A stretch of 64,000 nucleotides of DNA from Octopus sinensis (Eukaryota), in NCBI RefSeq assembly GCF_006345805.1, contig NC_042998.1, positions 181,040,001-181,104,000 of the forward strand, given 5' to 3'. Position 1 is the first letter of the stretch. The number at the start of each line of letters is the position of its first letter. Positions 1-64,000 of this stretch are shown here, one piece after another. A program made the position numbers and the translations under genes. The notes under the pieces are model-generated. The model was not told the DNA's origin and searched no databases. It saw nothing but the letters and a program-made list of their open reading frames with translations.

Positions 1-134
1 GGTATTAAGAAAATAATAAGGCCCAACTCCGAACACTTTCAAAAATCTTTCCCTTCCATATCGCTACCCTTTCAGAACGGGGGAAAATTCAATACCTCTG
101 TCACAGTTTGTCTGGAAATTCAGCAATTTAACAA

Positions 135-341
135 TGCTTTCTACTATAGGCACAAGGCCTGAAATTTGGCGGGAGGGAACTAGTCGATTACATCGATTCC
201 AGTACTCGACTGGTACTTAATTCATCGACCCCAAAAGGATGAAAGACAAAGTCGACCTCAGCGGAATTTGAACTCAGAACGGACAAAATACCGCTAAGCA
301 TTTCGTCCAGCGCGCAAAAGTTTCTGCCAGCTCGCTGCCTT
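135..341 (-). mobile_element. SINE family A, tail type 2
   Basis: Reverse complement gives ggcagcgagctggcagaa...ttctgagttcaaattccgctgaggtcgactttgtctttcatccttttggggtcgat...aaatttcaggccttgtgcctatagtagaaag, matching other copies in the window. Confidence 0.9.
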
Positions 342-768
342 TCAGCAATCTATTAATGTGAAACTTGTTAATAGACCCCTCCATATTATAATGACTAATT
401 GAACTGAATGCTTTTACTAATTGTGAGTGGCATTGTTCAATTGTCACCACCAGAGGAGGTTTCTCTTGCAGCTTTTGGTCATCAGAAGACCTAAATTCAG
501 AAATATTAGTTTCAGCCAGTTCCAGTTAGTTCTGTTAAGCAAGTATCCATGGTACATGGTACTTCCTTAACATACAGAGACAATTTTGGAACTAATCCGG
601 TCATGTGACCAGCCTTAGTCAAAAAGAACCAGCTGTACACTCGCTCTAAACCTTTCACTATGTTTTCTATAAATTTGCAACATTGGTTGAAAAAATAACA
701 ATTATTCTCTGGATTTAATTGGAATTAATCACTAATAGCTTGTTGTGTGTGCGTTTGAGTGTGAGTGT

Positions 769-830
<62 letters not shown>

Positions 831-999
831 AGGTGTTTGTGCGTGTGTGTTTGTGTCTGTGTGTAGGCGTGTTTATGGTATATGTGTGCATATGTATTTG
901 TGTATGCTTCTTTTCTTTTTTTCTTTTCTATTTTTAATATAGAGTGAATTTTAGCCGGTCGCTTACTTGGCTGCAAAGTTTTCAGAAAGAAAGCATCCT

Positions 1000-1545
1000 T
1001 TAAATATTAATGTCTTGCAGATTTTTACTTTCCCAGATGTTATTATTTGTAGTGTATGAATAAAGGTGTTGCATTCCTTCCCCAACAACCCAAGTTTATT
1101 TATACTTTGATCTACACGGGTTGATAGTTGTCATGTTGCACCAGCATTTTGGGTGCTGTACTTACAAAATCCCTATCAATATTCCATAAATGTTTTCTTT
1201 ACCCTGTTTTTTGTTCGAACCACATTGGTGTCTATAGAGTAACTGATTTCTACAAGAGACTATTTTTTCATGTGATCCCACGCAACATCTGGTCGGTTGG
1301 GGTTTTTAGTAGGCAGCTGTTTCAAATTTTAAATTCCACCAATAGACTTTTGACGCATTAATCGCAATAGGGTTATCATTATCTCCTGATATATTCTTTT
1401 ATCTTATTTTATTCGATATTGATCTAGCTTTTGCACAACATATATCTCTTATCTGTTAAGGTTTCCTGCTTTTGTAATGTAGGAATTTAGTAGATATCTC
1501 TTGCTCTTGAAATGAATGCAGCTAGCATTCAAAATGGAGTGTCGA
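1000..1545 (-). mobile_element. Decayed RLE-type non-LTR retrotransposon fragment (R4/Dong-like C-terminal region)
   Basis: Minus-strand reading across stops and frameshifts: QEQEISTKFL...YWWNLKFET...NRPDVAWD...LVEISYSIDTNV...KENIYGILIGIL*VQHP, consistent with a restriction-like endonuclease (PD...E...K) region. Same family as 4590-4915. Confidence 0.7.
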
Positions 1546-1639
1546 AAACTAGTCGGTACATATATATGTATATGTGGCATAATATCTATATATATATATA
1601 TATATATATATTATAGATATATATATATATATAGATAGA

Positions 1640-1681
<42 letters not shown>

Positions 1682-1684
1682 TAC

Positions 1685-1728
<44 letters not shown>

Positions 1729-1867
1729 TGATAGATAGATACTTAACTGTATATACGTATGTACGTATGTATGTATATATATATATATACATACATACGT
1801 ACGTACATACATATATATATATAGTTAAGTATCTATCTATTATATATATATATATATATATATGTTC

Positions 1868-1902
<35 letters not shown>

Positions 1903-1950
1903 CGTATGTATGCATGTATGTATGTATGTATGTATACATCTATCTATAGA

Positions 1951-2111
1951 TAATCGCCATGATTGACCGCTATATCCACTAGTTTTTTTTTTCTCTCTGT
2001 TTATCTGTTCGTCTCCTTTCTGTTGAAGAGCGTAGGCTCGAAACGTAAAAGACTTTCTCACCTTCCTGAGCGTTAAACTAATACAATTGATTGTATTAGT
2101 TATAAATTCTA

Positions 2112-2118
<7 letters not shown>
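1951..2118 (+). mobile_element. Short microsatellite-flanked element with hammerhead-like motif (subfamily H1)
   Basis: 2011-2053 gtctccttt-CTGTTGA-a-gagc-gtag-gctc-GAAA-cgta-aaagac. A second copy lies at 7331-7515. Confidence 0.7.
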
Positions 2119-2147
<29 letters not shown>

Positions 2148-2151
2148 TATG

Positions 2152-2209
<58 letters not shown>

Positions 2210-2299
2210 ATATATATATATTATATATATATATAGACATATAAATATAGATATATATAGATATATATATATGTAGATATTATGTATATATATATGTAT

Positions 2300-2334
<35 letters not shown>

Positions 2335-2682
2335 TATATTATTAATATAATATATATATATATTAATGTATGTGTATGGTGAATATACAGTGTGCTTTTG
2401 CACAGTTTCCAATCTGACAAATTTAAGTTCTAATGCATTAGTCCGCAGAAAGCCAAAGCTGAGGTAAAATTTTATAATAGCAGATCAGTGCAGTTTCTCA
2501 TTATGCCGTCAAAGGAAATCGAACCTGGAACAACCCAAACTAGGCTGAGAAGTGAATTTATTAAACATACCAAATACCATTTTACTGCTTTCGTTTCCTG
2601 GTTGCTGAAAACAAGATATTTACAAATTCTTTACCTTTTGAAAGTAGACAGTTCTAAGAAACTGATCCCGTACACACACATG

Positions 2683-2729
<47 letters not shown>

Positions 2730-3532
2730 ACGCGCACACACATAAATACGCGCGCATGCTCACTTCCTTTCTCCCTCTCTGTCTCTTTCTCTCTATCTCT
2801 CTATCAATAAGTGCTTGTGTGTGTGTGTGTGTGTGCGTGTGTGTGTGTCCATGAGTGTTTGTGTGTGTCCATGTGTGTTTGTATGCGTGTGTATTTGTTT
2901 GTGTGTGTGTGTGCTTTTAAAGGATAATTTTTCTAATCTGTTGCGTGTCCATGTCTATATTCAAGACTAAACACTCCACACATAAATTTCTGTCTGCAAT
3001 CTCTGTTTGCTTTTGTTCTTTACTGATGCCAGAGTGATAAATGATGATATATTTGTATTACGCATTGTGCTTATGTATAATATATATTGCCACCACTAGA
3101 GAAAATTAAGTTTGGTAACATAACACAATACGATCTCAGTAAACGCGTGTGTGTGCGCATGCGAAGAGTGATACCCTGTATTACATGTGTATAAGTGTTA
3201 CGCCTAGATTATGTAAGTTATGGTTTACGAGTTTAACTATTACAGTCCACCATTCCTGCTGTGAAGAATGATGTAGGCAATGTTGTATATGTAAACATAA
3301 CATAATCTACTTTAATCCATACATGGTTTCATGTAGATGCACAAATTAAGAATTAAGAATTCCAATAAGCTAAAGATAGCTGGTATAGAGTAAGAAACTT
3401 GCATTAAATCATGTTAATAACTTCATTAAATAATCATCTACAGACACCACGCCAGCTCTCACAGACACACAAAAACATAGACCCACATTACACGCACCAC
3501 GCACGCGCGTATATCTATCAGTATGTGCGCCT

Positions 3533-3595
<63 letters not shown>

Positions 3596-3596
<1 letters not shown>

Positions 3597-3808
3597 AAGT
3601 TAATCTAAACATGAAAAGTCAAAGAGAAAACACAATAACGCGAGGACGTGGAACAAGTATAGTGTTATTGGACGCTCGGGAAAGGAAAGAAAGAAGGAGG
3701 ATTATAACGTTTCGAGCGGAGCTCTTCCTCAGAAACATAGGAAAAGGAAAAGTCCAAGGAAGGGAAGACGGAGGAAAAAAATCACCAACGATACACACGC
3801 GGTCACAT
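3596..3808 (-). mobile_element. Short (TA)n-flanked element with hammerhead motif (subfamily H2)
   Basis: Minus strand 3736-3702: gttt-CTGAGGA-a-gagc-tcc-gctc-GAAA-cgtt. About 210 bp, (TA)n on both sides; further copies at 7910-8119 and 28560-28780. Confidence 0.8.
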
Positions 3809-3809
3809 T

Positions 3810-3846
<37 letters not shown>

Positions 3847-3860
3847 ATGTGTGTATATAT

Positions 3861-4185
3861 AGGCGCAGGCATGGCTGTGTGGTTAGAAGATTGCTTTCTA
3901 ACTGCATGGATCCGGGTTCAATGTCGTCTACTATAGCCTGGGGCTTACCAATGCCTTGTGAGTAGATTTGATAGACGAAAACTGAATATATACATATGTG
4001 TATATATTTGTGCGTGTGTGTCTTTGTGTCTGTGTTTGTCCCCCACCCCTCATCGCTTGACAACCGATCTCAATGTGTATACCAGGCTTGCAAAGAACAA
4101 GTCCTGAGGTCGATGTATTCGACTAAAAATCCTTTAAGACGGTGGTTCAGTCGAATGACCGAAACAAGTAAAAGAATAAAAAGAT
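3861..4185 (+). mobile_element. SINE family B (tRNA head, internal microsatellite), internally deleted
   Basis: aggcgcaggcatggctgtgtggttaga (A box)...ccgggttcaa (B box)...ctatagcc...ccttgtgagtagatttg...gaaacaagtaaaaga. Confidence 0.85.
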
Positions 4186-4208
4186 AAAAGAATATATATA
4201 TATACGCG

Positions 4209-4242
<34 letters not shown>

Positions 4243-4589
4243 TGTATGTATGTATGTATATATATATCTATGTATGTATGTACGTGTGTCTGTGTGTATG
4301 TATGTATGTATGTATGTATGTATGTATGTATGTATGTATGTATGTATGTGTGTGTGTGTGTATAACTGCGGTTTTCGACTTAAAAAAGCATCTCCTATTG
4401 ATGTATTGTGTTAAAATCACAGAACTATATCATTAGATATAGTTCTGTATTTGTTTTACCTAACATAGTCTATTTACATTTATATCTATGTTAAGTATGA
4501 TATATAGAATGCTAATTTAAACTAATACTGCTTTCATCCGAGAAGTATGTATGCATCTATGTACATCGCTTCTGTATTTACTCATTCAT

Positions 4590-4915
4590 ATTCTTCCTCT
4601 GAAGAAGGAGCTGGTTTCTAACAAACATACATAGCTCCATCTTTGGAGTGTAGATAACGAAAACAATGTCACGTTTTAAACTTGAGTAAAGTTTTGTATA
4701 TTTTTATTGTTCCGCTTACAGATTCTATTTGTAATGTGCGGATCAGTTGGTTGGTATCTTTTTTCTAATAATCTAAGCTTATCCAGACTTACAGTTAAGC
4801 ATTTACTTACAAAGCCAAGTATTCCAATTAATATTGGTATAAAGGCAAATTTGTATTCCGGGTGTAAAAGCTGCAGGTTTCGAAGCAGTTGTCCATAGTT
4901 ATCTTCTTTCTTTTT
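4590..4915 (-). mobile_element. RLE-type non-LTR retrotransposon 3' end next to a (TATG)n tract
   Basis: ORF 4676-5011 contains KKKEDNYGQLLRNLQLLHPEYKFAFIPILIGILGFV, the K..Y..L...IP...G.LG tail of RLE endonuclease domains. A 3' UTR follows; the 5' end abuts (CATA)n. Confidence 0.8.
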
Positions 4916-5007
4916 GTATGTATGTATGTATGTATGTATGTATGTATGTATGTATGTATGTATGTATGATGTATGTATGTATGTATGTATGTATGTATGC
5001 ATGTATG

Positions 5008-5070
5008 TCATTATTCAGTTATATTTCAAGATTTCTTGCCAATAGAGAAAGAGCCGGTTTCTAACCTAGA
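5008..5070 (-). mobile_element. Short microsatellite-associated repeat related to the RLE 3' UTR
   Basis: tcagttatatttcaagatttcttgccaatagagaaagagccggtttctaacctagat recurs at 62432-62540, 61780-61885 and 63268-63370, and resembles 4605-4640. Confidence 0.7.
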
Positions 5071-5090
5071 TAGATAGACAGACAAACAGC

Positions 5091-5209
<119 letters not shown>

Positions 5210-5240
5210 GACAGACAGACAGACAGACAGATAGATAGAC

Positions 5241-5297
<57 letters not shown>

Positions 5298-5831
5298 TAG
5301 AGAGAGGGAGATAAAAATCATTGAGAGATGGGCATATAAATAAACTGGGCCTCTTTACTATTGTCTTTGTTCTTGAAAAGCATGGCTGAACATTCTCTGA
5401 CCAATCAATTTATCTTACTGGTTTCTAAATCACGAATTAACAGTATTGATAGATTGTGAAATAAAGTATATTTATATATTTATAACAAGAAAATTTCTAA
5501 TATTGTACATTAGTGTCATGATCCGTATCCAGTTTATGATATTTCCCGCTTGCGGCTCACATGAACCATGTTAGGTCACTGAGTATAACAAATTTTCACG
5601 CTTGCTAGTTTTTTCTTCTCCTTCCCTCATATTTTGACCAAACAACGATGATTCATAGCAATGTTTTTCTTCGTATTGGGAAGGGGGGATCTTCAACACA
5701 TTGACAGCTGAACACTTTATAGCATATAAACAAACGCAAACACGTTTTCATATGTGTATTTATGTGGTCATATACATTATGCACACATATACACACATAC
5801 GTGTATATGTGTTTGTGTCTGTAAGTATATA

Positions 5832-5871
<40 letters not shown>

Positions 5872-5931
5872 CATATATACATATATATATATATTAATAT
5901 GTATATATATATATATAATATATATATATAC

Positions 5932-5962
<31 letters not shown>

Positions 5963-6672
5963 GAATTATATATATATATATGTATATGTATACATATATA
6001 TATGTATACATATATATATATGTATGTATGTATGTATATATATATATATGTTTGTGTGTATGTATGTATGTATGATTGGACGGATGGGCACATAAACGGA
6101 TAGATAGACAGACAGGCCGACAGACAAACAGACAGACAGACACACACACAGAAAGACAGATGCAAGAATTAAACAATGAAATGCAGTGATGCACCGTAGA
6201 GCATTAAAACAGTTTTCCTAATAACCTGGATATGAATAATTTAACCATAACTGCATAATTAATCTTCATCATTCGGGGGTATGAGAACATGCTTAAATTT
6301 AATGCAGTTTATCCTTCACTAGTCTATTGTTCTGCTGGGATTAATTTTCACTTATTAAGACAACAATTAATAATAAAAAAATCGTTTTTGTCAACAATAA
6401 GTACACTTTTGTTTATGGGAAAAATCACTGAGTTTCTTGTATGCTGATATATTTTATGCTACTTCAACATGAGAAGTACGGAATAGGGATGCTATAAAAC
6501 TTCACATATCAGTATTCTCTTTGTCTTTTGTTTACATTATCCTGTGAATATACATTAATCATTTGGAGTAATTTATAAAGCACGGCTTTACCGCATCTAA
6601 CTAGAAAGCCACAGTGAGCAAGACGCATTCACTCATACATATACACACACATTCATCTCTCTCTCGCTCTAC

Positions 6673-6756
<84 letters not shown>

Positions 6757-6912
6757 TAAATAATATATATATATATAAGAGATAATGGTGTCATTGAGAC
6801 CCAAAGCTGTCAGGTAATGCTCAATAACTGCTATAGACAGACCATAGTTAAGTTCCAGACTCAGTAATATTGCGAACAAAGGGTTCAACGTTGGTTCTAT
6901 ATCAGCGTGTGT

Positions 6913-7056
6913 ATATAAGAATTTTTTAAGATAAAAAAACCAAGGCTGTATAGATATTAGAGCATTTATAGATAGAAGGTCTTACAGCTATCTATAAATG
7001 CTGTAATATTTATACAGCCTTGGTTTTTTATCTTATTACGCAAAAAATTCTTATAT
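6913..7056. repeat. Fold-back palindrome (about 65-bp arms, 12-nt loop)
   Basis: aagataaaaaaaccaaggctgtatagatattagagcat...atagatag / ctatctataaatgctgtaatatttatacagccttggttttttatctt, with loop aaggtcttacag. Confidence 0.9.
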
Positions 7057-7228
7057 GACGGCCTTGTTTCAGTTTCCGTCTACCAAATCCACTCACAAGG
7101 CATTGGTCGATGCGAGGCTATAATGGAAGAAGTTACGTGACCAAGGTGTCATGCAATGGGACTGAACATGGAATCATGTGGTTGAGAAGCACACTTCTTC
7201 ACTTCTTACCACACTTCCACGACTGCGA
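7057..7228 (-). mobile_element. SINE family B, 5' half
   Basis: tttcagtttccgtctaccaaatccactcacaagg...gggactgaac...cttaccacac. Confidence 0.85.
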
Positions 7229-7242
7229 CTATATATATATGA

Positions 7243-7280
<38 letters not shown>

Positions 7281-7330
7281 ATAATTAAAAAATCGTTGTT
7301 TGTCAACAATAAATACATTTTGTTTATGGG

Positions 7331-7515
7331 TCATGCTGGACCGCCGAAATCTACAAGTTTTTTTCATTCTTTGCTTATTTTCTCTCATTCCTTTCTGTTG
7401 AAGAGCGTAGGCTCGAAACATAAAAGGCTTTTTCATTTTTCTTGAGTGTCAAACTAATACAATTGCTTGTTGTTCTCTCTTTGTCTTTTGTTTTTCTATA
7501 AATTTCAAATATATA
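7331..7515 (+). mobile_element. Hammerhead-like element H1, second copy
   Basis: 7390-7427 ccttt-CTGTTGA-a-gagcgtaggctc-GAAA-cata-aaagg, giving a 5-bp stem I. Confidence 0.7.
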
Positions 7516-7519
7516 TTCT

Positions 7520-7908
7520 TTTATTCTTTTATTTGTTTCAGTCATTTGACTGCGGCCATGCTGTAACACCGCATTTAGTCGAACAAATCGATCCCAGGAC
7601 TTATTCTTTGTAAGCCTAGTACTTATTCTATCGGTTTCTTTTGCCGAACCGCTAAGTTACGGAGACGTAAACAAGAGATGGTAGGGGGACAAATACAGAC
7701 ACATACACAAATACATGCACACACAAACACAAACACACACACACATACACAAACACACACACAGTTTCCGTCTACCAAATCCACTCACAAGGCTTTGGTC
7801 GCCCGAGGCTATAGCAGTAGACAGGTGCCCAAGAGGCCACGCAGTGGGACTGAACCCGAAACTATGCGGTCGTGTAGCAAGCTTCTTACCACACAGCCAC
7901 GCTGCGCC
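7520..7908 (-). mobile_element. SINE family B, near full length
   Basis: tgtttcagtcatttgactgcggccatgctg...gccgaaccgctaagttac...(CA)n...tttccgtctaccaaatccactcacaagg...cttaccacacagccacgctgcgcc. Confidence 0.92.
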
Positions 7909-7909
7909 T

Positions 7910-8119
7910 GTGACCGCGTGTGTATCTTTGGCGATGTTTTTTCCTCCGTCTTCTCTTCCTTGGATCTTTCCTTTTTCTATGTTTCTGATGAAGAGCTCCG
8001 CTCGAAACATTGATTCTTCCTTCTTTCTTTCCTTCCTGAGCGTCCAATAACACTATACTTGTTCCACGTCCTCGCGTTGTTGTGTTTTCTCTTTGCGTTT
8101 TCATGTTTGGATTAACTTT
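7910..8119 (+). mobile_element. Hammerhead element H2, second copy
   Basis: 7981-8011 gttt-CTGATGA-a-gagc-tcc-gctc-GAAA-catt, with a canonical CUGAUGA core. Ends in (TA)n. Confidence 0.8.
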
Positions 8120-8409
8120 ATATATATATATGATTTTTAAAATTTCATGTTTTTTGGGACTTCTGATAACGCATGTCAATTGATATACTAACACTAGCCA
8201 GAGTAAACAGTTCAAAACCGGACTAAAGTTTATGCGCATGCCCGAACACATGAATGCTGCCATTTAAATTTCTAGTTGGCAAACATTGGCATGTTCGAAT
8301 ATTTTTTTATTACTACTTATGTTTCATTGTCTTTTTCTCAGTTAATATTCTTCATTTATCCATCATTTTTGTTAATATTCCGTTAACGTCGTGTTTACAA
8401 TTGCAATAT

Positions 8410-8556
8410 TTCCTTTTATCTTTCCGCCGAGGTCGACTTTGTCTTTCACTCTTTCGGGGTCGATAAAATAAGTACAAGTCAAGTACTGGGCTCGATGTAG
8501 ACGACTTATCCCCCTCTCCCGAAATTGCTGGCCTCATGTTAAAATTTGAAACTAAT
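8410..8556 (+). mobile_element. SINE family A, 3' part (tail type 2)
   Basis: ttccgccgaggtcgactttgtctttcactctttcggggtcgataaaataagtac...ccctctcccgaaattgctggcctc. Confidence 0.85.
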
Positions 8557-8694
8557 ATTTCGTCTTAAAGCTGTCTGCTTGAAAATTTACATTAAACTGT
8601 TGCATGCTTTGTCATTTACCGAGAATTAATATATCATTGCTTGGCATACCTATACATATGTGTCTCCCCGATTTTTCTTCCTCATTACTACCAG

Positions 8695-9290
8695 AAAAAG
8701 GGATATTTTGTAACGAAATTTTCTGCAAATACGCTTCAGGTGATGTAGATGCCGAATACATCGGTATTTGTCGCGAGAATGCATGTTCCATTTGGTGGGG
8801 GAGGAGTTTCGGAAAATTCGGACGAGTCGAATTTGTCTCAGAAAATTGGATGTTTTTTGACGAAATTTTCAGGGTGTGTAGTTTCCTATTATATCGGAAT
8901 TTAATATGAAAAAAGAAAATTGGTGGGCTCGCACCCATACATACGGACACGTATCACACTTATCTACAAAAGTAAATTTGGAATTTCGAAAAGTAATTGT
9001 GTGTGTCAGTATGTATGTGTGCTCGCTCAACTTTTTTGTTTTCACCCCAGATTCCGATATAATCACATACTATGAAAGGTACTTGTAGAAAATTTGATTA
9101 AAAATATCCACTTTTGCGAAAGTTATGAGGAAACAAATCCAACTCGTGTAAAATTTCCGAAAATCCTCTCCCATAAGCTCCCCCACCTCGTGCCCCAAGA
9201 ATGTTTTGTTTTTCACTAGTTCGATATAACCGGAATCTACAACATTTGAAGCATATTTCAAGAAAATTTCTGCATAAATAAAAGCGTTTT
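8695..9290. mobile_element. Old MITE/fold-back element: about 600-bp imperfect palindrome
   Basis: 8716-8765 gaaattttctgcaaatacgcttcaggtgatgtagatgccg pairs with 9220-9270; 8800-8870 pairs with 9088-9170; 8890-8950 pairs with 9003-9061. Centre near 8975. Confidence 0.75.
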
Positions 9291-9607
9291 TGGTCTATCC
9301 CCATATAGAATCATTTTCAAATTAGTTCCCATGTAACGACGACATAGCAACATCATTTAAATGTCAGAAGCAAGAATACGGGGATGGGTGTCTGGATGGA
9401 TTAAATCACTTTTAATGTAGATGTAACCACCAACATAACCCAAATGGGAACCATTGCCTGCTTTTGAAAACAACACAAACGACAAAAAAATCCTGATATG
9501 TACATACAGAGAGCTCCCACAGAAACACTCAAATTTGCAAATGAAAATACTCCTCACTGTGTCCTCCTATAGAATCATACCTCATCATAGTGGTGATATT
9601 TAAAACA

Positions 9608-9741
9608 ACAGGAAGAGAGAGTGAGAGAAAGTTGTGGCGAAAGAGTACAACAGGGGTCACCACGTGGAGCTCTTACGTGTTTTTGCACAATAAACACACA
9701 ACGCTCGGTCTGGGAATCGAAACCGCGATCATCCGATCGCA
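9608..9741 (-). mobile_element. SINE family D, partial
   Basis: Reverse complement of 10085-10235 (gcgatcggatgatcgcggtttcgattcccagaccgagcgttgtgtgtttattg...gtactctttcgccacaactttctctcactc). Confidence 0.85.
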
Positions 9742-10053
9742 ATAAAGGACTCACACCAAACACATCCTAGTACGGAGACTACCGCCAGTTTAATCGCGAG
9801 TAAGATGAACTCCACTTGTTTATCCCAAAAGTTCAGAAAATACAAAACCCCATATTTTAATTTACTTAAACCACCAGGGATATCGTACCGACTATGCATG
9901 GCTAAGGCATTTATTTTCCTAAAAGAGCCAGTGGTATAACTGAATAGAAGATCGCGAAATATAACCAATTTACTGTCACCGGAAACACTTTCTTCCGAAA
10001 AATTTCCATCCTTCCCCAGGTTTACGTGAATAAAGTATACTACAATGGCTGCA

Positions 10054-10358
10054 TGTGGAGGCGCAGTGGTTAGGGTAGCGGACTCGCAATCGGATGATCG
10101 CGGTTTCGATTCCCAGAGCGGGCGTTGTGTGTTTATTGAGCGAAAACACGATAAAGCTCCACGAGCTCCGGCAGGGGGTGATGGTGACTCTTGTTGTACT
10201 CTTTTGCCACAACTTTCTCTCACTCTTTCTGTTTCTTGAGTAACGCTGCGATGGACTGACGTCCCGTCCAGCTGGGGGGAACACATACGCCATAAAAACC
10301 GGGAAACCGGGCCCATGAGCTTGGCTAGGCTTGAAAAGGGCGACGTTTTTTTTTTTTG
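10054..10358 (+). mobile_element. SINE family D, full length with TSD
   Basis: tRNA-like head (ggcgcagtggttagg; gtttcgattccc), internal gctgcgatggactgacgtcccgtccag, oligo-T end. TSD caatggct(g/c)ca at 10043-10053 and 10359-10369. Confidence 0.9.
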
Positions 10359-10769
10359 CAATGGCTCCAAACGTGCGAAATTCCAGTGTAAGTTCTTTGC
10401 CTAACAACCTTGCAGTTGAAGCTTGCTATTGTAACAGTGACATTAACTACATGACCGGCTCCAACTAGTTCTCGTCGGACTTAAGCTGTACCCCGTATAC
10501 ATCTCTTTCTCCCGTTAATTCGTAGATGCATATTCGAGCCCTACGAAACAAAGCAGTGTGTAATAGCGGAGTACACTATCATCTTATAACGTAGGAAATA
10601 GAAATTCTATAATTTGTATCAATATATTTCATACCACACGAACACGTCTACATATATGTGTGTATCTACAATTATATTTAAATTAATTCTCTCTATGAGT
10701 ATGTGTATGTGAATATATCCAATTTCGTGAATTTATCCATTTATCTAATTCTTCCGTTATTGTCTTTTA

Positions 10770-11245
10770 ACAAATATATACACACGCGCACACACATACA
10801 CATATACAAGCATGCAAATACACGCACACATATACATGCATACAAACACATACATACACACATATGTATATACATATAGGCTTATATATATATATATGCT
10901 TATATACACATCCACATATACATGCATGCAAATACACGCATATATACATGCATACAAACACATACACACATATACATGCATACAAACACATACACACACG
11001 CATATGTATATACATATATGCTTATATATATATATGTATGCTTATATACACATCCACATATACAATCATGCAAATACACACACGCATATACATGCATACA
11101 AACACATACACACACGCATATGTATATACATATATGCTTATATATATATATGTATGCTTATATACACATCCACATATACAAGCATGCAAATACACACACG
11201 CATATGTATATACATATATGCTTATATATGTGTATGTATATGCAT
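10770..11245. repeat. Minisatellite built from microsatellite-like blocks (about 115-140-bp unit, about 4 copies)
   Basis: Anchor catgcaaatacac recurs near 10811, 10925, 11067 and 11183, with tgcttatatacacatccacatatac between anchors. Confidence 0.85.
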
Positions 11246-11966
11246 GTGTGTGTGTGTGTGTATGAAATATCCATATCAAATATATACGGAGAGAGGAAGT
11301 GTTTCGACCCTCAAGATTGAAGTAGAAAGAACGGAACCATTAAATAATTGGGTACCACCATACTTAAAGATGGATGAAATAAATCCTTTGTTGAGAACGA
11401 ATCTGTTGTTCATAGCGGAAAAGGTATTTATTTATTCAATGCATTAATTCAATTCGAATTGTTTTCGATTATGGCCTGTTATGCCTCTTATCATGATTAT
11501 CTGACTACTTTAAAAAATCCGCATCAGTAGGGATTTCTTTTGATCTGGAACATCAAAGTAAAATAGGTATATGATAATACATATGTGTCTTGGACATAAT
11601 CATTCTTTATGTGATACAATTACTTTAAGAAAGACATATCTTCTGTATTGATTCGTTAGATTTTTCTGAATATATCCTAAGAATATGGCCTTCAGATGTA
11701 ACGAACCTTATAAATTTAGTCGGCAATATAAATAATAGAATAATTTGGAAGAACATAGCAATCTGGATATTTGTATGTTACAGCAAACATTTGAGTGGCA
11801 GTAGAGTACAACAAACATTTACTATGTAACAATGTTAAATGTCAACTTAACTGGATATCTAAAAACGGCACCTTATTTTTGTTTGTTTTATTAGGATATA
11901 GAGAAATATGTTTTAAATATTCGTAGATTCACAATATGTATGTGTGTGTGTGTCCGTGTGCATGCG

Positions 11967-12011
<45 letters not shown>

Positions 12012-12114
12012 TAATGCGGAATTCATTCCAGTAACTGCAGCTGGAAGAAAGGACGAAAAGAAAAATATTACCAAGAATACGAAACTAGATGTTAGCTTAC
12101 CTTTTATATATATT

Positions 12115-12367
12115 TCACTCTTTTCAGTTTGTTGCACAGCAGCCATGCTGGATCACAATGTTAATGGGTTTTGTCGAACAAATAAGACTCAGTACTTATT
12201 TTTTAAAGTCCGGTACTCATTCTATTGTTCTCTTGTGCCGAACCACTAAGTTATGGAGGAGAAAAGAAGCTATCATCTGTTGTCAAGCAGGGTGGACAAA
12301 CACAAACGCAAAGACATACACACATATACAAATACAAGCACACATACATGCAAGCGAATACTTATCA

Positions 12368-12431
<64 letters not shown>

Positions 12432-12442
12432 GATATAATATT

Positions 12443-12474
<32 letters not shown>

Positions 12475-12496
12475 ATATGATATATATTTATGATAT

Positions 12497-12533
<37 letters not shown>

Positions 12534-12552
12534 GATATATATTTATGATATA

Positions 12553-12595
<43 letters not shown>

Positions 12596-12769
12596 ATATA
12601 TATTATGATATAATATGTATATATTATATATATATTATATATATTATATATATTTATGATATATATATGTATATATATATATACATACATGTATTATATA
12701 TATATATAATCTGTATGTATATATATACATATATACATATATATATAATATATGTGTGTGTATAGAATG

Positions 12770-12813
<44 letters not shown>

Positions 12814-12915
12814 TGTATGATTTATATATGTACAACGAGCTCCAACACAGTTTGCATCTACCAAATTAACTCATAGGTCGTTATTCGGGAGCTATAGTTC
12901 TAGACGCTTGTCCTT
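12115..12915 (-). mobile_element. SINE family B with internal microsatellite expanded to about 500 bp
   Basis: 3' half at 12115-12330 (gccatgctgg...tcgaacaaat...gccgaaccactaagtt); 5' remnant at 12833-12915 (cagtttgcatctaccaaatt...gctatag); (TA)n-rich tract between. Confidence 0.75.
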
Positions 12916-13562
12916 GGGAAAAAATAAGCAAGAGGAGAGAACCACTTCGTAATCGCTCAACCTTCTTGCCAGAAATTACAACCGGGACTAAAGTTTTCAA
13001 TAAAAAAGGAAGTTATTTGGATACAGTAGTCTCTAATATACAAAAGCACGCGATTATCATAGTTACAACGCTTTCTATCAAAGATTTCGTCTATCGTAGC
13101 AAACACGGTTACAACAGAGGAGGAAATATGTCTTAATCTGTGTTATAATCCTTCTGAAGAAGTATTAACTAAGTAATGCAAAACACCAATTTAAAGATAA
13201 TTTAATAATAAACTTGAAATATTTACATGCTGACACTCTATATATATTTGTGTGTGCGTGTGTATACATATATATATATATATTCACAGGCATGTATTTC
13301 AAGACTTCTTGGGTTCCGTAAGAAGTGACTGAATTCAAAGTAACACGGTGGCACTTTAAGAAAATATACGGTGGTTTCTAATTTGTGATTGACAAACAAG
13401 CTTCTAACCTTACACCGAAAGACGCATATGTTGGATATTTACATGTAACACTATACAGCAATATGACTTAAAATTAGTCCCGTTTCTCCGTCACCTTCAC
13501 TGATATATAAATATGCGTGAGCACACGCTTACACACATGCACACACACACATATACGCATTC

Positions 13563-13635
<73 letters not shown>

Positions 13636-13870
13636 ATATATATATGTGTGTATATATATACATATATATGCATATATATATATGTGTGTGTTTGTGTATA
13701 TATGTATATATATGTGTGTATGTATATATATGTATGTATATCTATATATATATATATATATATAATATATATATATATATGTGTATATATATATATATAT
13801 AATATATATATATATATGTATATATTTATATATATATGTATATTTATATAGATATATGTATATATATATG

Positions 13871-13923
<53 letters not shown>

Positions 13924-13944
13924 GCATGCACACATATGTGTGCG

Positions 13945-13997
<53 letters not shown>

Positions 13998-15818
13998 CAC
14001 ACATCTTGAAACACACTTACATATATGTATGTATGTATGCATGTATGCATCTATGTATATTTGCATGTATCTGTGTATGTATGTAATAACAGATTCAACA
14101 GGAATGTGTTATTCACTGTTGGATACCAGAAGAGAGCCCTTTTGGTAATGATTGGATAAAGAACATATTGAGAATATTTCAAAGATACGTGAGAAAGTTT
14201 TGAAGTTTCCAGTGATGTCACCTTCTAAAGAAAATATTATTCTTACGTGAATGTCTGATATAACGTGTGAACTGAATGAGCATCAAGCGACGTTAATACA
14301 TAATTATACAATATTGTTGTAGTGCTTTTAAAAGCGTTATAATAATACTGACCATAATTATTATGACTTTATCATAATAAACATTGGTTCAGTATCTAGT
14401 CAAATAACATAATTTGATGGCAATAAATCCATTGTTTAAACCTAATGGACATTTATTATTTGAATACCATGAACATTATAGATAGAATCCCAAATGAGAT
14501 GTCCATTAATGTATAGCTGTTTATTTTGTTGACGTCAAATACCCCATTTTGGAATGGATGTACGCTATATGCATGATTGAAATGTCAGCAATATGTTTCC
14601 CGTACAAGTACTTTAAACGTTTGTCATCGGGAACGTGTTACCAACACATATGTACTCAGTGAAGCAGAAAAATTAAAGCAGTTGGTCACAGCTGGCGGTG
14701 AACTGAAGTTGGTATGCCTTTCGATAACATGGGCATAGACGTGATGTGGGGTGCAGTGTCGTCACTATATTGTTTTCACGCCATTATACATATTACATAT
14801 TGATTTCTTCCATATGCACAAGTCTTCATATTTATTGGGCAGAAAAATTAAGAATGTGTGTCAGTCATTTTTTCTACGGAGGCATAAACTATGTAAGTTA
14901 AGTGGAAACAGATCCAAATACAAATGGGATTCTGACTAGATTCACAAAGAACTTCTTTTATATGTTTATGTTATGAATTTTGCAAGAACTAAAATGATTC
15001 TAACAGATTTTATATTTCTACATTGTCGAACACTGCTTTTTACATAAAACTTCAGATAGCTCCCAAGGGTTTCTTAGCAGTCAATAAGTTACTTCGACCT
15101 GTATTTTATAGTGGTGTTAAGCAGATGAAAGACAAACCTGCCTCTGAAAAGAAAATAAGTTTATGGTAAATAAACATTCTTAGAAAAATCTGGTTCCCAA
15201 TAACCATAGTATGTGAAAGGTCACACAGATATGTGCAGTAATGTATGTGTAGTTAAGAAGATTCTATTTACAATCACGGGATTTCAGGGTAGATTTTAAA
15301 GTACGATAATGTTTTCTATCAAAGCTTCGGGTTGACCATAGTATTACGAGTGAAACTTGGTTGACAGAAAGGCTTCGAAAACTCGTCAGATGGCCTGTAT
15401 TTTGCCTTGCAGTGCTAACTAGGCGCAGACCCAAATTTAAAACCACCATGTAAACTTTTAACAGAAACCGTTGTGAGTGGTTGTACTCTGTATCTAAGCA
15501 GAATAAATTCTCATTTTCTCCCTGCTTTTACACGGTCTTGTAAGCACTAAAAAATTTTATGGGTGCAGCATATGAAATGGGACATGTTTCCAGCATTCTG
15601 CTCCTTGTGCCATTCTACCCATGTGCAATTTATAATTAGTTTCTATAAATGCATGTAAAGTCCAGAGTAACGAAAGTGAAGTCAACTCCAGTAGGTTTCA
15701 GACACAGAGCATAAAGGTAGACAACAAAATTTGACGTTGTAGCCTTACTGTTTGCTATTACAGCTGCCTTAAAGATGATGATAATGATGATGATAATAAT
15801 AATAATAATAATAATAAT

Positions 15819-15857
<39 letters not shown>

Positions 15858-16222
15858 TTTAGAGGTACACTTATCTAACACGTGATTTAATCTGATGCCA
15901 AGTGTTGAAACTGAAGGAATTGCGTTGTTATAATGTGGAAAAGCAGTTTCAGCCATTTAAAAACACATAGAACATCTAAATTCACTTTTAATTTATATCC
16001 TGAGGTGTCACAATTTTTAGTTGTATAACTGTGATCAAGTCGTCATTGTTTTATTTCAAGTTTGTAAATGATCAGCTCTTATAGGCCTCAGTTGTTTCCT
16101 TACTTGCAACACTTACGGTCACGCGAGTGTTATATTCATGTTGATTGATTTTGGCCTTTGACATTAGTCATCGATTGGGCATCATTAGTCATTTTCAAGC
16201 TTCATTTTTTGGTTACTTATAG

Positions 16223-16276
<54 letters not shown>

Positions 16277-17753
16277 TCATTCCATCTATTTCTTAATATG
16301 TCCCCTTCTTAAATTCAGATTGACCCCATTTATGATGACTAAACATAACCTATTTTAGAATAGGTCCCTGATGTGACATAGATTTATAGAAATTAAACTC
16401 CTGCCATGTAGATTAAATTTTATTTTAAACAGGTTGTTACAAAGAAACTAGGATCGGGCATGATTTAATCTATAAATAATATCGATAAATTTATTTATTC
16501 TCTCTGTAAAACTGAGGCCTATAAGAGCTGGTCATGAACGAACTTTCGAAGAGGAAATATGTTATTGATTAGTTAGGAGTGAGTGACAAAAGTTTTAACA
16601 CATCACGAAATGAAATGAACGTAATAGTTTCAGCGAAGTCTGGAAGGTACGAGTTTTGTCGATAAGAGATTTTCTACGATATAACAATGTTTTTAACATA
16701 AGCTCAAGACCTCAAATTTATTAGCCAGTTATTTATTTGGTTCTTTGATTTATCGACCCTGGTAAAATACAAGTTAACATCAACCTCGCCCAGATTTGGA
16801 TTCAGAACGTTTAGAGACAGGGTAGAGTGAGACATAAGAAGTCAATGCCCCAATTTTGATTCTGTGTAAATATGAAACAATGCTGCTAACACACCCACAT
16901 ACTGGCACAAATTTGTAGGGTATGTCAGTCTTCTTTAATTCTTCTTTCCTTCTATTCATAGAAGCCTATGTGCTTTATCTTAAGTGACCCATTTAGCCCC
17001 ATCCCATAAACTTACAAATGTCCCATTATGCCCCACTTATGAATTTCCTTGAATTTCAGAATTTCCAAAGATGTTTACTTCATTTAACATAATATAGGAA
17101 AAGAAGATATTCTGAACACACCTCTAGTACAAAAAATCCAATTCTGTAGAACTTCTTGCACCACCGCAAAGTTTGACGATCAATAATTGATTGGTCTAGT
17201 GATTGAGATCTGTTATCCAGAACGAGGAACTCGATAAGGAGTCGACAAGAAGAATACAACATCTATATAAGCGGGAGGGATAAAGTAACTCATAATAGCT
17301 GCTACGACATACTTCCTGGTTTGGAAATGGGAGAAAATTATGAAAATCTGGCAAATGATCAATTAAGCCCAACCGACACCACCCCACCCCACCCCCGTAA
17401 ATACTAACAGACATTTTGTTCAACAGTTTACCGATTGTACCAATCTACCATTTTCATGTAATAATACTAATAATAATTGTTGCTAATTTAGGCACAAGGC
17501 CATTGATTTTGGAAGGGCGATGTTATTCGATAACATCAACCACAGTGTGCATGACGGGGGCCTCACTTTGTAAGCCACGGTGGAATGAAAAAGAAAATTT
17601 GTTTTGATGGGATCGCAATTCAGAAGGTAAAGTGCTGAAATAAACACCGTAAAGTATTATGTCTGACGCTCCAACATTTCTGCCAGTGCACTTCCATACT
17701 ACCACCACCACCAACCCCACCTCTACACCTACTACTAACAATAATAATAATAA

Positions 17754-17962
17754 TCCTTTCTACAAACGGCACAAGGAAAGTTCGGAAAGACAGTAAATAA
17801 ATTACATCGACCCCAGTGTTTCATTGGTACTTAATATATCGACCCTGAACGGATAAAAGGCAAGTCGACCTCGGCGAAATTTGAACTCAAAACGTAAGGA
17901 CGGATGAAATGCTGCAAAGCACTTTGCCCAGCATGCTAACGATTCTGCCAGGTCACCACTTT
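17754..17962 (-). mobile_element. SINE family A, tail type 2
   Basis: aatcctttctac...catcgaccccag...ggtacttaat...aaaggcaagtcgacctcggcgaaatttgaactca...gctaacgattctgcca. Confidence 0.88.
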
Positions 17963-18005
17963 AACAACAACAACAATAACAATAAAAAAAAATTTTTAAT
18001 AAATA

Positions 18006-18681
<676 letters not shown>

Positions 18682-18721
18682 ATAATAATAATAATATTAA
18701 TAATAATAATAATAATGATAA

Positions 18722-18893
18722 TAACCCTTTCTACTATAGGCACAAAGCCTTAAATTTTACATCGACCCCAGTGTTTCACTGGCACTTAATTTATCAACCC
18801 CGAAAAGATGAAAAGCATAGTCGACCTCGGCGGAATTTGAACACAGAATGTTAAGACGGACGAAATGCCGCTAAGTATCTTGCCTGGTGTGCT
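18722..18893 (-). mobile_element. SINE family A, tail type 2
   Basis: cctttctactataggcacaa...catcgacccc...gtcgacctcggcggaatttgaac...gacgaaatgccgctaag. Confidence 0.88.
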
Positions 18894-18904
18894 CACATAT
18901 TGTG

Positions 18905-19498
18905 AGCCTACAAAAGGAGACACAATAACGTGTGTAAGTTCGTCCACTGTAAGCTATGTGAAAAGTACGGTCTGAACAGAGCACGAAAATGGTACGAACA
19001 GGTACCAGGAGTCACCGAGAACAAGGAACATAAGATACTGTGGGATTTTACAATCCAGTGTGACTCCCTAATCGAGGCTCGGAGACCAAATATTGTTGTA
19101 GGAGAAAACGGGAAAAAGGAAACCAAGATCACGCATACGTGACAAAGAACTAGAAAAGACGGAAAAGGGCAGACTGCTAAAAGGCGAAATTCCAAGAATT
19201 TGGACTATGTTGGGGCACTCGGAACACTAACAACTAAGTTCGAGAAATATGTCAAAGAAAGTGGAATTGGCATGAGAGCGGAACGACCCCCAAAACTGCT
19301 CTACTGGCGACAGCTAGGATTTTGAGATTGGTACTTGGATGTTGAATGTCTCCCACGATAATTAACAACCAAGTATCAAAGCTTATTATGTCCGAAAAGA
19401 GACTCTGTGAGACCTCTTACAACAGGCTGCTGTCCGTTCTCACAGGAACTACCAGAACCAACAAGCCCAAACGTTCTGAGAAGTAAAACAATAATAAT
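18905..19498 (+). mobile_element. R4/Dong-clade non-LTR retrotransposon 3' fragment (RLE domain)
   Basis: YKRRHNNVCKFVHCKLCEKYGL..KWYE..P..ENKEHKILWDFTIQCDSLIEARRPNIVV, then across frameshifts VGALGTL..KFEKY...KTALLATARILRLVLGC* (19345). The 3' UTR ends in aacaataataat. Confidence 0.9.
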
Positions 19499-19669
19499 AT
19501 TGACGATACCGGGATTTGAACTCAGAATAAGCAAAGCCGGAATACACATTGCGAGCATTTTGTCCAACACGTTAATTATTCAATCACTCAGTCGTATTTC
19601 TATAATAATTCTTCTGTTAATAACATCAATAGAACAATACAACACCAACAACAACAACAGTAATATTAA

Positions 19670-19886
19670 TAATCCTTTCCACTATTGGAGCAAGGCCTGA
19701 AATTTTGGAGGTTGGAGGCTAGTAGATTACATCGACCCAATTGCTTAATTGGTACTTATTTTATAGACCCCAAAAGGATGAAAGGCAAAGTCCGCCTCGG
19801 CGAAATTCGAACACAGAGCTTAAAGGCGGATGAATGTCGCTAAGCATTTTGTCCAGAGTGCTTATGGTTTTGCTAGCTCGCTCCCT
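19670..19886 (-). mobile_element. SINE family A, tail type 2
   Basis: aatcctttcc...aggcctgaaatttt...catcgacc...aggatgaaaggcaaagtc...cctcggcgaaattcgaac...gctagctcgctccc. Confidence 0.88.
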
Positions 19887-19957
19887 TAAGAACAAAACAA
19901 CAACAACAGCTACAACAATAACAACAACAAAAACAATAAAAATTATTATCATTATCA

Positions 19958-20016
<59 letters not shown>

Positions 20017-20020
<4 letters not shown>

Positions 20021-20218
20021 TTTCGTCCGTCTCTACGTTCTGAGTTCAAATACAACCGAGGTCGACTTTGCCTTTCATCTTTTCGAAGTCGATAAATTAA
20101 GTACCAATTATGTACTGCAGTCGATCTAATCCACTGCCCCCTCCCCAAAATTTCGGGTTTCGTGCCGAGAGTGGAAAAGATTATTATTATTATTATTATT
20201 ATCATTATTATTATTATA

Positions 20219-20256
<38 letters not shown>

Positions 20257-20418
20257 TTTCGTCCGTCTCTACGTTCTGAGTTCAAATACAACCGAGGTCG
20301 ACTTTGCCTTTCATCTTTTCGAAGTCGATAAATTAAGTACCAATTATGTACTGCAGTCGATCTAATCCACTGCCCCCTCCCCAAAATTTCGGGTTTCGTG
20401 CCGAGAGTGGAAAAGATT
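20017..20418 (+). repeat. Tandem duplication of a 5'-truncated SINE A (2 x about 163 bp, 237-bp period) inside (ATT)n
   Basis: 20017-20180 and 20254-20417 read identically, including private variants (tacaaccgagg, cttttcgaag, tactgcagtcg). Confidence 0.95.
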
Positions 20419-20449
20419 ATTATTATTATCATTATTATTACTAATATTA

Positions 20450-20494
<45 letters not shown>

Positions 20495-21190
20495 TATTAT
20501 TATTATTATCATTATTATTATTATTATTATTATCATTATCATATCCATGCCTGTATCTTCTATAATATTTTAAAGTAATTCTTAAAAACTAAGACTAACA
20601 GCATGGAGTTCAAGTTATGTAAATAATTAGTGAACCGGTCTATTGTCTTTATTTGTGTAGGATTTAAACCAATATCTCTAATCTGGTTGCTAACTACAGT
20701 GTATAACTTGTAAATCTATAAAGTACTATAATCGTACTGGGATATGAATCTGTCGCAATGAAAGCTGGTGTTAATCTCGGCAAAGTAATTGAAATGGTTC
20801 GCTATATTCAACGGTTTCTTAAATTGTATTTGAAGTGAAGACTTAATACTGTAAACGAAATACTATCAAAGCCGATGGATATTCATTATCATACAGCTTG
20901 CTGTCAGGAGATGTTTATTTGGATATAAGTAGATTAGTAGAGATGTTCAACTTGCATAAATACATCGATTGATCAAACCTAACTTTGCTCGAATATCTAA
21001 TCTAAGCTTAGCACTTACTGTGAGATCTTCACATATCGCTTATATAATATTCGGTGCAGCATTTTGCTTTAACTATGCAGTAACATGACAACCTTCATAT
21101 CTTTTCTTGTTACTCTTAAATTTAATTCACTATGGTAAGCGTTTACACGAGCTATATTATTATATATATTGTTGCTGTTATTATTATTAT

Positions 21191-21643
21191 TGAGGCGGGC
21201 ACGTCGGGCAAAATGATTCGAAGGATTTCGTCTGACCTTACGTTGTGAGTTCAAATTCCACCGAGGTCGACTTTGCCTTTCATCCTTTCGGGGTCGATAA
21301 ATTAAGTACCAGTTACGCACTAGGATCAATGTAATCGACTTAATCCGTTTGTCTGTCCTTGTTTGTCCCCTCTGTGTTTAGCCCCTTGTGGGTAGTAAAG
21401 AAATATATATTATTATATATATTGTTGTTATTATTATTGAGGCGGGCACGTCGGACAAAATGATTAGCGGGATTTCGTCAGTCATTACGCTCTGGGTTCA
21501 AATTCCTCCGGGGTCGACTTTGCCTTTCATACTTTTGGATTCGATAAAATAAGTACCAGTCGTGCAATGAGGTCGATTTAATCGACTTACCCCACCACCA
21601 CCACACCCGAAAATGCTGACCTTGTGCCAAAATTTGAAACCCA

Positions 21644-21645
<2 letters not shown>
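21191..21645 (+). mobile_element. Head-to-tail SINE A dimer (tail 1 then tail 2)
   Basis: Both units begin gaggcgggcacgtcgg, preceded by atattattatatatattgttg... Unit 1 ends gtgggtagtaaagaaata; unit 2 ends ccttgtgccaaaatttgaaacc. Confidence 0.88.
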
Positions 21646-21680
<35 letters not shown>

Positions 21681-23715
21681 CATTGCATTTGCTGCTGCTG
21701 TTGTTGTTGTTGTTTCTGTAGTCGTCGTCGTTGTATTTGTTGTGGTAGTCAGATGTATTTCCTGTAGCTCTCCAATATCGTGTATTTTTACCAAATGAAC
21801 ATTTTTAACGCAGAATCTCTAAATTGAAAGACCGAGATTTTAATCATTTGCATTAATTTTTTTTTATCTCGTAGTAGGAAGCGCAATTTTTTTGCGAAGT
21901 GAGCAAAGTTTCTTTCCTACGCCTCGTAAACAAAGTGATTATACCGTCTAGCACCATCCCCGTCAAAAAAATTTAGACAAAAATATATACTTTCCACGCA
22001 CAGTAAACTGAAAAAAAAATCAATTCTGCAGCACAATACATTTATTTCATAACACGAAAATTTCAGACAGAAAATAACATCTTATGAACCATTTACAAAA
22101 AACGAGTAAAGATAACAAAAACATACAACGAATACTTAGAGAGTTTGAACTGAAAAACTGGGAAATTGCTTATGGCCCTAATTCGTTCGCTGTACACAAA
22201 CAAATGTGTTTTCTGGCGGGAAGAGTGCAGTGGCAGAGCGGTGTGACAAAGGAAAGTGCATCTGTACCCAATCGAACGAAGAACATTTCGTCAGATCTAT
22301 GCTGAGGTTGGTGATTATGAGGCGGTACTGTATGAGGTGCAATATTTAGAACCGATTCACAAAAGAGGGGCAAACGATAAATTATTGCTAAACCATAGTA
22401 ATAATTTATCAAACGCAAAACAGCAAAGAACAGAGGATATTAGATGCATTTTACTATGCTCAACGAAAGCATTCTTTGCAGACACATTTGGATGAACTCA
22501 GTTTCAAAAGAATGAGTGACAGGTGAGTAGATTTGTGGGCGCTCTGACCATATATAGATGTCAGGTTCTCATCGGTTTGCAAGTGGGCTACCATCTCTGG
22601 TCTTCATGAGGCTTCGTCCTCTAAGATATCGTGTAATTCTTAAATAATTAGAAGCCGTTAAATCTTAAATAATACTATTCCACCATGAAAAGAATGCGTT
22701 CTACCATGCAGACCTATAAAAAGTTTATTTGAATAACATACAGAATCGTCAGGGCTGCATCGTTTTTGATCGCAAGTCTGTTCAATCAGAACTGATATAG
22801 GACTTAAACAATAAAACAAAGCATTCCATTGTGAGACAGGAACATGATAGCAGCTGAATGTCTTGATAGAAAGCTCTAAAAATCCCGAGAATAATGTTAC
22901 GTGAAACACTAATCTTTGCATTTCTGATCAGCCTACCACTGGAAAACAATATGCAGATCTTTAAATTTGTTTCTTAGGGGGATGGATTATAGAAAAGCTG
23001 TTTCTAATCCTGGCTTTACTCCATGTTATTTTATTCATTCCACTGAATTAAGGTATGGAAATCAAATAGAAGTTTTGTATAATAACCTGTACTGCTAAAT
23101 AAGTTTTACTTTTTTTTTCAGAGTTTAGAATCAAATGAAAATAATTTAGTTTGTTAAAAATATTTTCAGCCAGATGAATTTTTTTAATCCTTCTGCTTCC
23201 TCAAATAAATGCACTAGGATTCTCTGTCCCCCATTAACTTTGGTAGATCTTGAATTTCGTGTTGTGTCTCTGCCATTAGTGTCAATGTCGTTGACTAGTC
23301 TTCGCTCTCTATTTATGTGCAGTATATATAATAACATGAAATGACCTATTGTTCAGAGCGATATTAGTGGCCAGAAAAGCCTCTCCCCCGTTTAGTAATA
23401 ATTCTAGAGATAGATGTTCTTTAATAAATGTACAGAGCGTATCATAAGAGTTACTTTTGGGGGAACTCATCAATTTCTGTTCTCTGATGGTACAGCCCTC
23501 ACAACGAACTCCTAAAAGTAGATGTTGAATAATTCTATCAAGGACTGAAAACTATAATCAGTGCAATCTCGGTATACAATTAATTGGCAGGTGTGCGGTG
23601 AGGTTTAAAGCTAACCTAAGGCCTACAGATCCACTCTTCACTCATTAGTAACCACTCACTTTTCTTGAACTATCTTTTCTCCTCTCACCATTCCCTATCT
23701 TAAATTATGTCTTTA

Positions 23716-23747
<32 letters not shown>

Positions 23748-23759
23748 CTCTCTCTAATA

Positions 23760-23809
<50 letters not shown>

Positions 23810-23811
<2 letters not shown>

Positions 23812-24012
23812 CGGTAAATACCCAGAAACTCGGGTCCGTGTGAATCATGTCAGGCTGGAGATTGAAACGATGATTTCCCTTGGCAAATACTGATAAGGCA
23901 CAGATAGTGTGTCAATACCCAGCTGTAAGAGATGACTTCCTGGGGCTACAAGCTATAGTAGCATCAACCCTTAAGGGTTAACCACATTTAGGTGGCAAAT
24001 ATAATTCACAAT
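23810..24012 (+). mobile_element. (TA)n-flanked short element with degenerate hammerhead-like motif
   Basis: 23890-23927 CTGATAA-ggcaca-gatag-tgtgtc-AATA-cccagctgta. The 6-bp stem II is intact but the core is mutated. Confidence 0.45.
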
Positions 24013-25591
24013 ATATATATGCATGCACATGCACACGTAAACATACTTTACATACATAAAGACATATGTATATACATATGCGTATTTCAATTGATTTTAC
24101 TTACTTGAAGTCAAGCTTAATTGCAGTTGTTGCTGTGAGTCGTTTGTTATGCGTAAGCAAATACGTGACTTGGCAGATATATGAATTCATTGAATTGAAC
24201 AATACCAACACGCTCAGAATATCCTACGAAAAAGAGGAAATTAACTACCCACTAATTCTTGACCACGACTAAAAATGTTTTTAACATATGGAATATGAAT
24301 TGCTTTCCACACAAAGATTAACTTCTTATTGATTTGCCAAGTTTATAATCGGTTTATGCCTGTCACTGATAGCACTTTAGTTGTTTGGTATAGAAATTCT
24401 CTCCAGGGTAATTTGACTGATTCTTCCCTTCATTCTTTCTCTCAGAAAAATCTGTTCATATTCGTAACATTGAATCAAACCGAACTCAGATTTAATTTTT
24501 GATTTTATTCTTATTTAGCGCTATTCGAAACATTTGCTATTTTATTATTATTATTTTTTTTTACATGTGTCAATTTTAAGTTTCATGTTTCAATGTTTCA
24601 TTTAGTTTTGACTTCTTAACTTCAAGTTGAAGATCGTCTGCAACCAAAGATGAGATTAACCATTTGCTATCTATGTGCAATGGCACGAGAACTCAATTCT
24701 GAATTTCTTGAAATTATCTCCCCCTTACTTTGATAATCAATAACAATTATCACAAGGTTTCGTTTCATTTCGTTGTGCAAGAAATTTCAATGAATTAAGA
24801 ATTAACTTCACGCGGCAATCAGTATAACGCTTTTGTACTTAATCATACCAATTATTACATTTTAACTTGCTTAGCACCCTACCGCTATCTAATGCACAAA
24901 CGTACACATGATATGTAACTGTTGAGTATATAAACAGATTGTTTGCTGGTTTCTCTGGGATTGGTCAAATTCATGTAGCCGCCTCTGACAAAAACCCAAT
25001 AACATTAGAAGATCGATTAAGGTTGTTCACGCATTTTCAATCTACGGAGAAGCAGCTAAATTAACCGGTTATATATATACTGTATAAGTTACATATATAA
25101 ATTAGCTATTAGCAGCGGAAGCAACCTTTATAACGAATTTTAGTTTGGACATCCAACTTTACTTGAATTTCTACGTTGTGGTAATCGTCAGCTCCAGTGG
25201 ATGGGACTGTTATATCAAATGATTGCACTTCATTAGCAACGGGCACTCTAACACTGAAATTAAGCTGAAATCATGTAATACAACAGGCCCATCCACCAGT
25301 GCAATTTGTGTAATTTGTGCTATCTTATCACTTAACGTCTCTATATGAGAGTATTTCTCAGGACGATTACCGCAGCCAGTAACACTCAAAACCACACATT
25401 CAAGTTGGATATGCTAATAAATGTGTGTGTGTGTGTGTTTGTGTATGTGAGCGTGTGTGTGTGTGTGTTTGTGTGTGTGTGCGTGTGTGGGTGTGTGTGT
25501 TTGTGTGTGTGTGGAGAGGAGAAAGAGAGAGACAGACAGACAGACGGACGGATGGATGGACGCACAGATAGATTGATGGATAAATAAGTCG

Positions 25592-25628
<37 letters not shown>

Positions 25629-25696
25629 CACACACAGATGCGTGTGTGATTGAGTGTTTGTGTGTATGTATGTGTATATATATGTGTGTGTGTGTG

Positions 25697-25733
<37 letters not shown>

Positions 25734-25847
25734 ACATATATATACATACATATATATAGGGACACGGCTCTAAAACCACCCTAAACGCACAATAAAGATA
25801 CACACGTGCAATGCAATGAACATATCAGAAACAGGCTTACCTTTGCA

Positions 25848-25990
25848 ATCCCAGTACTTATTTTTGTAAGCCTGGTACTTCTCCCGACCACTAGTTACGG
25901 GGATGCATACAGACCAACACCGGTTTTCAAGCAGTGGTGAGGGGAACAAGCACAGACTTAGATATACATACAAACATACATACATATACA
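25848..25990 (-). mobile_element. SINE B 3' part, local duplicate of 26471-26610
   Basis: Both copies share the same internal deletion (ggtacttctccc..cc.ctagttacggggatgcatac). Confidence 0.85.
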
Positions 25991-26004
25991 TACATATATA
26001 TATA

Positions 26005-26106
<102 letters not shown>

Positions 26107-26424
26107 CATAAATAAGTAATGTATATTTCAATACCAATTGATTTCACCCTCTGTATGACCAACATACTCTGGGACTTTCAGTTGAAAATAACATTCTAAC
26201 ATCTATTTCTAAAATATTCACTACATTAGCTCGTCTGCATTCCTTACTTTAAATGTACGTGCGTATATAATAAAGGAAAATACAGCCTTAGCTGTAACGA
26301 AATTATTTCGAATTTAGAACAAAATATTTTTTTCTTGGGACAATAAAACTGATATTTCTCAATAAATTATAACCTGACCCGCCAAAATTATAGGTACTTA
26401 ACAGCCCTTTACAACAATGGCTTA

Positions 26425-26817
26425 TCGCCATCCAAAACAACATTACTTGAATTTTTAGTCGAATGAATGGATCCCAGTACTTATTTTTGTAAACCTGGTA
26501 CTTCTCCCAACCTCTAGTTACGGGGATGCATACAAACAAACACCGGTTTTCAAGCAGTGGTGAGGAGAACAAATACAGACTTAGATATACATACAAAGAT
26601 ACATACATATACATACATACATACATACATACATACATACATACATACATACATACATACATACATTTTCTTATACATGGCGGGTTTCTTTCAATTTCCG
26701 TCAACCAAATCCACTCATAAGTCTATAGTGGAAAAACACTTGCCCAAGATGCCACGTAGCAGGACTGAACCTGAAACCATGTGGTTAGGAAGCAAGCTTC
26801 TTACCACACAGCCACGC
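26425..26817 (-). mobile_element. SINE family B
   Basis: ttagtcgaa...cccagtacttatttt...(CATA)n...tttccgtcaaccaaatccactca...ggactgaacc...cttaccacacagccacgc. Confidence 0.88.
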
Positions 26818-28520
26818 ATACATACATGCATACATACATACATGCATGCATACATACATGCATACATAAATACATACATACATACATACATACATACATA
26901 CATACATACATACATACATACATACGTACGTATATACATACATTGAAGTGTGTAGGAGAACTAGTTTAGTCACCCGACAGAAGCTAATGCACTGGTGTAA
27001 TACCGCTAAGTTGAACTTCACGACAGACGTTTCCACTCAGATAAATAACTCAAGCTGCATGTATTTGTACGAAAATATTTACTTTATCAGTCATCGATGT
27101 GGGTGGCGAGGATCTAAGTAGCTGGTATAAGATGTAACGGTCCGAAACAGCAACTATATTTAATAACATTATGAGAATTTATTAGCCCCCCTCTAGCCAA
27201 ATGATAGTATGTCACACTTAAGGTGACGTTATTCATACAAGTCTACAACTCTATCTAACAATAGATTCCTGTTAGTCAGATTTGACATGATTCCTTACAT
27301 GAAAACAATAATTCATTCAGAAAAAAAAAAAGCATAAATATTATAAAAATATAATAGTATAGAAACTATCAGAGATATGGTATCGAACCTATCAGCATTG
27401 TTTTGTGTAAAAAAAATACGGTAAAAACACAGGATGAACTACATATGAAATATGAAACCTATATTCCTAAGTTTTCTATAAAAGATCATCTTTCTTCTAA
27501 AATTATATCATGTTTTACTCTACTTCAGAGTTACAGCAAAGATTCTGTGTACTTTATTTTATTTGTGTCTTTTTTTCTTTATTTTTTGTTTTTTTTTTTT
27601 TTTTTTTGAAAGCATTGACAACTATTTTTGTTCAGCATGGATAAACATACAGGCTTTGCCAGCTAAATCATTGTTCTTCAGACTGAACTGATTCCATTGA
27701 AATAAACATTGAAACTTTTGCTTTATTTCCTCCTCTCAGCTCGATGACAAATTGCGTAGTTCCATTATCAGAAAAACACCAACAAATGTCATTTCCGCCG
27801 CTACTATACTAATTATCATAATAATTGGTATTTATTGTCTTTTTCTGCCCCTTTCAATTGAACTCAGAGCTGCTAATTTTTACTATTATGCTTTTAGTTC
27901 CAATACTCCCATGTTTATGAAATATCATAGCAACGTAACAGTGAAGAGACGATGAATAAAAACAGACAGAAACAAAGCATTTTATGTTAATATTTCCATC
28001 TATGGCAGTTATAACAACATATAGCACTTATCATAAGATGAATGCGCTTTTAGTGGAACACCGACGTATCATTTCAACAACGTTCGTTAACAAAAGATCC
28101 TGCTACACTCATATTTTTTCAATAACGTCTATCGCTTATAATGCATTAATAAAATCACTCTTCGAAAGCAAACCAACGATTTTAGATTTACAATTTAGGC
28201 TGATGTAGGGAATATCTTAATGAAGATATACTCGCAAGATTTGGCTGAAGCTACATCTAACAAGCTCAAGTTATATTGGTTGTCGACAATAAACGTTGTT
28301 GTTGACACAATCCCTTTCGAAATTCCACTAAAGGACGTTAAATTTATCTCTGAATTTCACACAAACACAAACACACACGCACATATACATATATAAATAC
28401 AGACATATATATATATATATATATATACAGAGAGAAAATAGATATATATATATGCATATTTACACATACAAACATATATACATATATACATATATACAAA
28501 CACATGCTAAATACGTAAAA

Positions 28521-28558
<38 letters not shown>

Positions 28559-28559
28559 A

Positions 28560-28776
28560 ATGTGACCTCGTGTGTACCGTTGGCGAATTTTTTTTCTTCT
28601 GTCTTCCCTTCTCTGGATCTTTCCATCTCCTATGTTTCCGACGAAGAGCTCCGCTGGAAACGTTAAACCCTCCTTCTTTCCTTCTTTCCTTCTTTCCTGA
28701 ACGTGCAATAATACTATATTTGTTCCACGTCCTCGCGTTGTTGTGTTTTTTTTTGTGCTTTCTTGTTTGGATTAAA

Positions 28777-28780
<4 letters not shown>
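28560..28780 (+). mobile_element. Hammerhead element H2, third copy
   Basis: 28634-28668 gttt-CCGACGA-a-gagc-tcc-gctg-GAAA-cgtt-aaac (stem I gttt/aaac). (TA)n on both sides. Confidence 0.8.
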
Positions 28781-28807
<27 letters not shown>

Positions 28808-28853
28808 GCATAGGTATATTGTGAGAAAAATATTTATCTAGATAGATAGATCA

Positions 28854-28976
<123 letters not shown>

Positions 28977-29257
28977 TGCGCACAATTAAAAAAATAGTAT
29001 TTTAAGATACATAAAACAGAGAACACGTCCTTAACATAGAATTCAATGCATGCGCAGTATTTAATATATTTGTATATAACGGTTTTCACTCTTGCAAATT
29101 TAGCGACTATCATGCACATGCCATGCCTATGTATAGGTTTCAAGGTCATAAACATGTATATATACTTGAGTGAGTATGCATTGCATATATAAGTGTGTGC
29201 GTGTGTGTGTTCGTCTGTCTGTGTGTCTGTGTCTGTGTGTGTTCATATATGTATGTA

Positions 29258-30222
<965 letters not shown>

Positions 30223-30230
30223 ATATATAG

Positions 30231-30271
<41 letters not shown>

Positions 30272-31000
30272 TATGTGTGCGCTCGTGCACACACATATGT
30301 ATCATATATACATATATACATACATACATACATACATACATACATACATACATACATACATACATACATACATACATACATACATACATACATACATACA
30401 TACATACATGTACATTAGGCATCAATGTCATGCATAATGTGTAGCCGCTGTTGACAGCGAGGGCATACGCCTTATAGATGTGCTGTGCTAAAAGACAATA
30501 TACATCAGAGGAAGACAAAATATCTTACCCACTAAGGCTAACTTGAGCATCGGATGGATTTTGGCCTTCTTGGCTCTGTTAAATGACATACCTTCAGGCA
30601 AATACCTACAAATTCTGACGCCTCCGATGACATATTCAGACATTTCGATTAGTCGCAGAGATAAATAAAAATCTGGGTCGTATGTACAGTAAGTGTATAC
30701 ATTAAGAACGATGACACATTGGTGCCGTTTTTAGTTTAATGCTATTTCAATTGTTTTCGCTGGTCCATTATTCCACCGGCAGCTATTTTATATATCAGTG
30801 AATGTAATCACTCTTTTGTCTATCAATCGTGATGATGTGATAGATTTCGTCTAAGCATGTGGCTGCGAGTACACGCCATTGGTAATGCCCAGAAACATCG
30901 AAATTGACGCACAACATACACACACACAGACATACATACATAAATGTATATAACACATATATATACATACATATATATATATATACATATATATATATAC

Positions 31001-31095
<95 letters not shown>

Positions 31096-31872
31096 CACAT
31101 GTTTGTGTGTGCGTGTGTGAGAGTATGTGTGTATGTGCGTGTGTGTGTGTGTGTGTGTGTGGTGTGTGTGCGTGTGTGCGTGTGTGTGTGTGTGTGTGTG
31201 CATATACATGTAGTCTACAACGATACCAATATATTTGTTCTCTCGTCATTTTGTTTTGATATAAACTTCTAGATGAAACATCTCATAACCAATCACAAAT
31301 ATATCTAAATTGGCATGGACGTCTTCAGAAATATGTTCTTTAATTGCGTTATTGGAGCTCATAAATGTATACGCATTGAATGTTCCAATTGATGTGAGAC
31401 TCAAAAAGCTGAAAATATATCACAACGATACCGGATGAAAATTTCAGCTGAGATTTTGGTATTGATTTTCCCTTTCTCTCCAAATTACTGTCATTTTGCT
31501 AAAATTAGAAAATAATATTTCCTTGTGTATTAGTTGTGAATTATATCTCTCTTAATCCCTGACAAAGCAGACATGGGATCAAATATCTTCCTATGTTGGA
31601 ATTATACTATTTGTTTCTTTTCTTTCATAGTATTTCAAAAACTGTAACATATATAGATCAAATAAGGTTGAAGCAAGAATTTTCTGTTTAACGTCTGTTC
31701 CAACACAGAAATCTGGAAAAGGATCCAGTAAGTTATTTGTCTTATCATACTTAATGAATAAAGAAATTTGTAATCGGTTTAGGCACAACGGTATAGAACA
31801 TGAAGTGTTATACCATCACCATCAGTAAGTAAGGCATGTTCAGGAAGGCACACGTCGAATATGAATTATGAT

Positions 31873-32088
31873 TTGCAACACAAGGAGAAAATGAAGTAAA
31901 CGTGAAAAAATGTAAATATTGACATTACATCGCGGACTACTGGTTCATTTTTTGTCTGTTCTGAGCAAAAAGATTTCAAAGCTGACCGCAAAAGATTTGA
32001 AAGTAAATACAAAGAGGAATCAAAGAGAAGATGCTGGTGCTCTAATTGTTGTGTTCCCATTGTCATATTTCTTTTAGTCTTCATATAA
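31873..32088 (+). pseudogene. Possible synaptobrevin/VAMP-like (R-SNARE) processed pseudogene
   Basis: Across frameshifts: LQHKE.EVNV..VNIDITSR-(29 nt)-AKDFKADRKRFESKYKEESKRRCWCSNCCVPIVIFLLVFI*, resembling ...VNVDKVLER-10aa-[26 protein letters not shown] plus a TM segment. Aligned by eye only. Confidence 0.45.
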
Positions 32089-32211
32089 GCTTACGAAGCC
32101 ATTTTAGTACACACAGATTCAATAGAATTAAATTCCCAACGTAGAGAGATTCCATCTCTGACAACGACGATAGATACACAGACAGACAGACAGGTAGATA
32201 TATATATATAT

Positions 32212-32284
<73 letters not shown>

Positions 32285-32851
32285 CAGATAGATAGACAGA
32301 TATGTGTGTATGTCTGTGTGTGTGTTTATATAAATAAACATCTGCAGTCACTAACATTGTAATCTAGGTTACCAGGCTGCAAGCGGGGTCTTAACTAGCA
32401 CACAATTGTGACTAACTAACATACATGAAAGTTTATATCTCCGTGTATTGATGTATGTATGTTCATGGATGTATACTTGTATAAGGATGCGCGTGTATGT
32501 GTGAATGTATATGTGTGTTTTCAGGCGAGTGTGTGTGTGGATAGTTTATAAATATATATAAACATACAATTCTGGAGGCGTGCAGCTTATATTTGTATAA
32601 CTGCACGTATCTGCATGATATATTTTGTCTACAAATGTAGTTGGATGCATGCATGTGAGTGTGTGTGTGTGTGCGTATGCGTGTATTTGTGTGTGTGCGT
32701 GCGTCTGTGCGTGTAAGTTTTGTATTGTGTATGAATGTAAGTATATCTATTAAGAGATGTTTATCGATAAATGCGTTTAAGTACTCTATGTGCATATATA
32801 TATATACACACACACACACACACGCACACAGATGTGTGTGTGAGTGTGTGT

Positions 32852-32886
<35 letters not shown>

Positions 32887-33159
32887 ATAGCATTTCTTTG
32901 TTTATATATATCTGCACAAACACACATACAAACACACAAACGCACACGCACACACACACACACACACATACACACACACGCACATACACACATACACACA
33001 CACAGATTAATATACACCTACAGGCACATATACATTAAATCTGTGTTGTTACATGCACTTAACCGTAGGTATTTAAGGTGTATAAACGACTGCCATCACG
33101 TGACCACCATCACCCTGAACGGAACGTCAGGTTAAAATTGCCAGCAATTACTGGAACTC

Positions 33160-33293
33160 AATGAAAGCTGAGTGGATTGGAGCAGAGTGAAATGAAGTGT
33201 TTCGTTCAAGAACACAATGAATCACCCGGTCTGGGAATCGAAAAGACGGTCTTATGATCATGAGTGCCATGCCCGAAATACTATGCTGCACGC
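33160..33293 (-). mobile_element. SINE family C, 5' fragment
   Basis: agctgagtggattggagca...gtgaaatgaagtgtttcgttcaagaacacaa...ggtctgggaatcgaa...atgatcatgag. Confidence 0.75.
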
Positions 33294-33484
33294 TTTGATT
33301 ATTGTTATGTAATTATACATAGATGCATTGCACAATTAATAAAACACTAAATATTTATATATAATTGCCTTTTATATTGAAAGTATATACTAGTGAAATA
33401 TTGGCGCTCCGATCACAGAAAAGCTTCTTTCAGCCATCAGATTTAACATCCAAGAAACGATTCAAGCAGTTCTAATTTCATTAG

Positions 33485-34000
33485 ATGTCTTGCAAACAAC
33501 TTGCACATGTAAGTGCTACCACTCAAAACTCCGCATACTGGAAGCCAGCAAGTGTATGGGGTCTTCAGAAGAGAATGAGCGACGTTTCGGTGCCCACATC
33601 TCGACGGCATCAATGCGCAGCGGACCCCTCACTGATATGAGGCCCCGCTTGCTAGATCAACTGGTTATCAAATAAAGCTCAATATTCTTCTAGCCATCGT
33701 TCATCATCTCTTTTTAACCAAATCCAGTGGCTAGCCTTCTCCACTGTAGTTTGGATATCAGCCATGGTGGTACTGACTTTACGATGAGTCAGGCCTAACG
33801 ATAACAACAGTCATCTCACACTGTGTCCAACAAACCCTCTACATTCGACTTCGATTGGAAAATGCTCTGCTTTCCAGCCTGCGTCTTCACATTCCTCGAG
33901 GAGGTTTACATAAAGGTCAATCTTTCGAGCTCGAGCGGCTTCCATATTATCTTCATGAGGAACCGTTAACTCGACTAGATTTACAACTTTCCTTCTTTCA
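33485..34000 (-). mobile_element. Hero-like RLE non-LTR retrotransposon 3' fragment
   Basis: KVVNLVELTVPHEDNMEAARARKIDLYVNLLEECEDAGWKAEHFPIEVECRGFVG...LGL...VEKASHWIWLKRDDERW* (stop 33679-33681). The ELTVP, EVGCRGF and S.W.W.KR motifs are typical of Hero. A 3' UTR follows. Confidence 0.88.
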
Positions 34001-34718
34001 CAGATAGATTAATTTTTATATATACTTATATGTATGTGTATGTGTGTGTACGTATGTTTGTATGTACAAATACATTTAACACGTTCGTATACGCTTCAGC
34101 GTGGAGTGACTTTTGCTGCTGTAGTAATTGTCACAGCAAGGAATATAAAAACACAGCAAGCAGCAGGGGTGTCAGGGATGTCATCAGATAGCAAGAAACG
34201 TGTTTCTGTGTGGTTGCATATTATTTGAAAATTGGAGCTTCAAAAGCTACAAAACCTAGTTTCATGTTACCGTTCGTCACCTACATGAGTGTCTCTAACT
34301 GAGTTTGTGAAAGTTTATAGGTAGATAATTGCTCTTACATACTAGATAGGAATTTTCAAAAATTTTACTTTGAGCAACAAGAAAATTATGACATTCATGT
34401 CGTTCTGAAAACGAGTATTGAAACTTAACACTGTACGCTTAACTATCGACTAACTCTACCACTGTAAGGCCCAACAAAATAATGTTTTATACGGTTTTTG
34501 TCAGACACAATTAATGTCAGATATAAGGAAAATGGACGTAATAAATAAGCACAAATTTTCTACGTCATTTGATAAGTCGTTGGGCAATTTGAAATGAAAA
34601 TAAATTTCACACGAATATCTCAAAGTACGTCTGTGAGTGATGCCTCATCCTCAAACACAAACGTACACAAATGCAACTAAAATATGCACACATTCAGCTA
34701 AGTGCATATATATACACT

Positions 34719-34757
<39 letters not shown>

Positions 34758-35083
34758 ATATATATATATATATAAGTACATGTATATGTGTATATATATA
34801 CATATATACATGTGAAAATAAATATCTTATGCATATATATTTATTTATAAATACATAAACACACACTTATACATACATATACATATATGAGTGCCTGTGT
34901 GTGCATACATATATGCATACATACATGCATACGTAGATACATATACATACATACATATACTCAAGTAATTATTTTGAAAGTAAATAAAACAAACTACTAT
35001 TGCCAGACACACAAGCGCATTCGCACATAGATTCAGCATAGTATATTTGCTTAAAGCTACTTACAGACACACAAATGCGCGCA

Positions 35084-35114
<31 letters not shown>

Positions 35115-36050
35115 CACATGCTTAAATATACACCTACATATGTATACATATATAGAAGTACACACATGCATATAAATATACGTATATATATGTGTGTATA
35201 TGTGTGTGTTTGTGTGTGTTGGTTTGTGTGTTATAAGAGACAGTTTGGGTGAAATGAAGGGGCTATATATGTATATATGTAAGTAATTTAGGTTGAAACC
35301 AAAGTATAAAACTGAATCACTGAATGAATATGTCTGTTTTGGCGATGGAATTTTGTTTTATTTACTATCAAAGAAATTACTTGAAAATATGACAGTTTAC
35401 ACCTTGCGTGTTTCTCTCGATAAACTTTATACCATTTAGTCATGTACTATTAGTCAAAGTCATGTAATTTCTCTGTTTCGTTCTCTTGACAGGTGTCGTT
35501 AACATTCTCTACTTTGTTGACAGGTCTAAATTATAGAAAAGATAGTCTATTTTATTTTTAGCTTGTTTTCGCTTTTTATTATAATTCTTTTCATCATAAT
35601 ATATATATTTTTGGCGTACAAAACAAGGCGTTAAACGAACGGTTTTTCTCGATTTGACTGTTTTGTTGTTTGTGGTTATATTTCTTTTTGCAAAATTCTC
35701 TAATTGCTAACTTAATAAACAGATTAAAACAATATTTTTATTTAATTTTTTCTTTGTCTCGAGGTTTTAGCTGTTATTATTTGCACCATGTCAACCCAGG
35801 TGAAGCATTCATAAAGTCATCTTGTGTGTGATTTAAGCCAGTATGGCTGCCAACGGCCCATTATGTTAGGGGTATGGCCTGTCTTGACTAATAAGAGATG
35901 ATCTACTCGGTGTCTACCATCATTATGCATTATTCACGAACTATTGTCTAAATAAGCATGCGTATACGACTAAACGGGTGTCAATTTCGAAGTTGCAATG
36001 GAGACATTCATCAGCTGATTCGCAAGCACTATAATCTCTATTACATCTAT

Positions 36051-36375
36051 GTGGAGGCGCGTGGCTTAGTGGTTAGGGTGTCAGCATCATGATCGTAAGA
36101 TTGTGATTTCGATTCCTAGACCGGGCGACGCGTTGTGTTCTTAAGGCGGCGGGCTGGCAGAAACGTTAGCACGCCGGGCGAAATGCTTAGCGGTATTTCG
36201 TCTGCCGTTACGTTCTGAGTTCAAATTCCGCCGAGGTTGACTTTGCCTTTCATCCTTTCGGGGTCGATTAAATAAGTACCAGTCACGCACAGGGGTCGAT
36301 CTAATCGACTTAATCCGTTTGTCTGTCCTTGTTTTTCCCCTCTGTGTTTAGCCCCTTGTGGGTAGTAAAGAAATA
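36051..36375 (+). mobile_element. Chimeric SINE: family C head fused to full family A, single 18-bp TSD
   Basis: C head at 36051-36141 (gtggaggcgcgtggcttagtggttagg...gcgttgtgttctt), then A at about 36144-36375. TSD aatctctattacatctat at 36033-36050 and 36376-36393. Confidence 0.92.
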
Positions 36376-36428
36376 AATCTCTATTACATCTATTGCGCAT
36401 TTTTTCTTTCCTATGAAAACAAAGCAGC

Positions 36429-36460
<32 letters not shown>

Positions 36461-36909
36461 TCGCTTCTGTTTTCAACTATTTGAAATCTTCCTCTGAGGA
36501 AGAGTTGATTTCTAACAAAGAAACAAAACTCATCACTGTAATCTAGATAACTAAAACAAATACACATTTGGAACTTCAGAAAAACTCATGCATATTTTTA
36601 TTGTTTCACTTACAAATTGTATTTGTGTTGTGCGAATTGGTTGTTTTCTTTTGCTGAAAACCCTAGTCTATCCAGTTTTTCACTTAGGTATTTATTCACG
36701 AAACTAGCTGCACCATTTATTGTTGATATAAATGTGAATCAATAACCTATGACGGTATGCACTTTTTCTTTTCTGTCCCAAACAACAATATCTGTTGTGT
36801 TATGTTTGTACTTTTTACGTATGTTTCTGTGTATATATATATATGTTTCTGCTTCAATAAAAATCATCAGTACAGCATTATGCTACCTTGACTCCAGTCA
36901 GACAAAATA

Positions 36910-37479
36910 TTGGGTTGTCCAGAAAGTTCGTGCCGATTTATAGTAGCTTACCTTCCAATTTATTTTAGAACGTGGTTGAGTCCATAAAATAGGATTCGAC
37001 TACACCTCCATTTAGAGCACAGTTTAAGCTGTCTTTCGTGGGTGAAAGGTTTATGTTCCTATAACCTGTATTAATTCTGTAACCCTTTAAAATGGAAGAT
37101 AAGTGAGTTCATTTTCGGCACTTGATGCTTTGGGAACCAGATAAATATTGCTGCAGCTCAGCTGGGATGTGTTACCCCACCCTCCATATTCACCAGATAT
37201 TGCTCCTTCGGATTTCCACTTATTCAGGTCTCTGCAGAATAATCTTAATGGTAAAAATTTCAATTCCTTGGATGAAGTAAAAAGATGCCTTGATGAATGA
37301 ATTCTTTGCCATGAAACCACCTCAATTCTGAGAAGAGGGTATATTCAAGTTAAAGGAAAGATGGAGACGCACTGTGCAACAAAATGGTTCATATTTGGTT
37401 GATTAAAAATCTAATGGCAAGTATTTATTGACCTTTTACTTTCCTTTAAAAATCGGCACGAACTTTCAGGACAACCCAA
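36910..37479 (+). mobile_element. Non-autonomous (internally deleted) mariner transposon
   Basis: 30-bp TIRs ttgggttgtcc(a/t)gaaagttcgtgccgattt, TA on both sides. Transposase C-terminus WDVLPHPPYSPDIAPSDFHLFRSLQNNL...GIFKLKERW...NGSY. Confidence 0.96.
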
Positions 37480-37754
37480 TACTTAGAAATATACAAAAAA
37501 AAAAGTAAGGAACATTTTTGACCTACGCTGTGTGTTCTAGTTTTTCTTACTCAGCTGATATTTCTATACAAATAATAATCCCCAATAATATTTGTGTAGT
37601 TGTCGGCTGAAATTGTAATAACCACATTTATGCATTAGTTAATGTATACACACACGCGCGTGAGGAAGCATGCAAACATTATTTACTTACACCAACATAT
37701 ATGCTCACATCACATGTGTGCACATGTATGTTTGTATGTAAATTTGTAGATATA

Positions 37755-37791
<37 letters not shown>

Positions 37792-37833
37792 TTGTGCGTG
37801 TGTGAGTGTGTGCATGTTTGTATGTATGTGTGC

Positions 37834-37874
<41 letters not shown>

Positions 37875-38019
37875 GGTGTAATATTTATATTCATGTACAC
37901 GTATATATACATAAATTCTTAAGTGTGTACATATATATGCATATGCATATTTTTAAGTTTGTATATTTCTTTATGTGAATGCGTATGTATATATATATAT
38001 ACATACATGTATAATATAT

Positions 38020-38062
<43 letters not shown>

Positions 38063-38595
38063 GAATTGTGTGTGTGTACGTGTATGTGGCAGAAAAGACA
38101 GGGAATGGTAAATTGAAAAAGAAGGAGTGTCTGTGAACGTATGCATTCTTCCAATACAAAGAAAACAAAAACCAAACTGATAAAAGCAATCTTTCCTTTG
38201 AACAGCATGTGTTTTACAAGGTACATCTACAAGCACACATCATAGCGAAACAGCAAAGACGTATTTCGACACGTGTTTCAGTTTATTCGCATTGATGCAG
38301 ACTTCAGCGTCGAACAAATATTTCCATTGGTAAAGTAAATGCCAAACATTACTTTGTAGAATATACCAGGTGTCTTCAAAGACTTTTCCCGAAGTCTCTC
38401 GAATGGTTATGATTCATATCAACAATATAATTGAAACACCGAAGAAGTCTAGTATCGCAACTACTACATAAGGCCAGATGCTCTTCCCCAAGAACTGGGA
38501 GCTGATTAATTAGTTAATTTCAAATGATGTGATACTATATATATATATATATAATATATATATATATATATACATATACATACACACACACACAT

Positions 38596-38641
<46 letters not shown>

Positions 38642-38734
38642 CTCAGAATATACGTTGAGATATGTGCGAATGTATTTCATTTCTAATTTTATTTGTTTAT
38701 TGGTTTCTGTCCCTCAAGTGTTGTTACAGTATAC

Positions 38735-39076
38735 TCTTACTCTTTATTCTTTTTTACTTGTTTCAGTCATTTCACTGCGGCCATGCTGGGGCACCGCCTT
38801 TAGTCGAGCAAATCGATCACAGGGCCTATTCTTTGGAAGCTTAGTACTTATTCTATCGGTCTCTTTTGCCGAACCGCTAAGTTACGCGGACGTAAACCCA
38901 CCAGCATCGGTTGCCAAGCGATGATGGGGGAACAAACACAGAAACACAAACACATACACACGCATACGTACGTACATACATACATACATACATACATACA
39001 TACATACATACATACATACATACATCCATCCATCCATCCATACATACATACATACATACATACATACATACATACA

Positions 39077-39112
<36 letters not shown>

Positions 39113-39280
39113 TGTACGATGGGCTTCTTTCAGTTTCCATCTACCGAATCCACTCACAAGGCTTTGGTCGGCCCGAGACTATAGTACAAGACACTTACCC
39201 AAGGTGCAACGCAGTGGGACTGAACACAGAACCATGTGGTTGGTAAGCAAGCTACTTACCACACAGCCACTCATGCGCCT
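38735..39280 (-). mobile_element. SINE family B, full length
   Basis: Complete 3' half, (CATA)n spacer, and 5' half ending cttaccacacagccactcatgcgcct. Confidence 0.93.
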
Positions 39281-39554
39281 GTATATATGACCATTTTCAA
39301 AAGTTTTAGTCGATTTGATCATATATACTACAGTACTTCTTTTGGTATTTTAATGCTCTATTTTATGATCTATTTGTCGGACCGTTAAGTTAAAGTTTTA
39401 AGTAAAGATCGTTTTTGAGTCATATACGACGGTTTTTATGACGTATATATTCCCACGCCCACTGGACGGGACATCGATCCGTCGCAGGATTAGTTACTTT
39501 TGGCAGCTGAACCGACTGGAGCAACATGGAATGGAATTTTAAATGGGTGCATCT

Positions 39555-39925
39555 AAATGACCAGAAGAGAATTAATGCATTCGAGCTTTGGTGTTGGAGA
39601 AGACTTTTTCGGATTCCATGGACAGCGAGGCTCACCAATGGAGAAGTTCTTAAGCAGATAAGGCCGAAAATGTCGCTAGAAGCTAGGATCACCAAGCATA
39701 GATTGGCATATTTCGGTCATATTATGCGGAGAAGGACATCATGCTCGGAATGGTCAGTGGCAAGAGAGGAAGAGGGCGACCAAGAACCCGCTGGCTTGAC
39801 ACCCTCAAGAGTGATACCGGAATGGACATAGCCAATCTGAAAGAAGCGGCCCAGAATAGAACTGACTGGAGGACACTGATCCAACGAGTGACCGAGAGTC
39901 GACTTCGACTGAGCGGATAGACAGA
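39555..39925 (+). mobile_element. RTE-clade (BovB-like) LINE 3' fragment
   Basis: KRINAFELWCWRRLFRIPWTAR.TN.EVL...LEARI.K.RL.YFGHIMR, then frameshift to EKDIMLG.VSGKR.RGRPR.RWLD...LKEAAQNR.DWR.LI.RVT.SR.RL.G*. Confidence 0.93.
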
Positions 39926-40084
39926 GAGTATCTAAATAGCAGCATAATTTAATGACGTACACAGAAACACTGAGACAGACAGATATTCAAACACAGCCGC
40001 AAATACGTTACATGTCACACATACGGTATAACTTGCATTGCGTAAGACCCCTTTCACTATCTGCTGATTTGAGGTCACAACCTT

Positions 40085-40166
40085 TTTAGCACCTCCCGAT
40101 TGCGCTACTTCATTAAGCTGCGACAGGGAGTATTTAGCACCTCTCGATTGCGTTACTTCGTTAAGC
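40085..40166. repeat. 34-bp direct repeat (2 copies)
   Basis: tttagcacctc(c/t)cgattgcg(c/t)tacttc(a/g)ttaagc twice, 14 nt apart. Confidence 0.85.
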
Positions 40167-40678
40167 AGCTACCAGAGAATATCCGGGTTCTTTCAGCCCA
40201 CTCTGCAAAACACGCTTATCTTTCGTCATATTTGGACCTCCTACACCAACCCGGATGCAGCATTAACCTGCCTAATTATCTAACAACTATTTTGTTTTAC
40301 TACAAGCAGAGGATTGGTTCTTTGTTCTTGTGTTCTCGGTTTTGTATTCTCCCCCTCCTCGCCGCCCCTCTCTCTTCCTCCCTTTCTCACTCGCCCTCTC
40401 TTTCTCTCTATCCCTCCCTTCTCTCTATTTCTATTGGATTGGGTTATGTTGAATCAGAAGAAGTGTTGCCGAAAAGGAAAAAAAAGTTGGCTGAACAACT
40501 AGCAAACTCCTCTCATAGAAAAATAGTGAAATGCAACTGGAAGAGTCAATAAGCAGCACGATGAAAGTCAGAAAACATAATGGAAATAAAGAAGATTCAT
40601 TACGACAGACATCGATAATAAATACAAGATTAGCAATTATCGGTCAACAATATATGAAGATATATTTTCCAGTCGCAG

Positions 40679-41093
40679 TGGCGGCGAGCTGGCAGAATCG
40701 TTAGCACGCCGGGCGAAATGCGTAGCCGTATTTCGTCTGTCATTACGTTCTGAGTTCAAGTTCCACCGAGGTTGACTTTGCCTTTCATCCTTTCGAGGTC
40801 GATTAAATAAGTACCAGTTACGCATTGGTGTCGATATAATCGACTTAATCCGTTTGTCTATCCTTGTTTGTCCTCTCTGTGTTTAGCCCCTTGTGGGTAG
40901 TAAATAAATAGGTATTTCGTCTGTCGTTACGTTCTGAGTTCAAATTCCGCCGAGGTCGACTTTGCCCTTCATCCTTTCGGGGTCGATAAATAAAGTACCA
41001 GTTACGCACTGGGGTCGATGTAATCAACTTAATCCGTTTGTCTGTCCTTGTTTGTCCCCTCTATGTTTAGCCCCATGTGGGCAATAAAGAAAT
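40679..41093 (+). mobile_element. SINE A tandem dimer (tail type 1)
   Basis: Full unit at 40679-40910, then re-entry at ggtatttcgtctgtc and a second body plus tail to 41093. Confidence 0.92.
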
Positions 41094-42469
41094 ACATATA
41101 TTTTCCTGTCGCTCTCTCTTTCATCTTCGCCATAAGGTATGTATGGTATTGTTAATAATCATCAACATGTGTGTGTGTGTGTGTGTGTGTGTGTCTGTCT
41201 GTGCGTGTGTATCTGTAAATTACGCTATTTCATTTTCGAGGTCTTCTGAAGGTCAAGGGCCCAAACCCATCTACCAGACAAAAGAATTTAATAAGAATCT
41301 GAAAGCATAACCTAGAGAGACACATCTACATTCGAATTACTACTCTCTACCTGCTCCTTATCTACAAACCCAGCAGTCACTGTTTCTGTCCGTATAACAT
41401 CGTCAGACCAGGAAACAGTTTACATCAGCAGCTTTCACATTTACCTAGCAGCCCCCTACATCTTCTCCTGCTTAAGGTTTTATATTGAAAACTCGAGACT
41501 ATGGTAAAAATCATTTAAGAAAAACACTGCACAGTGGGATCGAAAGCAGAACCACATGACTGAGAACTAAACATGATAACCACACAGCTAGTTATACACC
41601 GGTGTGAAATCAGCTGTTTCATTGACTGATTTATCAGGTCTTCGTAACCAACCGGAAGTGAAGCTGAGGAGGGTTTCTTCAGGTAGCCATTTGACCTGCT
41701 AAAAATAGCAGCTACATCTGCCTTAAATTACACCATGGCAATTAAATACACTAAATAATGTGTCATTTGCTATACCATGGTGGAAATATGATGGCTGGTC
41801 ATGGAGGAAAGACTTTGCTAGGAATGACTAGGGCTAAGCAGTAACTATTCAGAGAATAACAAATATCCGAGTTAAAATAGTAATATTGGTTGCATTGCTT
41901 AAGGCATATGATGTTATAAAGAGAATTAAATTAAGTTAATATACGAGCTTGAAACAACTGCAGATTAAAATACCATGGACGCATTTATGTGTACACAGAC
42001 GTGGAATGGCACCAACTATAACGTTTTGTCACGGAGATAATTCCTCATAGACTTGCACGAAACTTCTTTGTGAACGTCGGTGTTTTATCAGACACGGCGT
42101 TTTGACATGATTTGGTCTCCTCAGTCACGAGTAGTCGGGACATTCTAAGCCACGACAAACATGTTTGTTCCGATAGAGAAAACGGTAAACAAAGTATCTA
42201 TTGATTTGCGCGAAATGTAATCACGCTACAACTAAATTGATTTATGCACTGAGAACAATCTTAGATTAAAATACTAGTGACGAAAATATGAAATTCTGTC
42301 CAGAAATGGAAATCAGGCTTATGATTTTCCGAAAAACTTCAAACGCTGGAGTACTCGGTACTCTATCAATTTTAAGTGCCAGTTTCTATTCGCTAGACAC
42401 ACGCACACTTAAATGTCTACATCGAAAAAATAAAGTATGTTGTGATACCTAAGTTTTCTCAAAAAAGAG

Positions 42470-43050
42470 AAATGGGGCCGCTGGGGTACAGCCTTGAAGG
42501 GATTTAGTCGAACAAATTGACCCCAGTATTATTCGTTAAGTGATGCACTTATCCTATTGGTCACTTTTACGAACTTTTAAATTAAGGGGATGTAAGCTAA
42601 TCAACATCTATTGTCCAAACACTGGCCAAACACTGACACAAAGACACACATACACACATATATACATACATACATACATACATACATACATACATACATA
42701 CATACATACATTCGTTGCTATTACGCAAAAGTGTCGTAAGTCCAAAACGTTGGTGTTTTTTTTTTTCAGAAAACGAAAAAGTTGTACTATACTTTGACAA
42801 TTGTTGATATCTTGGCATCTGAAGCAGCTGGAGATACGATTGTTTGACGAAAAGAACCAGATAGTTTAACATAATAGTAAAGATATAGATGTATATGACG
42901 GGCTTCCGCCCAATTTCCAAATTGACTAACATAGGTTTGGTTGACTTGCAGCTATAGTAAAATATACTTGTCCAAGGTGATACTCTATGGGACTGAACCT
43001 GAAACCACACGGTTGCAAAGAGAGCTTTTTAACCACAGAGCCACGCTATA
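42470..43050 (-). mobile_element. SINE family B split by an approximately 180-bp insert in its spacer
   Basis: 3' half at 42470-42650, (CATA)n, unrelated sequence at 42711-42885, 5' half at 42896-43050. Confidence 0.75.
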
Positions 43051-44019
43051 CATAGTTAACAGCATTCATTTCTTCATTTACCACCAATGAGGATTATGTC
43101 TTACTTCTGAAGAGACAATAATCAACAGAACATTTTACAACATCACCAATAAGAGCTTCATTTCGCCTTGAAAAAATGAACATTTCTGTGCGACCAAAAG
43201 AGGATTCAGCTGTTAGAACTCGAACCCAAAGCAAATAAGTATTGATAAAACACTTTTTGAGAAGTTAAAGCAGGTCGGCTTTCATTTTAAGTGTATTTGT
43301 TTCTGTTTCAAACGTCCAAACGAATATATATATATATATACCATTAAGAAAATCATAGAGATAAAAGATTTCTAAGTTAAAAATATTCGCCGGGCCAGCA
43401 ATGTAGTAACTATTTCAAAGTGAATTTTGTTACAAGATATTTATTTCACGCATCCTACCAGTATATTTTCGTTGAGTACTGATCATAATTATTTTCAATC
43501 ACAATTTTGGTAACAGCATCGCGTTGGTGAATTGCCATCATTATGATGGTGTTGCTTAAATTGAAAAGAGAAAACAATGGTCTGAAGATATTATCTTGGT
43601 TTACTGCCAGATAATTTTTTTTTTATATATATTTATATATTTATTTATCTGCTTGTTGATTTCTTATTTGATTCTTTCCTCACAGATGATCACTGCGTGT
43701 GTGTGTGCATGTGTGTGTCTGTATGTATGTGTGCGTTGATAAATACACAAAGACATGTAGACGTACTCACGCAGACACATAAATATACGTACATACATAC
43801 ATACATTTATACACACGCGTTATATGTGTATATATGTGTGCACATATAAATGCAAATATACACATATATATCTGCACACATATATTCATATGAATATATG
43901 CATATATATATACGTGTGTATGTGTGTGCTTATATATGTATGTATATATATATATATATAAATACATACATACATGCATACATACCTATATACATATATA
44001 CATATAGTCATGTATATAA

Positions 44020-44065
<46 letters not shown>

Positions 44066-44243
44066 TATGTATGTGATGTATGTATGTATGTATATATGTA
44101 TATGCGTGTGTCTGTACGTTTTCTTCAGCTACTTGGACGTTCTAATTTGTCTCTAAAAGCAGTCCTCCCATATCAGCACAATACACAATCTTAATACATA
44201 CATACATACATACATGTGTGTGTACTTATGTATTTATGTGCAT

Positions 44244-44285
<42 letters not shown>

Positions 44286-44825
44286 ACGTACACACACATA
44301 CACACACACATGTATGTATATATGTTGTTATATTTATACTTACGCACAGTCATGGTTACATATGCAGACAATTCTGAAAATACTGACAACGAATTTAATA
44401 CCAGAATTTTATCGAAAGATCTTAAACGAAATTTTACCGTTTGTTCTTTCGTTTGATTGCACTAACAATATGTTACTTGGTATATTTTAAGTCATTTAAG
44501 ATACGTTATGCTGATTGCCAGAAAAAGGTAATTGATCAGAGTAAGAGGCTATCACAGTCTATGTTCAAATCCTTAATGCACAACGATAGATTTCTTCACC
44601 CAAGTGTCTGCTAAGTATACATCATGTAATTACAGTAATCGGTACATTGTTGTCTGGTAAGGAAACTTCGAAGTATGACATCTTCGTATCTTATACTTGT
44701 TTCAGTCATAGATCTTCGGCCATACTGGGCACTATCTTGTAGGGTTTAGTCGATACATATGCTATCGGTCTTTTATCTAACTGTACGCCGTTGTCATACA
44801 GAGGTGGAAGACAAACAACAGACAC

Positions 44826-44956
44826 ATTTGCTTACAAACCACATGGTCCCGGGTTCATTCCCACTGCGCCTTAGGCAAGTGTCTCCTACTATAGCCTCGG
44901 GCCGACCAAAGCCTTGTGAGTGAATTTGGTAGACGGAAACTTAAAGAAGCCCGTTG

Positions 44957-44991
<35 letters not shown>

Positions 44992-45007
44992 GTATGTATA
45001 TATATAC

Positions 45008-45057
<50 letters not shown>

Positions 45058-45280
45058 GGGTGTGTGTATATGTTTGTGTGTCTGTGTTTGTCCCCCTAGC
45101 ATTGCTTGACAACCGATGATGGTGTGTTTACATCTCCGTAAATTAGCAGTTCGGCAAAGAAGACCGATAGAATAAGTACTAGGCTTACAAAGAGTAAGTC
45201 CTGGGGTCGATTTGTTCGACTAAAGGCGGTGCTCCAGCATGGCCGCAGTCAAATGACTGAAACAAGTAAAAGAGTAAAAG
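44826..45280 (+). mobile_element. SINE family B
   Basis: accacatggtcccgggttca...gcctcgggccgaccaaagccttgtgagtg...(TA)n...gctccagcatggccgcagtcaaatgactgaaacaagtaaaag. Confidence 0.92.
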
Positions 45281-45293
45281 AGAAAGAGAGAGA

Positions 45294-45334
<41 letters not shown>

Positions 45335-45725
45335 CACGATGGATTCTCTCGTCGTGAACGACAAATGAGGGTTCAGTAAAATAAGGCTGTAATCATGTTT
45401 TATGAATATGAATGTGTCACTTGAAGCCTGATAGTGCCTTACAAACATTTTGGTAAATGGAACAAGTTGAGCACACAGTTTGTTTGAGTGCTTCTGGATC
45501 ATTTACTTGCTGTTTTCTTGAGTGGACAGCAAGGCTCCATACCACAAAGCCACAACGACACGTAAGGTTTTCTTTTAGAGAAGCGGTATTTTGGCAGTTT
45601 GCCTGAAGTTGGTCCCCATGCTGGTCGACTTTGTTCAAATCTTCGAACTGAGGAGAAGCAGGACTGGCGCCAGGTTCTGCATTCTGATGCTTTGTCTTCC
45701 CAGGAAGAAAAGGGAATTTTGCATA
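45335..45725 (-). mobile_element. RTE-clade LINE 3' fragment with C-terminal zinc-finger remnant
   Basis: SWEDKASECRTWRQSCFSSVRRFEQSR followed in another frame by LTCRCGFVVWSLAVHSRK, fitting the WE..A..R..WR......FE..R / C..C...L..H tail. Confidence 0.65.
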
Positions 45726-45890
45726 TATACAAATATACGATGAGCAAATAGATAAATCATTCAAGAATAAAATAAATGAATAAATAAAAGCTTATCTGGC
45801 AGCAAACCAAGATAATATCTTCTGACCATTGTTTTTCCTTTTCAATTTAAGCAACACGATCATAATGATGGCAATTCACCAGGACGATAC

Positions 45891-46020
45891 TGTTTCCGCC
45901 TACCAAATCGCTCATAAACCGCTGGTGAGCCTGGGGATCAAGATACCGTGTAGTGGGATTGATCCCGAAACCACGTGTTAGCAACGCGAGCTTCTTAACC
46001 ACACAGTCATGCTTGCGCCT
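45891..46020 (-). mobile_element. SINE family B, 5' half, degenerate
   Basis: tttccgcctaccaaatcgctca...gtagtgggattga...cttaaccacacagtcatgcttgcgcct. Confidence 0.75.
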
Positions 46021-46130
46021 ATTTTTGCAATGAGAGATACAGCGTGAGGCACCCTGCAAAAGAAACTAGAGTCATATTCAACCGAGTGTGAAAGTTATCA
46101 AGACGTTTGTAGGAAGGTACATCAGCTTAT

Positions 46131-46745
46131 GTTAGTTAGTTAGTTAGCTAGCTACTTAATGCTTTGGCTCAAAAAGCAAAAAGCGAAGCCTTGTAGGGGG
46201 ACATGGAGTTAAGTACAGGGTGGTGTTCATGTAAAGAGTTCAGGCCATTTGTGGTCAAGGGAGACTTTGAACCGAGCGGTCGTCGGCATCTTCACTATCT
46301 CGTCCGGCAGCTTACTCCACGGATCCGCAACCCGGACGGAGAAAGCCCTTCTCCTTCGATTGAGATGAAATCGTCGCAGATAGAGCTTTTCGGAGTGACC
46401 TCGCAGCCGACACTCTGGAGCAGGAGTGAAGAACAGCTCTTTCGAGAGGTTACACTTTTCGCTTATGATGTTGTGAGCAAGAATGAGATCACCACGGCGG
46501 CGTCGTTTTTCTAGAGAATAAAGGTCGAGCGTCTTCAGCCTTTCTTCATAAGACAAATGCTTGAGACCAAGAACCATGTGGGTAGCCAGCTTCTGGACTC
46601 TTTCGAGATGTTGTATGTCTTTGAAGAGATAAGGAGAAGAGGCTTTAATCCCGTACTCCAATATAGGTCTCACCAGCGTGACATAGAGCGGTAGGAATAT
46701 GGCTGCTGTGAGCATTCCGAAAAACACCCAGGTTCGAAATTGACA
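46131..46745 (-). mobile_element. CR1-like LINE 3' fragment
   Basis: LY.TLVRPILEY....SPY..KDI..LERVQK.AT.MV.GL..LSYEERL..L.LYSLE.RR.RGDLI...RGHS.KL...FS.RV...W..LP. The short 3' UTR ends in (TAAC)n. Confidence 0.94.
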
Positions 46746-48903
46746 AATATCCGTCAAATGTAAATAATGCAAATGTAAATAATGAACCCCTCTTTGTTCA
46801 AGTGTCTCGGTGAATAACGTGCCGCATTTAATGACACATTAAGATGCGCTATTTTTATTTTAAAAAAAACTGCCTTAAAAAATTAACGCGCGTTCCATGT
46901 GCGAAGCTGGTTCTATATTACATGCTAAAAATGTCTTTTCCAAATGTTTTGCTGAAATTGTGGTATATTCAATATACCTGTACGTCATTTACGCGATCAG
47001 ATATTTATCTCTTGGGAAACCGAGTTGTCCACCGAGTGTCGCTACTCATATAGTTGATAAAGGAATGAACATCATATAATGTCCTTGTCTTTCTAAATAT
47101 TTGGTCAAGCACTGAATTATGATCATTTTACATAGAGCAAGCTCCAAGATTCTGTAAATTAGGCTTGCTTTTCGTCTAACGCCTTTTCATATTTGTCTGT
47201 AATACATTCGCATAAAGTAAGATTAACATGCAATCTTTTTTTTTTATCTTATGATTTCGTGGCTTTGCTATAGGAGACCCCACATTGAATAAAGTAGATT
47301 TATATGATAGTGGATCTCCGTCATTCGATAAGGAAGTTTCTATTGCACGATCAACTGAATTACCCGCTCTTGAATTAATAATCGGTTGAGCATTCCACAA
47401 ACACGGGTATCATTAACGTCATTTTCGGACAGAATTGTGCACAATTTGTGACAAAGTTGTAGCATTTTCTGTTGTAGGTAGAATCCATCCGATGAGTTTC
47501 TATACATTTTCCATCTACCCAGTTTCACTCATAAGGCATGGATCTACCCGAGGTCATATAGAAAATGATATTTGCCTCAGATGCCACACTGTAGGACTTC
47601 ATGGTTGCAAAACTAACTTCTAAATTATGCGGTCTTATCACCCCTACACTGTTCTATATGCACTATATAAAGAGCTAAGAGGGCTAGTCATAGCTAAGAT
47701 ACCTTTCATCGTATGTCTAATCTATCAGAGCTAACCTATAGTTAAAAATAACAATAACAAGTGATACCTGCAATTCACAGTGATGAGTGAAAGCTATGAT
47801 ATTAAAGTAAGTCTCGATCTGTAAGTTGTAAAAGTATTAATATAATGCAGCTGCTTGATTTGCGGTGAGAAGTAAAATCTAAATACTAGAAGAGCTAAGA
47901 AGCTTACAACTTTTATTTTTCATCCACTGACATATATGGATTAACTTTTCCCCATACAAGATCACTACTAGTATCTTTGGATTCAGAATTTAACTTGAAA
48001 TTACATATTACTTCTATTTGGTAGCTAACAGCGTTGGGAAAGAAATAAACGTCACATGTACTTTCCCTTCAAATGAAGTTCGCAAATCAATGATAAAACT
48101 AATGATAGAAAAGGGTTAACATCGATGAGTTAACATAGCAAATGTACGGCGAGTCATTGCTCAGTGATCAAATGTTACTAAAAGTCAACTTGCTGAGAGA
48201 GAATGAAATGAAATCGGGAATTTTCATGCTTTATTTCGAGGATGCTAGTGACACTTTTATGGCTTAGTCAGAATAAGACGAGCATGATCATAGCCTTTGC
48301 TGAAACAGGAGAAGCATCTCTCTTAGTTCTGAGTAAGCTTTTCTCCGTCTCCTCCTCTTCTTCTTACTCCTACTCATATTATTTCTGTATTTCTCTAGAT
48401 GTATTATGCAAAATACTGTTAGTTTATATTTTGCATCAATGAGTCATTAGACTCCGGCCATGCTGGGGCACCGCTTTCAAGGTATTTTTTTTTCTTTTGG
48501 TGGAACAAATTGACTCCGGTACTTATTCTATCAATCTCTTATGCTGAATCTCTAAGTTACAGGAGTCTAAAAAACTACACCGGTTGTCAAGCGATGGTCG
48601 GGTGCAAACACAGATGCAAAGCACACACAAATACATACATACATACATATATATATATATAATATATATATATATTATATATATATATATATTATATATA
48701 TATATATATATAATATACGTATAATACTGCATATATAATACTGTGCACTTCGATTAATATATGAATATATATATATATTATATATATATATATATATATA
48801 TTAATAGGAATAGTATGACAACAAAAGAATGAATGAGACCTCGATATTATGTAAATAGAGGAATTTACCTGTCAAAATTATATGTGACAATTATTCGGTT
48901 GCT

Positions 48904-48967
48904 ATAAAAAAACTCCGAGTTTCGGATCTCCGGGCGGAAAACTGCTCCGGCATCTCGTCAGTTATTA
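48904..48967 (-). ncRNA. Type I hammerhead-like motif (imperfect)
   Basis: taataa-CTGACGA-gatgccgg-agcagttttccgc-ccggagatcc-GAAA-ctcggagt-t-ttttta. Core boxes are intact, stem III ACUC/GAGU is near-palindromic, stem I pairs 5/6. Confidence 0.6.
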
Positions 48968-49010
48968 AGACAAAACAAAAATGCTATAAAATAACCGTTA
49001 AACAAATGAA

Positions 49011-49399
49011 AATTACTATGAAGTTGACCGATTAAGACAAACTAAAAAGCTATTAGAATGACCGTTAAGTAAAGGGAAAAACCGGGAAGGAGAGAAAGTA
49101 AAAACTGCTCATAGGATTCGCGTAAGCGCGCATGTACATAATGCACATGCGTGCACGCACACCCATGTACATGTGCAGGTATACATATGCTCACTCACAT
49201 GTATGTGTTTCACGCGAGTGTGAGTGAGCATATGTATATATGCACATGTACATGGGTATGCGTGCACCCATGTGTATGTATGTACATGCGCGCTTACGTG
49301 AACCCTATGACCAGTTTTTACTTTCTCCCCTTTCCGGTTTTTCCCTTTATTCTAATAGCTCACTTGTTTGTCTTAATAACGGTCAACTTCATAGTAATT
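49011..49399. repeat. Long fold-back palindrome (about 185-bp arms)
   Basis: aattactatgaagttgaccg...aaagggaaaaaccgg...gtaagcgcgcatgtacata...catatgctcactcac pairs with gtgagtgagcatatg...cggtcaacttcatagtaatt. Confidence 0.92.
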
Positions 49400-49570
49400 G
49401 CGCCTTCACACACACGCACATATGTGAACGTAGTAGAACGTAGTAGAGTGCAGTATAAAGCTCATCCACCTTCAGATTTCACCCTGCGCAATCCAGAAGT
49501 TGTATTATACGTACTTCCAGCTTTGCCTTTTGGTTTCTGTCGTGTGTGAACAGGTAACTCAAACAATTTA

Positions 49571-49725
49571 GAGTCGGCAAGAAGGAGTGCGTTTGAACAT
49601 TATTTTCAATCACTACAACTGTTTCTACGCTACGTAGTTCTGTAGGTGTGCAGGGGAACTACGTTGCGTAGAAACAACTGTAGTGACTGAAAATAATGTC
49701 CAATCGTACTCCTTCACGCTGTCTC
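49571..49725. mobile_element. Small hairpin MITE-like element (about 70-bp arms)
   Basis: gaaggagtgcgtttgaacattattttcaatcactacaactgtttctacgctacgtagttc / gaactacgttgcgtagaaacaactgtagtgactgaaataatgtccaatcgtactccttc. Confidence 0.8.
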
Positions 49726-50020
49726 ATATATGTTGACTCATATATGCGACGATTTCAACGCGGTTTCCGTCAACCAAATACACACACGAATCATTAATCG
49801 GCCCGATGGTATATCACAGTAGTGATAAAGCGAGCTTGTTAACCACAGAGCCATGCCTACACCATTGTAGAAATATTTTTTGTGTGTGCATTAGTCATAT
49901 GTTTACCGGGAGATCAATTACTCCTCTGCACGTATTCGCTGTGCGAAGAAACCTGCGACCTAGGATCCCGGCTTCAGTTATGCATATATTTTTTTACCTC
50001 GTGTGTATTTATATGTATGA

Positions 50021-50074
<54 letters not shown>

Positions 50075-50346
50075 CATATCTGTGCGTCTACTACTCGTAC
50101 ATATGTTAATATATACATCATGTGTCCAATGTATGAACATTTCCCAGACAGTAATCTGATTACGACGCTTCGTTCATTTACATCCATACATAAATGTAAA
50201 TAATATTATTGACAACCTGTTTTCCGCAGTCACTGACCCCAAAAATCCTGTTCTAATCCCTCACTTCCTTCTCAACTTCAGTCTCTCTCCATCTCCAGCC
50301 TCACATCTACTAGCTATCAAAGTGTCGTTTTTCTTATAATCTAGTC

Positions 50347-50424
<78 letters not shown>

Positions 50425-50709
50425 ACACTTGCGAAACAAGTAATTTTTTGCCATCTTCTGTCATTCTTCACTTTTCTGACCTCTCTTTATGGGAGTTTGG
50501 CTGCTTTTTCTAACAGGTCCAGTTAATGACTAGCGTTTTCCTTGTTAGTTTGAAACCGTTTGATAGAGATATTTGAAATACTGGTATTAAGAAAACGGTT
50601 TTACCTAATTAAAATTTTTAAAAGTATCATTGACATTTCTAACACACTGTGCCCTAAAGTATCATTCGTCAATGACATGCAATACTGCCATTACTATGAC
50701 GAGGATTAA

Positions 50710-51330
50710 GGGTTGTGAGTTGACAAAACCGTTATAGCGTGGGACATAATTCCCGAGGTATTTACTCTGGTTCTTCACCTTTTAAATTCTCTCCGAGATC
50801 AACTTTGCTTTCTCTCTTTCTGGTGTGAATGAAATAAAGTACTAGCACCATCGATTAACTTACTGGCCTTGTACCAACATTTGAGACTGTAAGGGTGTTT
50901 GATTGGAAAACAGTTAGAATTTTGGAAAAATGCCATTTTGTAAGTCTCCCGGCTTTTTACGTTCTGGTTTCAAATCCTGCCGAGGTCAAGTTTCCCTTTT
51001 GTCCTTTCGAGATTGGTACTATGAAATACCAGACACATACTGAGGCTAATGATATCGATTTAACCAACCCGCTCTCAAAATTACTAGCCTTGAGCCTAAA
51101 TTAGTAACGGATAATTTGAGCTTTGTTTGGCAAAGTTACTGAAGTGCTGGAATTAATGATTTAATTACATTATTTTACGTTCGTAGTTCAAATTTCCCAA
51201 AGGTCGGCATTGCCTTTCATCCTTTCGGGAACCATAAAATAAGTTGCAATCAATGACTTGGTCAGTATAATCAGCTATTCCCTCTCGCCAAAATATGTAT
51301 AGCCTTATGCCTACATTAGAAACCATTGTT
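50710..51330 (+). mobile_element. Cluster of three old SINE A (tail 2) copies
   Basis: ccgagatcaactttgcttt (50793), tcaaatcctgccgaggtcaag (50970) and gttcaaattt...gcctttcatcctttcggga (51186), each followed by a gcctt.tg/a tail. Confidence 0.75.
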
Positions 51331-51529
51331 ATTATATTCTTTTCTTTTTCTTTTTTTTTTCGTAATTATATAAATCATACAGTTAACTATAAATATTGAA
51401 AAAGATAATAGATATCGAGTTCACGGTTTGTTAATTACTCGAGTGACTGGAAAAGGAATCGTTTTGTAAAGTGTTAATTAAGTTTGCAAATACGAAAGAA
51501 CTACCACAAAACCCGGCCTTTGAGTGAAG

Positions 51530-52679
51530 TTAGTGATATTTTATCTATGCAATTTTATCTCTAGTTTAAATACTCTCAGCTTGTAAAGTTTGCTGATAAA
51601 ACAAACAATAATCATTGTTACTGTTGTAGAGTGATGATTAATTCTGTTGTTATTCGCCTATATTCTGTTTGTTTGCTTCTGGTGCTTTTGTTATAGATTT
51701 CTCTTTCCTTCCCAAATAAATAAATATCACACACACACACACTTTCGCAATCTATGTAATATTGACTCTGGTTATATTCCATTGTCATATCAAAGTCAAC
51801 ATTTATATTACGCAGAGTTGATTCATGGATATGTTCTGGCGATACAGGCTAAATATTTTATTTCCTTTGTGGTAAATATCATTAAGAGGGTTGATATAAA
51901 GATATCTATCATAAACAGGGACTTTATACTACAAACGAAAAGTAGCATGACAGAATGACAGCTTTGTGTAAAGAAACACGGGCTGTATGAACTTTTGTTG
52001 GTGATCGATGTTTCTTAGTAAGAAAAAAAATATTTGAAGTCGATTGCTTTTACCTCAATATACTGCTGGATAGTAGGAACTGCCAGTGATCCAGAGCAAA
52101 TTAAGAGATTTATTCCAGCACAAGCGCATAAACAACATACTGGGCTCTTAATGTTCTCGCTCGTTTAGATGCAAACTTGTGCTAGTGAAGGGTAGAGTTT
52201 ACAAATATAAGCACTATGTAATAATTGATTGTTTGTAAATTTGTTGTAGTGCTGATTTAAAATGATCAAAAAGACTTATCAACCATCAGCTTCAACCTTT
52301 ATGACTCCTAGCTATCGACTCTACTTATCACACTGTCATGAGATAAATAAAAGATTTTCATGAAAATTATGATGTTATTGATACATAAAATGCATAGTAA
52401 AATATGAACTCGGTTGAAGATAACATTTTTCACATTCCGACAAGTTGTGGATAATGGGATGGCGTACAGAGTGATACAGTGGATATGTTATGCATATTCG
52501 GCAGTTCATTTACTTCTGTACAGTTGTAGAGTTCTAGTACTCCTCTCAGCATTGGGACTGCAATTTGGACTCATTTGGAAAACTGATGTTATTTTAGATC
52601 CATTACAGAGTTTGGCAGCACAAAGGTTATTGATGTTTCTGATATTCCCATGCATGCTTTTCTTTTCCTCTTTGTCTAA

Positions 52680-52714
<35 letters not shown>

Positions 52715-53560
52715 GATTTTAGGGTAGTTTTGCGGTATTATTCTAACAACCTTGTTCTGATATAGTGTAAATAAGTGTGGACACAGAGGTTTGTGGATGC
52801 TATTACAGTAGTGTTCTCTTGCGTTGCAGATGTGTCTAGATATTTCGAGATCGTTTTTGCCTACATTGATGACGATTATGACTTACTGTTGCAACAATTC
52901 GCTTATCCTTAGTATGCCCAGATGAGCTTTCATTTTTAATATTGTTGTTTCTTTGTGTAGGCAGACTGAGCATGTGATCTGTCCGCAACATGTGAGTTAG
53001 TTTTGATGTTTTGTGTTCCCTGTAGAATACTTTGGTTTGTTGTCTTGTTTTCTGACATCCAAGACTCATTTACGACAGTAGACTAAAGTTTGAGCGAGAT
53101 TTGGCTGCTTCTTTAACAAGACTTGTGCCCTCATAATGGTTCAAAATGATTTGGCACGACATGGCTCATATTTTTCTGATGTTTGACCAAGTATATAATA
53201 ACTTGTTATAAACTTGATAATTAAAATATTTTATTAGTGTCTTTTTTAGTTTTTCTTTTCCTTTTTTCCCTTTACGATGGCCAAATTTGCTATCTAATTT
53301 TAGAAAACAAAGTATATGAAAATATCGTTGCAACAATCATCTTTGTAACACATAAGAACAAATGTTTAAATCTGGTTTCTGAAACCTATAAATGAGAGAA
53401 TGTTTTAATAAATACAATAGCATCCTCTTTAATTGTAAAACCTCAAATATGATTGTGTTTGTCTTGGCTTAATTACAAGGGTTTACTAAACTAACTCTGA
53501 TACCTTTCAGTTCTTCAAGGTAATAAAACAACCCCACTCTCTCTCTGTGCGTGTGTATGT

Positions 53561-53602
<42 letters not shown>

Positions 53603-54084
53603 ATGTGCGCATGTGTGAGTCCCACATTTCATGAAACTTTTCAATAGAACATTTTTCGAGGCGTTGACCCGTTGTACTTTGATGGTAAAATACAGTAACA
53701 TACAGTCAAGTGGTTTGTACTAAGATGACAAGGAATGATATGCTGTCGGTGAGATTTTCATGATCCTGTTAGTGCTGATGATGTGCAAACACCACAGAAG
53801 CCCAGATCTACATCCTATTGTGATAACAAACAGAAATGCGATGAGACAGACAAAAAGACACACTGCTATACATGTACAAGTGAGCGTCTTTTGATAGCTC
53901 TCTACACAAAGACAACGTGGACAAGAGCAGAGATAGCAACAAAACAAAAACTTCGTCGAGCGTAGAGTTCTTGGATATCGCTAGTCCTACCGGCGATTTT
54001 GGCCCCGAGGATAGCAAAAATAATAACCTTGCTCTCAGTTACAGAAGCCGAACAGGAAGAATGTCCTCTTTCGTATACCACTAA
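51530..54084 (+). pseudogene. Decayed class A (aminergic-type) GPCR, TM4 to C-terminus
   Basis: Ordered motifs across stops and frameshifts: TM5-like FAIY..SGYIPL...NIY (51741-51810); TM6-like KETRAV*T..VI.CFL followed by a gtaaga donor-like site (51970-52023); TM7-like RVIQWICYAYSAVHLLLYS (52468-52524); helix-8-like LFNRTFFEALTR (53637-53672); Ser-rich tail to a stop at 54084. Confidence 0.6.
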
Positions 54085-54157
54085 TATTACCACCACTCGA
54101 CCTACAACAACAACCAGAAGGAAATTGAGATATTATACAGTGATATTTAGTATACAT

Positions 54158-54389
54158 AGGCGGCGAGCTGGCAGAATCGTTAGCACTCCGGGCGAAATGC
54201 GTAGCCGTATTTCACCTGCCGTTACATTCTGAGTTCGAATTCCGCCGAGGTCGACTTTGCCTTTCATCCTTTCGGGGTCGATAAATTAAGTACCAGTTAC
54301 GCACTTGGGTCGATGTAATCGACTTAATCCATTTGTCTATCCTTGTTTGTCCCCTCTATGTTTAGCCCCTTGTGGGTAGTAAAGAAATA
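54158..54389 (+). mobile_element. SINE family A, full length (tail type 1)
   Basis: aggcggcgagctggcagaatcgttagc...gagttcgaattccgccgaggtcgactttgcctttcatcctttcggggtcgataaa...gtgggtagtaaagaaata, flanked by tatttagtata duplicates. Confidence 0.95.
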
Positions 54390-54926
54390 GGTATTTAGTA
54401 TAGATTTAGTCGCCTTTTCTTTTCAAACGCATACTACTGTGCACTCTGATATATTTCTGTTTGCTCCTTTTCATTTAAATTATGGAAATGACCCCGGCTA
54501 TAAGTGCGGTCTACTCTTTTTTCCATGTCTATCTATCTCGTCTGTTGGAGACAAATTAAGATAACTGTTGTACATGTGATTTCTATTGAGTACAAATATG
54601 TCTCTACAGCAGATTACCTGTCTAGAATGTATTTTCCTTAATGACATGTCACTTTTGGAAAATTCTTGATTCTTGAAAACAACTCCACTTCCTCTTGCAA
54701 TATGTTCCCGATTGACACCAGGCAAGTATTTTACCTCCTCTAAAAGCGAAGATTACTTCTATAAAAATTTACCTTCTTTGACAGCTAATATAACTTTATT
54801 CCTTTGAGTTGTTCAAATACATGTCACAGCATATTGTAAGTCATTTCTCTTAGTTTATTTTCGCTTATACATGTACCTGTATGTGGTGACTGTATCTATA
54901 TATATACATATAGATTCATATACAGA

Positions 54927-54965
<39 letters not shown>

Positions 54966-54970
54966 TGTGT

Positions 54971-55002
<32 letters not shown>

Positions 55003-55085
55003 ATGAAAACTTGTCCAGCCTATCAGACATAGTAATCCGGAGATTGTTTGCTCTATCAAACACATGCCTCAAAATCCACAATTAA

Positions 55086-55170
<85 letters not shown>

Positions 55171-55173
<3 letters not shown>

Positions 55174-55290
55174 CCTGCTCGCTTAGCCAGCGGGGTGGCG
55201 TCATTTGAAGGCTAAAACAATGTGAAGCACATTGTGACCAGCGATGTGTAACAACATCTGACAGCCTGGTCGGTCACGGTGATCACGGTT
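55171..55290 (+). mobile_element. About 120-bp insert inside (TA)n, probable 3' end of a retro-element
   Basis: GC-rich island bounded by (TA)n on both sides, ending ggtcggtcacggtgatcacggtt. Strand is uncertain. Confidence 0.5.
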
Positions 55291-55312
55291 ATATATATAT
55301 ATATATATATAT

Positions 55313-55847
55313 ACTCTTTTACAGTTTACTCTTTTACTTGTTTCAGTCATTTGACTGCGGCCATGCTGGAGCACCGCCTTTAGCTGAGCAAATCGACCCC
55401 AGGACTTATTCTTTGTAAGCCTAGTGCTTATTATATCGGTCTCTTTTGCCGAACCGCTAAGTTACGGGGACGTAAACACACCAGCATCGGTTGCCAAGCG
55501 ATGTTGGGGGGGACAAACACAGATACACAAACAAACACACACACATATTTATATACATATACATATATACGATGGACTTCTTTCAGTTTCCGTCTACCAA
55601 ATCCACTCACAAGGCTTTTCTCGGCCCGAGGCTATAGTAGAAGACACTTGCCCAAGATGCCACGCAGTGGGACTGAACCCGGAACCATGTGGTTGGTTAG
55701 CAAGCTACTTACCACACAGCCACTCCTGCGACGGGCTTCTTTCAGTTTCCGTCTACCAAATCCACTCACAAGACATTTCTCGGCCCGAGGCTATAGTAGA
55801 AGAAAGTTGCCCATGGTTCCACACAGTGGAACTGAACCCGGAACCAT
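55313..55847 (-). mobile_element. SINE family B, full length plus duplicated 5' half
   Basis: Full copy at 55313-55729, immediately followed by a second gacgggcttctttcagtttccgtctacc...ctgaacccggaaccat. Confidence 0.92.
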
Positions 55848-55984
55848 CGATGGATTTTCACAAATAACCAAATTAAGTCATTATGGAAACTACCGTGATC
55901 ACTTTAAGCACAGGGTTTCATCGTAGTTGTCCTGCATCGGTTTACTTTCCTTTTCTAATACGTTAGTTATTTCATTTACTATTT

Positions 55985-56066
<82 letters not shown>

Positions 56067-57034
56067 GATGTTTGAGTGAGTGCATGTAGCATAGATGCAA
56101 GAATATAAATGTATATGCACGCAAGCATACAAACATATCTATAAATGAAATAGCATCCAACTGGAAACGTATACAATCAAGTTCGACAGCACTATGATAA
56201 TATTTCTGACTTGAATCCCAAAGAAATGTTTTGACATATGTAACCTTAGTGCAATTTCTACTCACAGTAACCTCCAGTTATTATATAACGATATAATGAT
56301 GGAGTACGGAGATAAATAAATCCAGGGCGAAGATGTAGGAAAATCACTTTTTCAGGTTTCTGCAGATGAATATATGAATTTAAATTTTATGTGTGTGTGC
56401 CTGGTGTGCGTAGTGTATGTGTGTGTGTGTGTGTATGTGTGTGTGTGTGTGAGTGTGGTGTGTGTGTGTGTGTGTGTGTGGTATGTGTGCGTACGTTCGT
56501 CTAGGTGTGTGTAGTTATTTGTGAAACGTGCAGGTTGTTGTTAAGAGTCATAATGATGTTTTAATGCATTCCAACTTTATTCTCGACAGAGATGTTTCCA
56601 CCAACTTGTCACAATAAAAATAATTTTATTGAAACTTACACTGAATTCTAAGATTGCACTCAAATATGTGCGTGATTCGGCATTACGAAAGTATCGAAGG
56701 CAAATATATATAGGTGTAAATTTGTGTGTTTGTGTGCATGTGCGTGTGAGACTCTCTCTGTGTATTTGGGTGTGTGTACGTGTGTACGTGTGGGTGAATA
56801 GCTAAACATGTAAGTTATATGACAAGACATAATATATTTATATATTTAATGTAATCATGCCTAATTATATAAGTAAAATGTATATCGATGTATTCATGTA
56901 AATGTACGTATATATATATAGATGTAAGTACGTATGTATGTATACAAATATATATAAATGCAGATTTATACATATACATCCATGAATGTATATAATATAT
57001 ATCCATATATATATACATAGTATGTATGTATATT

Positions 57035-57224
57035 CGTTTATTTGTTTCAGTTATTTGACGGCGGCCATGCTGGAGCAACGCCTTCAGTCGAGCAAATCAA
57101 CCCCAGGACTTATTAGCTGTAAGCTTAGTACTTGTTCTATCGGTCTTTTGCCGGGACGTAAACACACCAACATCGGTTGTCAAGCGATGGCCGGTGGGGG
57201 ACAAACACAGAACACAAACATATG

Positions 57225-57276
<52 letters not shown>

Positions 57277-57421
57277 GCATCTTTCAGTTTCCCTCTATAA
57301 AATCCACTCACAAGGCTTTGGTCAGCCCGAGGCTACAGTAGAAACACTTGCCTAAGGTGCCACAGTGGGGCTGAACCTAGAACCATGTGGTTGATAAGCA
57401 AACTACTTACCACACAGGCAC
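57035..57421 (-). mobile_element. SINE family B
   Basis: gcggccatgctggagc...catcggttgtcaagcgatg...(TA)n...aaatccactcacaaggctttggtc...cttaccacacag. Confidence 0.9.
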
Positions 57422-57452
57422 TCATTTGCCAATACATGTGTATGTATATATG

Positions 57453-57489
<37 letters not shown>

Positions 57490-57664
57490 ATTTTTCAAAC
57501 ACATATAAACACATACACACTCATATATATCTATACATACATATATATATATATAATTAATCAATATAGGGTGGTGAAAAAAATTTTGTAGAATTCTTTT
57601 TGCCACCAGCGGCCTAGTGGGAAAAAATTAAATAGTCGTAGACCATTTTTAAGTTCAACATCAA

Positions 57665-58080
57665 CAATCAAGGAACGGCCATAATAGGCCATTCACCCAC
57701 TAGAAATAACAGCCAAAGCTTCAACCGCAAATAAAGATCAATTCCGTAAACAGGAGAAAATTTTAAAAAACATTTACCCTGTAATTTCTTGTACGATGCA
57801 CCGTTTCGTCTGCTGATTTAATGGTAAACTAACCTGATTAAATTAAATCAAGCCAATCTTCCATAGGCCCTCAGATTCTTCAGCAAGAAATAGCCAAGTC
57901 GGAACAGATATTTTCACGAGGCATATTTTCAGCAGACGAAACGGTGCATCGTACAAGAAATTACAGGGTAAATGTTTTTTTAAATTTTCTCCTATTTACG
58001 GAATTGATCTTTATTTGCGGTTGAAGCTTTGGCTGTTATTTCTAGTGGGTGAATGGCCTATTATGGCCGTTCCTTGATTG
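57665..58080. mobile_element. Inverted duplication (152-bp arms, 112-bp spacer) of a hammerhead-bearing element
   Basis: 57665-57816 is the near-perfect reverse complement of 57929-58080. The right arm runs into (TA)n. Confidence 0.93.
57784..57891 (-). ncRNA. Type I hammerhead ribozyme with extended stem II
   Basis: ATTTCTTG-CTGAAGA-A-TCTG-[59 nt]-CAGA-C-GAAA-CGG-TGCA-TCGT-A-CAAGAAAT. Stem I is 8 bp perfect, stem III is ACGG/UCGU, the cleavage triplet is GUA, and the only defect is A10.1:C11.1. Confidence 0.82.
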
Positions 58081-58094
58081 ATTATTATATATAT

Positions 58095-58144
<50 letters not shown>

Positions 58145-58691
58145 ATATATATACATATATATACATATATAATATACAATATATATATATATACAAACTC
58201 AAACAAAATTATGAAAAATATCTTTATAAAATGCATTGTTCGTATGTGTGTATGTGTGTGTGTATGTGAGTGTATGTTTGTGTGTGTTTGTGTGTACCCA
58301 CGTGTGTGTGTTCGGGCTTATGTATACATACGTGTGTGTTACACAGATGATATAGCAAGCACATATGTTCGCATAAAAATGCATTTCATACGCACACAAA
58401 TATTTATATATCTATATATATATACCTAAATTCATATGCTTATGTGGGTGTGTATACACGTTGCGTGTATACCCATTTATGCTTAAATACATACACATTC
58501 ACAATATTGTAAATGTGTGTATATGTAATGCATACGAATATGATACTTATGTATGTATCAGTATATGTATATACTATTTAAAAGTATAACATACAGTACA
58601 TGCAAAGACATATATATGTGTGTGTGTGTATATTTATATTTACATATATATGTATATATATGTATGTGTATATATATATTGATGTGTATGT

Positions 58692-58728
<37 letters not shown>

Positions 58729-59262
58729 GTGTGTATACATATATATATATATATATATAATATATATATCCGTATATATATGGAATTATATGGAGTCACA
58801 CACACCCTGAATCAAACACACACCAACATATATATATACATGTATATTGGAGCGTACTTATATGTCTTTATCTATGTACATATGTATATATAAGTGGATA
58901 TGTGTGGAATTGTGTATGTATATAAGTATATGTTTATGTATTTAAGTATAAGTGCATGTATACACATATATACATCTACATTTTATCTGAAAGAGATATA
59001 AATCGGAAAATCGAGTGAGTTATCGTTTAAGGGAATGAGAGAATAATTGTATATTTTGAAAGAAATGGAGATTGAAAATACAAGATTCACAAACATATGT
59101 AAAGGACATAGTTAAAAATACGCACCACACATGCACGGTTAGACAGATTAAAGAAGGATTATATCATAATATTGACATGGGAGAAAAATATTGATAAATA
59201 TTGGTTTTAAAGCTGGTCGTCAATATCGAGATATTTTCCATGCATGATAAACTACGAAAGAT

Positions 59263-59854
59263 GAATTTGTTTCATGGGAAATCACTATATTTATCGGAAT
59301 ATTATCGACTGGAATCGTTATAGTAGCGAATAACTTTAGGAGTTGCTCTTGATGGTTTCTTTGTTTTCCAGTTCATTTGATATTTTCATCCTGCCCTTGT
59401 TTACAAAGAAATTTTATATAATGGATAACTGGATATGGTATGGATCTTTCTGTTCTTTAGTTCGTGTTTAATGTCTAGTACTATATAATATTTTAGGATA
59501 TCAATTGGACGCTCGAGATGACCAAAGCATTAGATCACTTGACAAAATTCTTTGTAATAAATGTGGAATGATTTTTTTTGTCCTTGTGCTCGCTCTACGG
59601 CAAGCCTTACCTATTTGAGTATGAAACAATTATACTTATCACAGTCTTATTATTCCTTAGGATTGCGGGTGACTATACGTTGAAGACTTTCAGGTGTGTG
59701 CGTAGCTATATAGTGTAAGATATTCGCCCTGAAGCTTCCTGGCTTTGATTTGAGTCACAACGAACGGGCTTTGGCAGCACTTATTAGTGCCTCGGGCTGA
59801 GTAAAAAGCAATGCGAGTGAAATCTGGCGCTTCAAGACTGAACCAAAATCTATC

Positions 59855-59903
<49 letters not shown>

Positions 59904-60215
59904 CAGAAGACATTTTAAGAAATATGGTGTGGTAAGAGATAATCGAGATAACCAGTTTTGTTTTCCAAAGAAAACCTACTTCTGAGGACTATGGAACTAA
60001 AATCTCAGTATAATCTTGGATTTGAAGTTTTTCAAATGCAATGTTAACGGAATACGCAAGGATTCTTATTGCGAAAGAAGCAGAAACTTACTTCCATAAG
60101 AAAGTTTATTAACGTGGCAAACATATAAGAAAGAAGACATTGAAATAATTTGGTCATTTAATGATGAGGCCACCCTATATCTTTTCACTGAGAGTCCTCT
60201 CATATATGTGGATAT
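59263..60215 (+). pseudogene. Second decayed class A GPCR (histamine H3/muscarinic-like motifs)
   Basis: Ordered motifs: TM1-like IFIGILSTGIVIVAN; TM2/ECL1-like DIFILPLFT..YIMDNWIW.GSFCSL; TM3-like YNIL.IS(L)DR across frameshifts; TM4-like *FFLSL.SLYG.PYLFEY; ECL2-like IIP*DC; TM6-like RKKTLK*..L...PPYIF. Interrupted by a SINE B remnant at 59690-59850. Confidence 0.5.
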
Positions 60216-60237
60216 ATAAGGTTAACTGGTCTCAGCG

Positions 60238-60293
<56 letters not shown>

Positions 60294-60307
60294 TGTTTGT
60301 GTGTGGT

Positions 60308-60615
60308 ACACCATCGGTTACAACACCGAGTGTTACAATCGATCCGGTCAAAGAAACAGCCAGCTCGTGAAATTAACGCGCAAGTAGCTGACATGCGTAA
60401 CATTTTCGTAGCTCCCAAAGTAATACAGCGTGACACAGACTGCGACAAGGTTGGCGCTCTTCAACTAAAAGTATAACTCAGTTTGGGTCAGCTGAGTGGA
60501 CTAGAGCAACATGAATTAAGGAATATTGTTCATGGACACAACAAGCAATGCCGAAAATCGAACTCACGATCTTGCAATCGTGAGCCGAATATCTTAACTA
60601 ATAAGCCACGCGCAT
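60308..60615 (-). mobile_element. SINE family C
   Basis: Reverse complement of the 61987-62316 family (cagctcgtgaaattaacg...cagctgagtgga...ggacacaac...taagccacgcgc). Confidence 0.88.
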
Positions 60616-60705
60616 TCAGCTTGATAAATGGATAAATAGACAAACAGACAGACAGACATACAGACAGACAGACAGACAGACAGATAGACAGACAGAAAGA
60701 CAGAC

Positions 60706-60780
<75 letters not shown>

Positions 60781-60803
60781 TAGGTAGAGAGACAGACAGA
60801 TAA

Positions 60804-60836
<33 letters not shown>

Positions 60837-60891
60837 TAGATAGATAAATAGACAGACAGACAGACAGATAGATAGACAGACAGACAGATAA

Positions 60892-60992
<101 letters not shown>

Positions 60993-61381
60993 AAAACAGA
61001 CGGACAGTCAGAAGGCGGGAGGCAGAAGAGACTGTAAGTCATATTACTGATTATCTCCTTGGCTTGTTCGTTATGTAACTGTCATTCATTTCTCTAAAAC
61101 GAAAACTCAGTCTAGTTTCCTTGTGCCCCCGCCTCGCACAACACCAGTCATGGTTTACTCGAAGTAATTATGAATGTAAGTGAAGTGAATCGGAACGAGT
61201 CATGTACTCGTCGTGTACTCAGCTCTCCCGAAGCTTAGTGTCAAATGGATATTCCTTAAGCTAATACTACTTTTTTTTTAAACCTTGTCCCTTTTGTCTT
61301 GTATTTTTTTACATCGTTATTTACACAAGATATATATGTGTGTGTGTATGTATATATAAATATTACTACATATAAATTATG

Positions 61382-61435
<54 letters not shown>

Positions 61436-61692
61436 GTGTGTGTGTGTGTGTATGTATGTATATATATATATATTTTAAAAATTGGATAAAATCTTCATAA
61501 GAAATTATCAAGTAGTTAGCGTGAAAAACCTCATAAGAGGAAAAATCTGTAAATTTTTTCCACTTGAATATATTTATTTATATTATATAGAGGGCATTGT
61601 TACACATAAATGCCGCCCGCTAGGAGGGACTCTTAAAGTCAAAACTACCAAAATAAACATATTGTACCGAATGCAATTATATATATACCGAA

Positions 61693-61753
<61 letters not shown>

Positions 61754-61986
61754 AATTCAACTTACATTTGTGTGTGTATGTTCTTATTGAGTTTTATTTC
61801 TAAATGTCTTACCAATAGAGAAAGGGCTGCTTTCAACTCTAGATCCAAAGATCCTTCACTTGAATTTCGTCAACATCACAGGGTAATCGTGCGTGTATGT
61901 GAGTAAATTTGCAAGTAATTGGAGTATATATGCAAATCTGTATGTCCTTTTGTATGGAGGTGTACACATACATATAGTTATATGCG

Positions 61987-62316
61987 GTGAGGGCGCGTGG
62001 CTTAGTGGTTAGGGCATTCGGCTCATGATCGTAAGGTTGTGAGTTCGATTCCCGGCGACGCGTTGTGTCCTTGAGCAAGACACTTTATTTCACGTTGCTC
62101 CAGTCCACTCAGCTGGCAAAAATGAGTTGTACTTGTATTTCAAAGGGTCAGCCTTGTCACTCTCTGTGTCACGCTGATTATCCCCGAGAACTACGTTAAG
62201 GGTACACGTGTCTGTGGAATGCTCAGCCATTTGCACGTTAATTTCACGAGCAAGCTGTTCCGTTGATCGTATCAGCTGGGACCCTCGTCGTCGTAACCGG
62301 CGGAGTGAAGAGAAGA
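61987..62316 (+). mobile_element. SINE family C, full length with TSD (CORE-like central region)
   Basis: tRNA head (gtggcttagtggttagg; gagttcgattccc), gttgtgtccttgagcaagacacttta...ccactcagctg. TSD agttatatgcg at 61976-61986 and 62317-62327. Confidence 0.93.
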
Positions 62317-62760
62317 AGTTATATGCGTAAATCATGTGCACATAAAAGTTTTAGAAAGGTTTACATATTTTGTCAGTTCCGCTGTGGTCTTGTATCTCTA
62401 GTCTTTGTGTATGTATGTAAGTGTGTATGTCATTGTTCAGTTTATTTCAAGATTTCGTGCCAATAGAGAAAGAACCGGTTTCTAACCTAGATCCAAGGCT
62501 CCTTCATTGGAATTTAAACATCATCAACAGGGTATTTTTGATTGCATGTATGTATGTATGTATGTATGTATGTATGTATGTATGTATGTATGTATGTATG
62601 TATGTATGTATGTAGGTGCAGATTTGTATGTTTTATGTATGTATTCTCATGCATATAGTTACATATGTAGACATGCTCATATATATTTAAATGATGAACT
62701 TCTGGAAAGTTTTACAGATTTTAACAGTTCCAGTGATGGATTGGATCTGTAGTATGTATT

Positions 62761-62792
<32 letters not shown>

Positions 62793-62878
62793 ATATGACA
62801 TTAAACTATATATGCGGTGATGAGGCTCCAGGTCGGGATTTCAGGAGTTGTGGAAAAGTTGGTGTCTCACCTTAATTA

Positions 62879-62992
62879 TGACGGGGTACTGAAAAGTGTC
62901 TGACTTTAAGGTTGTCGCGAAAGGTCTGGCTGGAGGACCAGCCTTCCGAGTTATTTTACAGGGCTCAGAAAAACTGAAGGACCGCGGAACAA
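62879..62992 (+). mobile_element. Mariner-derived MITE fragment
   Basis: TIR-like acggggtactgaaaagt followed by a transposase C-terminal remnant, VAKVWLEDQPSE.(F)LQGSEKLKDR. Confidence 0.55.
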
Positions 62993-63797
62993 AGTCAGAT
63001 TTCCCAGGGTTAGAGTAGGATCCCGTTATTTTTGATAAAGCCGCTGGAAACGCTGCTCTTCTGGGAAAAAGATAATCTGACATGAAACGTTCAGTCAAAA
63101 TAGTGACCATCAATACTTGTCACTAGAATCTATTATGGCAACTGGGAGAGTGAAAAAAGTGTTGTGAAAGCTTTTCTCACTTAAATCCATTGACGTACAG
63201 ACATTTCACGCAAGCCGAGCCACTCATCATCATATAAATTCAACTTACATGCGTGTGTGTGTGTATGTTCTTATTAAGTTTCATTTCTAAATTTCTTGCC
63301 AATAGAGAAGGGGCTGCTTTCAACCCTAGATCCAAATTTCCTTCACTTGAATTTCGTCAACATCAACATAGATACACGTGCGTGTATGTGTGTACATTTG
63401 CAAGTAATTGGAGCAACATAAAGAAAAGATGAGGGAAATCTATTGCGATCATGTGAAGCCTTTCTTGCTCTGTAAAGTCTTAAGAGAAGAGACTAACTGC
63501 TAGTCATTTGATATCAATGACTCGTTGCGGAATGCGACCTTGGGCGTTGAGAATAGTATCGACGGAAGCCAACTGGTTCTGGCATCTAGGTGGTTGCATT
63601 TATATCGTCATTGAAGGACCTTTTGTTAAGTAACTTATTCTTTTTATCAACCTGTTTGAATATGTGTGCCGTTTTTTTTTTTCTGAGTTGCGTTGCTTAT
63701 ATTCAGTTAGGAGATTTTTTTTCTCCCTTTCGCTTCAATATACCGTCTCTCACTCCATTTTCATATTTTTTTCCTCTTTCTTCCATCCTGCCACTAT

Positions 63798-63865
<68 letters not shown>

Positions 63866-64000
63866 GCTCAGCATATTTGTGAGTGTGTATGTGTGTGTGT
63901 GTTAATGGTAACAGATGGAAGAAAATACATTCAGTACCGAAACTATAAACAATGCAATTGGATTTGCTTGACCGAATTAAAGTACAGACAGACAGGCAGA

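Follow-up and report, generated by a model that had tools for sequence, protein, structure and literature searches.

The hammerhead motif on the minus strand at 57784-57891 of the window (the whole 64,000-nt stretch of DNA that was analysed) is very probably part of a truncated copy of a high-copy, non-coding retrozyme repeat of about 490 nt, whose RNA would be cut after a GUA triplet by double hammerheads and whose copies would be inserted into (TA)n by the enzyme of a Penelope-like element (PLE) acting in trans. Family, fold and covariation all agree with the original prediction of a type I hammerhead of the retrozyme or Penelope kind.

The hammerhead motif of the window copy

Every element named in the original prediction is present where it was placed: an 8-bp stem I, the core CUGAAGA, stem II UCUG/CAGA with a 59-nt insert, the core GAAA, stem III ACGG/UCGU with a UGCA loop, and the GUA triplet, with the cut between 57792 and 57791 on the minus strand. 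The features of the motif are the following.

57784-57891, minus strand: type I hammerhead motif (pattern match, fold, covariation, Rfam)
57884-57891, minus strand: 5' strand of stem I, with 57784-57791 as partner; both bases change in 6 of 8 pairs
57877-57883, minus strand: core CUGAAGA (C3-A9); position 7 is U, C or A in the family
57872-57876, minus strand: A10.1 and stem II 5' strand, pairs with 57808-57812; 57808 is C11.1, the first pair being A.C
57813-57871, minus strand: 59-nt stem II domain with the long hairpin; apical 11 nt invariant in 35 of 35 aligned copies
57846-57858 / 57827-57839, minus strand: 13-bp helix of the long hairpin, loop 57840-57845; 5 G.U pairs
57816, minus strand: one-base insertion private to the window copy, absent from 29 of 29 other loci
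57793-57804, minus strand: stem III and loop, 12 nt, self-complementary; predicted dimer helix (hairpin -0.1, dimer -17.5 kcal/mol)
57791-57792, minus strand: predicted cleavage site after GUA (GUA in 27, GUC in 8 of 35 copies; NUH rule)

Hammerheads cleave after an NUH triplet, and here CUGANGA, GAAA and NUH surround a three-way junction that is open at stem I. Folding both strands, a check that the original prediction had proposed, separates them: the minimum free energy structure of the minus strand is the hammerhead (-28.9 kcal/mol, z -2.94, with 1 of 200 shuffles equally good), whereas the plus-strand fold (-20.2 kcal/mol, z -1.97) is not a hammerhead. In the proposed Rfam check, a 191-nt stretch matches Hammerhead_1 (RF00163), with the core and the three-way junction aligned across the entire model, but the score is weak (17.9 bits, E 0.069) and falls below the gathering score of 34 that would assign it to RF00163; over 8 kb (54-62 kb of the window), Rfam reports no hammerhead at E<=10. 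A relative that has G10.1-C11.1 scores 16.6 bits, also below 34, which argues that the long arm hides the family from Rfam annotation. Three features were absent from the original prediction: a 157-bp inverted repeat around the motif, the self-complementarity of stem III, and the one-base insertion at 57816.

A high-copy, non-coding repeat family

The host genome (2.72 Gb, rich in AT and microsatellites) holds at least 40 other full-length copies at 99% identity, found by a DNA search in which 40 of 1142 candidates were scored. Many copies stand in tandem, in units of 489-492 nt (about 475-492 nt across subfamilies), with a monomer GC content of 37% and, as in retrozymes, a type I hammerhead in each unit of the tandem repeats. 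All 29 of the other loci fetched share A10.1.C11.1, and none has the insertion at 57816. A further 40 loci, chosen from the pattern lists for diversity, fall into subfamilies 70-100% identical to the monomer, including relatives with the canonical G10.1-C11.1.

Exact patterns with this stem II give 363 genome matches for C11.1 and none for G10.1; the A10.1-U11.1 form gives 1479 and a wider U11.1 pattern 2622. The reversed controls give 0 matches against each of 363, 1479 and 2622, and the motif is thus not a product of chance. A wide pattern with any non-U base at 11.1 has 2238 matches (control 20), A at 11.1 has 964 (control 6), and G at 11.1 has 22, of which 8 lie within one array; these 11.1 patterns differ in detail, and their counts are not exact shares. 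The two wide patterns are mutually exclusive at 11.1 and sum to at least about 4,800 motifs, a lower bound.

The family is non-coding. We find no long terminal repeats in the examined insertions and no ORF in the arrays, so the family lacks the RT and GIY-YIG ORF between pLTRs that marks an autonomous PLE. A frame of about 55 codons ending at the core UGA was considered and rejected as coding, being open in 1 of 13 monomers.

Several of the variants, among them U at 11.1 and an A-U pair at 2.1-1.1, recur in contigs from four public runs. We use these contigs as sequence variation only and not as expression; the public records listed comprise 20 rows from 6 studies and 4 organisms; 18 of the rows hold part of the monomer, and none is recorded as RNA. 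The joint in these contigs at which the sequence "goes back 491" is compatible with a tandem array as well as with a circle. A pattern scan of metagenomes (24 of 64 parts scanned) returned 116 loci, one weakly hammerhead-like and none matching the monomer by blastn, which we take as chance.

Conservation of the fold and the long stem II arm

Our alignment comprises 35 natural copies, most of them from contig C1 and chosen at roughly one per variant; it leaves out the more gapped L152, L154, L158 and L159 and several copies with indels. The hammerhead structure pairs 93.4% of 1301 cells, compared with 84.6% after shuffling (none of 500 shuffles reached the observed value), and both partners have changed in 19 of 38 pairs (a count reached by 1 of 500), figures that are not probabilities, given that the structure was derived from the same sequences and the relatives are not independent. 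Controls with the partner slid pair only 30-41%, and the count of further pair types is not above that of shuffles (125 of 500). Compensatory change alters both sides of 6 of 8 pairs in stem I, 5 of 5 in stem II and 2 of 4 in stem III. The genomic copies, whose covariation the original prediction had set as a test, thus keep all three stems paired; the core letters, and in many rows the outer loop III letters, were demanded by the search patterns and their invariance is not independent evidence. RNAalifold, run without guidance, finds the long hairpin and stems I and III; it misses the short basal helix of stem II, in a gapped part of the alignment. Within the core, position 7 is U in 17, C in 10 and A in 8 of the 35 copies, and position 17 is A in 27 and C in 8 (U being permitted by some patterns), both within what a hammerhead allows.

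The extra stem II domain of the original prediction is conserved, and hairpin pairing is kept across the 35 copies. Its 14-pair helix has 352 Watson-Crick, 114 G.U, 1 A.C and 23 other cells, which bears out the claim of a strand-specific, selected fold; over all counted pairs, G.U outnumbers A.C by 149 to 2. The apical 11 nt were demanded by no pattern used on the genome itself; L152 and L158, which are more distant, have other letters there. The hairpin is likely a docking arm outside the catalytic core, offering a protein-binding or tertiary-contact site at its U/A-rich tip. The hammerhead is 103-108 nt long in the family. Folded as a circle, a natural monomer reaches z -4.85, at -142 kcal/mol where the opposite strand has -99 kcal/mol; stem I of the intact subfamily, when folded with more surrounding sequence, drops to a pairing probability of about 0.15. 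With good confidence, we take the RNA fold to be real and under selection, and the non-LTR retrozyme family that carries it to be moved, probably, by a Penelope-type enzyme.

Stem III and the predicted mode of cleavage

Stem III and its loop form a 12-nt palindrome, and therefore the model points to double-hammerhead cleavage. In the window copy the hairpin is close to zero in energy while the intermolecular helix is strongly stable (values given above); across the 35 copies the hairpin lies between -2.9 and +1.5 kcal/mol, and 34 of 35 can form the full 12-bp dimer helix. The loop III centre is GC in 30 copies and AU in 5, which form one clade, so that the switch from G-C to A-U is a single event on the tree. 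Palindromic helix III and cleavage as a dimer are established for animal repeat hammerheads (PMC4209133, PMC7229834, PMC3088659, PMC6765202), and of nine Xenopus retrozyme dimers eight were without cleavage in vitro (bioRxiv 10.64898/2026.07.22.740005).

An alternative that we consider unlikely leaves the retrozyme cycle otherwise the same but has monomers cleave efficiently, the long stem II arm supplying a tertiary contact to stem I. Four stem III pairs are possible, against the one or two usual in dimer-dependent animal hammerheads (PMC4209133), the L143 subfamily forms stem III with probability 0.9 when folded alone, and coral and mussel retrozyme hammerheads cut as single copies (PMC7229834). 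The invariance of the tip in all 35 copies would also suit such a contact, but the tip lies about 25 pairs from the junction, which we judge far for the usual loop I-loop II contact, and we see no covarying, complementary partner for it in the aligned copies. The hairpin energies, in all 35 copies, and the keeping of the palindrome, also in the distant L158 family, speak against monomer cleavage and for the double hammerhead.

The 10.1-11.1 pair

G10.1-C11.1 is highly conserved in hammerheads, with known exceptions. In the window copy this canonical closing pair is replaced by A.C. The original prediction had left A10.1:C11.1 as either one decay mutation or a family trait; the pair is shared by 29 of 29 other loci, so the family trait stands and the single decay mutation falls. 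Among the 35 copies we count A-U in 16, A.C in 9, A.A in 5 and G-C in 5; where 10.1 is A, position 11.1 holds U, C or A and hardly ever G, and G-C is found in distant relatives. On a tree of 36 rows (label columns kept), the state of the pair needs 11 changes, and A.C by itself at least 5 by well-supported branches. From these changes, the position appears to be relaxed and repeatedly switched in amplifying subfamilies, with G avoided at 11.1. The A10.1G revertant that had been suggested as a comparison is not a natural form (0 matches, against 1479 for A10.1-U11.1), and for the same want of matches we rejected G10.1 as the immediate ancestor of the window stem II.

Such changes have parallels. 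A U.U mismatch lies at the base of helix II in the active axolotl retrozyme hammerhead HHR_Amex2 (PMC7229834), and a U10.1-U11.1 mismatch is on record (PMC3088659). PLE hammerheads typically have an extra base between 9 and 10.1 (PMC4209133), and by analogy A10.1 can be read as such a base, facing a spare base on the 3' side.

It is also conceivable, if rather improbable, that the fold is kept as a binding or folding scaffold for the Penelope protein while catalysis is weak, protein-assisted or vestigial, from which a relaxed 10.1-11.1 pair would follow. The 11 changes on the tree, with at least 5 for A.C, fit this idea, as do the A.C and A.A subfamilies that have amplified to hundreds of copies and the anole PLE, whose hammerhead cuts only with protein and whose cleavage is dispensable for insertion in vitro (PMC11167929). 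However, the near absence of G at 11.1 (the 22 matches, 8 in one array) indicates that the position is still constrained, position 17 remains A or C (with U also allowed by some patterns), and the axolotl hammerhead is active in spite of its mismatch (PMC7229834).

Insertion anatomy

After merging overlapping loci we have 71 insertions, with 111 readable 3' ends. Numbering the monomer from the start of stem I, 61 of these ends lie at positions 205-240 (site S1), 48 at 325-345 (site S2) and 2 elsewhere; S1 and S2 are 107 nt apart, and 13-17 nt upstream of each is a conserved hairpin that shows compensatory changes (20 copies). Two-armed, head-to-head insertions like the window copy make up 41 of the 71. 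In 39 of these 41 one end is at S1 and the other at S2, in none is the same site used twice, and the remaining two are diverged and map poorly; under independent, equally likely ends, 39 of 39 has P ~4e-12. Single-armed copies end at S1 in 19 cases and at S2 in 7. Arm length varies, the 5' ends being truncated and the 3' ends fixed. TA-rich DNA adjoins 100 of 111 3' ends, compared with 13 of 27 for 5' ends and a background of 6% among random 30-mers from the window; the insertion ends sit in (TA)n, and a target-site duplication, which in retrozymes exceeds 4 bp where it occurs, is unreadable there. Some single-armed copies (L007, L136, L147, L148) also begin at S1 or S2 beside a TA run, a sign that the element's own sites may be nicked again or used for template jumps.

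Inverted 5'-truncated arms, a tail often at one end only and a (TA)n bias are hallmarks of Penelope (PMC8557442), where two internal start sites of reverse transcription and nicking of both strands at AT-rich DNA have also been described (PMC11167929). The octopus insertions have the inverted 5'-truncated arm, the one-end tail and the (TA)n bias expected of a non-autonomous PLE derivative. That the repeat is instead a DNA satellite or foldback element, spread at the DNA level and with only an incidental likeness to a hammerhead, is highly improbable, for tandem arrays and long inverted repeats do also arise by DNA-level processes but the 149 G.U against 2 A.C pairs fit selection on one RNA strand and variable 5'-truncated arms with fixed 3' ends are unlike terminal inverted repeats, so that covariation, insertion ends and this asymmetry already largely refute it.

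In the retrozyme cycle that we propose, arrays would be transcribed on the hammerhead strand, and two adjacent units would pair through the palindromic stem III and be cut after GUA; the released monomers may circularise. A Neptune-type RT/GIY-YIG protein would then nick both strands of a TA run, and cDNA would begin at the internal sites S1 and S2, each just 3' of its conserved hairpin, with one site per strand. Joining the two cDNAs head to head would give a palindrome with a tail on one arm.

The window insertion and its fate

The insertion that carries the motif has the following parts.

57553-58080, unstranded: the complete insertion, 528 bp, from the ~490-nt repeat family; 5'-truncated, with two arms, within (TA)n (L001 1270-1797)
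57553-57924, minus strand: direct arm, 460-492 followed by 1-338 in monomer numbering, with site S2 as its 3' end
57930-58080, plus strand: inverted arm, monomer positions 76-226; ends at 3' site S1
57660-57816 / 57929-58085, unstranded: 157-bp inverted repeat, 97%, created by the inverted arm and surrounding the hammerhead motif
57673-57694, minus strand: conserved GC-rich hairpin, ~13 nt upstream of 3' site S1 (57660)
57553-57659, minus strand: 107-nt tail between S1 and S2, on one arm only
57570-57607, minus strand: conserved hairpin, ~17 nt upstream of 3' site S2
58081-58193, unstranded: target microsatellite, (TA)n, next to the S1 end; 57553 is flanked by a shorter TA run

TA runs thus lie on both sides. 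The direct arm is less than one unit, and there is no second full unit. When the copy is folded whole, the arms form a single long hairpin and all hammerhead stems have probability 0.00; the ribozyme is predicted to have its 3' half tied up by the inverted arm upstream, leaving the copy inactive when read through from that side. Because the inverted arm would be made first and cover that 3' half, and because a second full unit is absent, the window copy is probably a dead end in this model unless transcription begins in the 112-nt spacer. The single-copy cleavage assay that the original prediction proposed for the window copy may fail, given the near-zero energy of the stem III hairpin (with a 12-bp dimer formed instead) and the upstream inverted arm. 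The retrozyme class is already known, and by itself the window copy is, on these folds, probably inactive.

Search for an autonomous partner

The genome holds intact ORFs of 775 and 781 aa with a GIY-YIG domain and an RT just under the Pfam cut-off (150 of 5029 candidates scored in the GIY-YIG search, one family being dominant). The intact PLE ORFs carry a CX4CxxC linker, a feature of Neptune and Nematis (PMC8557442), and their 3' ends also lie in TA runs; one intact Neptune-type ORF is at G000:C1:207475531-207477873. Within 40 PLE loci, blastn with the monomer gives no link (best E 0.13), a covariance model gives no clear match (best E 0.068), and no pLTR is homologous to the monomer. Ten longer stretches give no link either. 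Conversely, tblastn on 190 family or related loci finds no joined autonomous element, with RT/EN fragments near 5 (L003 and L004 being one place). The fragments beside L102, L327 and L345 were rejected as the partner, being separated from the motif by TA runs, and L102 also by another repeat. The intact PLE ORFs thus come without detectable DNA similarity to the monomer, and so we infer a Penelope-type partner from the insertion anatomy rather than identify it by sequence.

The PLEs have motifs of their own. One intact Neptune-type family (L037, L038, L047, L051-L053, L126) has a minimal hammerhead 3' of the ORF, with a U3-A8 core swap, and a pair of 3' ends, separated by about 37 nt, that lie in (TA)n. 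A second intact family (L127) has, by eye, a hammerhead-like motif some 560 nt beyond the 3' end of its ORF; core position 4 is C there, and 10.1-11.1 is U.U. L121 (G000:C1:207473500-207480000) is a PLE within a direct repeat of about 5.9 kb (1-566 identical to 5936-6501), and its family was recently active, as copies are 98-99% identical.

Relation to known elements

The closest relatives in kind are the non-LTR retrozymes of coral, mussel and axolotl (PMC7229834, bioRxiv 10.64898/2026.07.22.740005), which are likewise low-GC, non-coding tandem repeats in thousands of copies, with one type I hammerhead per unit, a strongly self-paired monomer and autonomous PLEs in the same genome. The octopus monomer is longer, at about 475-492 nt, than the 170-400 nt given by Cervera and de la Pena 2020 (PMC7229834), though within the 51-972 of the Li et al. 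2026 survey, and the family differs in its conserved stem II hairpin of ~60 nt and its first pair A.(U/C/A). The available text of PMC7229834 and of the 2026 preprint describes neither inverted arms nor (TA)n targeting nor fixed, paired 3' ends for retrozymes. With Neptune and Poseidon PLEs (PMC8557442, PMC11167929, PMC4209133) the family shares a palindromic helix III and the (TA)n bias, as well as a 5'-truncated, inverted arm, a tail confined to one end and, downstream of the hammerhead, two internal sites for 3' ends. It differs in having no ORF, a tail of 107 nt rather than 30-40, a hammerhead with full stems I-III rather than the minimal form, and no pLTR homology in the 40 PLE loci. The satellite hammerheads of Dolichopoda (pDo500), newt and axolotl (PMC2837043, PMC7229834) are also type I, in repeats of ~330-500 bp, with double-hammerhead cleavage proposed or shown and changes at 10.1-11.1 tolerated (U.U in HHR_Amex2); these ribozymes are 49-68 nt with a short stem II, compared with 103-108 nt here.

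In the available full text of the literature we find no description of this family, of such a stem II arm or of the S1/S2 rule; paper supplements, Repbase and Dfam may hold the family. Tentatively, and with rather less than even confidence, we propose a retrozyme lineage with a new hammerhead subtype (a ~60-nt stem II arm with an invariant U/A-rich tip, and a free A.(U/C/A)) and a strict two-site rule of Penelope integration. If so, each nicked target strand would use a different, hairpin-marked RNA start site 107 nt from the other, and these ~490-nt RNAs would be minimal natural templates of PLE enzymes, not derived from any extant pLTR. The insertion anatomy would tie retrozymes to Penelope integration beyond mere co-occurrence, and the S1 and S2 pairing in 39 of 41 insertions turns the known one-end tail into a testable rule of one start site per target strand. 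The role of hammerhead catalysis in the spread of elements is left open in the available text of PMC8557442 and PMC11167929; the natural series of G-C, A-U, A.C and A.A at 10.1-11.1 under a conserved arm offers a ready set for that question. Thousands of motifs lie below the Rfam cut-off, where standard annotation would miss them.

Other hammerhead-like motifs and repeats

A second repeat family with a type I hammerhead and a ~60-nt stem II is found at L123:5828-5920 (G000:C6) and L317-L346 (40 of 1371 candidates scored). It has mostly A.A at 10.1-11.1 and a palindromic stem III, and is 5'-truncated with ends in (TA)n; two separate origins, or one very old one, are possible for the long arm and the relaxed pair. 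As a pLTR it was rejected, an ORF being joined in 0 of 4 extended loci. ORF fragments of the window at 46227-46838 (minus strand) and 39511-39831 (plus strand) resemble the C-termini of LINE reverse transcriptases, and we take them to be unrelated to the hammerhead repeat. Short minimal hammerhead-like motifs occur in a different repeat, at window 7985-8008 (plus strand) and 3709-3732 (minus strand) (L002 1041-1347); their stem II has 4 bp, and the core is followed by an additional A. The short-stem pattern has 8 matches in the window where 0.52 are expected. Core-pattern matches at window 48919-48961 and 41382-41406, both on the minus strand, are possible further hammerhead variants.
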